Of a stretch of 16,856 nt of DNA, positions 1 through 16,856 are shown piece by piece. Made by a program: the position numbers and the translations under genes. The DNA lies in the IMG/VR virus record IMGVR_UViG_2516143027_000005, positions 1 through 16,856 of that record. One strand, given 5' to 3'. How positions within the stretch are numbered: the first letter of the stretch is position 1; every line of letters begins with the position of its first letter. The DNA comes from a virus. Taxonomy: Duplodnaviria; Heunggongvirae; Uroviricota; Caudoviricetes. The notes beneath the pieces were generated by a model. The model was not told the origin of the DNA. It saw only the letters and a list, made by a program, of their open reading frames with translations, and ran no database searches.

Positions 1-2
1 CT

Positions 3-389
3 CGTGGCAATAACTGTCCCCTTGCTGAAAATTTGTACCAACAAGGGAAAGACAAATCAGCTGATGGAGATACCAGAACGGATATCACCCGCATGGATGA
101 CAAGGAGTTGCACGATTACCTGCACAGTATGAGCAAAAAAGAGCGCCGGGAACTGGCAGCAAGGTTACGCCTGGTGAAACCGAAACGGCGTAAAGACTAC
201 AAACAGCGAATTACAGACCATCAGCGACTGCAGCTCGTGTATGAACTGAAGTCCAGGGGATTTGATGGCAGCGAGAAAGAGGTCGATTTACTGCTTCGCG
301 GCGGCAGTATTCCGTCAGGAGCAGGCCTACGTATCTTCTATCGGAACCAGCGTTTGCAGGAAGATGATAAGTGGCGAAACCTGTATTAA
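3..389 (+). CDS. hypothetical protein, probably 5-prime truncated by the window edge; basic K/R-rich region
   Basis: Frame is open from the first base of the window to a stop at 387-389. The ORF track starts it at a TTG (33-35). No motif recognised. Confidence 0.4.
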
Positions 390-483
390 TTACGCGGGTT
401 AACAATTCGTGCTCTTAATAATACCAGGTATATCAGGCTGATGAGCGTAAAAAAACGTTTTACATCAGTAAGATTATTATATA

Positions 484-499
484 CTGTAAATATAAACAG
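484..499. promoter_or_regulatory. LexA (SOS) box, CTGT-N8-ACAG
   Basis: Sequence ctgtaaatataaacag is a perfect match to the CTGT-N8-ACAG LexA consensus with an AT-rich centre. It lies about 45 bp upstream of the 542 ATG and overlaps candidate -35 (ttacat 460-465) and -10-like AT-rich hexamers. Confidence 0.65.
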
Positions 500-541
500 T
501 GGTTATGTGTACAGTATTGCTTTGGTGTCATAGGAGGAAAG

Positions 542-730
542 ATGCAGGACTATTTTTTGGAGTCTTTGAAGCTTCAGCGCATTGATTTTTTTCTTAAGCT
601 TGTAGCGGCTAGTGAGTGTAGTGATGAAGAGAAGGGGCTGGCCCTGCAGTGGGTTTCTGAACTGACAGATGAACTCATGGCAAAAATCAGAACTCACGAA
701 TACAACCGCTCAATGGATGTCATCAGCTGA
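542..730 (+). CDS. small hypothetical protein (62 aa), first gene of the LexA-controlled operon; possibly a Tum antirepressor N-terminal-domain analogue
   Basis: Strong RBS (aggagg at 530-535) before the ATG at 542; sits directly downstream of the LexA box. No recognisable motif. Confidence 0.55.
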   Translation: MQDYFLESLKLQRIDFFLKLVAASECSDEEKGLALQWVSELTDELMAKIRTHEYNRSMDVIS

Positions 731-740
731 GGTGACTTTT

Positions 741-974
741 ATGCGCATTGAAATAATGATCGATAAAGAGCAGAAGATTAGCCAGTCTACACTGGACGCC
801 CTTGAATCCGAGCTTTACCGCAATCTGCGCCCCCTGTATCCCAAAACGGTAATTCGTATCCGCAAAGGTAGCTCTAACGGTGTGGAACTGACCGGACTGC
901 AACTGGACGAAGAAAGAAAACAAGTGATGACAATTATGCAGAAGGTGTGGGAAGACGACAGCTGGCTGCATTAA
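741..974 (+). CDS. dinI: DinI-family protein (77 aa), prophage-encoded
   Basis: Starts MRIEI, contains DALESEL and ends KVWEDDSWLH, matching E. coli DinI (MRIEV...DALAGEL...ETWESADDWF) as I recall it. RBS gaggtg at 729-734. The ORF-track start at 669 overlaps the upstream gene and is less likely. Confidence 0.8.
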   Translation: MRIEIMIDKEQKISQSTLDALESELYRNLRPLYPKTVIRIRKGSSNGVELTGLQLDEERKQVMTIMQKVWEDDSWLH

Positions 975-1108
975 GAAACGTTGCTGGCGTCTGAACTTGT
1001 TTCTGGCGTCAGCAAGGTTGAACAACGAGCTGTGCGAGGCGTTAGCTCTGTAGTGCATGTCTATGCCGCATGAGATCGCATGATCGTTTGAGGATCGTTT
1101 TTGCTAAG

Positions 1109-1135
1109 GCCCGCCAGAACTGGCGGGCTTTTGCG
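1109..1135 (+). terminator. rho-independent terminator of the SOS operon
   Basis: GC-rich stem gcccgcca (1109-1116) / tggcgggc (1121-1128), loop gaac, followed by tttt. Confidence 0.6.
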
Positions 1136-1177
1136 TAGATCATGCAGGTGCATGAAAACCACTACATAAAGCGGGCA

Positions 1178-1196
1178 GGCGTGGCGGGGATACGAG
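1178..1196. other. candidate cos (cohesive end) site
   Basis: ggcgtggcggggatacgag followed by cgcgcgctg. This resembles the P2 left end as I remember it (GGCGAGGCGGGGAAAGCAC then TGCGCGCTG): 14 of 19 positions plus the shared flank. Confidence 0.45.
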
Positions 1197-1212
1197 CGCG
1201 CGCTGTGCGTGG

Positions 1213-1241
1213 TTGTAAAAGGAAATTGTTTTCGGTATAAC
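1213..1241 (+). promoter_or_regulatory. putative sigma70 promoter for the island 1 genes
   Basis: ttgtaa (1213-1218), 17-nt spacer, tataac (1236-1241), about 24 bp upstream of the 1265 ATG. Confidence 0.3.
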
Positions 1242-1264
1242 CACTTCCATTAGAAGGAGAACTT

Positions 1265-1510
1265 ATGAAAATTTTTGCAATAGTCATTACATGTATACTG
1301 GCATTGATTGCAGGATTATGGCTTTACATGGATCCTGGTTTTGATTCTATTGTTGCATTTTTGGCTGCAGTTAGCGCTTTAGCTGGATTACTTATCACTA
1401 CAAAAAATAAATATAATTCTATGAGTCAATCAGTTGGTGATAATTCAATTGGTGTCCAGGCTGGCGGTGATATTAAAATTGATTGTATAAATACAGGTGA
1501 TAAAAAATAA
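1265..1510 (+). CDS. small membrane protein (81 aa) with two predicted transmembrane helices
   Basis: RBS aggaga 7 nt before the ATG. Hydrophobic stretches IFAIVITCILALIAGLWLY and IVAFLAAVSALAGLLITT, then a polar C-terminal tail. AT-rich codons. Confidence 0.6.
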   Translation: MKIFAIVITCILALIAGLWLYMDPGFDSIVAFLAAVSALAGLLITTKNKYNSMSQSVGDNSIGVQAGGDIKIDCINTGDKK

Positions 1511-1519
1511 GGAGGATAT

Positions 1520-2377
1520 ATGTTTAGTGATAAACAAAAGCAACAAATAGGTAATAATTCGTATGCAATTCAAGCTGGAAATAATGTAAATGTTTCAGGG
1601 ATGTCGTTTTCCGAGGTTAGAGAACTATTCAACATTCTCTTCGAAAATCAGTTCCCAAAATTGAAAGATGTTGCTTATGCTGCAGCTCAAGAGAATGCAA
1701 AAGATTTTGAAGAGCGTGTCGTTTCGGATTTAACAAAAAACGTTGATAGATTGATTATTGATAAATTTTGCGATCCGGACGTTCAGGCTACATTGACTGA
1801 GGCATTAAAGTCATCAGCCAGAAAGGGAAAGAAAGCTAATATGGATGTGCTTTCTCAGTTGTTAGTTGAACGAGTCTCCAATAACAATGACGATTTTAGA
1901 GATATAGTCTTAACGGAGGCAGTTACTGTCGTTCCAAAGTTAACACAGCAACAAATATCACTTATAACGATAGTTTTTCTTCTCAAGAATGTTGAGATCA
2001 AAGATCCTGTTAATGGTGTTCGATTGGATTTGTTGGAGCACAATTTTAGAAATTTTGAACCAATGTATACTAATGGGTTTAATTTGTCTCAAGCCCAGAT
2101 ATATCACATTCAATATGCAGGGGCTTGTTCATGGAATACTTTTTTAGGGATAGATGTTGAAGACTATTTCATGGATAAATATCCGACTGATATAAAAGAT
2201 AAGAGTGCGTATATTTCAAATCTTAAGTTAGTTGCCCCTCATGTGTCTGCATTTTTAGAAAATTTTTCAAAGAGCAACTATCAAGGAATTGAACTAACAA
2301 GTGTAGGGCAAGCAATTGCTCTAGCCGTTATTTCAAGATACGTAGGAAGATTGGATTATAATATTTGGTTAAAATAG
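1520..2377 (+). CDS. hypothetical protein (285 aa), unknown function; candidate effector partnered with the upstream membrane protein
   Basis: RBS aggagg before the ATG at 1520, 9 bp after the upstream stop, so an operon arrangement. No Walker A or other motif recognised. Followed by a terminator. Confidence 0.6.
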   Translation: MFSDKQKQQIGNNSYAIQAGNNVNVSGMSFSEVRELFNILFENQFPKLKDVAYAAAQENAKDFEERVVSDLTKNVDRLIIDKFCDPDVQATLTEALKSSARKGKKANMDVLSQLLVERVSNNNDDFRDIVLTEAVTVVPKLTQQQISLITIVFLLKNVEIKDPVNGVRLDLLEHNFRNFEPMYTNGFNLSQAQIYHIQYAGACSWNTFLGIDVEDYFMDKYPTDIKDKSAYISNLKLVAPHVSAFLENFSKSNYQGIELTSVGQAIALAVISRYVGRLDYNIWLK

Positions 2378-2400
2378 GGCAGTATCTGCCCTATTTTATT
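2376..2400. terminator. bidirectional terminator hairpin between convergent genes (285-aa ORF and Q)
   Basis: Stem agggcag (2376-2382) / ctgccct (2386-2392), loop tat, with T-rich tracts on both strands. Confidence 0.55.
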
Positions 2401-3427
2401 ATAATTCATATGGTAGGAAAGAGATTATTTCATCACTCAACCATTCATTAATTTCTTTGATTCGCTTTTGCAGCGGTATCAACTCGTTGCGGACAAAAAC
2501 CTTACTAGCTTTCTCCACATCCCCAAAACCCCCAACATTATTAGGCATAATCCCCATCATTTGCGGCGGCACGCGGTGTGCCGCCATCATGTCATCCCGG
2601 CTCACGTTCTTGATATTCAGAAACTCATCCTTCGCCGCGACCTCTGACAACGGGATGATCTGAAGCCCGTCCTTTTTGCCGTTAGGCGAGTACATAAACA
2701 GGTTGCGGAAGTTGCCAGGGCCTTTGGCGCTTTTCATCGCATTGCGGAGGTTGTTCACATCCTCCTGGTTCTGCGCAGCGTCGGTCATGTACATGATGAA
2801 GCCAGCATGACTGCCGTTAATGTAATACTTTCGACGGAACAGCGTGGCGGACTCATTGAGCAGGGCGGACGGAATGGCAGAAAGATAGCCGGGCAGGCCG
2901 TAGATCTCCTGGTTAATGTCCGGTTCCATCAGATGAAAAATGCTGCCTTTCGTGAACTGATACGGCTGGGTTGTCATACCGTATTGCACAAACCAGTAGG
3001 TATCCAGGTCTAACCCGCGTCGGGTGTATTTTGCCAGAGCAGGCTCAAGGGCGATAACTTCACCGAAGCGGTTCGTGCGTTTCTCCAGGTAGGCGTTACC
3101 AAATACCAGATAGTCCTGCACAAAACGGGTAAATGCCTGCTGGCTGAGCAGCGGGTGGGGGATGTAGGTACTGGTCAGAATGTTGCACTTTACTGCAATC
3201 GGGGAACTGTGATGCACGGCAGCGCGGAAGGTGCGCGCCAGTCCGTCAAAGCTGACGGGTGGTTCATACCAACGGTCCATCTGTACGCATTCCACATAGT
3301 CCAGCAGTTCACGGCGGTCCAGAACCGGAACGGGATCGCCGAAGCTGAATGCTTCGGCTGAAGTCTGGTTTTTATGCTGGATCTGATTCATCGCCGCTGC
3401 GCGGTTTTTCTTACTCTTTCCCATCAA
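2399..3427 (-). CDS. Q: portal protein (P2 gpQ-like)
   Basis: 342-aa ORF directly downstream of the terminase gene on the minus strand with an ATGA start/stop overlap. Size and position match P2 Q. Confidence 0.85.
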   Translation of the reverse strand: MMGKSKKNRAAAMNQIQHKNQTSAEAFSFGDPVPVLDRRELLDYVECVQMDRWYEPPVSFDGLARTFRAAVHHSSPIAVKCNILTSTYIPHPLLSQQAFTRFVQDYLVFGNAYLEKRTNRFGEVIALEPALAKYTRRGLDLDTYWFVQYGMTTQPYQFTKGSIFHLMEPDINQEIYGLPGYLSAIPSALLNESATLFRRKYYINGSHAGFIMYMTDAAQNQEDVNNLRNAMKSAKGPGNFRNLFMYSPNGKKDGLQIIPLSEVAAKDEFLNIKNVSRDDMMAAHRVPPQMMGIMPNNVGGFGDVEKASKVFVRNELIPLQKRIKEINEWLSDEIISFLPYEL

Positions 3428-5190
3428 AAAATCTCCACAATATTGCTGGTATTGGCAGACTCGCCCTGCAGCGGTTCGTTAAACAGTGCGTGCATCGTTG
3501 CCCAGGCCAGATCGGCATGGCTGGCTTCTTCGCTGCGGCTGGCTTCATAGGTCGGGCGGTTGCCGCTGGCGGTGGTGGCGCGACGGATTGCCATGAATGA
3601 CTGCGCAATGTCGGTGTGCCCGGCGTCAAACTCCAGACGGCGGTGGCTGATAATGTCGTAGGCCTTGAGTACCAGGGCGTTTTTAACATTGGGGTTGTAG
3701 ACAAACTCCCGGACGGCAGGAAAGAACGCTTTCACGTTCTCATAAACCCCGTGACCAACGCCGGTTGAGTCGATACCGATATAGGTCACGTTGTACTGTT
3801 CGGTCAGTTTTTTGATGGCGTCAGCCTGGGCGCGGAAGTCCATCCCGCGCCACTGGTGACGCTCAAGAATGCGGAACTTACCACCAGGCACGGCTGGCGG
3901 TGCCACCACCACGCATCCGGCGCTGTCGCCGTTTTGCGTACCTTTTGCCGGGTCATAACCGATCCACACTTCGCGCCAGCCAAACGGGCGCAGAGCCAGT
4001 GCATGAAAGTCGGTCCAGACTTCCCAGCTGTCCACCATGCACGCCTGCAGCTCGCTGAGCGGAAATACGGACGCGAGATCGTCCACAAACTCGCACATCA
4101 GCAGGTTCTGGTATTCGTCCGGGCTGTACTCCATGCGCAACTGGTCAAGGTCGAACAGGTTACAGCCGCCGCGCACCGCATCTTCCACGGTGACTATCTG
4201 GCGGTATTGCCCGTCTGCGCACAGCAGGCCGGGGGCCAGATTGCTGTGGGACAGGTCGATGTCCACCTTGTCGGCCTTGTTGCGCCCACGGTTGAACAGC
4301 GCACCGGACCAGAACGGATAAGCACTGTGTGTCAGGCTGGATGGCGTGGAAAAATAGGTTTGTCGCCATTTTTTGTGAATAGCCATACCGGAAGCCACTT
4401 TGCGCAGCTCCTGGAATTTCGGTATCCAGAAATATTCATCCAGATACAGGTTGCCGTGATAACTCTGGGCCGTGCGGGCATTGGTGCCGAGGAAGTAAAG
4501 CGTGGCCCCGTTAGGAAGCACCATCGGATCGCCTTTCAACTCCACCCCCACTTCTTTGGCGAAGTCGATGATGTACTGCTTAAAGACGTGGGCCTGTGCC
4601 TTGCTGGCGGAAAGGAAAATCTGGTTACGTCCGGTAAGCAGGGCGTCAATCAGGGCTTCACGGGCAAAGTAAAAGGTCGCGCCGATCTGGCGTGACTTCA
4701 GCAGGTTGCGGATGCGGTTGGTTTTTCCGGCTTCCCACCAGTGGCGCTGGTAGTTGAACATGGAGGAATGGAAGATTTCTTCCAGCTTCTCAATCTGTTC
4801 ATCGGTGAAAACGTTCTTTTCCGGCTGACGGCGCGGGCCTTTGTTACGGTTGGCGACGTTAGGGTTTAAGTCGGCTTCGTTGCCGCCATTGTTAAACTTG
4901 CCGATCCGCGCGTGGCGTTCCGACTGGTGCGCCAGCAGGTCAATCTCTTTGAAATCTTTCCCTTCTTTGTGCTCCTTCATAATGAGCTGGCAGTAGCGTG
5001 CGGCGGTGGTGAGCTGCATCTGATCCAGCGGCCCATAGTCACCCCACTTGTCGCGTTTTTTCCAGCTGTGAACGGTTGCAACTTTCTCGCCCAGCATTTC
5101 AGCAATGCGGGCGACGCGGTATCCCTGAAAGTACAGCAGCATGGCCTGCCGACGGGGATCGAGATCTGCGGGTGTCAGTGTGGTGTTCAT
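3424..5190 (-). CDS. P: terminase large (ATPase) subunit (P2 gpP-like)
   Basis: 588-aa ORF divergent from the O gene. Size and position match P2 P. Confidence 0.85.
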   Translation of the reverse strand: MNTTLTPADLDPRRQAMLLYFQGYRVARIAEMLGEKVATVHSWKKRDKWGDYGPLDQMQLTTAARYCQLIMKEHKEGKDFKEIDLLAHQSERHARIGKFNNGGNEADLNPNVANRNKGPRRQPEKNVFTDEQIEKLEEIFHSSMFNYQRHWWEAGKTNRIRNLLKSRQIGATFYFAREALIDALLTGRNQIFLSASKAQAHVFKQYIIDFAKEVGVELKGDPMVLPNGATLYFLGTNARTAQSYHGNLYLDEYFWIPKFQELRKVASGMAIHKKWRQTYFSTPSSLTHSAYPFWSGALFNRGRNKADKVDIDLSHSNLAPGLLCADGQYRQIVTVEDAVRGGCNLFDLDQLRMEYSPDEYQNLLMCEFVDDLASVFPLSELQACMVDSWEVWTDFHALALRPFGWREVWIGYDPAKGTQNGDSAGCVVVAPPAVPGGKFRILERHQWRGMDFRAQADAIKKLTEQYNVTYIGIDSTGVGHGVYENVKAFFPAVREFVYNPNVKNALVLKAYDIISHRRLEFDAGHTDIAQSFMAIRRATTASGNRPTYEASRSEEASHADLAWATMHALFNEPLQGESANTSNIVEIF

Positions 5191-5236
5191 GGCACAAACC
5201 TACAGCCTTGAATGAAGGCTTTCCCCGCCTGCGGTT

Positions 5237-5254
5237 TGTGTGGTTGTCGGTACA
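5237..5254. promoter_or_regulatory. candidate Ogr-type late activator site (TGT-N12-ACA) in the P/O divergent region
   Basis: tgtgtggttgtcggtaca lies in the 142-bp gap between the P start (5190) and O start (5333). The motif is short enough to occur by chance. Confidence 0.3.
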
Positions 5255-5332
5255 AATACCGCGCATTGTTTCACTGCCCCCATCACCGCAACCATAAGGC
5301 TCCAGTAAGTTTTTTCTAACGGAGCACGGCTC

Positions 5333-6166
5333 ATGACAGTGAAAGCAAAGCGTTTTCGCATCGGGGTGGAAGGTGCCACTACCGACGGACGCGGAATCCA
5401 GCGTGAATGGCTGGAACAGATGGCAGCCAGCTACAACCCGGCGGTGTATACCGCGCTGATTAACCTTGAGCACATCAAGTCTTATCTGCCGGACAGCACC
5501 TTTAACCGCTACGGCAAGGTGACGGCGCTGTTTGCTGAAGAAATCACGGAGGGTCCGCTGGCGGGCAAGATGGCACTGTATGCCGACGTTGAGCCAACGG
5601 AGTCCCTGGTGGAACTGGTGAAAAAAGGCCAGAAATTATTCACCTCTATGGAAGTCAGCCCGAAGTTTGCTGATACGGGCAAAGCCTACCTGGTCGGCCT
5701 GGCTGCCACTGATGACCCAGCCAGTCTGGGTACGGAAATGCTGACATTCAGCGCCAGCGCAGCCCATAACCCGCTGGCAAACCGCAAGCAGAATCCCGCC
5801 AATCTCTTTACCGCCGCAGAGGAAACGGTGATCGAACTGGAAGAAATCCAGGATGACAAACCGTCCCTGTTTGCCCGTGTCACGGCGCTGTTTACAAAAA
5901 AAGAGCAGTCCGACGATGCCCGGTTTTCTGATGTGCATAAGGCCGTGGAACTGGTCGCCACTGAGCAGCAAAACCTGAGTGTGCGCACCGAAAAATCCCT
6001 TTCTGAGCAGGAAGAACGTCTGTCTGAGCTGGAGACAGTTCTGCAGGCACAACAGGCCGCCTTTAACGAACTGGTGGACAAGCTGAGCCATGAAGACAGC
6101 CGCCAGGACTACCGCCAGCGTGCAACGGGCGGTAACGCCCCCGCTGACACTCTGACCAATTGCTGA
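5333..6166 (+). CDS. O: capsid scaffolding protein (P2 gpO-like)
   Basis: 277-aa ORF, first rightward late gene, RBS ggag upstream. Position and size match P2 O. Confidence 0.85.
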   Translation: MTVKAKRFRIGVEGATTDGRGIQREWLEQMAASYNPAVYTALINLEHIKSYLPDSTFNRYGKVTALFAEEITEGPLAGKMALYADVEPTESLVELVKKGQKLFTSMEVSPKFADTGKAYLVGLAATDDPASLGTEMLTFSASAAHNPLANRKQNPANLFTAAEETVIELEEIQDDKPSLFARVTALFTKKEQSDDARFSDVHKAVELVATEQQNLSVRTEKSLSEQEERLSELETVLQAQQAAFNELVDKLSHEDSRQDYRQRATGGNAPADTLTNC

Positions 6167-6182
6167 TGGAGCACAAAACCTG

Positions 6183-7241
6183 ATGAAGAAGAATACCCGC
6201 TTTGCTTTTAACGCTTACCTGCAGCAGCTGGCGCGTCTGAACGGTGTGGCAGTTGAAGAACTGTCCAGCAAGTTCACCGTGGAGCCGTCTGTACAGCAGA
6301 CGCTGGAAGACCAGATCCAGCAGTCCGCCGCTTTCCTGACGCTGATTAACGTCACGCCAGTGACTGAGCAGTCCGGTCAGCTGCTGGGGCTGGGTGTTGG
6401 CAGCACCATTGCCGGAACCACTGACACCACCGCGAAAGAGCGTGAACCTGTCGATCCGACGCTGATGGTCGATGTGGAATACAAATGCGAACAGACCAAC
6501 TTTGACACAGTGCTGACCTACGCGAAGCTGGACCTGTGGGCGAAGTTTCAGGATTTCCAGGTGCGTATCCGTAACGCCATCGTGAAACGTCAGGCACTGG
6601 ACCGCATCATGATCGGCTTTAACGGCGTGAAGCGTGCGAAAACCTCCAACCGCAGCGAAAACCCGCTGCTGCAGGATGTGAACAAAGGCTGGTTGCAGAA
6701 AATCCGTGAGGATGCACCGGATCACGTCATGGGCAGCACCACCACGGGCGGTGAAACCACACCGGGTGCGGTGAAAGTCGGGAAAGGTGGCGAATATGCC
6801 AACCTGGACGCCGTGGTGATGGATGCCGTTAACGAGCTTATCGACGTGGTCTATCAGGACGATGACGATCTGGTTGTGATTTGCGGTCGTGAACTGCTGT
6901 CTGACAAGTATTTCCCGCTGGTCAACAAAGAGCAGGAAAACAGTGAAAAACTGGCTGCCGATATGATCATCAGTCAGAAACGCATGGGTGGCCTGCAGGC
7001 CGTGCGTGCGCCGTTCTTCCCGCCGAATGCGCTGCTGATCACCCGTTTGGATAACTTGTCCATCTACTGGCAGGAAGACACCCGCCGCCGTTCAGTTATC
7101 GACAACCCGAAACGTGACCGGATTGAAAATTTTGAATCCGTTAACGAAGCCTACGTGGTTGAGGACTACCGCTGCGCCGCACTGGTGGAAAACATCCAGA
7201 TTGGCGACTTCAGCGCCGCCGCAGCAGAAGCCGGAGCGTAA
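6183..7241 (+). CDS. N: major capsid protein (P2 gpN-like)
   Basis: Long stretches match remembered P2 gpN (RFAFNAYL, KFTVEPSV, QDFQVRIRNAIVKRQ, IGFNGVKRA, KYFPLVNKEQENSE, LSIYWQED). Confidence 0.9.
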   Translation: MKKNTRFAFNAYLQQLARLNGVAVEELSSKFTVEPSVQQTLEDQIQQSAAFLTLINVTPVTEQSGQLLGLGVGSTIAGTTDTTAKEREPVDPTLMVDVEYKCEQTNFDTVLTYAKLDLWAKFQDFQVRIRNAIVKRQALDRIMIGFNGVKRAKTSNRSENPLLQDVNKGWLQKIREDAPDHVMGSTTTGGETTPGAVKVGKGGEYANLDAVVMDAVNELIDVVYQDDDDLVVICGRELLSDKYFPLVNKEQENSEKLAADMIISQKRMGGLQAVRAPFFPPNALLITRLDNLSIYWQEDTRRRSVIDNPKRDRIENFESVNEAYVVEDYRCAALVENIQIGDFSAAAAEAGA

Positions 7242-7244
7242 ACC

Positions 7245-7895
7245 ATGAGCCTGAGTCCCGCACGGCAGCATCGCCTGCGCGTTCAGGCTGAACAGGCCGC
7301 CCGCGAAGGCGGCAGCGTTCGCCACGCGTCGGGCTATGACCTGATGCTGCTGCAACTGGCGGAGGACCGCCGCCGTCTCAAGGGCGTTCAGTCCACGGTG
7401 AAAAAAGCGGAAATAAAGGTGGAGCTGCTGCCGAAATATGCCGCCTGGGCGGAGGGCGTCCTGGCTGCCGGAGGCGCTCAACAGGATGACGTGCTGATGT
7501 ACGTGATGCTGTGGCGCATTGATGCCGGAGATTATGCCGGGGCGCTGGAGATCGGGCGTCATGCCCTGCGTCATGGCTGGGTGATGCCGCTGGGTAACCG
7601 CAACGTGCAGACCGTGCTGGCAGAGGAAATGGCAGATGCAGCGCAGAGCGCAATGCTTGCCGCCACCGGCTTTGATGCCGATCTGTTGCTGCAGACGCTG
7701 GAGCTGACAGACGGTCTGGATATGCCGGACCAGTCACGGGCGCGTCTGCATAAAGCGATTGGCGCTGTCCTGAGTGAAAGCAATCCGGCTTCCGCCCTTA
7801 ATCATCTCAACCATGCGTTACAGCTCGATCCCCGCTGTGGCGTGAAAAAAGACAAACAGCAGCTGGAGCGCAGACTGCGCAATGACAGCCGCTGA
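7245..7895 (+). CDS. M: terminase small / endonuclease subunit (P2 gpM-like)
   Basis: 216 aa; segments DDVLMYVMLWRIDAGDYAGALEIGRHAL and LELTDGLDMPD resemble P2 gpM. Immediately follows N. Confidence 0.85.
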   Translation: MSLSPARQHRLRVQAEQAAREGGSVRHASGYDLMLLQLAEDRRRLKGVQSTVKKAEIKVELLPKYAAWAEGVLAAGGAQQDDVLMYVMLWRIDAGDYAGALEIGRHALRHGWVMPLGNRNVQTVLAEEMADAAQSAMLAATGFDADLLLQTLELTDGLDMPDQSRARLHKAIGAVLSESNPASALNHLNHALQLDPRCGVKKDKQQLERRLRNDSR

Positions 7896-7990
7896 CAGAA
7901 CGTGCCCCCGCGCACGGGCGGCACGGGGTGGCGAAAGGCACTGCCACATCAAAACCCCGTCCACCGCCCTCTATTTCAGGAGAAAGCAGC

Positions 7991-8455
7991 ATGAAGTTTG
8001 TTGCGCCAGAACAGGCACCGGAACAGGCGGAAATCATCAGGAATACGCCGTTCTGGCCTGATGTGGACCTGTCGGAGTTCCGCAGTGTGATGCGCACTGA
8101 CGGTACGGTGACGCAGCCGCGTTTAAAGCAGGTTGCGCTGTCGGCAATTTCGGAGGTCAACGCAGAGCTGTATGAGTTTCGCAGATGCCAGCAGATGCTG
8201 GGGTATGCCTCGCTGGCAGAGGTTCCGGCGGAACAGCTGGACGGGAAAAGTGAGCGCGTTCAGCACTATTTCAACGCGGTTTACTGCTGGGCACGCGCCA
8301 TGCTCAACGAACGTTACCAGGACTATGACGCCACGGCATCCGGTGTGAAGCGAGGCGAGGAACTGGCGGAAGCCAGCGGTGATTTGTGGCGTGACGCCCG
8401 CTGGGCCATCAGCCGGGTGCAGGACGCGCCGCACTGCACAGTGGAGCTTATCTGA
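7991..8455 (+). CDS. L: head completion / stabilisation protein (P2 gpL-like)
   Basis: Resembles remembered P2 gpL (FWPD.D, NAELYEF, DLWRD.RWA..R.Q). ATG at 7991 is chosen over the ORF-track start at 7928 because of the RBS aggaga just upstream. Confidence 0.75.
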   Translation: MKFVAPEQAPEQAEIIRNTPFWPDVDLSEFRSVMRTDGTVTQPRLKQVALSAISEVNAELYEFRRCQQMLGYASLAEVPAEQLDGKSERVQHYFNAVYCWARAMLNERYQDYDATASGVKRGEELAEASGDLWRDARWAISRVQDAPHCTVELI

Positions 8456-8658
8456 TGAAAGTGCGAGCGCATCAGTATGACACGGTGGATGCACTTTGCT
8501 GGCGTCATTACGGGCGTACACAGGGTGTCACGGAGCAGGTACTGAAGGCAAATCCGGGGCTTGTCGAATACGGCCCCTTTTTACCTCACGGACTGCAGGT
8601 GGAGCTGCCGGACATTCCGACAACCACCACCGTGCAGACCGTCCAGCTATGGGACTGA
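8455..8658 (+). CDS. X: tail protein X (P2 gpX-like)
   Basis: 67 aa; start overlaps the L stop; position and size match P2 X. Confidence 0.75.
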   Translation: MKVRAHQYDTVDALCWRHYGRTQGVTEQVLKANPGLVEYGPFLPHGLQVELPDIPTTTTVQTVQLWD

Positions 8659-8661
8659 ATT

Positions 8662-8877
8662 ATGACGCTTGAGCGAATCAGCGCCTTTATCACGTACTGC
8701 ATCGCCGTTGTGCTGGCCTGGCTGGGCGATTTGTCCATCAAGGATGCCTCAACGCTGGGCGGCCTGATGATTGGTGTGCTGATGCTGGCTATCAACTGGT
8801 ACTACAAACACAAAGCCTACCAGCTTCTGCGCGACGGGCAGATCTCGCGGGAGGACTATGAATCCATCAATCGTTAA
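8662..8877 (+). CDS. putative holin (71 aa membrane protein at the P2 Y position)
   Basis: Two hydrophobic segments and a charged C-terminus; sits immediately upstream of and overlapping the endolysin gene. Confidence 0.5.
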   Translation: MTLERISAFITYCIAVVLAWLGDLSIKDASTLGGLMIGVLMLAINWYYKHKAYQLLRDGQISREDYESINR

Positions 8878-9370
8878 ACGCTGTCTTGTCGGGGCCGTGC
8901 TGGCTATTGCTGCCACGCTGCCGGGTTTTCAGCAGCTTCACACCTCCGTGGAGGGACTGAAACTGATTGCCGATTACGAAGGCTGTCGTCTGCAGCCGTA
9001 TCAGTGCAGCGCGGGTGTATGGACTGACGGCATTGGTAATACGTCGGGCGTCATTCCCGGCAAAACCATTACGGAACGACAGGCAGCAGAAGGGCTTATC
9101 TCCAACGTGCTGCGTGTGGAGCGGTCACTGGAAAGGTGTGTGAAGCAACAGCCACCGCAGAAAGTGTATGACGCGGTGGTGTCATTTGCCTTCAACGTGG
9201 GGACAGGTAATGCCTGCAGCTCCACGCTGGTGAAATTACTCAATCAGCGGCGCTGGGCGGATGCGTGCCGACAGTTGCCGCGCTGGGTTTATGTGAAAGG
9301 TGTGTTTAATCAGGGGCTGGATAACCGCCGTGCGCGGGAGATGGCCTGGTGCTTACAGGGAGCAAACTGA
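8858..9370 (+). CDS. SAR-type endolysin (T4-lysozyme-like fold, resembling phage P21 R)
   Basis: N-terminal Gly/Ala-rich hydrophobic stretch (CLVGAVLAIAATLPG) followed by EG...Y......GVWTDG catalytic-triad spacing and a C-terminal LP/RRW region, like P21 R as I recall it. RBS gggagg. Confidence 0.8.
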   Translation: MNPSIVKRCLVGAVLAIAATLPGFQQLHTSVEGLKLIADYEGCRLQPYQCSAGVWTDGIGNTSGVIPGKTITERQAAEGLISNVLRVERSLERCVKQQPPQKVYDAVVSFAFNVGTGNACSSTLVKLLNQRRWADACRQLPRWVYVKGVFNQGLDNRRAREMAWCLQGAN

Positions 9371-9371
9371 A

Positions 9372-9749
9372 ATGAAAAAGAAATTAATCAGCGGGCTGTT
9401 TCTGATGTTATGGATGGCGCTGTTAATCGAAGCAATGGTGTATCCGCAGGGGATTTTTCCGGTACTGGCAGCGTCCGGCGTTTGGATAGCCTGTTTGCTG
9501 ACATGGGCGGTAATTCCGGTAGCACTGGCTGCGTTAATTAAGAATGGCCCGCTCTGGCAGGAGTTGAGGGCATCTTTGCTGAAGACAATTACCCGAAAAG
9601 AAAACGTATTTATCAGCTGGGTGATGCGATTGCTGATTGTCGTCAGTCTCGCCTGGACGGGGTGGGCTATTACCCTGGTCTTTTATCTGCTGACCGTTAT
9701 TGCTTTCTGGATCACCCGTAATCAGATGGCGCAACAGGTAGCAGCATGA
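9372..9749 (+). CDS. lysA: LysA-like multi-pass membrane protein (lysis accessory)
   Basis: 125 aa with about four hydrophobic segments, at the P2 lysA position. ATG at 9372 chosen over the ORF-track start at 9300, which overlaps K. Confidence 0.55.
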   Translation: MKKKLISGLFLMLWMALLIEAMVYPQGIFPVLAASGVWIACLLTWAVIPVALAALIKNGPLWQELRASLLKTITRKENVFISWVMRLLIVVSLAWTGWAITLVFYLLTVIAFWITRNQMAQQVAA

Positions 9750-10174
9750 ACCGGTTGCTGCTGGTTGTGCTGGCGTTATTACTGGCGGCGCTGGGCTGGC
9801 AGACGTGGCGGCTGGCTGATGCCAGCCAGACCATCAGCACGCAGGCAGACGAGCTACAGAGCAAAAGCCAGGCACTGGCAAAGAGCAACAGCCAGCTTAT
9901 CAGCCTGTCCATTCTGACTGAAACCAATAACCGGGAGCAGGCGCGGCTCTATGCCGAAGCAGAACAGACCAGTGTACTGCTGAGACAACGACAACGCCGG
10001 ATTGAGGAACTGAAACGTGAGAACGAGGATTTACGTCGCTGGGCTGATACTCCTTTGCCTGCTGACATTATCCGGCTGCGGGAACGTCCGGCACTCACCG
10101 GAGGTGCAGCTTACCGTCAGTGGTTGTCCGCGAGTGACGCCGTGTCGGCTGGAGCAGGCAGCGCCGCGCACTAA
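9746..10174 (+). CDS. lysB: i-spanin (Rz / LysB-like)
   Basis: N-terminal transmembrane segment, then a charged coiled-coil-like region; start overlaps the lysA stop. Confidence 0.7.
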   Translation: MNRLLLVVLALLLAALGWQTWRLADASQTISTQADELQSKSQALAKSNSQLISLSILTETNNREQARLYAEAEQTSVLLRQRQRRIEELKRENEDLRRWADTPLPADIIRLRERPALTGGAAYRQWLSASDAVSAGAGSAAH

Positions 10175-10307
10175 CGGTGATCTGAATGCGTTGCTGGATG
10201 AAACGGAGGCCGCCTGGGCGGTCTGTGCAGACAAAGTGGACATGATTATTGCGTGTCAGGAGCGAAACAGTGAACAAACCACAATCCCTGCGCCACGCTC
10301 TCAATAA
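10017..10307 (+). CDS. lysC: o-spanin lipoprotein (Rz1 / LysC-like), largely embedded in lysB in a different frame
   Basis: GTG start; signal peptide ending in the lipobox LTLSGC; Pro-rich mature region; typical overlapped spanin arrangement. Confidence 0.65.
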   Translation: MRTRIYVAGLILLCLLTLSGCGNVRHSPEVQLTVSGCPRVTPCRLEQAAPRTNGDLNALLDETEAAWAVCADKVDMIIACQERNSEQTTIPAPRSQ

Positions 10308-10701
10308 AGCGGTGCCTTATGTCCGCAATAACCCGGACAAACTGCATCTGTTTGTGGATAACGGTTCGCTGGTTGCCACGGGGGCCAGCTCCATGTCATG
10401 GGAGTACCGTTACACCCTCAACGTGGTGATTGAGGATTTCAGCGGCGACCAGAATCTGCTGATGGCCCCGGTTTTGCTGTGGCTGAGGGATAACCAGCCC
10501 GATGCCATCAATAACCCGGCGTTACGGGAAAAGCTATTCACCTTTGAGGTGGATATTCTGCGCAACGATGTCTGTGATATCAGCCTGAACCTGCAACTGA
10601 CGGAGCGTGTGCTGGTCAGCACTGACGGCAGTGTGTCGAGCGTTGAAGGTATAGCGGAACCTGATGCACCTGAAGAAATGTGGACGGTGAAACGTGGCTG
10701 A
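10270..10701 (+). CDS. R: tail completion protein R (P2 gpR-like)
   Basis: GTG at 10270 with RBS aggag 7 nt upstream, preferred to the TTG at 10249 used by the ORF track. Position after the lysis genes matches P2 R. Confidence 0.7.
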   Translation: MNKPQSLRHALNKAVPYVRNNPDKLHLFVDNGSLVATGASSMSWEYRYTLNVVIEDFSGDQNLLMAPVLLWLRDNQPDAINNPALREKLFTFEVDILRNDVCDISLNLQLTERVLVSTDGSVSSVEGIAEPDAPEEMWTVKRG

Positions 10702-11152
10702 ACTGCAGAAGGTGGACGACTGGCTGAGTGCCTTGCTGGCGAATCTGGAACCAGCCACGAGAAGCCGCATGATGCGCCAGCTGGCGCAGGAACTGCGCCG
10801 GACACAGCAGCAGAATATCAGGATGCAGCGCAACCCTGACGGCAGCAGCTATGAACCGCGACGGGTAACAGCACGCAGTAAAAAGGGGCGCATCAAACGT
10901 CAGATGTTTACAAAGCTGCGCACCACAAAATACCTGAAAACTGCCGCCAGCGCGGATACTGCCAGCGTACAGTTTGAAGGTAAGGTACAGCGCATTGCCC
11001 GCGTTCACCATTACGGCCTACGTGATCGCGTCAGCCGCAAAGGACCTGAGATCCGTTACGCAGAGAGAAAATTGCTTGGATTAAATGGATGTGAAAAATT
11101 AATTCGAAAAATATTCATTATGAATTTATTTTCTGGGGATTGGCTGGCATAA
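10694..11152 (+). CDS. S: tail completion protein S (P2 gpS-like) with an island-derived C-terminus
   Basis: GTG start overlapping the R stop. The conserved-looking core (RIARVHHYGLRDRV) is GC-rich; the last ~20 codons are AT-rich like island 2. Confidence 0.7.
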   Translation: MAELQKVDDWLSALLANLEPATRSRMMRQLAQELRRTQQQNIRMQRNPDGSSYEPRRVTARSKKGRIKRQMFTKLRTTKYLKTAASADTASVQFEGKVQRIARVHHYGLRDRVSRKGPEIRYAERKLLGLNGCEKLIRKIFIMNLFSGDWLA

Positions 11153-11173
11153 AAGCCAGCCTTTATTTTTTTT
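11142..11173 (+). terminator. rho-independent terminator after S
   Basis: Stem ggctggc (11142-11148) / gccagcc (11155-11161), loop ataaaa containing the S stop codon, then a T-run 11162-11173. Confidence 0.6.
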
Positions 11174-12029
11174 ATGTGATGGCCCCTATCTTTTGATTGT
11201 AATAACTATAATCAGCATGTTCTTCTGTATAAAAAATCTCAAATGCAGACAAGATGTTTGCGTAAAAACTATCCTTGGATATAGAGGTTTTTTTATTGAT
11301 GGATGCCAAAAAGTTTGTTATAAATCTTAATGATGCAGAGAAAAGAAAGTGCCCTTTCACCCAATGATTTATAGATGTATTTTCTGGGAATTGAATGTTG
11401 TTTTTTTCTGCTAAACCATTAGTAGTAAACGATTCAGGTAGTCTATTGATATATTCATCTATTTTTTTCTTGCATATATTGTATGAATTTCTTGATTGCA
11501 TAAAACGATCACAGGAATCACCAATTACGGAGCATCCTAATTTATTTAAATGATTGTGAATATCTAGTATTATTAAGTTCTCAATGTTGCTATAGAAGTT
11601 AGAAAGCCAATTTCCTACATCTATTTCCTGCATTTTTTTTGTGCAAAAACGGCCTGTGTTTTTGAGTATGTGTGATATGATTTTTTCATCAATGATTGTG
11701 TTTTCTATTGAATATCCCTTTGTGTAAATAATATTTGTATGCTTTACTATGTTGTCAGAAAAATGGTTTAGATCCGAATCTCTGGCAACTATGGCGTTTA
11801 TTTCTCCTGAGGTTATTTTTTCGATATATGGTTGTAAGGCTTCACATCCACCAACATCTTGAACTTCTACATTAAAACGACCATTTTTTTTAAAAATTAT
11901 TTCCCAAAAAGCAATGTCATCTTCACCTTCAACATAGACCATAATATCAGCATCATAAAATAAACTGATCACATTTTCCGCTTCATTAGACCAAGAAAAG
12001 TTTTCTGCATTAGAATCATTGATTAGCAT
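11172..12029 (-). CDS. ariB: TOPRIM-like (DUF4435-type) putative nuclease, AriB-like
   Basis: 285 aa. N-terminal VYVEGEDD (E34/E36) and ARDSD (D84-x-D86) give the Glu plus DxD spacing typical of TOPRIM/OLD-family nucleases. Start overlaps the upstream ATPase gene by 14 bp. Confidence 0.6.
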   Translation of the reverse strand: MLINDSNAENFSWSNEAENVISLFYDADIMVYVEGEDDIAFWEIIFKKNGRFNVEVQDVGGCEALQPYIEKITSGEINAIVARDSDLNHFSDNIVKHTNIIYTKGYSIENTIIDEKIISHILKNTGRFCTKKMQEIDVGNWLSNFYSNIENLIILDIHNHLNKLGCSVIGDSCDRFMQSRNSYNICKKKIDEYINRLPESFTTNGLAEKNNIQFPENTSINHWVKGHFLFSASLRFITNFLASINKKTSISKDSFYANILSAFEIFYTEEHADYSYYNQKIGAIT

Positions 12030-13272
12030 TGACTAATCTCTCCATATTGAAAATGGCGTTTTTATATTTAGATGCAACTTCAGGAGAATGGGTTGCAGCA
12101 ATAATTTGTGCATTAGGATTTAATTTTTTTATGGCAGGGATAATATTTCTTTGCCATTGAATATGTAAGGAAAGCTCAGGCTCATCAGTTAGGAAAATAT
12201 ATTGTTGCCCTCTTTGTAAGAGGGTCTCAATGAATAAAATTAGCAGTTGTTTTTCACCAGAAGATAAACTTTCTAAAACTATTGGCCCATAGGTGTTATT
12301 TATGACTAACAATCCCGATTGAAAATGAAATTCTTTATCGGTGATAAAATTTCTTAGTATGCTTAAGAATTGTTCTATTGGAGAAAATATTTTTGATGTT
12401 TTCTCTTTTGAAGTTAATGACATTTTGATTATTTTTTGTGTTTTTCTCAATGCTTCGATCGAACGAATATCAAAGCCTCTTTCACTTTTATTCTTTAATT
12501 CCGAAATGGTATTATTAATTGTTTCAACATGAAAGCTGATTTTTTTACGAATGTTTTGATCAATAGCATTTAACTGTGTGTATGCATTAAGGAGGTTTTG
12601 TTTTTCTTCCTCTTTGTTAAAGTTAATGTTGTAAGCAGGATTCTCCATATCTTCCTTGCTATAAAGTATTGATGCCAGAACCTCTTTTTGTAGTTCTAAT
12701 GCGATATCTCTGGCTTTCTGGGATAGTTCAAGTTGATATTTTGTAAGTTCCTGTATTAATTCTGATAACTTATAGTCAACAGGGTTGATAAAACGAGAGC
12801 CATATTTATCTTTAACTTCAAAATCATCACTATTTCTTAATCTGTAAACAGATAAAGAAGAAAGCGAGACTAGTTTTGCTAGTTCTGTTCTTAGTTCTTC
12901 TGTTTCATCATGCACTCTACGTCTATAACTAAGAGATATTCTTCTATCATCAGTGTTAAATAAACGAATTGTGTGTTTTTTAGATGAAAGCTGATATTCT
13001 ATTTTGGAAAATGGAGATGTATCGCTTTCAAGTTTTTTGACTTTGATTGTTTTTGTCTTTTTTTTATCTTTAAGTTTTATTTCGGCACTATTGAAATCAG
13101 CATTGTTAATACTGTCCAAATCAAGGGATAATATTGAGTGCAGAAGGTTCATAAAGGTTGTTTTACCCGTGCCATTTCGGCCTATAATAATGTTTACATC
13201 ATCATTAAATGAGCAGGAACAGTTTAATCGCTGCCAAAAGCCATTAATTGTGACGCTTTGAATTTTATACAT
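12016..13272 (-). CDS. ariA: ABC-type (AAA_15/AAA_21-like) ATPase, AriA-like
   Basis: 418 aa. Walker A GRNGTGKTT at residues 31-39, ABC signature-like LSSGEKQ, Walker B/D-loop IFLTDEPELSLH and H-loop ATHSPE near the C-terminus. RBS aagga before the ATG. Confidence 0.65.
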   Translation of the reverse strand: MYKIQSVTINGFWQRLNCSCSFNDDVNIIIGRNGTGKTTFMNLLHSILSLDLDSINNADFNSAEIKLKDKKKTKTIKVKKLESDTSPFSKIEYQLSSKKHTIRLFNTDDRRISLSYRRRVHDETEELRTELAKLVSLSSLSVYRLRNSDDFEVKDKYGSRFINPVDYKLSELIQELTKYQLELSQKARDIALELQKEVLASILYSKEDMENPAYNINFNKEEEKQNLLNAYTQLNAIDQNIRKKISFHVETINNTISELKNKSERGFDIRSIEALRKTQKIIKMSLTSKEKTSKIFSPIEQFLSILRNFITDKEFHFQSGLLVINNTYGPIVLESLSSGEKQLLILFIETLLQRGQQYIFLTDEPELSLHIQWQRNIIPAIKKLNPNAQIIAATHSPEVASKYKNAIFNMERLVNANQ

Positions 13273-13308
13273 CTATGTATCCTTTATTATTAGTTGAACT
13301 ACTTAAAT

Positions 13309-13338
13309 TTATAATCATTTGTGTCATCCTCAGTACAA
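13309..13338 (-). promoter_or_regulatory. putative sigma70 promoter for the island 2 operon (minus strand)
   Basis: On the minus strand: ttgtac, 18-nt spacer, ttataa, about 37 nt upstream of the ATG. Overlaps the TGT-N12-ACA dyad. Confidence 0.25.
13320..13337. promoter_or_regulatory. candidate Ogr-type late activator site (TGT-N12-ACA) upstream of V
   Basis: tgtgtcatcctcagtaca, about 50 bp upstream of the V start, where the P2 V-operon late promoter would be expected. Confidence 0.35.
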
Positions 13339-13384
13339 TTATGCCGTTTGGAAGATATTATTTCAAATGTTTAATATATACGGT

Positions 13385-13963
13385 ATGAACGCACAATTAA
13401 CCGAAATCATGCGCCTTATCACCAATCTGATCCGCACAGGTGTAGTTACCGAAGTGGACCGGGAGAACTGGCTTTGCCGGGTGAAAACGGGCGACCTTGA
13501 AACCAACTGGATCAGCTGGCTGACGCTGCGCGCGGGTAATGCCCGCACATGGTGGCGACCATCGGAAGGTGAGCAGGTGGTGGTGCTGAGTCTGGGAGGC
13601 AATCTGGAAACTGCCTTTGCGTTGCCCGCTGTCTATTCGAATCAGTTCGCGCCACCTTCGACGTCGGCGGACGCCTGCGTGACAGAACATCCTGACGGTG
13701 GCTGGTTTGAATACGAACCCGCCACCGGGCGCTGGTATGTCAGGGGCATCAAATCCATGGTCATTGAGGCTGCCGACAACATCACCCTGAAAACCAGTGA
13801 GTTTGTGCTGGAGGCTGACCGCACGCGTATTAACAGCGAAGTAGTGATCAATGGTGGCGTTACCCAGGGCGGCGGTGCAATGAGTTCTAACGGAATTGTG
13901 GTTGATGCACATCAGCATACTGGCGTCCTGAAAGGCGGCGATACAACCGGAGGCCCGGTATGA
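13385..13963 (+). CDS. V: baseplate spike / assembly protein V (P2 gpV-like)
   Basis: 192 aa. ATG at 13385 chosen over the ORF-track start at 13319, whose extra N-terminal codons lie in AT-rich island DNA. Confidence 0.75.
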   Translation: MNAQLTEIMRLITNLIRTGVVTEVDRENWLCRVKTGDLETNWISWLTLRAGNARTWWRPSEGEQVVVLSLGGNLETAFALPAVYSNQFAPPSTSADACVTEHPDGGWFEYEPATGRWYVRGIKSMVIEAADNITLKTSEFVLEADRTRINSEVVINGGVTQGGGAMSSNGIVVDAHQHTGVLKGGDTTGGPV

Positions 13964-14319
13964 CGCTTTATAGCGGGATGAACAATACCAGCGGCAAAGT
14001 CATTACTGATATTGACCATCTGCGCCAGTCGGTGCGGGACATTCTGCTGACGCCGCAGGGTAGCCGCATTGCCCGTCGGGAATATGGTTCCCTGCTGTCG
14101 GCACTGATAGACCAGCCACAAAATCCGGCGTTACGCCTGCAGGTCATGTCGGCAGTGTATGTGGCGCTGAGTCGCTGGGAGCCACGGCTGATGCTGGATT
14201 CCATCACCATCAACAGCAACTTTGACGGTTCTATGGTGGTGGAGCTGACCGGGCGGCGGAATAACGGTGTGCCTGTGTCCCTTTCCGTATCAACAGGAGC
14301 AGAGAATGGCAGTGATTGA
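13960..14319 (+). CDS. W: baseplate protein W (P2 gpW-like)
   Basis: 119 aa; ATGA overlap with the V stop; position and size match P2 W. Confidence 0.75.
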   Translation: MTLYSGMNNTSGKVITDIDHLRQSVRDILLTPQGSRIARREYGSLLSALIDQPQNPALRLQVMSAVYVALSRWEPRLMLDSITINSNFDGSMVVELTGRRNNGVPVSLSVSTGAENGSD

Positions 14320-15214
14320 CCTTTCGCAGTTGCCTGCACCGCAGATTGTGGATGTGCCGGACTTTGAGACGCTGCTTGCCGAACGCAAGGCTGAATTTGT
14401 GGCGCTTCATCCTAAAGATGAACAGGAAGCCGTGATCCGTACGCTGGAACTGGAATCTGAACCCGTCACCAAATTGTTGCAGGAGAACGCTTACCGTGAG
14501 TTGCTTCTGCGCCAGCGCATTAACGAAGCCGCGCAGGCGGTGATGGTGGCTTACGCGATGGGCGGCGATCTTGACCAGCTCGCTGCCAACTACAACGTGA
14601 AACGCCTGACGGTGACGCCTGCTGATAATAATGCTGTGCCGCCCGTTGCGGCTGTGATGGAAAGTGATGAAGCGTTACGCCTGCGTGTGCCTGCAGCCTT
14701 TGAAGGGCTTTCAGTTGCGGGGCCAACTGCAGCTTATGAATTTCATGCCCGAAGCGCCGACGGTCGGGTGGCGGATGCCAGTGCAACCAGCCCGGCACCT
14801 GCAGAGGTGGTGCTGACTGTCCTTAGCCGCGAAGGCGATGGAACTGCAGAAAAAGACCTGCTGGACGTGGTGGAAAAAGCTCTGAACAGTGAGAACGTCC
14901 GCCCGGTGGCTGACCGTCTTACGGTTCGCAGCGCAGAAATCATCCCGTATCGCGTGGAAGCCACCATTTTTCTCTATCCGGGACCGGAAGCAGAGCCGGT
15001 AATGGCAGCGGCAAAAGCCAGTCTGCAGAAGTACATTGCCAGCCAGACGAGGCTTGGTCGGGATATTCGCCGTAGCGCCATCTTTGCTGCTCTGCATGTT
15101 GAGGGTGTTCAACGTGTGGAACTGGCTTCTCCGCTGGCGGATGTGGTCCTGAACAAAACACAGGCGGCATCATGTACGCAGTGGAGCGTAACCAACGGAG
15201 GAACGGATGAATAG
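14306..15214 (+). CDS. J: baseplate assembly protein J (P2 gpJ-like)
   Basis: 302 aa from the ATG at 14306 (MAVIDLSQ), which has RBS aggag upstream; the ORF-track start at 14267 overlaps W more extensively. Confidence 0.8.
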   Translation: MAVIDLSQLPAPQIVDVPDFETLLAERKAEFVALHPKDEQEAVIRTLELESEPVTKLLQENAYRELLLRQRINEAAQAVMVAYAMGGDLDQLAANYNVKRLTVTPADNNAVPPVAAVMESDEALRLRVPAAFEGLSVAGPTAAYEFHARSADGRVADASATSPAPAEVVLTVLSREGDGTAEKDLLDVVEKALNSENVRPVADRLTVRSAEIIPYRVEATIFLYPGPEAEPVMAAAKASLQKYIASQTRLGRDIRRSAIFAALHVEGVQRVELASPLADVVLNKTQAASCTQWSVTNGGTDE

Positions 15215-15812
15215 TCTGCTGCCACCGGGTTCAACTTCACTGGAGCGCCGACTGGCGCAAACCTGTAGCGGGATTTCTGATCTGCAGGTGCCGCTGCGTG
15301 ACTTGTGGAATCCGGCTACCTGTCCGGTCAGCTTCCTGCCTTATCTCGCTTGGGCGTTCTCTGTGGATCGCTGGGACGAGGGCTGGACAGAAAGCGTCAA
15401 ACGCCAGGTAGTGAAGGATGCTTTTTATATTCATCAGCATAAAGGAACCACCAGTGCCGTGCGGCGGGTGGTGGAACCGTTCGGATTCCTGATCCGCATT
15501 ATTGAGTGGTGGCAGACCGGGGAAACACCGGGCACGTTTCGCCTGGATATCGGCGTGCAGGACCAGGGCATCACTGAAGATACCTATCTGGAACTTGAGC
15601 GGCTGATAAGCGATGCCAAACCATGTAGCCGTCACATGATCGGCATGTCCATCAATCTGCAGACCAGCGGTCCGCATTGGGTGGGGGCCGCCAGCTATCT
15701 TGGCGAAGAAATCACGATCTATCCGTATATCAACGAAACAATTATTTCCGGCGGCACCGCGCATGAAGGCGGGGCGGTCCATGTTATTGACACAATGAGA
15801 GTGAATCCATGA
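15207..15812 (+). CDS. I: baseplate / tail protein I (P2 gpI-like)
   Basis: 201 aa; start overlaps the J stop; position matches P2 I. Confidence 0.8.
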   Translation: MNSLLPPGSTSLERRLAQTCSGISDLQVPLRDLWNPATCPVSFLPYLAWAFSVDRWDEGWTESVKRQVVKDAFYIHQHKGTTSAVRRVVEPFGFLIRIIEWWQTGETPGTFRLDIGVQDQGITEDTYLELERLISDAKPCSRHMIGMSINLQTSGPHWVGAASYLGEEITIYPYINETIISGGTAHEGGAVHVIDTMRVNP

Positions 15813-16856
15813 GCACAAAATTTTATACCCTGCTGACGGATATTGGCGCGGCGAAACTTGCCAGCGCCGCCGCGCTCGGTGTGCCTTTAAAAATTACCCA
15901 TATGGCGGTCGGCGATGGCGGCGGAACATTGCCAACGCCGGACGCAAAGCAGACAGCATTGGTAAATGAGAAACGCCGGGCTGCGCTGAATATGCTCTAT
16001 ATCGACCCGCAGAACAGCAGCCAGATTATTGCTGAACAGGTGATCCCTGAAAACGAGGGCGGTTGGTGGATACGTGAAGTGGGCCTGTTTGATGAATCCG
16101 GGGCATTGATTGCCGTGGGCAACTGCCCGGAAAGCTATAAGCCGCAACTGGCTGAAGGCAGCGGGCGCACCCAGACCGTGCGCATGGTGCTGATTACCAG
16201 CAGTACGGACAATATCACCCTGAAAATCGACCCTGCTGTAGTGCTGGCAACCCGCAAGTATGTGGATGACAAGGCACTGGAGCTGAAGGTGTACGTGGAT
16301 GACCTGATGGCAAAACATCTTGCCGCACCGGACCCGCATTCACAGTATGCACAGAAAGAAAGTCCGGCGTTTACCGGGACACCAAAAGCGCCAACGCCAG
16401 CGGCGGGGAATAATACTACGCAGCTTGCGACCACCGCGTTTGTTCAGGCGGCACTGACAGCCCTTATTAATGGTGCGCCAGCCACACTGGACACACTGAA
16501 AGAAATAGCCGCAGCCATTAACAATGATCCGAAATTCAGTACCACCATTAACAATGCGCTGGCACAAAAAGCGCCGCTGTCGAGTCCTGCACTCACCGGA
16601 ACGCCAACAGCACCTACTGCGGCACAGTCGGTCAACAATACACAGATTGCCACTACAGCTTTTGTGAAATCGGCGATTGCAGCAATGGTGGGGTCTGCAC
16701 CTGCGGCACTGGATACATTGAACGAACTGGCAGCGGCGCTGGGGAATGACCCGAACTTTGCCACGACAATGCTTAATGCGCTGGCAGGTAAACAACCGCT
16801 GGACAATACGCTGACTAGTTTGAGTGGAAAGGATGTAGCTGGTCTTCTCGCATACC
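15809..16856 (+). CDS. H: tail fibre protein H (P2 gpH-like), N-terminal part; 3-prime end lies beyond the window
   Basis: ATG at 15809 overlaps the I stop (ATGA). The frame is open to the window end, which is why the ORF track does not list it. My translation starts MSTKFYTLLTDIGAAKLA and contains AESYKP and LNELAAALGNDPNFATTMLNALAGKQP, matching the remembered P2 gpH N-terminal domain. Confidence 0.8.
   Translation, partial: MSTKFYTLLTDIGAAKLASAAALGVPLKITHMAVGDGGGTLPTPDAKQTALVNEKRRAALNMLYIDPQNSSQIIAEQVIPENEGGWWIREVGLFDESGALIAVGNCPESYKPQLAEGSGRTQTVRMVLITSSTDNITLKIDPAVVLATRKYVDDKALELKVYVDDLMAKHLAAPDPHSQYAQKESPAFTGTPKAPTPAAGNNTTQLATTAFVQAALTALINGAPATLDTLKEIAAAINNDPKFSTTINNALAQKAPLSSPALTGTPTAPTAAQSVNNTQIATTAFVKSAIAAMVGSAPAALDTLNELAAALGNDPNFATTMLNALAGKQPLDNTLTSLSGKDVAGLLAY
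16364..16807 (+). repeat. tandem duplication (2 x 222 bp) inside H, encoding two copies of a ~74-aa tail-fibre repeat
   Basis: Copy 1 (16364-16585) encodes PAFTGTPKAPT...TQLATTAFV...DTLKEIAAAINNDPKFSTTINNALAQKAPL; copy 2 (16586-16807) encodes PALTGTPTAPT...TQIATTAFV...DTLNELAAALGNDPNFATTMLNALAGKQPL. The copies are diverged at the DNA level. Confidence 0.7.

What the first reader, a model, noticed from the sequence alone, without database searches (positions are those of the whole stretch)
440..1135. LexA-box-controlled operon: a Tum-like antirepressor module split into a 62-aa ORF and a DinI-family ORF
Seen in sequence: a perfect CTGT-N8-ACAG LexA box (484-499) overlaps promoter-like hexamers just upstream of a 62-aa ORF with a strong RBS, followed 10 bp later by a clear DinI-family gene and a terminator. 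The DinI reading frame is open upstream to 669, overlapping the first ORF by about 60 bp in a different frame. Established knowledge, from memory: in coliphage 186 the SOS-inducible antirepressor Tum is LexA-controlled, sits at this genome position and has a DinI-like C-terminal part. Inference: this is the prophage SOS-induction switch. The two ORFs could be a frameshifted single tum-like gene, whose combined length would approximate Tum, or a genuine two-gene arrangement.
Basis: partly seen in the sequence, partly recalled or inferred. Interest (0 to 1): 0.55.

Follow-up and report, generated by a model that had tools for sequence, protein, structure and literature searches.

The report
Split tum antirepressor–DinI SOS switch
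This is the known DNA-damage induction switch of a Fels-2/186-type (P2-like) prophage: a LexA-repressed promoter driving a small antirepressor gene and a separate DinI-like gene, and the two-gene layout is normal, not a sequencing error.

Summary
A LexA box (482-501) overlaps a promoter. It is followed by a 62-codon ORF (542-730) with a strong ribosome-binding site, a DinI-family gene (741-974, Pfam E 1.3e-22) and a terminator-like hairpin.

- All 27 species-level loci with this DinI subtype carry two separate genes.
- ORF62 is always 62 codons with its own stop, and dN/dS is 0.05.
- The upstream open frame starting at ATG 669 is not conserved.

ORF62 is a true but distant homologue of the N-terminal half of 186 Tum. 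A Mixta intermediate links them (E 3e-15 to ORF62, 2e-9 to Tum). PSP3 TumA joins the same family (hhalign P 7e-6).

The arrangement is already published. Fels-2 and PSP3 tum are described as split by a stop codon. ORF62 is 61/62 identical to ECHS_RS04495, the tum gene of E. coli HS prophage DuoHS. Deleting that gene, or making lexA non-cleavable, abolishes mitomycin-C induction.

Two additions from this work:
- The operator is a colicin-type pair of overlapping LexA boxes, which 186 and PSP3 lack.
- Stand-alone antirepressor modules, not the fused 186 Tum, are the rule.

Interest is low: already known.

The parts
459..464 (+). -35 hexamer TTTACA of the tum promoter (p95 equivalent)
   Evidence: Read from the sequence. 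Conserved in 17/17 Fels-2-type loci with a fixed 17-nt spacer of variable sequence. Same layout as the annotated 186 p95. The strict consensus scan did not call it.
482..487 (+). -10 hexamer TACTGT, inside the distal LexA box
   Evidence: Identical hexamer and position to the annotated -10 of 186 p95. Invariant in the related loci.
482..501 (+). Distal (main) LexA box TACTGTAAATATAAACAGTG
   Evidence: 3 mismatches to the consensus; 0/200 shuffles match as well. CTGT/ACAG invariant in 44/44 related loci. Identical in DuoHS and Fels-2.
497..516 (+). Proximal, overlapping weak LexA box CAGTGGTTATGTGTACAGTA (colicin-type dual operator)
   Evidence: 22 nt (497-518) are identical to the operators of colicin N and pesticin. 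The right half TACAGT is conserved in 15/17 Fels-2-type loci. Absent from 186- and PSP3-type loci. Colicin dual boxes bind two LexA dimers (PMC2994835).
532..537 (+). Shine-Dalgarno AGGAGG for ORF62
   Evidence: Read from the sequence. AGGAGG(G)A is conserved upstream of the start codon in relatives.
542..730 (+). tum / tumA-type antirepressor gene (62 aa; predicted helical hairpin)
   Evidence: 61/62 identical to ECHS_RS04495, the experimentally deleted tum of DuoHS. 98% identical to Fels-2 STM2728. dN/dS 0.05. Linked to 186 Tum residues 5-52 through the Mixta intermediate. AlphaFold2 pLDDT 89.8, helices 2-23 and 28-61.
729..735 (+). Shine-Dalgarno GAGGTGA for the DinI-like gene, overlapping the ORF62 stop codon
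   Evidence: Read from the sequence. A purine-rich SD is present in the 9-17 nt spacer of nearly all of the 17 relatives examined.
741..974 (+). tumB-type DinI-family gene (77 aa)
   Evidence: Pfam PF06183 E 1.3e-22. phrog_189, RecA filament binding protein DinI, E 2.5e-29. 99% identical to Fels-2 STM2726.1, 78% to PSP3 TumB, 42% to the 186 Tum C-terminal half. dN/dS 0.079.
981..1015 (+). Strong hairpin just after the tumB stop, with no U tract; start of the variable cargo region
   Evidence: RNA fold. Homology with Fels-2 and DuoHS ends exactly at the tumB stop codon.
1106..1135 (+). Terminator-like GC-rich hairpin followed by UUUU
   Evidence: RNA fold of 972-1145: z = -4.9, stem of about 11 bp. 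Not called by the scanner, which requires 5 T.

Best explanation
This is the SOS-induction operon of a Fels-2/186-type P2-like prophage.

In a lysogen, LexA occupies an operator that overlaps the -10 element of the promoter and keeps the operon silent. The operator consists of a strong distal box at 482-501 and an overlapping weak proximal box at 497-516.

DNA damage leads to RecA-stimulated LexA self-cleavage, and the two genes are then transcribed together.
- The 62-aa product is a helical hairpin, the stand-alone equivalent of the N-terminal half of 186 Tum and of PSP3 TumA. It is the antirepressor: it binds the prophage's 186-type CI repressor, blocks operator binding, and switches on the lytic promoter.
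- The 77-aa product is the equivalent of PSP3 TumB and of the short internal-start product of 186 tum. It is a DinI-family RecA-filament binder that modulates the SOS signal.

Shown here: the anatomy, its conservation, the homology, and purifying selection. Shown by others in a 98%-identical orthologue: both tum and cleavable LexA are required for mitomycin-C induction. Inferred: direct binding to CI, the role of TumB, and occupancy of the second LexA box.
For: Anatomy:
- The elements are at the stated coordinates.
- The locus sits between the C-terminus of replication protein gpA (window 3-389, 95% identical to DuoHS gpA) and the portal gene Q. This is the position of tum in 186, PSP3, Fels-2 and DuoHS.

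Two genes are the norm:
- In 48 species-level loci, every DinI gene of this subtype (ATG start, MRIEIMIDK) is separated from the upstream module. Every 186-subtype DinI part (GTG start) is fused.
- ORF62 is always 62 codons. The stop codon varies among TGA, TAA and TAG, and the spacer is 9-17 nt, nearly always with its own SD.
- Median dN/dS is 0.05 for ORF62 and 0.079 for TumB.

Homology of ORF62 to Tum:
- The Mixta module (locus L029) is 41% identical to ORF62 (E 3e-15) and 31% identical to the 186 Tum N-terminus (E 2e-9).
- The two families align without gaps and in register.
- PSP3 TumA joins the family profile with hhalign probability 85%, P 6.7e-6.

Function:
- ECHS_RS04495 is the gene deleted as 'tum' in DuoHS. 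The tum deletion and lexA(Ind-) each abolish mitomycin-C-induced lysis (PMC12055606).
- ECHS_RS04495 is the 62-aa gene directly upstream of the DinI-like gene. It is 61/62 identical to ORF62, and its promoter-operator core (-35 to the distal box) is identical; the proximal-box spacer differs at 3 positions.
- The literature states that Fels-2 and PSP3 tum are split by a stop codon, and that the PSP3 upstream gene is the antirepressor (PMC3121763).
- 186 Tum inhibits CI after LexA-regulated p95 is derepressed (PMC7708051).
- DuoHS carries a 186-type CI (33% identical to 186 CI, E 9e-38).
Against: - ORF62 shows no direct pairwise BLASTP similarity to 186 Tum or to PSP3 TumA. A first profile-profile comparison of the two families gave only P 1e-3. 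Homology therefore rests on an intermediate sequence and on broader profiles.
- The CI repressor of this particular prophage lies outside the window and was not seen.
- The promoter hexamers are weak, matching 8 of 12 positions, and were not called by the scanner.
- Nothing here was tested for LexA binding or for interaction between ORF62 and CI.
- The role of the DinI-like product in induction is not established for this lineage.
Confidence: 0.93

Rival explanations
1. The two ORFs are the halves of a single 186-type tum gene broken by a frameshift, either a sequencing error or a recent pseudogenising indel around 669-730.
For: The DinI frame is open back to ATG 669 and overlaps ORF62 by about 60 nt. 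The combined length, 62+77 aa, is close to the 146 aa of 186 Tum.
Against: The same two-gene layout occurs in Fels-2, PSP3, DuoHS, 51 phage records covering at least 80% of the region, 730 E. coli genomes with near-full-length matches, and 27 species-level loci. The upstream open frame is only 1-33 codons in the split loci of relatives and is not conserved. The frame relationship between the two genes differs among relatives (0, +1 or +2), and the stop codon identity varies. dN/dS is 0.05 and 0.079, so both genes are under purifying selection. Among 150 family representatives, 141 are 110 aa or shorter.
Confidence: 0.01
2. ORF62 is an unrelated small SOS-induced accessory gene, for example a toxin, an exclusion factor or a regulator of another target. 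On this reading, induction of this prophage works differently, for example through RecA-dependent repressor cleavage or through the DinI-like protein.
For: Pfam has no family for ORF62, and PHROGs lists phrog_698 as function unknown. There is no direct BLASTP similarity to Tum. The predicted helical hairpin has no significant PDB fold neighbour.
Against: Deletion of the 98%-identical orthologue abolishes induction. Homology to the 186 Tum N-terminus and to PSP3 TumA holds through an intermediate sequence and profiles. Position and LexA control are the same as for tum.
Confidence: 0.04
3. The LexA-box match is fortuitous, and the operon is expressed constitutively or under phage control rather than SOS control.
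For: A bare CTGT-N8-ACAG motif is expected 0.2 times per window by chance. The promoter hexamers are weak.
Against: The 20-mer match was never reached in 200 shuffles. The box is invariant at its core in 44/44 loci while the flanking sequence diverges. It overlaps the -10 hexamer, as in the annotated 186 p95. A lexA(Ind-) host cannot induce DuoHS, whose distal box is identical.
Confidence: 0.02

Closest known systems
E. coli HS prophage DuoHS tum (ECHS_RS04495) plus DinI-like ECHS_RS04500; Salmonella Fels-2 STM2728 plus STM2726.1
   Same: The two genes are essentially identical: 61/62 aa for tum, 98% and 99% identity to the Fels-2 pair. The promoter, distal LexA box and ribosome-binding site are identical. 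The position between gpA and the portal gene is the same. In DuoHS, both tum and cleavable LexA are required for mitomycin-C induction. The Fels-2 split is described in the literature.
   Different: The DNA downstream differs. Fels-2 and DuoHS carry an orf97-like gene after the DinI gene. The window instead has two hairpins and a different low-GC cargo; homology breaks at the tumB stop codon.
Salmonella phage PSP3 tumA / tumB
   Same: A LexA box, then a roughly 60-aa antirepressor gene, then a separate 77-aa DinI-like gene. TumB is 78% identical to the window's DinI-like protein. TumA belongs to the same superfamily (hhalign P 6.7e-6).
   Different: The TumA sequence type is very divergent, at about 22% identity with no BLASTP hit. 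In PSP3 the two genes are in the same frame, 3 nt apart. PSP3 has a single LexA box. The PSP3 CI is only 35% identical to the DuoHS CI and has a duplicated N-terminal domain.
Coliphage 186 Tum (p95-tum SOS operon)
   Same: A LexA box overlaps the -10 hexamer TACTGT. The antirepressor module is N-terminal and the DinI module C-terminal. The locus is at the same genome position. The internal GTG start in 186 yields a 77-aa DinI-like product equivalent to TumB.
   Different: In 186 the two modules are fused in one 146-aa protein. The N-terminal module is only about 21% identical to ORF62, and homology is seen only through intermediates. 186 has a single LexA box and a shorter leader.
Colicin and pesticin promoters with two overlapping SOS boxes
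   Same: The operator architecture is the same, and 22 nt (CAGTGGTTATGTGTACAGTATT) are identical to the operators of cna and pst. In colicins the pair binds two LexA dimers and gives very tight repression (PMC2994835).
   Different: The downstream genes are unrelated. In colicins the -10 element lies upstream of the boxes; here it lies within the distal box. The distal box here is closer to consensus (ACAG rather than CCAG).
Gifsy-prophage LexA-regulated dinI-antirepressor operons (GfoA, GftA)
   Same: A LexA-controlled operon pairs a DinI homologue with a small antirepressor that binds a non-cleavable repressor (PMC3121763).
   Different: The gene order is reversed, with dinI first. Both the antirepressor and the repressor belong to unrelated families.

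Membership tests
Tum / TumA antirepressor module (186 Tum N-terminal half) | Sequence homology to the N-terminal half of 186 Tum or to PSP3 TumA | tested here: met
   Direct BLASTP is negative. The Mixta intermediate links both: E 3e-15 to ORF62 and E 2e-9 to Tum. The families align without gaps and in register. TumA matches the superfamily profile with P 6.7e-6, probability 85%.
Tum / TumA antirepressor module (186 Tum N-terminal half) | Expressed from a LexA-repressed promoter located between replication gene A and the cos/portal end of a P2/186-like genome | tested here: met
   The box overlaps the -10 hexamer. gpA C-terminus lies upstream and the portal gene downstream. Actual LexA binding is not testable here.
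Tum / TumA antirepressor module (186 Tum N-terminal half) | Required for SOS induction of the prophage | not testable with these tools
   Shown genetically for the 61/62-identical DuoHS gene ECHS_RS04495. Not tested for this prophage.
Tum / TumA antirepressor module (186 Tum N-terminal half) | A cognate 186-type CI repressor in the same phage, bound and inactivated by the protein | tested here: inconclusive
   The CI gene lies outside the window. The near-identical DuoHS prophage has a 186-type CI (33% identity, E 9e-38). Binding is not testable here.
DinI family (PF06183) | Match to the Pfam DinI model above its gathering score, over the whole domain, in a protein of about 80 aa | tested here: met
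   80.3 bits against a cut-off of 24.2, model positions 1-63 of 63, 77 aa. phrog_189 E 2.5e-29.
DinI family (PF06183) | Binds RecA filaments and modulates the SOS response | not testable with these tools
   Inferred from family membership and from the 186 GenBank notes ('modulates SOS induction').
LexA (SOS) operator | 20-bp palindrome close to TACTG(TA)5CAGTA, overlapping a promoter and conserved in orthologous loci | tested here: met
   3 mismatches, 0/200 shuffles. Core invariant in 44/44 loci. Overlaps the -10 hexamer as in 186 p95.
Colicin-type dual overlapping SOS boxes | A second 20-mer that overlaps the first by 5 nt and has a conserved right half-site | tested here: met
   Box at 497-516. 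22 nt identical to the cna and pst operators. TACAGT conserved in 15/17 Fels-2-type loci.
Colicin-type dual overlapping SOS boxes | Cooperative binding of two LexA dimers | not testable with these tools
   Known for colicin operators (PMC2994835). Not tested for tum promoters.
Frameshifted pseudogene of a fused tum | Relatives carry one continuous ORF, and selection on the fragments is relaxed | tested here: not met
   The split is universal for this subtype. dN/dS is 0.05 and 0.079.

The most novel reading that the evidence does not exclude
Fels-2-type tum promoters, unlike those of 186 and PSP3, carry a colicin-type pair of overlapping LexA boxes. The proximal box and its flank, 22 nt in all, are identical to the colicin N and pesticin operators. 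If both boxes are occupied cooperatively, as in colicin operons, this prophage lineage would have a tighter, higher-threshold, late-SOS induction switch than 186. The shared operator could also reflect exchange of a regulatory cassette between Col plasmids and P2-like phages. I could not establish whether this has been reported: Bunny et al. 2002 was not readable here.
Probability: 0.45. Interest if true: 0.35.

Novelty: already known. Interest (0 to 1): 0.15.

Why it matters
The locus decides whether this widespread prophage type stays dormant or kills its host after DNA damage. Homologous regions occur in 1143 of 5426 complete E. coli genomes.

There is no new biology here, because the switch is described for 186, PSP3, Fels-2 and DuoHS. 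The practical value is in annotation.
- RefSeq, Pfam and PHROGs still label the 62-aa gene 'hypothetical' or 'unknown function', although it is the experimentally validated tum antirepressor.
- Gene callers sometimes extend it or the DinI gene wrongly.

The family survey also shows that the textbook fused 186 Tum is the exception. The dual LexA operator is a small, testable lead on how induction thresholds differ among P2-like prophages.

Tried and rejected
- Direct BLASTP of ORF62 against 186 Tum and PSP3 TumA found no alignment. Homology needed an intermediate sequence and profiles.
- A first hhalign of the two close-relative families gave only P 1e-3, probability 20%, because the families have low diversity.
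- The hairpin at 719-736, which spans the ORF62 stop and the tumB SD and was flagged by the terminator scan, was considered as a translational-coupling element. It was rejected because it is not conserved outside the closest relatives.
- The 101-aa extended DinI ORF starting at ATG 669 was rejected because the upstream frame is not conserved.
- A PDB fold search with the confident ORF62 model gave only generic helical hairpins; no hit reached E 1e-3.
- Rfam found nothing in the window.
- The literature search for 'tumA/tumB' by word start was useless. Bunny et al. 2002 (PMC151935) is not held.
- The strict sigma-70 scanner called no promoter. The promoter assignment rests on analogy with the annotated 186 p95 and on conservation.

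Full report
**What is in the sequence**

Window 3-389 encodes the last 128 residues of the P2/186-type replication endonuclease gpA. It is 95% identical to the protein of E. coli HS prophage DuoHS.

After a 152-nt gap come the following elements:
- TTTACA (459-464), a 17-nt spacer, and TACTGT (482-487).
- The 20-mer TACTGTAAATATAAACAGTG (482-501).
- AGGAGG (532-537).
- A 62-codon ORF (542-730).
- GAGGTGA (729-735).
- A 77-codon ORF (741-974).
- A strong hairpin without a U tract (981-1015).
- A GC-rich hairpin followed by UUUU (1106-1135).

The portal gene Q follows on the minus strand at 2399-3427.

The bare CTGT-N8-ACAG motif is not rare by chance: 0.2 are expected per window. The full 20-mer, with 3 mismatches to the LexA consensus, was never matched in 200 shuffles. 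The 77-aa ORF is a full-length DinI-family protein (Pfam E 1.3e-22).

**Are two genes the norm?**

The 751-nt region matches 67 phage records, 51 of them over at least 80% of its length. These include Fels-2 and many Klebsiella and Escherichia P2-like phages. It also matches 1143 of 5426 complete E. coli genomes. These records annotate 'hypothetical protein' plus 'DinI-like family protein'.

- Fels-2 carries STM2728 (62 aa, 98% identical) and STM2726.1 (99% identical).
- PSP3 has the pair annotated as tumA ('similar to 5' end 186 tum; UV induction of prophage') and tumB ('similar to dinI and 3' end of 186 tum').
- 186 has a single 146-aa tum. Its annotated internal starts include a GTG that yields exactly the DinI-like 77 aa.

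Using an alignment of the DinI-like parts I fetched 48 loci, one per bacterial species. They show a clean dichotomy.
- About 17 loci of the 186 subtype (GTG start, VKVNITLDK) are fused into roughly 146-aa ORFs.
- All 27 or so loci of the Fels-2/PSP3 subtype (ATG start, MRIEIMIDK) are preceded by a separate 60-72-aa ORF.
- In that second group the DinI frame is closed 1-33 codons upstream, with no conservation.

In 17 loci with the Fels-2-type module, the ORF is always 62 codons. The stop is TGA, TAA or TAG, and the spacer is 9-17 nt, nearly always with its own SD. Synonymous sites are near saturation (for example 24.5 of 37 differ), while non-synonymous changes are few. Median dN/dS is 0.05 for ORF62 and 0.079 for the DinI-like gene. 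The frameshift hypothesis is refuted.

**Is ORF62 really Tum-like?**

Direct BLASTP against 186 Tum or PSP3 TumA finds nothing. A first profile-profile comparison of the two close families gave P 1e-3, aligned in register over residues 4-43.

The fetched loci supplied intermediates.
- The Mixta module (L029) is 41% identical to ORF62 (E 3e-15) and 31% identical to 186 Tum residues 5-52 (E 2e-9).
- Pantoea and Rosenbergiella carry 186-type modules that are nevertheless split from a Fels-2-type DinI gene.
- The two families align without gaps, sharing E7, R13, L20, C26, A34 and E40.

A profile of both families, searched against 1.84 billion cluster representatives, found 153 clusters at E up to 1e-3. 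Of the best 150, 141 are 110 aa or shorter (median 67.5 aa), and only three are genuine fusions with a DinI part. The PSP3 TumA family matches this wider profile with hhalign probability 85%, P 6.7e-6.

AlphaFold2 predicts a confident helical hairpin: helices 2-23 and 28-61, pLDDT 89.8. It has no significant solved-structure neighbour.

The N-terminal modules are far more divergent (about 20% identity) than the DinI parts (42-78%). This parallels the 33-35% identity among the three CI repressors. That fits a specificity module co-evolving with its repressor; this last point is inference.

**What is already known**

- Lemire, Figueroa-Bossi and Bossi 2011 state that Tum looks like an antirepressor fused to DinI. 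[quoted passage not shown] They cite Bunny, Liu and Roth 2002, whose title reports lexA-null lethality due to Fels-2 (PMC3121763).
- The Phollow study deleted 'tum (locus tag ECHS_RS04495)' in DuoHS. Neither the tum deletion nor lexA(Ind-) cells lyse after mitomycin C (PMC12055606).
- In the E. coli HS RefSeq record, ECHS_RS04495 is the 189-nt 'hypothetical protein' gene directly upstream of the DinI-like ECHS_RS04500. It is 61/62 identical to ORF62. The -35 hexamer, distal LexA box and ribosome-binding site are identical; the proximal-box spacer differs at 3 positions.
- For 186, Tum is the LexA-controlled anti-CI factor (PMC7708051).

The function of this locus is therefore established by experiment in an essentially identical orthologue.

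Downstream of the main box, all Fels-2-type loci keep a conserved TACAGT 16 nt after the first ACAGT (15 of 17 loci). This forms a second, overlapping 20-mer, CAGTGGTTATGTGTACAGTA (497-516).

A search of plasmids with 455-545 returned 845 records, mostly small mobilizable plasmids, matching only the operator. In the two hits I inspected, the match lies just upstream of colicin N (cna) and pesticin (pst). Twenty-two nucleotides are identical to the window.

[quoted passage not shown] These bind two LexA dimers and give no detectable basal expression (PMC2994835). The reported heterology indices for cna are 7.55 (distal) and 11.61 (proximal).

186-type, PSP3-type and the intermediate loci have a single box and a shorter leader. 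Whether the second box is functional in the phage is untested.

**Verdict**

The 'frameshifted gene' alternative is wrong, and the finding is already known biology.

The residual value is threefold:
- An annotation gap: the gene is still listed as hypothetical or of unknown function in RefSeq, Pfam and PHROGs.
- Stand-alone modules, not the fused 186 Tum, are the rule.
- The colicin-type dual operator is a modest, testable lead.

Noticed in passing
window 497-516 (with 482-501): A second, overlapping weak LexA box makes the tum operator a colicin-type dual SOS operator. 22 nt are identical to the colicin N and pesticin operators. It is conserved in Fels-2-type loci and absent from 186- and PSP3-type loci.
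   Followed up: partly
window 975-2398: A low-GC (33-35%) cargo island lies between the tumB stop and the portal gene. It holds an 81-aa predicted membrane protein (1265-1510, phrog_27656) and a 285-aa protein (1520-2377, phrog_19542), neither with a Pfam or PADLOC match. Relatives carry different cargo in this slot: a TIR-domain protein, a Hypoth_Ymh protein, or orf97-like genes. Homology with Fels-2 and DuoHS breaks exactly at the tumB stop codon. It may be an uncharacterised defence or exclusion module at the P2 tin/old-position hotspot.
   Followed up: partly
window 11172-13272 (minus strand): A two-gene insertion among the tail genes encodes a PARIS anti-phage system: AriA (418 aa, AAA_15 ATPase; PADLOC AriA E 2e-38) and AriB (285 aa, DUF4435; PADLOC AriB E 2e-21).
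   Followed up: partly
L026, L027, L031 (Pantoea, Rosenbergiella) and L029 (Mixta), about 200 nt upstream of position 1501 in each locus: These loci carry 186-type or intermediate antirepressor modules as stand-alone genes, paired with a Fels-2/PSP3-type DinI gene. The N-terminal module and the DinI module have therefore been shuffled, and fused or split, more than once.
   Followed up: partly
window 441-533 and homologues (for example L001 2552-2842): Public gene calls for the tum orthologue often start far upstream, giving 84-106-aa products that read through the promoter and LexA box. In some records small indels join the 30-aa ORF at 441-533 to tum. These are annotation artefacts.
   Followed up: no
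window 719-736: A 6-bp hairpin encloses the ORF62 stop codon and the tumB Shine-Dalgarno sequence, which suggests translational coupling. It is not conserved outside the closest relatives, so it is probably a chance feature.
   Followed up: yes

What the first reader, a model, noticed from the sequence alone, without database searches (positions are those of the whole stretch)
1170..1210. Candidate cos site separated from the portal gene by a ~1.1-kb cargo insertion
Seen in sequence: ggcgtggcggggatacgag followed by cgcgcgctg resembles the P2 cohesive end and its flank as I remember them. Established knowledge: in P2 the left cos lies within roughly 100 bp of the end of Q. Inference: here the two-gene AT-rich cassette sits between the putative cos and Q, so cargo may be tolerated inside the packaging-proximal interval, or the cos-flanking packaging determinants differ from P2.
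Basis: partly seen in the sequence, partly recalled or inferred. Interest (0 to 1): 0.45.

Follow-up and report, generated by a model that had tools for sequence, protein, structure and literature searches.

The report
P2-family cos site beside known cargo hotspot
The sequence is the DNA-packaging (cos) site of a Fels-2-like member of the P2 phage family, and the two foreign genes wedged between it and the portal gene occupy a cargo slot described since 1996, so the arrangement is ordinary for this phage lineage.

Summary
Observation confirmed. GGCGTGGCGGGGATACGAG lies at 1178-1196, followed by CGCGCGCTG. It matches the 186 cohesive end at 15/19 positions and P2 at 14/19. It is identical to the cos reported for Salmonella phage SEN8 and present in Fels-2. 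The 55-bp P2/P4/186 cos core aligns without gaps (42-43/55). It sits in a 151-bp conserved block (1053-1203) between gpA/DinI and portal Q.

Dodd & Egan (1996), phiRSY1/phiCTX and Rousset et al. (2022) describe this cargo slot. Fels-2, Cartapus and 500465-1 carry genes there.

In IMG/VR contigs with this exact 19-mer, 77 of 86 have more than 500 bp between cos and Q (59 unrelated AT-rich cargo clusters). The figure is 8 of 93 for P2-type cos.

Conservation collapses 7-8 bp past the cohesive end in all three cos types.

The cargo is a small membrane protein plus a Vpar_1526-family protein. It is listed as 'hypothetical' in Rousset's tables and its function is unknown. This gene pair is conserved across phyla and both proteins share an IQAG tail motif. 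That is the only fresh lead.

The parts
33..389 (+). 3' end of the replication gene (gpA homologue). It marks the left edge of the A-Q hotspot.
   Evidence: PHROG phrog_91 'nicking at origin of replication', E 1e-12, matching the C-terminal part of the profile. Relatives have Phage_GPA genes at this position.
542..730 (+). Small conserved phage gene (62 aa, function unknown).
   Evidence: phrog_698, E 4e-38. The same 62-aa gene precedes DinI in Fels-2 and in Klebsiella and E. coli relatives.
741..974 (+). DinI-family gene. It is the last conserved gene before cos.
   Evidence: Pfam DinI, E 1e-22. The DinI stop is 203 bp from cos, the minimum seen in relatives (range 205-3211 bp), so the A-side cargo slot is empty here.
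1053..1203 (+). Conserved non-coding cos block. It is an island between two variable cargo slots.
   Evidence: Per-column conservation is high from about -125 to +25 relative to the 19-mer. It is random outside that range in 115-116 distinct IMG/VR contigs.
1056..1085 (+). Cluster of TGCAT/GCATG motifs about 95-122 bp upstream of the cleavage site. Inferred accessory terminase-binding region.
   Evidence: GCAT motifs sit at the same offsets in P2, P4, 186 and the window in an ungapped alignment. The region is conserved in all three cos-type sets. The binding role is inference only.
1103..1134 (+). 15-nt-arm inverted repeat followed by TTTTG. It may be a terminator of the DinI operon and/or a structural element of cos.
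   Evidence: Inverted repeat I1, 87% complementary. An inverted repeat (CGCCAG..CTGGCG) lies at the same offset in 186 and in the consensus of the P2-type and 186-type contig sets, and a different one (CGCGCC..GGCGCG) lies there in P4. P2 itself has none.
1150..1204 (+). 55-bp cos core (-28 to +26), equivalent to the P2/P4 core of Ziermann & Calendar.
   Evidence: Ungapped identity is 42/55 to P2, 42/55 to P4 and 43/55 to 186. The 55-bp core concept is cited in PMC3931495, PMC5694545 and PMC9594776.
1178..1196 (+). Predicted 19-nt cohesive-end sequence (cosN equivalent). Nicks are expected 5' of 1178 on the top strand and after 1196 on the bottom strand.
   Evidence: Aligns with the annotated cosL of P2 and cos of 186. 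Identical to the cos reported for phage SEN8 (PMC5427200). The surrounding 66 bp are 100% identical in Fels-2.
1204..2398 (+). AT-rich cargo cassette in the Q-side slot of the cos-proximal hotspot.
   Evidence: Homology to 120 related contigs stops at 1202-1230, mostly at 1202-1207. It resumes at 2358-2481, in all but one contig at 2390-2481. GC is 34%. Found intact in 6 of 5426 complete E. coli genomes and in Salmonella prophages.
1213..1241 (+). Candidate sigma-70 promoter of the cassette (TTGTAA-17-TATAAC). An AAGGAG ribosome-binding site lies at 1254-1259.
   Evidence: Read directly from the sequence. The consensus scan did not call it, because the second hexamer lacks its final T. Weak evidence, inference only.
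1265..1510 (+). 81-aa protein with two hydrophobic helices and a C-terminal ..IGVQAGGDIKI.. tail.
   Evidence: Translation. phrog_27656. Equivalent small ORFs abut 17-18 of 20 distant Vpar_1526 genes.
1520..2377 (+). 285-aa LPO_1073/Vpar_1526-family protein. It is all-alpha, of unknown function, and has an N-terminal ..AIQAGNNVNV.. tail.
   Evidence: NCBIfam NF045477, 246 bits against a cutoff of 45. Homologues carry Pfam PF28206. The AlphaFold2 model has pLDDT 83 and pTM 0.79. No Foldseek match in PDB or BFVD. No PADLOC hit.
2370..2398 (.). Hairpin terminator between the converging cassette and the Q-P operon. It takes the place of tQ/tW.
   Evidence: Terminator-like site with a 13-bp stem. 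P2 and 186 have annotated terminators tQ and tW in the same interval.
2399..3424 (-). Portal gene (gpQ homologue). Its last 1-27 codons are AT-rich and vary together with the cargo.
   Evidence: Pfam Phage_portal, E 2e-17. Nucleotide homology to nearly all relatives resumes only at 2390-2481.
3424..5190 (-). Terminase large (ATPase) subunit, gpP homologue.
   Evidence: Terminase_6N, Terminase_6C and Terminase_5, E 4e-65 to 3e-27.
7245..7895 (+). Terminase small subunit, gpM homologue. It is the presumed reader of cos.
   Evidence: Pfam Phage_term_smal, E 2e-40.

Best explanation
Window 1178-1196 is the cohesive-end sequence of a Fels-2-like P2-family prophage. The full packaging signal is the conserved 151-bp block at 1053-1203. 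In outline, the phage's own terminase (gpM at 7245-7895 and gpP at 3424-5190) recognises sequences that lie almost entirely on the gpA side of the cut, plus only 7 bp (CGCGCGC) on the portal side. It then makes nicks 19 nt apart to leave 5' overhangs. Nothing beyond +26 is needed for packaging, so the DNA between cos and the 3' end of Q is free to vary. It serves as the Q-side slot of the known cos-proximal cargo hotspot (gpA to gpQ). In this prophage the slot holds a self-contained module. The module has a candidate promoter, an 81-aa membrane protein, a 285-aa Vpar_1526-family protein and a hairpin terminator, and it brings its own version of the last Q codons. It was most likely acquired by recombination between the cos core and the Q gene. 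What is shown: the sequence identity and alignment, the position, the conservation pattern, the diversity of cargo in relatives, and intact terminase genes. What is inferred: the actual cleavage positions, which sequences the terminase binds, the route of exchange, and the function of the cargo (probably a lysogen-expressed accessory or anti-phage module).
For: The 19-mer and its flanks align without gaps to the annotated cos of P2, P4 and 186. The exact 19-mer is the cos reported for SEN8. The surrounding 66 bp are 100% identical in Fels-2 and 98% identical to the annotated 'putative cos site' at the start of the Cartapus record. The site occurs once in the window against zero expected by chance. 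It lies between the gpA/DinI genes and Q-P, as in every P2-like genome examined. Conservation runs from -125 to +25 and then falls to random at +26/27, in 115-116 distinct contigs with this 19-mer and equally in the P2-type and 186-type sets. P2 and P4 share no similarity past +26 although they use the same terminase (the P2/P4 relationship is stated in PMC9122126). The cos-to-Q distance is 154-3532 bp (median 1670) in Fels-2-type contigs, and 77 of 86 exceed 500 bp. Those 77 cargo intervals form 59 unrelated clusters of 31-44% GC. Fels-2 (1.7-kb gene), Cartapus (DUF4145) and 500465-1 (TIR protein) all carry cargo in this slot. Cartapus yields encapsidated DNA (PMC9928086). Prior literature describes both the slot and the hotspot. 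The cassette proteins appear in Rousset's Table S5A. The terminase, portal and head genes are intact.
Against: No physical DNA ends have been mapped for this prophage. For SEN8 and Cartapus the cos site was assigned by annotation or similarity, not by end sequencing. Only 16.9 kb of the prophage is visible, so its overall integrity is unknown. The closest E. coli relative carrying the same cassette has a portal pseudogene, and some Salmonella copies sit in deleted prophages. The IMG/VR counts come from the first 120 contigs per scan and include related isolates. The 19-mer differs from P2 and 186 at 4-5 of its last 6 positions. Cross-compatibility with the P2 terminase is therefore unknown.
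Confidence: 0.9

Rival explanations
1. The determinants flanking cos differ from P2. In this lineage, terminase recognition would have shifted, so that cos no longer needs to be near Q.
For: The right half of the 19-mer (ATACGAG against AAAGCAC/T) and several left-flank positions differ from P2 and 186. Use of the Q-side slot depends strongly on lineage: 77/86 for Fels-2-type contigs against 8/93 for P2-type.
Against: The extent of the conserved signal is the same in all three cos types and ends at +26/27. P2-type (8/93) and 186-type (40/105) contigs also carry insertions at the same place. Retrons occupy this position in a 186-like prophage (Dodd & Egan 1996). P2 and P4 already diverge completely after +26, so proximity to Q was never a requirement.
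Confidence: 0.07
2. The site is an inactive relic. The prophage is defective, and the cos-like sequence is conserved only through recent common descent.
For: The nearest E. coli relative with the cassette has a portal gene with an internal stop. Some Salmonella loci with the cassette have lost the late genes next to the portal (L131 and L132). Only part of the prophage is in the window.
Against: The 151-bp block stays at least about 90% conserved while the DNA on both sides is unrelated among more than 100 contigs. That pattern indicates selection, not just shared descent. In this window the portal, both terminase subunits, scaffold, capsid, head-completion, lysis and tail genes are all intact ORFs with full-length family matches.
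Confidence: 0.1
3. The cassette is a mobile element that inserted by transposition or site-specific integration next to cos. On this view it did not arrive as a swap by homologous recombination.
For: Both junctions are sharp, the DNA is AT-rich and foreign in composition, and Vpar_1526 modules occur next to IS elements and integrases in Vibrio.
Against: The cassette has no transposase, integrase, terminal inverted repeats or target-site duplication. The only direct repeat near the left junction is a 14-nt, 86% two-copy match of the sort that arises by chance. The left junction coincides with the junction of 59 unrelated cargos. The right junction is variable and lies inside Q, which fits recombination within flanking homology.
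Confidence: 0.08

Closest known systems
cos sites of P2, P4 and 186 (19-nt 5' cohesive ends within a 55-bp core; Ziermann & Calendar 1990)
   Same: Same position in the genome. The first 13 nt of the overhang are identical to 186. The core matches at 42-43/55. The left-flank motifs GCAT(T/G)AAAACC and AAAGCGGGCA and the right-flank GCGCGC are shared, as are the upstream TGCAT cluster and (with 186 and P4, not P2) the hairpin.
   Different: Positions 14-19 of the overhang read TACGAG instead of AAGCAC/T. Several left-flank bases also differ. Physical ends have not been determined here.
Fels-2 / SEN8 / Cartapus / RE-2010 / SopEPhi / 500465-1 group (Felsduovirus, Elveevirus, Wadgaonvirus)
   Same: The 19-mer is identical to the reported SEN8 cos, and the 66-bp cos region is 98-100% identical in Fels-2, Cartapus, RE-2010, SopEPhi and 500465-1. 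The gene order is the same: gpA, small gene, DinI, cos, cargo, Q, P. Fels-2, Cartapus and 500465-1 also carry cargo between cos and Q.
   Different: The cargo differs: a 565-aa hypothetical protein in Fels-2, DUF4145 in Cartapus, a TIR protein in 500465-1, and a membrane protein plus Vpar_1526 here.
cos-proximal gpA-gpQ hotspot of P2-like phages (Rousset et al. 2022), and retrons Ec67/Ec86 replacing DNA between cos and terminator tW of a 186-like prophage (Dodd & Egan 1996)
   Same: Variable, AT-rich, self-contained cassettes sit directly against cos between otherwise syntenic genes. The cassette's proteins are listed in Rousset's Table S5A.
   Different: In P2 itself the cargo (old, tin) lies on the gpA side of cos. 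Here the gpA side is empty and the Q side is filled. An anti-phage function has not been shown for this cassette.
LPO_1073/Vpar_1526 protein family (NCBIfam NF045477, Pfam PF28206)
   Same: Full-length match at 246 bits, with 40-44% identity to homologues across many phyla.
   Different: The family has no assigned function. The conserved small membrane partner and the shared IQAG tail motif are not in any family description or paper I could find.

Membership tests
P2-family cos site | G+C-rich 19-nt cohesive-end sequence of the form GGCG(A/T)GGCGGGGA...... | tested here: met
   1178-1196 matches 186 at 15/19 and P2/P4 at 14/19, with the first 13 nt identical to 186. One hit in the window against 0 expected.
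P2-family cos site | Conserved 55-bp core: about 28 bp on the right-end (gpA) side, the 19-mer, and about 8 bp on the left-end (Q) side | tested here: met
   Ungapped identity of 42/55 (P2), 42/55 (P4) and 43/55 (186), compared with 47/55 between P2 and 186.
P2-family cos site | Located between the replication gene A region and the portal/terminase operon Q-P of a P2-like genome | tested here: met
   gpA 3' end at 33-389, DinI at 741-974, Q at 2399-3424 and P at 3424-5190.
P2-family cos site | Cognate terminase (gpP ATPase subunit and gpM small subunit) encoded by the same element | tested here: met
   Terminase_6N/6C/5 and Phage_term_smal, both full length.
P2-family cos site | Virion DNA ends with 19-nt 5' overhangs at this position | not testable with these tools
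   This needs virion DNA. SEN8 and Cartapus provide only annotation-level assignments.
cos-proximal (gpA-gpQ) cargo hotspot of P2-like phages | Gene content varies between conserved flanking genes in otherwise syntenic relatives | tested here: met
   The 77 cargo intervals from relatives form 59 clusters, and none matches the window's cassette. The junctions fall at 1202-1207 (a few up to 1230) and 2358-2481, nearly all 2390-2481.
cos-proximal (gpA-gpQ) cargo hotspot of P2-like phages | Directly adjacent to cos | tested here: met
   Variability begins 7-8 bp after the 19-mer.
cos-proximal (gpA-gpQ) cargo hotspot of P2-like phages | The cargo provides anti-phage defence or another lysogenic-conversion function | tested here: inconclusive
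   No PADLOC hit, no informative Pfam hit and no structural match. Only the context suggests defence.
LPO_1073/Vpar_1526 family | Score above the curated NCBIfam cutoff over the full-length model | tested here: met
   NF045477 at 246 bits against a cutoff of 45, covering model positions 1-257 of 257.

The most novel reading that the evidence does not exclude
The cargo may be an undescribed two-component accessory, probably anti-phage, system. It would consist of an ~80-aa two-helix membrane anchor and a soluble all-alpha Vpar_1526 protein. The two may dock through a tail motif they share: GIQAG(R/G)D(V/A)N at the C-terminus of the anchor and AIQAG(R/G)D(V/I) at the N-terminus of Vpar_1526. The pairing is conserved from Enterobacteria to Planctomycetes, Chlorobi and Acidobacteria. 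A second, more modest reading is also open. All cargos in all three cos lineages begin exactly at +26/27, and the choice of side differs by lineage. This could mean that cassette exchange starts at the cleaved cohesive end.
Probability: 0.35. Interest if true: 0.45.

Novelty: already known. Interest (0 to 1): 0.15.

Why it matters
For the finding as stated, it matters little. It correctly locates cos in an unannotated prophage, but the arrangement it flags as odd is the textbook cargo slot of P2-like phages, and the norm for the Fels-2 lineage. Two by-products are modestly useful. First, the packaging signal is delimited to a 151-bp island whose Q-side edge is only 7-8 bp from the cut. That defines where synthetic cargo can be placed in P2-family vectors and cosmids. 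Second, there is a lineage contrast in which side of cos carries cargo. The one lead with real potential is the conserved pair of small membrane protein and Vpar_1526, which is a candidate for testing as a new defence module.

Tried and rejected
I looked for phage records whose ends coincide with this 19-mer, as a stand-in for mapped termini. None of the listed records starts at the 19-mer. Cartapus starts at the 55-bp core and labels it 'putative'.

Ziermann & Calendar 1990 is not in the library, so the 55-bp core is cited second-hand. Its exact functional limits come from my own alignments.

Function of the 285-aa protein:
- Pfam gave only a sub-threshold T4 Cef hit (16.6 bits against a cutoff of 27).
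- PADLOC gave nothing.
- PHROGs gave only unknown-function families.
- A confident AlphaFold2 model found nothing in PDB or BFVD (best E 0.46, TM about 0.15).
- Literature searches for LPO_1073 and PF28206 found nothing. The search for Vpar_1526 found only a Veillonella membrane-proteome table.

An Rfam scan of the window found no RNA family.

The cassette occurs on two 55-kb 'plasmid' records, which hinted at a phage-plasmid. I rejected that idea because those records carry chromosomal genes (ybjJ, rcdA) next to the prophage integrase.

I dismissed the 14-nt direct repeat at 1026/1199 as a chance two-copy match.

Full report
**1. What is in the sequence**

The window is the gpA-to-tail part of a P2-family (Peduoviridae) prophage. 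Reading left to right:
- The 3' end of the replication gene (33-389, phrog_91).
- A conserved 62-aa gene (542-730).
- A DinI-family gene (741-974).
- A non-coding stretch.
- Two AT-rich + strand genes (1265-1510 and 1520-2377).
- A hairpin terminator (2370-2398).
- On the minus strand, the portal gene Q (2399-3424) and the terminase ATPase gene P (3424-5190).
- After that come scaffold O, capsid N, small terminase M (7245-7895), head completion L, lysis genes, and tail genes R, S, V, W and J.

The closest phage records are about 96% identical over 79% of the window. They are Klebsiella and E. coli P2-like prophages, including CP019275 and vB_EcoM-813R9.

**2. The observation**

GGCGTGGCGGGGATACGAG lies at 1178-1196 and is followed by CGCGCGCTG.

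I built the circular junctions of P2, P4 and 186 from their GenBank ends. All four sequences line up without gaps:
- The 19-mer matches 186 at 15/19 and P2/P4 at 14/19.
- The 55-bp core (-28 to +26) matches at 43/55 (186) and 42/55 (P2 and P4). For comparison, P2 against 186 gives 47/55.
- Further upstream, a cluster of TGCAT motifs (about -122 to -95) lies at the same offsets in all four. An inverted repeat (about -75 to -44 in the window) has a counterpart in 186 and P4, but not in P2.

A degenerate 18-nt junction pattern occurs once in the window and never in 200 shuffles. There is no second candidate site.

The exact 19-mer is the cos reported for Salmonella phage SEN8 (PMC5427200). The 66 bp around it are 100% identical in Fels-2. 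They are 98% identical in RE-2010, SopEPhi, 500465-1 and Cartapus, whose record starts with this sequence annotated as 'putative cos site'.

One correction: the P2 cos-to-Q gap is 167 bp and the 186 gap is 176 bp, not about 100 bp.

**3. How far the packaging signal extends**

I scanned IMG/VR for the exact 19-mer, oriented the 120 contigs returned, and computed per-column conservation.
- Conservation is high from about -125 to +25. It drops to random at +26/27, which is window position 1204.
- The same collapse at +26/27 appears in contigs carrying the P2-type and the 186-type 19-mers.
- P2 and P4 are packaged by the same terminase (PMC9122126). They are unrelated beyond +26 (14/33 matches).

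So nothing on the portal side beyond 7-8 bp is part of the conserved signal in any lineage. Which bases the terminase actually binds, and where it cuts, remain inferences.

**4. The cargo slot is known and, in this lineage, usual**

Homology between the window and all 120 contigs stops at 1202-1230 (mostly 1202-1207). It resumes at 2358-2481, in all but one contig at 2390-2481, which is inside the last codons of Q. None of these contigs has the window's cassette.

Distance from the end of the 19-mer to the Q stop codon, by cos type (the window's distance is 1202 bp):

| cos type | compact (≤250 bp) | 251-500 bp | >500 bp | median |
|---|---|---|---|---|
| Fels-2-type (the window's) | 9 of 86 | 0 | 77 of 86 | 1670 bp |
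| P2-type | 85 of 93 | 0 | 8 of 93 | 170 bp |
| 186-type | 65 of 105 | 14 of 105 | 26 of 105 | 178 bp |

The 77 Fels-2-type cargo intervals form 59 unrelated clusters. All are AT-rich (31-44% GC).

On the other side of cos, the distance from the DinI stop to cos ranges from 205 to 3211 bp. The window has the minimum (203 bp). The cos block is therefore an island between two slots. Here the A-side slot is empty and the Q-side slot is filled.

Named phages show the same arrangement:
- Fels-2 has a 1.7-kb gene between cos and Q.
- Cartapus has a DUF4145 gene there and yields encapsidated DNA (PMC9928086).
- 500465-1 has a TIR protein there.

The literature already covers this:
- The position between cosL and the Q homologue is called a hotspot, with reference to Dodd & Egan and to Nakayama 1999 (PMC5694545; PMC7826664).
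- Rousset et al. 2022 systematically described the cos-proximal gpA-gpQ hotspot, with 1,650 gene arrangements.
- Close relatives of the two cassette proteins (WP_000687980 and WP_000490525, from the 96.6%-identical copy of the cassette) are listed as 'hypothetical' in their Table S5A.

These counts come from the first 120 contigs of each capped scan and include related isolates. They are indicative only.

**5. The cargo itself**

The 285-aa protein is a full-length member of the LPO_1073/Vpar_1526 family (NF045477, 246 bits; PF28206 in homologues).
- Its AlphaFold2 model is confident (pLDDT 83, pTM 0.79) and all-alpha apart from a disordered N-terminal 24 residues.
- It has no structural relative in PDB or BFVD.
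- It has no PADLOC hit.

The 81-aa protein has two hydrophobic helices and a polar C-terminal tail.

The pairing of the two genes is conserved:
- A 40%-identical pair sits in the same cos-portal slot of a Klebsiella variicola prophage. Other pairs occur in a Vibrio mobile region and in a Burkholderia chromosome.
- In a scan of species-representative genomes, 17 of 20 full-length Vpar_1526 genes have an abutting upstream ORF, mostly about 80 aa. They come from Proteobacteria, Planctomycetes, Chlorobi, Acidobacteria, Desulfobacterota and Bacteroidota. In most of them the ORF has the same ..PGFDS.. helices, and in all 17 a C-terminal GIQAG(R/G)D(V/A)N tail.
- One further locus (L401) shows the same tail where the tblastn match begins inside the small ORF, which makes 18.
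- Vpar_1526 itself begins with ..AIQAG(R/G)D(V/I)..GLSVxEV.

A shared tail motif in both partners suggests they dock to each other. That is inference only. Function is unknown. The context suggests a lysogen-expressed accessory or defence module.

**6. Verdict**

The cos call is right, with about 0.9 confidence short of end mapping. The arrangement is real but already known, and it is typical for this lineage. The cos determinants have the same extent as in P2. The finding therefore scores low. The only fresh lead is the conserved pair of membrane anchor and Vpar_1526.

Noticed in passing
window 11172-13272 (-): A second cargo island sits between tail genes S (10694-11152) and V (13319-13963), which is the P2 orf30 position. 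It holds an AriA-like AAA_15/AAA_21 ATPase (418 aa) and an AriB-like DUF4435 protein (285 aa), i.e. a PARIS-type defence pair (PADLOC AriA E 2e-38, AriB E 2e-21). A relative carrying the same cos-side cassette has a DUF6216 gene at this position instead.
   Followed up: partly
window 1265-2377; loci L134, L138, L140, L385-L404: The small membrane protein and the Vpar_1526 protein share an IQAG(R/G)(D/N)(V/I) tail motif (C-terminal in one, N-terminal in the other). The two-gene arrangement is conserved in 17-18 of 20 loci from many phyla. I found no description of this pairing.
   Followed up: partly
window 1056-1134; P2, P4 and 186 junctions (L001-L004, L127-L128): Beyond the 55-bp core, a TGCAT motif cluster (about -122 to -95) keeps the same offset from the cut in P2, P4, 186 and this phage. 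An inverted repeat (about -75 to -44 in the window) is matched in 186 and P4 but not in P2. These may be accessory terminase or host-factor sites.
   Followed up: partly
IMG/VR loci L007-L382: Which side of cos carries cargo depends on lineage. The Q-side slot is filled in about 90% of Fels-2-type cos contigs, about 38% of 186-type and about 9% of P2-type. A second variable slot lies between DinI and the cos block, 205-3211 bp.
   Followed up: partly
NZ_CP148585.1 and NZ_CP148400.1 (L384): Two 55-kb E. coli records labelled as plasmids contain a whole P2-like prophage with this cassette, plus the chromosomal genes ybjJ and rcdA. They look like assembly fragments or excised chromosomal segments rather than phage-plasmids.
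   Followed up: partly
NZ_CM168005.1 (L383); L131, L132: The E. coli genome with the most similar copy of the cassette (99.4%) has a portal pseudogene with an internal stop. Some Salmonella copies sit in prophages that have lost the genes next to the portal. The cassette therefore often persists in decaying prophages.
   Followed up: no
window 2399-2481 (-): The last 1-27 codons of the portal gene are AT-rich and vary together with the neighbouring cargo. The portal C-terminal tail is evidently swapped along with the cassette and tolerates very different sequences.
   Followed up: no

Follow-up and report, generated by a model that had tools for sequence, protein, structure and literature searches.

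A conserved two-gene module with a common terminal motif in the cos-side hotspot of a P2-like prophage: a candidate anti-phage system

Introduction

What does an AT-rich pair of genes do between the cos site and the portal gene of a P2-like prophage? The gpA-gpQ/cos hotspot of P2 is a reservoir of anti-phage systems (Rousset et al. 2022, PMC9122126; PMC13586616), and in P2 itself the slot holds the exclusion genes old and tin (PMC9122126). In the analogous slot of P4, 6 of 8 randomly picked unknown cassettes were protective, and a machine-learning antiviral signal was seen in 15–32% of unknown P2 proteins (PMC13586616). These studies bear out one part of a preliminary description of the window (the whole stretch of phage DNA analyzed here, 16,856 nucleotides), which had treated the A-to-Q interval as a variable anti-phage locus; it had also put forward the two genes as a candidate novel defense or exclusion module. 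Here, we report that the genes, called orfA and orfB, form a conserved pair, that their products have a common and co-varying motif, that relatives exist with fused TM or HNH architectures, and that three lineages of the pair occupy the hotspot. These observations are new.

Results

The pair is cargo between cos and a terminator

The cargo between cos and the portal gene consists of orfA (1265–1510, plus strand, 81 aa) and orfB (1520–2377, plus strand, 285 aa), which are separated by 9 nt (1511–1519). Its left boundary is a P2-type cos segment (1150–1212, no strand assigned), recognized by identity to the cos feature of phage Cartapus; positions 1150–1204 are 100% identical to the Cartapus "putative cos site, homologous to the cos of P2 phage". 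The right boundary is a bidirectional intrinsic terminator (2370–2398, no strand assigned) between the convergent orfB and portal gene Q (2399–3427, minus strand, PF04860), with a 13-bp stem, a 3-nt loop and T-rich sequence on either side. Three terminator-like sites were found, compared to 1.0 expected in shuffles. The G+C content of the cargo is 0.30–0.37 over 1201–2400, while that of the Q/P backbone is 0.50–0.63. The cos segment alone was matched in about 1,257 of 5,426 complete E. coli genomes, but the cargo was found in only 6.

Each gene is preceded by a ribosome-binding site: AAGGAG (1254–1259, plus strand) lies 5 nt ahead of the ATG of orfA, and AAGGAGG (1509–1515, plus strand) lies 4 nt ahead of the ATG of orfB and overlaps the orfA stop codon. 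The open reading frames, the gap, the ribosome-binding sites, the low G+C content and the hairpin terminator facing the portal gene were all as first described. The promoter-like element fared less well. No site upstream of orfA was listed by a consensus promoter scan, and reading by eye gave a weak sigma-70-like candidate (1213–1241, plus strand) composed of TTGTAA (1213–1218), a 17-nt spacer and TATAAC (1236–1241), which matches the consensus at 9 of 12 positions. The scan passed over this candidate because its rule requires a T at the last −10 position. Compared with the Salmonella copies, orfA and orfB had dN/dS values of 0.22–0.28, based on few substitutions, which indicates purifying selection. 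These values and the conservation of the genes across phyla ruled out spurious open reading frames.

orfA encodes a small predicted inner-membrane protein

The 81-aa product of orfA is predicted to lie in the inner membrane and matched phrog_27656, a PHROG family without assigned function, at 1e-56. AlphaFold2, run with a 40-sequence alignment, placed helices at residues 2–22 and 26–43 (pLDDT ~90), in agreement with the two hydrophobic helices noticed at the outset, and gave the tail a pLDDT of ~50. The helical hairpin contains a conserved W19 and a P-G-F-D-S loop and is followed by a basic patch and the tail, which is predicted from the model to be disordered and is probably cytoplasmic. The protein is probably N-in/C-in, judging from K2, the acidic loop and the K-rich stretch after TM2. 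Its family comprises 385 small proteins, of 74–114 aa among the matches listed.

Searches of Pfam, NCBIfam, PADLOC and PHROGs found no domain match for orfA beyond phrog_27656, and the matches in PADLOC-DB v2 (CARF_TM and a 2TM effector, E 0.02–0.03) were chance hydrophobic ones. A holin/antiholin pair was ruled out by the wrong locus and the absence of a family match. The best match to a holin PHROG had an E value of only 0.095, orfA lies outside the structural/lysis block that starts beyond Q and P, and related prophages carry a holin and a lysozyme in that block.

orfB belongs to a catalogued family without assigned function

The product of orfB (1520–2377, plus strand), proposed here as a sensor/regulator, is a single Vpar_1526 domain. 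It scored 246 bits against NCBIfam NF045477 ("LPO_1073/Vpar_1526 family protein"; cut-off 45), with residues 27–284 covering model positions 1–257 of 257. PF28206 is precomputed for orfB and all of its homologues, and RefSeq names the identical gene as LPO_1073/Vpar_1526 family. None of NF045477, PF28206 and phrog_19542 has an assigned function. At E ≤ 1e-3, the family has 2,346 representatives at 50% identity.

The structure prediction and fold search proposed in the preliminary description gave an all-alpha AlphaFold2 model (pLDDT 82, pTM 0.78) with residues 1–24 disordered, and this model had no match in the PDB or a viral library, though a weak winged-helix-like substructure was seen. Pfam searches gave nothing above cut-off, and the only strong PHROG match was the protein's own family, phrog_19542. 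Domain searches found no Walker, HNH, TOPRIM, NTPase, repeat, PIN, NLR or TPR element. The description of orfB as lacking recognizable domains was, thus, correct for Walker, HNH and TOPRIM, but the motif in common with orfA had been missed and the family was already catalogued. A match to a phage structural or packaging protein was sought in Pfam, PHROG and fold searches and none was found; such a role was rejected, and the pair also occurs outside phages. Sub-threshold matches to T4 Cef (E 0.007 and 0.0012), to CBM64, to SLATT_1 (E 0.05), and likewise to a CBASS 2TM effector (E 0.027), a holin PHROG (0.095) and PDB histone H4 (E 1.6), were set aside as noise or, at most, local helical resemblance.

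No match to orfB was found at E ≤ 1 in PADLOC-DB v2, which covers the Rst_* and PARIS models of Rousset, the PD-* models of Vassallo and the PDC candidates. A literature search found no papers on LPO_1073, PF28206 or the RefSeq accessions of the pair, and Vpar_1526 appeared only in a proteome table, in which this namesake is expressed and recovered in envelope fractions. The accessions of the pair are not in the text supplements of Rousset et al. (2022), and none of the new systems in PMC13586616 resembles it. The NF045477 and PF28206 entries cover one protein, and the membrane partner, the motif and the HNH and TM fusions were in no name or paper found. The lack of a PADLOC match to orfB and the absence of the pair from the searchable literature are in keeping with the suggestion of an undescribed system. 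Its novelty has to be qualified, since the family of orfB was already catalogued, and its defense role is putative; its standing as foreign hotspot cargo and as a conserved pair was upheld.

The pair is conserved across many phyla

The proposed check for co-occurrence found the two genes side by side in 67 loci, taken from genome, viral and metagenome collections and spanning many phyla. They are a conserved unit, and the absence of one, which would have spoken against a module, was not observed. The taxa include Beta-, Gamma-, Alpha- and Deltaproteobacteria, Brocadiaceae/Kuenenia, Chlorobiaceae, Polaribacter and Bryobacterales. In the relatives, the orfB homologue is preceded, in the same direction, by an ORF of 64–92 aa with 1–2 TM segments, the gap being −14 to +16 bp, and the orfA homologue was always the first gene in the 67 loci. 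Some loci have one orfA and two tandem orfB paralogs. The pair is not confined to prophages and was also found in chromosomal islets of many phyla. The small membrane partner is sometimes missed by gene callers, as in Burkholderia, where the surroundings of the pair are otherwise metabolic.

Three lineages of the pair occupy the same P2 hotspot: that of the window and Salmonella, one in Klebsiella (L025/26) and a viral one (L046). Their orfB proteins are only 40–42% identical, and each lies about 0.9 kb from a P2-type portal gene. P2-like phages have captured the pair repeatedly and independently, and its distribution is patchy and mobile.

The prophage of the window also contains PARIS, again as AT-rich cargo. 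At other loci, the pair adjoins a second pair formed by an RT and an AAA_15/AAA_23 ATPase, and in Vibrio it lies inside an integrase/NERD/transposase island. The neighbor census, which was qualitative, had no enrichment statistic and included many housekeeping genes, listed IetA/IetS, a type I RM S subunit, Cas1e, GmrSD, methylases, integrases and T4SS genes.

A motif is common to the orfA tail and the orfB N-terminus

A motif of about 22 aa, Q-x-Q-x-V...S-x-G/A-I-Q-A-G-R/G-D/N-V-x-I, was found in both proteins, with the core Q/Q/V...S.[GA]IQAG[RG][DN][VI].[IV]. The copy on the putative effector is at residues 51–74 of orfA (NSMSQSVGDNSIGVQAGGDIKIDC; 1415–1486, plus strand) and was supported by BLASTP, a shuffle and an HMM. 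The copy on the putative sensor is at residues 4–27 of orfB (DKQKQQIGNNSYAIQAGNNVNVSG; 1529–1600, plus strand) and was identified by its conservation in homologues and its alignment to orfA. BLASTP of orfA 51–72 against orfB 4–25 gave an E value of 4e-4, a composition-preserving shuffle gave p = 5e-5, and an HMM built from the N-termini of the orfB family matched 40 of 40 members of the orfA family. Q55, G63, Q65, A66 and G67 are invariant on the orfA side, as are Q8, A16, Q18, A19 and G27 among 34 diverse homologues on the orfB side. In the AlphaFold2 monomers, both copies have low pLDDT (<50 for orfB) and lack secondary structure, and both are, by these models, predicted to be disordered.

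The two copies also co-vary. Among 45 unique motif pairs from the 67 loci, the motif identity was 0.403 within pairs versus 0.375 between pairs (permutation p 4e-4; BLOSUM 0/50,000), although shared ancestry could inflate this difference because one position and two clades dominate the signal. The residue after QAG agreed in 82% of the pairs compared to 45% expected (R/R 21, G/G 15). Co-variation persisted when permutation was confined to the inside of the R or G class (p 0.024).

Published amyloid signaling motifs are rich in Q, N, G, V and I and poor in K, P and L. In the motif described here, Q (3.1×), G (1.95×), N (1.94×), I (1.3×) and V (1.1×) were enriched and P (0.03×) and L (0.12×) were depleted, but K was not (1.25×). 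The strings IQAGRD, IQAGGD, GIQAG and similar ones were in no relevant paper, and the text of Dyrka et al. (2020) does not contain "QAG".

Some orfB relatives carry fused effectors

An N-terminal extension was found on six orfB relatives (P0216, P0231, P0258, P0259, P0260 and P0246, the last being N-terminally truncated), and in the five of these that were inspected, all but P0259, it is an HNH domain. The Cys/His/Asn ligands are invariant in four full-length HNH-fused relatives. Against the PDB, the HNH profile matched the SPARHA HNH 9om4 at 7e-15 and 7rwk, 7rwm and 8ysq, which we take to be Cap5, at 1e-8 to 1e-9. The HNH domains of SPARHA and Cap5 are closely related and are activated by oligomerization (PMC12738770). 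Three further relatives (P0181, P0224 and P0253) have a fused TM segment. A small orfA-like gene was absent at the two HNH-fused loci inspected. The cis-fused relatives keep one copy of the motif, which suggests that it is an integral part of the domain, at its N-terminus, rather than a dedicated templating signal.

P0235, in which orfA and orfB are fused and the motif occurs twice in tandem, was considered as a Rosetta-stone case and was downgraded. Its only occurrence is on a 2.5-kb contig, it could stem from an indel artefact, and its closest relatives are unfused.

Discussion

We propose that orfA and orfB are horizontally mobile and make up a self-contained conflict module of two genes, here placed in the P2 cos/gpQ hotspot, whose role is most likely anti-phage. 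The HNH fusions, the defense neighbors, the recurrence in the hotspot and PARIS in the same prophage speak indirectly for a role in immunity.

Of the known systems, Bab/Agp of E. coli ECOR25 (BASS11) comes closest; there, a motif carried by the effector at its C-terminus and by the sensor at its N-terminus brings about abortive infection via amyloid templating, and co-expression is toxic (bioRxiv 10.1101/2024.11.07.622273). As in Bab/Agp, the Bell/NLR pairs of BASS (Dyrka et al. 2020) and fungal HET-S/NWD2, the genes are neighbors that almost abut and run in the same direction. The likeness to Bab/Agp extends to a small, membrane-acting upstream product with a Q/N/G-rich motif of ~20–25 aa at its C-terminus, to the same motif at the N-terminus of the larger downstream product with an unstructured monomer copy, to a prophage defense hotspot and to "all-in-one" effector–sensor fusions among the relatives. 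To our knowledge, Bab/Agp is so far the only bacterial motif-wired pair with experimental support among the literature surveyed.

The features of amyloid signaling pairs were found here in part. The common C-/N-terminal motif has the usual ~20–25 aa, and the genes are collinear with the putative effector first and 9 bp apart, where ≤10 bp or an overlap is typical. In contrast, orfA is not a Bell, HeLo or Babybell effector with an N-terminal "MEPIS" helix. It begins with MKIFAIV, and its only folded part is a two-TM hairpin of ~45 residues that is already inserted, unlike a Bell/Babybell bundle or a latent pore former. Similarly, orfB is neither an NLR (NACHT/NB-ARC and repeats) nor a TPR-GreA/B-C-PIN receptor. 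The motif also differs from published BASS motifs in that K is not depleted and that it is retained in cis-fused relatives. The likeness to BASS motifs is one of placement and gene order, with a composition that agrees in part, the motif families having been compared by description.

Two other groups of systems are similar in part. Distant relatives of orfB bear an HNH of the same clade as CBASS Cap5 (HNH-SAVED) and SPARHA (short pAgo and HNH-APAZ), in which oligomerization driven by the sensor activates the HNH. As in CBASS, a single sensor platform occurs in combination with a membrane effector or with a nuclease. The orfB of the window has no HNH in contrast to Cap5 and SPARHA, its Vpar_1526 domain is unrelated to SAVED or APAZ, and no CD-NTase, SAVED or Argonaute was found between cos and the portal gene. 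The pair shares its cos-side slot with P2 old/tin and with the validated cassettes Rst_DUF4238, Rst_3HP, Rst_DprA-PRTase and AC1 TIR+TM (Rousset et al. 2022) and is, like those hotspot cassettes, small, AT-rich, foreign in composition and equipped with its own expression signals. It differs from them in having no sequence relationship to them and no significant PADLOC match for either protein.

Our tentative preference, held at a little under even confidence, is that orfA and orfB are a defense pair of the abortive-infection type, in which a new sensor domain is coupled to a membrane effector via co-assembly of the motif. The defense role, the assignment of sensor and executor, oligomerization, membrane damage and any amyloid character are what we infer. 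The orfB product, which we propose to be cytoplasmic, would be the sensor/regulator, with a fold that has no solved counterpart lying behind an unstructured Q/N/G-rich segment of ~22 residues. The orfA product would be a constitutively membrane-inserted hairpin whose cytoplasmic tail bears the second copy of the motif. A cue from infection would cause orfB to self-associate through its N-terminal motif, and the motifs of orfA tails would join the same beta-type assembly in a homotypic manner, possibly by amyloid-like templating as in Bab/Agp and HET-S/NWD2. Clustering of the TM hairpins could then permeabilize or depolarize the inner membrane and stop phage production. For relatives with a fused effector, whether TM or oligomerization-dependent HNH, one copy of the motif would suffice and the separate small gene could be dispensed with.

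A stronger form of this proposal is that the pair is a second, structurally unrelated bacterial immune family of the amyloid type, in which the new sensor fold would seed a Q/N/G-rich cross-beta assembly, and this assembly would recruit the pre-inserted hairpin and activate it. With 81 aa and 285 aa, it would be a minimal system, captured repeatedly by P2-like phages. We consider this form doubtful. The range proposed for it is unicellular Proteobacteria and many other phyla.

Another possible explanation, which we regard as rather unlikely, is a toxin–antitoxin or addiction module. In that case, orfA would be a membrane toxin of the Hok, TisB or GhoT type that orfB neutralizes via the motif on the orfA tail, and the main role would be stabilization of the prophage or island with phage defense being secondary. 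The close coupling of a small hydrophobic protein to a larger partner, the autonomy and mobility of the module in unrelated contexts and the toxicity of Bab/Agp co-expression are consistent with addiction, and the HNH-fused relatives resemble a toxin and a regulatory domain in a single chain. However, the clade of that HNH, Cap5/SPARHA, serves immune effectors under sensor control, and a toxin-first order with a far larger "antitoxin" is atypical. Loci with one orfA and two orfB genes fit several sensors with one effector better than 1:1 neutralization, and the location in a phage defense hotspot also argues against addiction as the main role. The two explanations overlap because many toxin–antitoxin systems are themselves defense systems.

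Superinfection exclusion without cell death would place the same proteins in a different arrangement. Here, orfA would tether orfB at the inner membrane by beta-strand pairing of the motifs, and orfB, like exclusion proteins of the Sie or Imm type, would stop incoming phages at DNA entry or at some early step while the host cell survives. A membrane protein with a cytoplasmic partner in the slot of P2 old and tin would suit this arrangement, as would the recovery of Vpar_1526 from envelope fractions, and the weak winged-helix-like substructure modeled in orfB could bind nucleic acid. Yet the module is widespread beyond prophages in chromosomal islets of many phyla, and the fact that a Cap5/SPARHA-type HNH can replace the membrane protein points to an effector and not an anchor. 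Conservation and co-variation of the motif on both sides and across phyla would also be unnecessary for a simple tether. We judge exclusion of this kind to be improbable. Similarly improbable is a role outside defense, as a membrane-tethered regulator or lysogenic-conversion module in which a DNA-binding orfB, sequestered or released by orfA, controls host or prophage genes or envelope physiology; no HTH family was significant for orfB, Foldseek gave no regulator, and an HNH nuclease fusion is hard to square with a transcription factor. The patchy and mobile distribution, with repeated independent capture by P2-like phages, also speaks against such a role.

If a defense role is confirmed, it would give a function to an orphan family of about 2,300 representatives and to its small partner, which has 385 matches. 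It would also provide the P2-like prophages of Salmonella, E. coli and Klebsiella with a sensor/effector module of 1.1 kb and a new sensor fold. Whether short homotypic beta-motifs, of amyloid-like character or otherwise, commonly wire a sensor to an effector in bacterial immunity would then become testable, with swaps between R-class and G-class motifs and direct fusion as natural precedents. If the amyloid-type form were true, prion-like signaling would serve prokaryotic immunity as a general, modular means of coupling that can be exchanged for HNH or TM fusion, and would not be a specialty of NLR/Bell in filamentous bacteria. Should the role lie outside defense, the motif-sharing pair would still represent an unexplained and widespread piece of membrane biology.

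Organization of the cassette and its products

The two genes were found where the preliminary description had placed them: orfA, encoding an 81-aa protein (plus strand, 1265-1510), and orfB, encoding a 285-aa protein (plus strand, 1520-2377). Their near-consensus ribosome-binding sites and close spacing were borne out, with strong Shine-Dalgarno sequences AAGGAG at 1254-1259 and AAGGAGG at 1509-1515 (both plus strand) and 9 nt between the genes. As described, G+C drops sharply, to 0.30-0.37 across 1201-2400 compared to 0.50-0.63 in the portal and terminase genes on either side. The hairpin said to face the portal gene is terminator-like, with a 13-bp stem and T-rich flanks on both strands, and lies at 2370-2398 between orfB and the convergent portal gene Q (2399-3427; PF04860). 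The promoter was the only weak element of that account: a candidate, TTGTAA-17-TATAAC at 1213-1241, matches 9 of 12 consensus positions by eye, but the consensus scan found no promoter 5' of orfA.

Upstream of the cassette is a P2-type cos segment (1150-1204), identical to an annotated cos site. Further 5' are a DinI-like gene (741-974; PF06183, 1e-22), the small phrog_698 gene (542-730, 62 aa) and the 3' end of the gpA replication gene. In related prophages, gpA likewise has the phrog_698 and DinI-like genes as conserved neighbours. A short G+C dip (0.335) lies ahead of the phrog_698 gene at about 400-600.

In the structure model of the orfA product, the two proposed hydrophobic helices form a hairpin with high confidence (H2-22 and H26-43, pLDDT ~90), and an unstructured tail follows. 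Its charges (K2, an acidic P-G-F-D-S loop and a K-rich segment after TM2) suggest an N-in/C-in topology, in which case the tail would be cytoplasmic. The protein has a PHROG family of its own, and a search gave 385 family matches, all small standalone proteins (74-114 aa among the matches listed) with no meaningful Pfam domain.

The orfB product, in which no motif had been recognized, is uncharacterized but not without a family. It scored 246 bits against NCBIfam NF045477, "LPO_1073/Vpar_1526 family protein" (cut-off 45), and is assigned to the new Pfam PF28206 and to a PHROG family of its own; none of these entries attaches a function. With clustering at 50% identity, an exhaustive profile search found 2,346 cluster representatives with E ≤ 1e-3, of which 1,631 reached E ≤ 1e-10. 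Our literature search found no paper that discusses the family, the sole mention being the detection of Vpar_1526 in Veillonella parvula envelope fractions.

A motif shared by the two proteins

A motif of about 22 residues, missed in the preliminary description, occurs both in the predicted cytoplasmic tail of orfA and at the orfB N-terminus. Its core is Q-x-Q-x-V...S-x-[G/A]-I-Q-A-G-[R/G]-[D/N]-[V/I]-x-[I/V], and both families keep these residues with little or no variation. From the window proteins alone, orfA 51-72 matched orfB 4-25 with a BLASTP E of 4e-4 and a composition-preserving shuffle p of 5e-5. A profile of the first 32 residues of orfB homologues matched all 40 of the 40 orfA-family proteins. 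Q (3.1x), G (1.95x) and N (1.94x) are enriched in the motif, P (0.03x) and L (0.12x) are nearly absent, and K is not depleted. AlphaFold leaves both copies in unstructured segments.

The copies also co-vary, although the p-values overstate independence since the pairs are phylogenetically related. Identity was 0.403 within pairs versus 0.375 between them (permutation p 4e-4, with the same overstatement), and the within-pair BLOSUM score was exceeded in none of 50,000 permutations of these related pairs. The residue after Q-A-G agreed in 82% of pairs compared to 45% expected (R/R 21, G/G 15, mismatched 8). When related pairs were permuted only inside these R and G classes, p was still 0.024.

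Conservation of the pair

Loci with orfB relatives were drawn from genome, viral and metagenome collections and from the contigs of individual homologues. The pair proved to be a conserved unit: at 67 loci (45 unique motif combinations), a co-directional ORF of 64-92 aa with one or two hydrophobic segments lies 5' of the orfB homologue, at a gap of -14 to +16 bp. Organisms named for such loci range over Alpha-, Beta-, Gamma- and Deltaproteobacteria, Brocadiaceae/Kuenenia, Chlorobiaceae, Polaribacter and Bryobacterales. Burkholderia is among the 67 loci; in four of four of its records (L030-L033, 9753-9992), the small membrane gene is uncalled though intact and motif-bearing, and automated annotation therefore under-reports the small partner.

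In the window, orfA and orfB share one reading frame and are separated only by TAA-GGA-GGA-TAT (1508-1522), so that stop-codon read-through would yield a natural A-B fusion. The shared frame is probably a coincidence because relatives, with their varying gaps, do not keep it. An apparent A-B fusion was seen only once, in the family representative P0235, and could be an artefact.

Some loci carry, after a single small membrane gene, two tandem orfB paralogs, each with its own N-terminal motif. In locus L014, orfA is followed by paralogs at 5075-5920 and 6001-6846; the second paralog starts at 7021 in L011, at 2498 in L050 and near 2363 in L080-L083. This arrangement suggests that several sensors could use one effector.

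Effector swapping in orfB relatives

Several longer relatives, each the representative of an independent cluster (P0216, P0231, P0258, P0260 and the truncated P0246), carry an N-terminal HNH domain in place of the partner gene; P0259 was counted as HNH-type from its length and match offset only. The Cys/His/Asn ligands are invariant in all four full-length sequences aligned. The HNH-domain profile matched the SPARHA HNH effector 9om4 (E 7e-15) and the "SAVED domain-containing" chains 7rwk, 7rwm and 8ysq (1e-8 to 1e-9), which we take to be CBASS Cap5. The HNH domains of SPARHA and Cap5 are close relatives that oligomerization switches on (PMC12738770). Neither of the two HNH-fused genes with readable contigs is preceded by a gene in the same direction, and none of the frames holds an orfA-like ORF. 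In P0181, P0224 and P0253, a TM segment is fused to the domain. All the HNH and TM cis-fusions have a single motif copy, at times degenerate, between effector and domain.

P0201 (aa 1-140) and P0256 (aa 1-110) have a helical N-terminal domain of about 100-140 aa, then a Q/N-rich linker, with no TM or HNH. These domains had no Pfam match and could be a third effector type.

A C-terminal domain that stays constant while its cell-damaging N-terminal partners are exchanged is as expected of a sensor or regulator that controls an effector.

Genomic location and distribution

In three lineages whose orfB proteins are only 40-42% identical, the cassette has a P2-type portal gene at a distance of about 0.9 kb: the type found in the window and in Salmonella, that of Klebsiella variicola (L025/L026) and that of a viral contig (L046). 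P2-like phages have thus captured the module at this slot more than once. The earlier claim that the variable A-to-Q interval often holds anti-phage genes is well founded, as experiments support the gpA-gpQ slot as a store of anti-phage systems (PMC9122126). Unknown genes alone fill the main defence locus in 19% of P2-like elements; of eight unknown cassettes chosen at random from the analogous P4 locus, six protected against phages, and machine learning gave an antiviral signal in 15-32% of unknown P2 proteins (PMC13586616).

A second AT-rich island in the window (about 11.1-13.3 kb, G+C 0.30-0.32), between tail genes, encodes PARIS, so this prophage's AT-rich cargo includes a known defence system. 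AriA (minus strand, 12016-13272, 418 aa; PADLOC AriA 2e-38; AAA_15) overlaps AriB (minus strand, 11172-12029, 285 aa; PADLOC AriB 2e-21; DUF4435 1.7e-26).

At other sites, the orfA/orfB pair adjoins a two-gene set of an RT plus an AAA_15/AAA_23 ATPase (Comamonas), shares an island with an integrase, a NERD protein, a transposase and a group II intron (Vibrio), or occupies a small islet amid metabolic genes (Burkholderia). A descriptive census of 120 neighbouring ORFs at 20 non-P2 loci contained IetA/IetS, a type I RM specificity subunit, Cas1e, GmrSD and two PDC candidates, together with cytosine methylases, WYL, integrases, conjugation genes and many housekeeping genes.

The cos segment matched about 1,257 of 5,426 complete E. 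coli genomes and the intact pair was present in only 6; the locus is common and this cargo rare. The same pair, with a 98% identical orfB, occurs on numerous contigs from Salmonella and on viral contigs in IMG/VR, and dN/dS against the Salmonella copies was 0.22-0.28 for both genes, from few substitutions.

E. coli PEC422 (L001; noted regions 3916-5685 and 7250-8275) has a 99.9% identical cassette and two extra hypothetical genes (~288 and ~217 aa) between DinI and cos, which makes the hotspot two-sided. The annotation lists its portal gene as a pseudogene containing an internal stop, and the prophage may be defective. In E. coli NZ_LT883142 (L040, ~4834-5126), the final ~80 bp of orfB and the terminator remain beside a P2-like portal gene at 93.7% identity to window 2295-2420; the prophage has other cargo and an IS5-family insertion. 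This remnant looks like the scar of a cassette replacement.

Possible mechanism and alternatives

Amyloid signalling pairs are defined by a ~25-aa Q/N/G-rich motif at an effector C-terminus and a receptor N-terminus, encoded by near-abutting collinear genes (Dyrka et al. 2020), and the anatomy of orfA/orfB fits this definition. In the Bab/Agp pair of an E. coli prophage hotspot, T5 infection makes the shared BASS11 motif assemble in a process that depends on Agp, and abortive infection follows that depends on Bab; defence is lost when proline is substituted in either motif copy (bioRxiv 10.1101/2024.11.07.622273). This fit and this precedent are grounds for reading orfB and orfA as sensor and membrane effector. 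By analogy, orfB would sense an infection cue and self-associate through its motif, orfA tails would enter the beta-type assembly, and the clustered TM hairpins would compromise the membrane. We favor this course of events tentatively, at slightly under an even chance; the HNH-fused relatives support activation by oligomerization.

That the assembly is a true amyloid seems unlikely. The retention of the motif in cis-fused proteins, its lysine content, an orfA hairpin that already sits in the membrane and is no latent pore former, and an orfB that is not an NLR all argue against a dedicated templating signal. The pair resembles the Bell/NLR and Bab/Agp families in having a motif common to its two partners and in its gene arrangement, but differs from them in effector fold and receptor architecture; it would work alike without being a member.

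A toxin-antitoxin or addiction module, which overlaps in part with the sensor and effector reading, is improbable. Non-suicidal superinfection exclusion with orfA as an anchor is a slimmer prospect still, and a membrane-tethered regulator with no role in defence is just as slim.

The proposal of a novel defence or exclusion module thus stands in part: the pair is conserved, occupies a hotspot and matched no PADLOC v2 system, but the orfB family was already catalogued and the defence role is a predicted one. To judge by the available literature, nobody has yet described the pairing, the motif or the effector swaps. The pair is a putative conflict module in which a sensor of new fold and a new membrane effector are joined by a shared terminal motif.

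What the first reader, a model, noticed from the sequence alone, without database searches (positions are those of the whole stretch)
11060..11173. Island 2 junction lies inside the 3-prime end of tail gene S, giving S an island-encoded C-terminus whose stop codon sits in a terminator loop
Seen in sequence: the S reading frame continues from GC-rich backbone into AT-rich DNA for about its last 20 codons (NGCEKLIRKIFIMNLFSGDWLA) and stops inside the loop of a hairpin followed by a T-run. Inference: the insertion replaced the native end of S, producing a chimeric but intact tail completion protein, and the moron brought its own terminator that now also ends the R-S transcript.
Basis: partly seen in the sequence, partly recalled or inferred. 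Interest (0 to 1): 0.45.

Follow-up and report, generated by a model that had tools for sequence, protein, structure and literature searches.

The report
Swapped tail-gene end beside PARIS cassette
In this P2-like prophage the last 27 codons of the tail gene S belong to the same AT-rich swappable block as a PARIS anti-phage system, but they are a diverged copy of the normal S end rather than random read-through, as at almost every filled copy of this hotspot.

Summary
Observation confirmed. DNA identity to island-free relatives stops inside gene S at codon 124/125 (window 11065|11066). S continues for 27 AT-rich codons and stops (TAA 11150-11152) in the loop of a hairpin followed by a T-run.

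The island is a PARIS defence cassette (ariB 11172-12029, ariA 12016-13272, minus strand) at the P2 orf30 position between S and V.

The block is a replacement allele running from S codon 125 to the V start codon (13385). It carries its own S C-terminal helix, a terminator, the cargo and its own copy of the late promoter P_V (TGT-N12-ACA, 13320-13337).

In 165 related S-V loci I found 38 cassette types:
- 37 have their left boundary inside S, each with its own AT-rich tail that keeps the canonical length and motif.
- 36 end within 4 nt of the V ATG.
- All carry the activator dyad at -63 to -66.

The same cassette sits on different flanking haplotypes, so exchange is by homologous recombination in the conserved flanks.

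PARIS and P2 hotspots are known. That the cassette includes an essential gene's end and an essential promoter was not mentioned in the papers I could search. Interest is moderate.

The parts
10249..10701 (+). gpR tail completion/terminator gene; backbone, overlaps the S start
   Evidence: Pfam P2_Phage_GpR 159 bits; annotated the same way in relatives
10694..11065 (+). gpS core, codons 1-124; GC-rich backbone, 93-98% identical in DNA to island-free relatives
   Evidence: Pfam Phage_tail_S aligns residues 3-132
11066..11152 (+). Cassette-encoded S tail, codons 125-152 plus stop (RKLLGLNGCEKLIRKIFIMNLFSGDWLA*). AT-rich. Predicted C-terminal helix 134-147. The last residues WLA are read from the 5' arm of the hairpin
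   Evidence: Breakpoint 11065|11066; GC3 0.0-0.4; helix with pLDDT about 80; similarity tests; PHROG alignment to residue 142
11142..11173 (+). Intrinsic-terminator-like hairpin (stems 11142-11148 and 11155-11161, loop 11149-11154 holding the S stop codon) plus T-run 11162-11173. It sits between the convergent S and ariB stops
   Evidence: the stem is conserved in L004 and L005, and equivalent hairpins follow ariB in L091, L093, L095 and L178
11172..12029 (-). ariB (DUF4435/TOPRIM-like PARIS effector), 285 aa. Its stop codon (11172-11174) overlaps the end of the T-run
   Evidence: PADLOC AriB 2e-21 and Pfam DUF4435 94 bits; graded homologues
12016..13272 (-). ariA (ABC/AAA_15 ATPase of PARIS), 418 aa; overlaps ariB by 14 nt
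   Evidence: PADLOC AriA 2e-38, Pfam AAA_15 and AAA_21
13338..13366 (-). Sigma-70-like promoter candidate for ariAB (TTGAAA-17-CATAAT, 10 of 12), back-to-back with P_V
   Evidence: This is a consensus match only; the count of such matches in the region is not above chance
13320..13337 (+). TGT-N12-ACA dyad (Ogr/delta-type activator site of late promoter P_V), starting 65 nt before the V ATG, inside cassette DNA
   Evidence: The same motif lies at -63 to -66 in every island-free locus and in every cassette type
13385..13963 (+). gpV baseplate spike gene. Backbone identity resumes at its ATG (right junction 13384|13385)
   Evidence: Pfam Phage_base_V and Apex; right breakpoints -4 to 0 in 36 of 38 cassette types; translation

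Best explanation
The window is a P2-like (Peduoviridae) prophage. Its S-V intergenic hotspot, the position of P2 orf30, is occupied by a 2.3-kb AT-rich replacement cassette (11066-11384... precisely 11066-13384).

The cassette is a complete allele of everything between the conserved core of S and the start codon of V. It contains:
- its own version of the S C-terminal helix;
- a hairpin and T-run terminator;
- the PARIS genes ariA and ariB on the opposite strand, with their own promoter candidate;
- its own version of the Ogr-dependent late promoter P_V.

Such cassettes move between phage backbones by homologous recombination in the conserved flanks (the S core on the left, the V coding sequence on the right). 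The weakly constrained S tail and promoter therefore stay linked to the cargo and diverge with it.

The resulting S is a mosaic of two S genes, not an S fused to random DNA, and most likely still works in tail completion.

The stop codon in the hairpin loop is a local peculiarity of this cassette. Compared with its sister cassette (L005), about 30 nt between the S tail and the ariB-proximal hairpin are missing. S therefore reads four extra codons (DWLA) into the 5' arm of the hairpin.

On the S strand the hairpin is followed by the T-run, so it should end the late O-operon (R-S) transcript and keep late transcription from running antisense into ariBA.

Shown: the boundaries, homology and generality. 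Inferred: the recombination mechanism, terminator activity and S function.
For: 1. Identity of the parts: (AriA, AriB, gpR, gpS, gpV).

2. Boundaries. The left junction is at S nt 372/373 and the right junction at the V ATG. In 165 S-V loci from two backbone lineages, all 108 island-free loci have a 68-nt gap. The 57 island-bearing loci fall into 38 cassette types. Of these, 37 have the left boundary inside S (codons 100-147, modes at 125 and 129), and 36 have the right boundary at -4 to 0 from the V ATG.

3. Tails go with cargo. Tails lie within 4 residues of canonical in 106 of 108 island-free loci against 7 of 57 island-bearing loci (Fisher 5e-32). The loci are not phylogenetically independent, but there are 38 distinct types.

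4. Tails are homologous and constrained:
- Every tail is 18-25 residues after LLG, with a mode of 19, although I estimate stop codons at roughly 8% per codon in DNA this AT-rich.
- The pattern N at +2, D/N at +11, L at +13 and W-L at +16/17 recurs.
- The window tail against the canonical tail was matched by 89 of 100,000 shuffles; against a PSSM of 75 other tails, by 588 of 100,000.
- PHROG phrog_26 aligns S residues 1-142.
- AlphaFold2 predicts a C-terminal helix at 134-147 with pLDDT about 80.
- Column entropy jumps from 0.2-0.7 bits (residues 1-129) to 2.3 bits (residues 130-148).

5. Tail, promoter and cargo diverge together. The window and L005 PARIS proteins (AriA 85%, AriB 71%) have related tails and alignable P_V regions. 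The more distant PARIS cassettes in L002 and L178 have unrelated-looking tails.

6. Cassettes reassort against their flanks:
- The window and L004 cassettes are 99.5% identical, yet their V 5' parts differ at 23 of 540 sites.
- The window's V is closest to loci that carry other cargo.
- The 1536-nt cassette, with an identical tail, occurs in both backbone lineages.

7. P_V is replaced but functional features are kept. TGT-N12-ACA lies at -63 to -66 in every cassette, within otherwise unrelated DNA.

8. Terminator.
Against: - The window-type tail (with L005) is the most divergent of all tails. It lacks the usual D at +11 and W at +16, and its absolute PSSM score is negative (-6.2 bits). Pfam's local alignment stops at residue 132. 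Homology of this particular tail rests on p of about 1e-3 to 6e-3 plus the length of its sister tail.
- No donor phage with an AT-rich S gene throughout was found, so the origin of the AT-rich tails is unexplained.
- No experiment shows that this S supports tail assembly. One of the three E. coli genomes with this cassette (EC596, L004) holds a rearranged, defective prophage.
- Terminator activity and the promoters are consensus-level predictions only.
- The AlphaFold model is poor overall (mean pLDDT 64, pTM 0.30).
- The loci were sampled from IMG/VR by similarity, not at random.
Confidence: 0.78

Rival explanations
1. First reader's model. A moron (PARIS with its terminator) inserted once into the 3' end of S in this prophage lineage and deleted the native end. 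The frame then happened to run on through foreign AT-rich DNA to a stop in the terminator loop, so the tail has no ancestry in S.
For: - There is a sharp compositional and identity break inside S.
- The window tail scores poorly against a tail PSSM, and Pfam does not align it.
- The last four residues really are read from hairpin DNA.
Against: - The positional similarity to canonical tails exceeds shuffles, and the PHROG profile aligns to residue 142.
- The sister cassette L005 has a related tail of exactly the canonical length.
- 37 of 38 cassette types have their own tail of 18-25 residues with the family motif, which chance read-through in stop-rich AT DNA would not give.
- P_V is replaced too.
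- The PARIS module found elsewhere carries no such sequence.
Confidence: 0.08
2. The chimeric S is defective. The prophage is cryptic and kept only as a carrier of PARIS, so the altered C-terminus has no functional meaning.
For: - EC596 carries the same cassette in a prophage whose gpA pseudogene abuts lysC.
- The window-type tail lacks two of the best-conserved tail positions and is 4 residues longer.
- The cassette is rare: 3 of 5426 complete E. coli genomes.
Against: - In the window all late genes from Q to I are present as full-length ORFs in P2 order.
- The S ORF is intact and identical in tail sequence in the window, L004 and a Klebsiella protein, P0001.
- Other AT-rich tails occur in records deposited as phage genomes, such as vB_EcoM-813R9.
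- The tail length constraint across 38 cassette types argues for purifying selection.
Confidence: 0.1
3. The S tails vary because of selection on S itself, for example to escape defence systems that sense the tail completion protein, or to fit the linked cargo. The association with cargo would then be functional rather than mere linkage.
For: - The tail is hypervariable only where cargo is present, while island-free tails are conserved across genera.
- Each cargo type has its own tail.
Against: - The divergence begins as a sharp DNA boundary and coincides with a shift to AT-rich composition, including synonymous sites of conserved residues such as R-K-L-L-G. That is the signature of imported or linked DNA, not of point substitutions under selection.
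- Boundaries range from codon 100 to the stop codon, and one cassette type keeps the native tail.
- The only PARIS trigger I know of from the literature is the T7 anti-restriction protein Ocr, not a tail protein (PMC9122126).
Confidence: 0.06

Closest known systems
P2 orf30 locus and other P2-like hotspots of accessory or defence genes (old/tin between gpA and gpQ; Z/fun; tail-gene hotspots). Sources: Rousset et al. 2022 PMC9122126; Egorov et al. 2024 bioRxiv 10.1101/2024.10.15.618418; Moura de Sousa et al. 2026 PMC13586616
   Same: - The cargo sits between S and V exactly where P2 carries the nonessential orf30 on the opposite strand, after a putative terminator.
- The cargo is AT-rich, differs between near-identical phages and is often defensive.
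- Rapid swapping without pseudogenes matches the turnover those papers describe.
   Different: - In P2 itself the S tail is GC-normal and orf30 lies after the S stop and terminator.
- Here, and in 37 of 38 cassette types, the swapped block starts inside S and ends at the V ATG, so it includes an essential gene's C-terminus and the P_V promoter.
- The papers I could search do not mention this. They define hotspots by whole flanking core genes.
PARIS (AriA/AriB) anti-phage system, first found in the P4 satellite hotspot (Rousset et al. 2022, PMC9122126)
   Same: A two-gene operon of an AAA_15/AAA_21 ATPase (418 aa) and a DUF4435 protein (285 aa) with overlapping genes, matching the PADLOC AriA and AriB models.
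   Different: - It is located in the P2-like S-V hotspot rather than in P4.
- Relatives of this clade also sit in the gpA-gpQ hotspot (Serratia, Proteus) and next to a MobA relaxase (Salmonella, E. coli).
- Activity was not tested.
Morons of tailed phages: an autonomous promoter-gene-terminator unit inserted between two phage genes (concept of Juhala/Hendrix, from my own knowledge)
   Same: AT-rich relative to the backbone, with its own promoter candidate and terminator, in an orientation independent of the late operon, at a boundary between two late genes.
   Different: A classical moron is an addition between genes. Here the unit replaces functional backbone elements (the S tail and P_V) with diverged homologous versions, so it behaves as an allele of the whole inter-core segment.
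Hitch-hiking of flanking gene ends at hypervariable loci, for example gnd next to the O-antigen cluster in E. coli (from my own knowledge)
   Same: Ancient, AT-rich, highly diverse cassettes are exchanged by recombination in conserved flanks, and divergence spills into the adjacent ends of the flanking genes.
   Different: Here the affected flank is 20-50 codons of an essential virion gene with a sharp boundary, on a phage genome. The right flank stops exactly at a start codon.

Membership tests
Phage_tail_S / P2 gpS tail completion (virion morphogenesis) protein, PF05069 | Significant match to the family profile | tested here: met
   131.3 bits against a cut-off of 24.3, residues 3-132; PHROG phrog_26 at 2e-46, residues 1-142
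Phage_tail_S / P2 gpS tail completion (virion morphogenesis) protein, PF05069 | Gene position between gpR and gpV in a P2-type late gene order | tested here: met
   the same order is annotated in P2 and its relatives
Phage_tail_S / P2 gpS tail completion (virion morphogenesis) protein, PF05069 | Family-type C-terminal segment after the invariant LLG (about 19 residues, N at +2, D at +11, W-L at +16/17) | tested here: inconclusive
   N at +2 and the hydrophobic register are kept, and similarity is above shuffles (89 and 588 of 100,000). However, D at +11 and W at +16 are absent, the PSSM score is negative and the tail is 23 residues long. A helix is predicted.
Phage_tail_S / P2 gpS tail completion (virion morphogenesis) protein, PF05069 | Supports tail completion and production of infectious virions | not testable with these tools
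   Needs induction or complementation experiments
PARIS (AriA/AriB) | ABC-type ATPase AriA (AAA_15/AAA_21) | tested here: met
   PADLOC AriA 2.2e-38; Pfam AAA_15 79 bits and AAA_21 71 bits
PARIS (AriA/AriB) | DUF4435/TOPRIM-like AriB encoded directly downstream in one operon | tested here: met
   PADLOC AriB 2e-21; Pfam DUF4435 94 bits; 14-nt overlap with ariA
PARIS (AriA/AriB) | Anti-phage activity triggered by an anti-restriction protein such as Ocr | not testable with these tools
P2-like hotspot cassette (orf30 position) | Variable cargo between the same two core genes in otherwise near-identical phages | tested here: met
   38 cassette types and 108 empty sites among 165 loci with S residues 1-125 at least 90% identical to one of the two query sequences
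P2-like hotspot cassette (orf30 position) | Compositionally foreign (AT-rich) relative to the backbone | tested here: met
   Island GC 0.31 against 0.56-0.58 in S and V
P2-like hotspot cassette (orf30 position) | Exchange by recombination in the flanks (cassette and flank histories disagree) | tested here: met
   the same 1536-nt cassette occurs in two backbone lineages
Intrinsic (Rho-independent) terminator | G+C-rich stem-loop immediately followed by a U-run on the transcribed strand | tested here: met
   7-bp stem with 6 G-C pairs, 6-nt loop, then TTTATTTTTTTT
Intrinsic (Rho-independent) terminator | Conserved at the same position in relatives | tested here: met
   The stem is identical in L004 and L005. 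Different hairpins lie at the same place after ariB in L091, L093, L095 and L178. Only 2 of about 20 cassette types scanned have a canonical terminator right after S, so it is not a general feature of the hotspot.
Intrinsic (Rho-independent) terminator | Terminates transcription in vivo or in vitro | not testable with these tools
   Needs 3'-end mapping or a reporter assay
Ogr/delta-activated P2 late promoter (P_V) | TGT-N12-ACA dyad centred near -55 from the transcription start | tested here: met
   The dyad is at 13320-13337, with its centre 55.5 nt before the V ATG. The spacing is the same in all island-free and cassette loci. The start site is not mapped here; the P2 record places it at the first base of V.

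The most novel reading that the evidence does not exclude
The S-V hotspot of P2-like phages is not an insertion site. It is a set of old alleles, each a self-contained block holding an S C-terminal helix, the cargo on the opposite strand, and a P_V promoter. Essential phage parts are thus permanently linked to, and co-diverge with, defence cargo.

In that reading the architecture is functional. Convergent late transcription could shut the cargo off during the phage's own lytic cycle, gated by a terminator that the terminating ribosome can occlude because the S stop lies in its loop. Ogr binding to a dyad that overlaps the ariA promoter could do the same. The constant 55.5-nt spacing between dyad and ATG would also mean that V is translated from a leaderless mRNA.
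Probability: 0.15. Interest if true: 0.6.

Novelty: new variant of a known kind. Interest (0 to 1): 0.4.

Why it matters
Hotspot surveys define cargo as whatever lies between two whole core genes. Here the true exchange unit cuts into one of those core genes and takes over the promoter of the next operon.

This matters in four ways:
- **Delimiting and cloning defence cassettes.** The native promoter of ariAB overlaps P_V, and the terminator overlaps S.
- **Annotating gpS.** Clustering at 90% identity splits one orthologue into dozens of 'families' by its last 20 residues.
- **Engineering P2-like phages or tailocins.** The S C-terminal helix tolerates very large sequence change.
- **Understanding recombination.** It shows how recombination keeps essential genes uniform right up to the edge of a hypervariable block.

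It does not reveal a new kind of system.

Tried and rejected
- **Tail-only protein search for donor S genes.** The origin of the AT-rich tails therefore stays open.
- **AriB in GTDB representative genomes.** 71 pattern matches, none confirmed. I used protein clusters and contig look-ups instead.
- **Solved structures by sequence.** Neither the single S sequence nor the profile found anything beyond chance eL38 matches, so the C-terminal helix could not be placed in a neck structure.
- **AlphaFold2 model of S.** The model was poor overall (mean pLDDT 64, pTM 0.30). I used only the local helix prediction and did not run a fold search on it.
- **Rfam.** No family reached threshold anywhere in the window.
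- **Relics of the canonical S tail or intergenic region inside the islands.** Only left-end continuity was found. The idea that cassettes are simple insertions into an island-free ancestor gets no support.
- **Hairpin arm as a relic of S.** The 5' arm TGGCTGGC equals the canonical W-L-A codons and lies in frame in both the window and L005. One evolutionary observation of an 8-10-mer is too weak, so it is kept only as a side note.
- **Terminator after S as a general feature of the hotspot.** Rejected: only the window type and L057 have a canonical one.
- **Literature.** I found no description of the S tail being part of the cassette in PMC9122126, PMC13586616 or bioRxiv 2024.10.15.618418. Christie & Calendar 2016 is not held, and the Nilsson papers were not looked up.
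Full report
**What is in the window**

The ORF order and family matches show a P2-like (Peduoviridae) late region. It holds Q and P on the minus strand, then O, N, M, L, X, holin, lysozyme, lysA and lysB. After these come gpR (10249-10701), gpS (10694-11152), an AT-rich block, gpV (13385-13963), W, J and I.

The AT-rich block carries two minus-strand genes:
- A 285-aa DUF4435 protein (11172-12029) that matches the PADLOC AriB model.
- A 418-aa AAA_15/AAA_21 ATPase (12016-13272) that matches AriA.

So 'island 2' is a PARIS anti-phage system. It sits where phage P2 itself carries the nonessential, opposite-strand orf30, after a putative terminator.

**Check of the observation**

- Composition: GC drops from about 0.56 to about 0.30 at 11060-11100. 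Within S, the 30-nt blocks from nt 361 have GC 0.40, 0.20 and 0.30, and the ten codons 131-140 all end in A or T.
- Junction: alignment with island-free relatives shows near-identity through ...CGTTACGCAGAG and unrelated DNA afterwards. The relatives are Klebsiella phage 4LV2017, Escherichia phage 500465-1 and E. coli MB20, all with a 68-nt S-V gap. The junction is at S nt 372/373, window 11065|11066.
- Reading frame: S then runs 27 more sense codons (R KLLG LNGCEKLIRKIFIMNLFSGDWLA) to TAA at 11150-11152.
- Hairpin: the stop lies in the loop (11149-11154) of GGCTGGC/GCCAGCC (11142-11148 and 11155-11161), which is followed by TTTATTTTTTTT (11162-11173). The last two T's of that run and the following A are the complement of the ariB stop codon.
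- Stability: the local fold is -15.9 kcal/mol, z = -2.2.

A consensus terminator scan is not above chance for the region on its own. The argument for function is the position between two convergent stop codons, plus conservation (see 'The hairpin' below).

Island-free S proteins end in VNDDVEAMTRDMILQWLAG.

**The tail is a diverged S tail, not random read-through**

I collected 80 IMG/VR loci whose S residues 1-125 are at least 95% identical to the window. I added 80 more from a second backbone lineage of the Klebsiella/Enterobacter type, plus loci from phage and E. coli records.

Of 165 loci with both S and V, 108 are empty (68-nt gap). The other 57 carry cargo and fall into 38 cassette types.

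- Empty sites have the canonical tail: 106 of 108 are within 4 residues of it.
- Filled sites almost never do: 7 of 57 (Fisher 5e-32). The loci are not phylogenetically independent, but 38 distinct types are.
- Each cassette type has its own AT-rich tail (GC 0.19-0.5).
- All tails are 18-25 residues after the invariant LLG, with a mode of 19 as in the canonical protein.
- Most keep N at +2, D/N at +11, L at +13 and W-L at +16/17.

I estimate that DNA this AT-rich has a stop codon about every 12 codons. The uniform tail length therefore indicates selection.

Across 45 S proteins, column entropy jumps from 0.2-0.7 bits (residues 1-129) to 2.3 bits (residues 130-148). AlphaFold2 gives a poor model overall (mean pLDDT 64) but a confident C-terminal helix at 134-147.

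The window's tail is among the most divergent:
- Anchored on LLG, its BLOSUM62 score against the canonical tail was reached by 89 of 100,000 shuffles.
- Against a PSSM of 75 other tails, 588 of 100,000 shuffles reached its score, though the absolute score is negative.
- Pfam's alignment ends at residue 132, while PHROG phrog_26 aligns through residue 142.
- Its sister cassette L005 has a clearly related tail of exactly 19 residues (FNENNDCIKNILIMSLFNT against LNGCEKLIRKIFIMNLFSG).

On the right, identity to island-free phages resumes at the V start codon, at -4 to 0 in 36 of 38 cassette types. The whole S-V intergenic region is therefore replaced.

In island-free phages that region consists of the TGT-N12-ACA dyad, 4 nt after the S stop, followed by the promoter. 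I know this dyad as the Ogr/delta activator site of P2 late promoters.

Every cassette carries its own TGT-N12-ACA starting 63-66 nt before the V ATG, in otherwise unrelated AT-rich DNA. In the window it is at 13320-13337.

The cassette is thus an allele of everything between the S core and the V ATG. It holds the S helix, sometimes a terminator, the cargo and P_V. The cargo lies on the opposite strand in 34 of 38 types.

Left boundaries range from codon 100 to the stop codon, with modes at codons 125 (7 types) and 129 (4 types). Only one type, L006, keeps the native tail, and it still brings its own P_V.

**How it gets there**

Cassette and flanks have different histories.

- The window and E. 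coli EC596 (L004) share the cassette at 99.5% identity (11 mismatches in 2318 nt). Their V 5' parts nevertheless differ at 23 of 540 sites, and their S cores at 7 of 372.
- The window's V is closest to loci with other cargo, L012 and L056.
- One cassette (1536 nt, tail YSNNSYLIVSDLLMKWLTHR) occurs in both backbone lineages.

This is what homologous recombination in the conserved flanks produces. Repeated crossovers would erode linked donor sequence up to the point where similarity becomes too low. On the left that point is the weakly constrained S helix, and on the right it is the non-coding promoter.

Tail, promoter and cargo diverge together:
- The window and L005 (AriA 85%, AriB 71%) have related tails and alignable P_V regions.
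- L002 (AriA 63%) and L178 (AriB 57%) have different tails.

In L005 the AT-rich part reaches further into the conserved core, with low GC3 from about nt 331. This suggests the donor S gene was itself AT-rich. I could not find such a donor.

**The PARIS module and the S tail are separable**

Relatives of this AriB (54-66% identical) were found in three other settings:
- Between portal and gpA genes in Serratia, and next to a portal gene in Proteus. This is the classical old/tin hotspot.
- Next to a MobA relaxase in Salmonella and E. coli.
- In chromosomal islands.

None of these has any S-like sequence. Each does have a hairpin directly after the ariB stop. The hairpin therefore travels with PARIS, while the S tail belongs to the hotspot flank.

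**The hairpin and the stop codon in its loop**

L005 carries the same stem (ATGGCTGGC...GCCAGCCAT), but 36 nt downstream of its S stop. There the T-rich run lies on the ariB side.

Relative to L005, the window lacks about 30 nt (10 codons, in frame) between the end of the S tail and the hairpin. S therefore reads on through GAT TGG CTG GCA (DWLA) into the 5' arm and stops in the loop. In the window the T-run lies on the S side.

It is not a general property of the hotspot. Only 2 of about 20 cassette types scanned have a canonical terminator right after S. Island-free phages have none, because the 68-nt gap is filled by P_V.

From general knowledge, a ribosome stopping in the loop would cover the 3' arm. 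Termination could then depend on how closely translation follows transcription. That is speculation.

**Comparison with what is known**

- PARIS and the P2/P4 hotspots are described in Rousset et al. 2022 (PMC9122126).
[quoted passage not shown] 2026 (PMC13586616).
- Egorov et al. 2024 list the old/tin hotspot, the Z/fun hotspot and a third one.

None of the texts I could search mentions that the S C-terminus and P_V belong to the exchanged block. Older work on P2 was not examined: Christie & Calendar 2016 is not held, and the Nilsson papers were not looked up. I therefore cannot exclude an earlier remark.

In P2 itself the S tail is GC-normal and orf30 starts after the S stop and terminator.

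**Verdict**

It needs three corrections:
1. The new end is a homologous S tail.
2. The exchanged unit extends to the V start codon and includes P_V.
3. This is the normal state of this hotspot, not an accident of this prophage.

It is a useful refinement of a known kind of element, and interest is moderate.

Noticed in passing
window 1200-2400 (ORFs 1265-1510 and 1520-2377, + strand): A second AT-rich island (GC about 0.33) lies between a gpA-like/DinI region and the portal gene Q, which is the classical old/tin hotspot. Its 81-aa and 285-aa proteins match only PHROGs of unknown function (phrog_27656, phrog_19542) and nothing in PADLOC or Pfam. It is a candidate uncharacterised defence or accessory pair.
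   Followed up: partly
window 13320-13387; loci L001-L176 upstream of V: The TGT-N12-ACA dyad starts 63-66 nt before the V ATG in all 165 loci, so its centre is about 55.5 nt before the A of the ATG. The P2 record places the V-operon transcription start at the first base of the V CDS. V may therefore be translated from a leaderless mRNA, which would explain why cassette boundaries stop exactly at the ATG.
   Followed up: partly
window 13338-13366 (- strand) against 13320-13337: The best sigma-70-like promoter candidate for ariA (TTGAAA-17-CATAAT) would start transcription inside the Ogr dyad of P_V. Activator binding during late development could therefore block ariAB transcription. This rests on a consensus match only.
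   Followed up: no
38 cassette types in L002-L176: The cargo is encoded on the strand opposite to S and V in 34 of 38 cassette types, on the same strand in 2, and 2 have no ATG-started ORF of at least 60 aa. Convergent orientation with the late operon is the rule at this hotspot.
   Followed up: yes
window 11141-11149; L005 about 1463-1474: The 5' arm of the hairpin (TGGCTGGC) is identical to the last canonical S codons W-L-A (TGG CTG GCG). In L005 the same bases lie in frame with S, 11 codons after its stop (...SLFNT*CIVVKNSKAKWLANCQP*). This may be a relic of an older S end, or chance.
   Followed up: partly
L004 (E. coli EC596, NZ_CP156718.1) 1-910: The same PARIS cassette sits in a rearranged prophage there. 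A truncated replication-endonuclease (gpA) pseudogene directly abuts lysC, so the Q-to-lysB part of the late region is missing.
   Followed up: no
L091/L092 (Serratia marcescens), L180 (Proteus), L093-L096 (Salmonella, E. coli), L178 (Enterobacter): The same PARIS clade (AriB 38-66% identical) occupies different hotspots: portal-gpA in Serratia, next to a portal gene in Proteus, beside a MobA/MobL relaxase in Salmonella and E. coli, and S-V in Enterobacter. Defence cargo therefore moves between hotspots and element types.
   Followed up: partly
protein clusters P0001-P0120: Because only the last 20 or so residues differ, gpS orthologues that are at least 95% identical over residues 1-125 are split into many 90%-identity clusters. 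Several cluster representatives are read-through or fusion artefacts of 160-240 aa, for example P0010, P0024, P0028 and P0047.
   Followed up: no
window 669-974: There is a DinI-like ORF (phrog_189, RecA filament binding protein DinI, 2e-30) next to the gpA C-terminal fragment at the left end of the window.
   Followed up: no

What the first reader, a model, noticed from the sequence alone, without database searches (positions are those of the whole stretch)
11172..13272. ABC ATPase plus TOPRIM/DUF4435-like two-gene cassette (PARIS/AriAB-like) inserted antisense between tail genes S and V
Seen in sequence: two translationally coupled minus-strand genes (14-bp overlap) in a strongly AT-rich island inside a GC-rich late operon. 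The upstream 418-aa protein has Walker A GRNGTGKTT, an ABC signature-like LSSGEKQ and a C-terminal DEPE...H-loop. The downstream 285-aa protein has the Glu (VEGEDD) plus DxD (RDSD) pattern of TOPRIM nucleases. Established knowledge: a separate ABC ATPase with a DUF4435/TOPRIM partner is the architecture of PARIS (AriA/AriB), an abortive-infection system triggered by phage anti-restriction proteins and often carried in P2-like prophage and P4 satellite hotspots; OLD and Gabija GajA fuse the same two modules into one protein. Inference: this is a lysogen-expressed defence moron. Whether it is a canonical PARIS or a diverged relative cannot be decided by eye.
Basis: partly seen in the sequence, partly recalled or inferred. 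Interest (0 to 1): 0.85.

Follow-up and report, generated by a model that had tools for sequence, protein, structure and literature searches.

The report
PARIS-type defence cassette in P2-like prophage

Summary
Two minus-strand ORFs (12016-13272, 418 aa; 11172-12029, 285 aa) overlap by 14 bp inside a 2.3-kb island (11066-13384) of 31% GC, against 56% in the flanks.

The 418-aa protein is an AAA_15/AAA_21 ABC ATPase and the 285-aa protein is a DUF4435/TOPRIM protein. Both score well above the thresholds that Rousset et al. 2022 used to detect PARIS. PADLOC's best models are AriA and AriB. For both predicted structures the best solved match is its PARIS counterpart (AriA E 4e-19; AriB probability 1.0, TM 0.56-0.58). 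The ATPase motifs and the five TOPRIM acidic residues are invariant in the clade.

The nuclease is only 13-22% identical to the studied AriB. It lacks that protein's AriA-contact arginines and its two tRNA-holding lysines, so trigger and target may differ.

The site is the boundary between the two late operons P_O and P_V, the known P2 orf30 moron site. In other E. coli prophages it carries TIR, SIR2, GmrSD and AIPR genes. This clade occurs in 31 of 5426 complete E. coli genomes.

Verdict: a new member of a known kind, of low to moderate interest.

The parts
12016..13272 (-). ariA-like gene: 418-aa ABC ATPase (AAA_15/AAA_21). Walker A K37 (codon 13162-13164), signature LSSGEKQ 336-342, Walker B D363/E364 (E364 codon 12181-12183), H-loop H395. 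Arg-rich loop DDRRISLSYRRR at residues 108-119.
11172..12029 (-). ariB-like gene: 285-aa DUF4435/TOPRIM nuclease. Invariant E34, D38, D84, D86, E109 and G226-H227.
12016..12029 (-). 14-bp stop/start overlap (ATGCTAATCAATGA) with a GGAGAG Shine-Dalgarno inside the end of ariA. An overlap of this kind is kept in all six homologous cassettes examined.
13338..13366 (-). Sigma-70-like promoter TTGAAA-N17-CATAAT, 66 nt upstream of the ariA ATG. Both hexamers are identical in the 77%-identical allele, while the spacer has diverged.
13320..13337 (+). TGT-N12-ACA dyad of the Ogr/B-dependent late promoter P_V, 47 nt before V's ATG. It directly abuts the -10 hexamer of the cassette promoter on the other strand.
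   Evidence: consensus from PMC3931495
11142..11161 (.). GC-rich hairpin GGCTGGC-ATAAAA-GCCAGCC between the convergent genes S and ariB. A T-run follows on the + strand. S's stop codon lies in the loop. The same stem with a different loop is present in the 77% allele.
11066..13384 (.). The exchanged AT-rich island (GC 0.306). Homology to prophages with an empty or differently filled S-V site stops at 11065 and resumes at 13384/13385. There are no flanking repeats.
10694..11152 (+). Gene S (virion morphogenesis/tail completion). Its last ~28 codons lie inside the island and differ with each cargo.
13385..13963 (+). Gene V (baseplate spike), first gene of the P_V operon.

Best explanation
This is a two-gene PARIS-family (class 4 OLD-like) abortive-infection system, carried as cargo at the S-V moron site of a 186/P2-like E. 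coli prophage.

**Proposed mechanism, by analogy with E. coli B185 PARIS:**
1. The cassette is transcribed from its own sigma-70 promoter, antisense to the late genes, and the two ORFs are translationally coupled.
2. The AriA-like ABC ATPase assembles into an oligomer that holds the AriB-like TOPRIM nuclease inactive.
3. ATP-dependent binding of a phage-made trigger to AriA releases AriB. The trigger may be an acidic, DNA-mimicking anti-restriction protein, given the conserved Arg-rich loop at residues 108-119.
4. Free AriB dimerises and uses its two-metal site (E34, D38, D84, D86, E109) to cut host RNA, most likely tRNA anticodon loops.
5. Translation stops and the infection aborts.

**Shown here:** gene structure, domain families, catalytic-residue conservation, fold matches, purifying selection, a conserved promoter and the site context.

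**Inferred:** complex formation, the trigger, the target, abortive infection and expression in the lysogen.
For: **Detection rule.** Both proteins pass the published PARIS rule (AAA_15 >= 32 or AAA_21 >= 27 bits, plus DUF4435 >= 27 bits; PMC9122126). The scores here are 79.2, 70.9 and 93.9 bits.

**Model and sequence matches.**
- PADLOC's best models are AriA at 2.2e-38 and AriB at 2e-21.
- By phmmer, AriA (8ux9_B) is the best PDB sequence at 1e-20.

**Structure.**
- The AF2 model of the ATPase (pLDDT 81) matches AriA chains best: E 4e-19 to 1e-16, TM 0.57-0.64. Retron PtuA follows at 4e-13.
- The AF2 model of the DUF4435 protein (pLDDT 92.7) matches AriB over its full length: 8ux9_A and 8v46_D, probability 1.0, TM 0.56-0.58. 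The OLD C-terminal region follows at E 0.015.

**Catalytic residues.** hhalign of the clade alignment against B185 AriB puts E34/D38/D84/D86/E109 on E26/D30/D88/E90/E122, the published catalytic residues. All five are invariant in 32 homologues. Walker A, signature, Walker B and H-loop are invariant in 30 ATPase homologues.

**Selection and modularity.**
- Synonymous differences are saturated (pS 0.71-0.81) while pN is 0.09-0.45. The stop/start overlap is kept in all six cassettes.
- The pair travels as a unit in unrelated contexts: Yersinia prophage, Aeromonas and a cyanobacterium.

**Promoter.** The promoter hexamers are conserved in the 77% allele.

**Site.** The S-V site holds other defence-type cargo such as TIR, SIR2, GmrSD and AIPR.
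Against: - No functional data exist for this clade.
- AriB similarity to the studied protein is low: 13-15% identity by Foldseek, hhalign E only 0.0035 with probability 9%, and no hit by phmmer or a clade profile in the PDB.
- Several residues that matter in B185 PARIS are not conserved. AriB R28 and R31 contact AriA there, but are E36 and I39 here.
- AriB K60 and K64 hold the anticodon loop in B185. Here they fall in a stretch with an 8-residue gap.
- hhalign aligns only the first ~93 residues of AriA, so the pore residues R116/R119 could not be mapped.
- One tested PARIS (E. coli O42) was inactive from its native promoter, so expression from the native promoter is not guaranteed.
Confidence: 0.85

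Rival explanations
1. It is another ABC-ATPase plus TOPRIM defence system (AbiL-like, MADS MAD3-MAD4 fragment, split OLD or Gabija-like) and not PARIS. In that case it would act as an ATP-driven nuclease on phage DNA, without trigger-released RNA cleavage.
For: - The ATPase also matches PtuA (2.6e-23), mad3 (3.9e-20) and GajA (2.8e-13) models.
- The TOPRIM part gives a sub-threshold OLD-like_TOPRIM hit (0.011) and OLD C-terminal structures come second in Foldseek.
- Burman et al. place AbiL and MADS3-4 in the same ATPase+TOPRIM superfamily.
Against: - AriA and AriB are the best matches in every comparison, by about 15 orders of magnitude in PADLOC and 6 in Foldseek.
- The second protein matched only AriB/AriAB models in PADLOC.
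- There is no helicase (GajB), HNH (PtuB), methyltransferase or reverse transcriptase next to the pair, here or in five other contexts.
Confidence: 0.07
2. It is mainly a toxin-antitoxin-like addiction module that stabilises the prophage or the cargo site, with no real role against other phages.
For: - PDB depositors call AriA an antitoxin, and Pfam names AAA_21 a 'putative AbiEii toxin' domain.
- The cyanobacterial homologue lies among PIN toxin-antitoxin genes.
Against: - In B185 PARIS, deleting either gene was non-toxic and abolished defence, which excluded a classical toxin-antitoxin system.
- The same site in other prophages carries single-gene defence-type cargo such as TIR, SIR2 and GmrSD.
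- About half of the related prophages have the site empty, so the site has no need for an addiction module.
Confidence: 0.05
3. It is a decaying, non-functional remnant.
For: - The clade is rare: 31 of 5426 complete E. coli genomes.
- In strain S56 both genes are annotated in two pieces.
Against: - Both ORFs are intact, with all catalytic residues in place.
- pN is far below pS in every comparison, and the overlap, Shine-Dalgarno sequences and promoter hexamers are conserved.
Confidence: 0.03

Closest known systems
PARIS (AriA/AriB) of E. coli B185, P4-satellite hotspot (Rousset 2022, PMC9122126; Burman 2024, PMC11464382; structures 8UX9, 8V45-8V49)
   Same: - Two-gene order with the ATPase first and the DUF4435 nuclease second.
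- AAA_15/AAA_21 ABC ATPase with intact Walker A Lys, Walker B Glu, signature and H-loop.
- DUF4435 nuclease with the same five acidic residues and the R/K-G-H motif.
- Full-length fold matches for both proteins.
- An Arg-rich stretch at about residues 108-119 of the ATPase, where B185 AriA has the pore arginines R116/R119.
- Carried by a P2/P4-type mobile element.
   Different: - Identity is 20-23% for AriA and 13-22% for AriB.
- The ATPase is 418 aa. The PDB AriA chain is 464 residues, and B185 AriA is described as 53-55 kDa.
- The AriA-contact arginines R28 and R31 of AriB are replaced by E36 and I39.
- The K60/K64 'tweezer' helix region is shortened.
- It sits in the helper-type phage at the S-V junction, not in a P4 satellite.
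- Trigger, target and activity are untested.
PARIS-1 of E. coli O42 (distant homologue tested by Rousset 2022)
   Same: Same architecture. hhalign of the clade profile against its AriB gives E 0.00029 over the TOPRIM half, with FEGDDD / VDQD / AIEN aligned to VEGEDD / RDSD / SIEN.
   Different: Only the N-terminal ~100 residues align. PARIS-1 needed an inducible promoter to show defence.
P2 Old, Gabija GajA and other OLD-family nucleases (classes 1-3)
   Same: An ABC ATPase plus a TOPRIM nuclease used for phage defence. P2 Old is also a cargo gene of P2-like phages.
   Different: Those fuse both modules in one protein and use the OLD-type TOPRIM. Here the modules are separate genes, and the nuclease is DUF4435 (PF20469 only 16.7 bits, below its 23.2 cut-off).
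P2 orf30 and other cargo at the S-V moron site
   Same: Same insertion point between S and V, one of the three classical moron regions of P2-like phages (PMC6823313). Each cargo sits upstream of a retained TGT-N12-ACA dyad.
   Different: P2 orf30 is a single 261-bp ORF of unknown function. Here the cargo is a 2.3-kb two-gene system.

Membership tests
PARIS (AriA/AriB) | ABC ATPase matching Pfam AAA_15 (>= 32 bits) or AAA_21 (>= 27 bits), the detection rule of Rousset 2022 | tested here: met
   AAA_15 79.2 bits and AAA_21 70.9 bits; rule quoted
PARIS (AriA/AriB) | Partner protein matching Pfam DUF4435 (>= 27 bits) | tested here: met
   DUF4435 93.9 bits, E 1.7e-26, covering profile positions 2-236 of 238
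PARIS (AriA/AriB) | The two genes adjacent on one strand, ATPase first | tested here: met
   14-bp overlap on the minus strand. The same arrangement is found in six homologous loci
PARIS (AriA/AriB) | Intact ATPase catalytic residues (B185 K39 Walker A, E393 Walker B) | tested here: met
   K37 and E364 are aligned by phmmer to 8ux9_B and invariant in 30 homologues
PARIS (AriA/AriB) | TOPRIM acidic residues (B185 E26, D30, D88, E90, E122) | tested here: met
   hhalign maps E34, D38, D84, D86 and E109 onto them. All are invariant in 32 homologues. The B185 numbering was verified.
PARIS (AriA/AriB) | Folds of both proteins match solved AriA and AriB better than any other solved structure | tested here: met
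   AriB probability 1.0, TM 0.56-0.58. AriA E 4e-19, TM 0.57-0.64.
PARIS (AriA/AriB) | AriA hexamer sequestering AriB, with the AriB R28/R31 salt bridges to AriA | tested here: inconclusive
   The aligned positions are E36 and I39, so those contacts are not conserved. Burman et al. report that AriA and AriB co-evolve within clades.
PARIS (AriA/AriB) | Activation by a phage anti-restriction protein (Ocr) and abortive infection | not testable with these tools
   Needs plaque and toxicity assays
PARIS (AriA/AriB) | tRNA anticodon-loop cleavage by released AriB (B185 K60/K64 hold the loop) | tested here: inconclusive
   The K60/K64 helix region aligns to a stretch with an 8-residue gap and no matching lysines. 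The R/K-G-H motif (B185 R236) is kept as K225-G226-H227. The activity itself cannot be tested here.
OLD family class 1 (P2 Old) / class 2 (Gabija GajA) | ATPase and OLD-type TOPRIM fused in one polypeptide; for Gabija, an adjacent GajB helicase | tested here: not met
   There are two separate ORFs. PF20469 scores 16.7 bits, below its 23.2 cut-off. No helicase gene is adjacent.
Septu / retron type I-A (PtuA-PtuB) | PtuA-type ATPase with an HNH nuclease partner (and a retron reverse transcriptase and ncRNA for type I-A) | tested here: not met
   The partner is DUF4435, not HNH. NCBIfam PtuA scores 66.8 bits against a cut-off of 500. There is no Rfam match in the window.
MADS / AbiL | MAD3-MAD4 within a multi-gene methylation-associated system; or an AbiLi/AbiLii pair | tested here: inconclusive
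   The mad3 model matches the ATPase more weakly than AriA does (3.9e-20 against 2.2e-38). The nuclease matched only AriB/AriAB models in PADLOC. No methyltransferase is nearby. I did not verify that the PADLOC copy holds AbiLii models.

The most novel reading that the evidence does not exclude
This roughly 420-aa/280-aa clade may be a functionally distinct PARIS subtype. It would sense a different phage trigger through its strongly conserved Arg-rich loop, and cut a different RNA, because the tRNA-holding lysines of B185 AriB are missing. Its promoter is also wired back-to-back with the Ogr/B-dependent P_V promoter: the -10 hexamer abuts the activator dyad. Binding of the late activator during the prophage's own lytic growth could therefore switch the defence off, protecting the carrier phage from its own system.
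Probability: 0.25. Interest if true: 0.5.

Novelty: new member of a known kind. Interest (0 to 1): 0.3.

Why it matters
PARIS has been studied mechanistically in essentially one representative (B185), which lies in one of 11 clades. This cassette offers a compact, natural, diverged representative. It keeps the catalytic core but has changed the AriA-AriB contacts and the substrate-holding element, so it could show which parts of the PARIS mechanism are general and whether other clades have other triggers or RNA targets.

It also documents that the S-V junction of P2-like prophages is a real defence-cargo site. Each cargo there brings its own 3' end of gene S and leaves the P_V activator site in place. 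This matters for annotation and for mining that site (DUF6216 and hypothetical proteins there are untested candidates). It does not change current understanding.

Tried and rejected
- **Sequence searches for AriB in the PDB.** phmmer with the 285-aa protein and hmmsearch with a 32-sequence clade profile found no AriB chain, even at E 10. Only fold comparison and hhalign made the link.
- **Mapping the AriA pore residues.** hhalign of the ATPase alignment against the published, truncated B185 AriA sequence aligned only residues 4-101. R116/R119 could therefore not be mapped, and the Arg-rich-loop parallel rests on position alone.
- **Insertion signatures.** No direct or inverted repeats flank the island, only short AT-rich chance matches. 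This gives no sign of transposition or site-specific insertion; exchange by recombination in the conserved flanks fits better.
- **RNA genes.** There is no Rfam family anywhere in the window, so no retron or other ncRNA partner.
- **TGT-N12-ACA count.** The window-wide count is not above chance: 4 found against 4.3 expected. The argument rests on the positions, at P_P/P_O and P_V, and on conservation across non-homologous site variants. The copy at 12294-12311 inside ariA is taken as chance.
- **Literature by accession.** No paper mentions the RefSeq proteins WP_000906671, WP_000276794, WP_001744203 or WP_001744202.
- **Sequenced phages.** Megablast of the cassette against 50,697 phage records matched only the V flank. 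tblastn found one phage, vB_EcoM-813R9, carrying the 44% allele.
- **Rejected readings.** Fused OLD, Gabija, Septu, retron and MADS are rejected for the reasons given in the membership table.
Full report
**1. The observation**

The window is the late region of a P2/186-like prophage. It runs from the end of the replication gene and a DinI-like gene through portal Q, terminase P, O, N, M, L, X, the lysis genes, R and S, then V, W, J and I.

Two minus-strand ORFs lie at the stated coordinates: 12016-13272 (418 aa) and 11172-12029 (285 aa). They overlap by 14 bp. Each has a Shine-Dalgarno sequence at normal spacing: AAGGA 7 nt before the first ATG, and GGAGAG 8 nt before the second, inside the end of the first gene.

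Comparison with prophages whose S-V site is empty or holds other cargo shows where homology stops and resumes. It stops at 11065, inside gene S about 28 codons before its stop, and resumes at 13384/13385, the ATG of V. The exchanged island, 11066-13384, has GC 0.306 against 0.563 and 0.559 in the flanks.

**2. What the two proteins are**

*Family and model matches.* The 418-aa protein matches Pfam AAA_15 (6e-22, 79.2 bits) and AAA_21 (2.5e-19, 70.9 bits). The 285-aa protein matches DUF4435 almost end to end (1.7e-26, 93.9 bits), with only a sub-threshold OLD-like TOPRIM hit.

These scores satisfy the operational definition by which PARIS was detected: AAA_15 at 32 bits or more, or AAA_21 at 27 or more, together with DUF4435 at 27 or more (PMC9122126). 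In PADLOC the best models are AriA (2.2e-38) and AriB (2e-21). The second protein matched nothing but AriB and AriAB models. NCBIfam has no specific model for either protein.

*Solved structures.* AriA is the best sequence match for the ATPase (1e-20). AriB is not found by phmmer or by a profile of 32 clade members.

Structure prediction closed that gap:
- The DUF4435 model (pLDDT 92.7) matches AriB chains 8ux9_A and 8v46_D over the full length. Probability is 1.0, TM 0.56-0.58 and identity 13-15%. OLD C-terminal regions follow far behind.
- The ATPase model (pLDDT 81.2) matches fifteen AriA chains first (E 4e-19 to 4e-14, TM 0.50-0.64, identity 20-23%). Retron PtuA comes next at 4e-13.

*Catalytic residues.* I took the B185 AriB sequence from Table S2A of Rousset et al.. 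hhalign of the clade alignment against it gives E 0.0035 over 200 columns. The alignment places E34, D38, D84, D86 and E109 on E26, D30, D88, E90 and E122, and G226-H227 on the G-H of B185's RGH motif (R236). Those five are the residues Burman et al. name as the two-metal TOPRIM site, and the B185 numbering was checked.

All of these are invariant in 32 homologues of 32-71% identity. Walker A (K37), the signature, Walker B (D363/E364) and H395 are invariant in 30 ATPase homologues.

**3. Evidence that it is a working unit**

Three alleles of the cassette occur in E. coli. Relative to this window their AriA/AriB identities are about 99/99%, 85/71% and 63/44%. All three lie at the S-V site of P2-like prophages.

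More distant members are found in three other settings:
- next to the CI repressor of a Yersinia P2-like prophage;
- next to a Y1 transposase in Aeromonas;
- in a cyanobacterial chromosome.

In each case the same two genes are present with a stop/start overlap. Synonymous sites are saturated (pS 0.71-0.81) while non-synonymous differences are 0.09-0.45, so both genes are under purifying selection. The ATPase changes about half as fast as the nuclease.

**4. The site and its regulation**

P2 has four late promoters with a TGT-N12-ACA activator site. P_O drives O...S and P_V drives V...G (PMC3931495). The island therefore lies between two late operons, not inside one.

This is one of the three classical moron regions of P2-like phages, the position of P2 orf30 (PMC6823313). 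A 2026 survey already reports defence hotspots within P2 tail genes (PMC13586616).

A TGT-N12-ACA dyad lies 46-47 nt before V's ATG in all five site variants I compared. Their surrounding sequence is otherwise unrelated. In the window it is at 13320-13337. The window's other dyads are at 5179-5196 and 5237-5254, in the P-O divergent region.

On the minus strand, a TTGAAA-N17-CATAAT promoter (13366-13338) is identical in both hexamers in the 77% allele, although the spacer differs. Its -10 hexamer touches the dyad. This suggests that the cassette has its own constitutive promoter and that late-activator binding could interfere with it. That is inference only.

A GC-rich hairpin (11142-11161) sits between the convergent S and ariB genes. 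There are no flanking repeats.

In an evenly spaced sample of 60 of the 1074 E. coli records that carry these flanks, about half have the site empty. The rest carry a range of cargo:
- TIR, AIPR, GmrSD, SIR2 and FRG-domain proteins;
- P-loop NTPases;
- DUF6216 or hypothetical proteins;
- in one case, this kind of cassette.

The clade is present in 31 of 5426 complete E. coli genomes and in one of 50,697 phage records.

**5. Mechanism**

I commit to the PARIS mechanism as established for B185:
1. AriA oligomers hold AriB inactive.
2. ATP-dependent trigger binding releases AriB.
3. The AriB dimer cuts tRNA anticodon loops.
4. Translation stops.

What is shown here is architecture, catalytic residues, folds, selection and context. 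What is inferred is the complex, the trigger, the target and the phenotype.

Three differences argue for caution on the details:
- The AriB arginines that contact AriA (R28, R31) are E36 and I39 here.
- The K60/K64 helix that holds the anticodon loop falls in a stretch with an 8-residue gap.
- AriA could be aligned by hhalign only over its first ~93 residues.

The ATPase has a conserved Arg-rich loop, DDRRISLSYRRR at 108-119, with R111 and R118 nearly invariant. It lies at about the position of the B185 pore arginines R116/R119, which bind Ocr. That fits an acidic trigger but proves nothing.

**6. Comparison, novelty and verdict**

Fused OLD, Gabija, Septu, retron and MADS readings fail on architecture or partner domain. 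A pure addiction-module reading is unlikely given the B185 deletion data and the many prophages with an empty site. A remnant reading is contradicted by the selection data.

The cassette is a member of the PARIS family by every testable criterion. It lies in a diverged clade that, as far as I could find, has not been tested. The system, its presence in P2-type elements and the cargo site are all known.

I rate it a new member of a known kind, with interest 0.3.

Noticed in passing
window 1265-2377 (+): A second AT-rich island (GC about 0.34-0.36) lies between a DinI-like gene (669-974) and portal Q (2399-3427, -). This is the cos-adjacent P2 defence hotspot of Rousset 2022. It holds two ORFs, 81 aa (1265-1510) and 285 aa (1520-2377), with no Pfam or PADLOC family. 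RefSeq calls the pair 'LPO_1073/Vpar_1526 family protein' plus a hypothetical protein. It is an untested candidate system in a known hotspot.
   Followed up: partly
window 11066-11152 (3' end of gene S): The last ~28 codons of S lie inside the island and differ with every cargo: window ...LLGLNGCEKLIRKIFIMNLFSGDWLA, empty site ...LLGVNDDVEAMTRDMILQWLAG, with three further versions. Each cargo therefore brings its own S C-terminus, and S's stop codon sits in the loop of the terminator hairpin.
   Followed up: partly
S-V junction in other E. coli P2-like prophages (hits H53-H111): In a spread sample of 60 records about half have the site empty. The rest carry TIR, AIPR, GmrSD, SIR2 or FRG-domain proteins, P-loop NTPases, DUF6216 or hypothetical proteins. 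The site behaves as a defence hotspot. DUF6216 recurs there (7 of 60, including BL21 derivatives) and has no known function.
   Followed up: partly
window 13320-13387: The P_V dyad ends only 46-47 nt before V's ATG in all variants, and no clear Shine-Dalgarno sequence precedes V. If the dyad is centred near -55, as I recall for P2 late promoters, the V mRNA would have almost no leader.
   Followed up: no
window 5179-5196 and 5237-5254: Two TGT-N12-ACA dyads lie in the divergent P-O intergenic region, where the late promoters P_P and P_O are expected.
   Followed up: no
window as a whole, versus E. coli complete genomes: No complete E. coli genome in the collection matches 1-2600 over more than 60% of its length (best strain PEC422, 99.3%). 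The cassette's 99.8% match, 2014C-3075, has a different gene (a P-loop NTPase) at the cos-adjacent hotspot. The two cargo sites therefore seem to assort independently.
   Followed up: partly
E. coli strain S56, NZ_CP010242.1 2906543-2908589 (H115): This copy of the same allele is 96.9% identical, and both genes are annotated in two pieces. It is apparently a disrupted copy.
   Followed up: no
L011 (Aeromonas veronii) 3932-6840, and Rousset Table S5: A homologous cassette sits next to a Y1_Tnp (IS200/IS605-type) transposase gene. Rousset's table lists 'Y1_Tnp + AAA_21/AAA_15 + DUF4435' at the P2 cos-adjacent hotspot of some E. coli. This may be a recurrent association of PARIS-type cassettes with Y1 transposases.
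   Followed up: no
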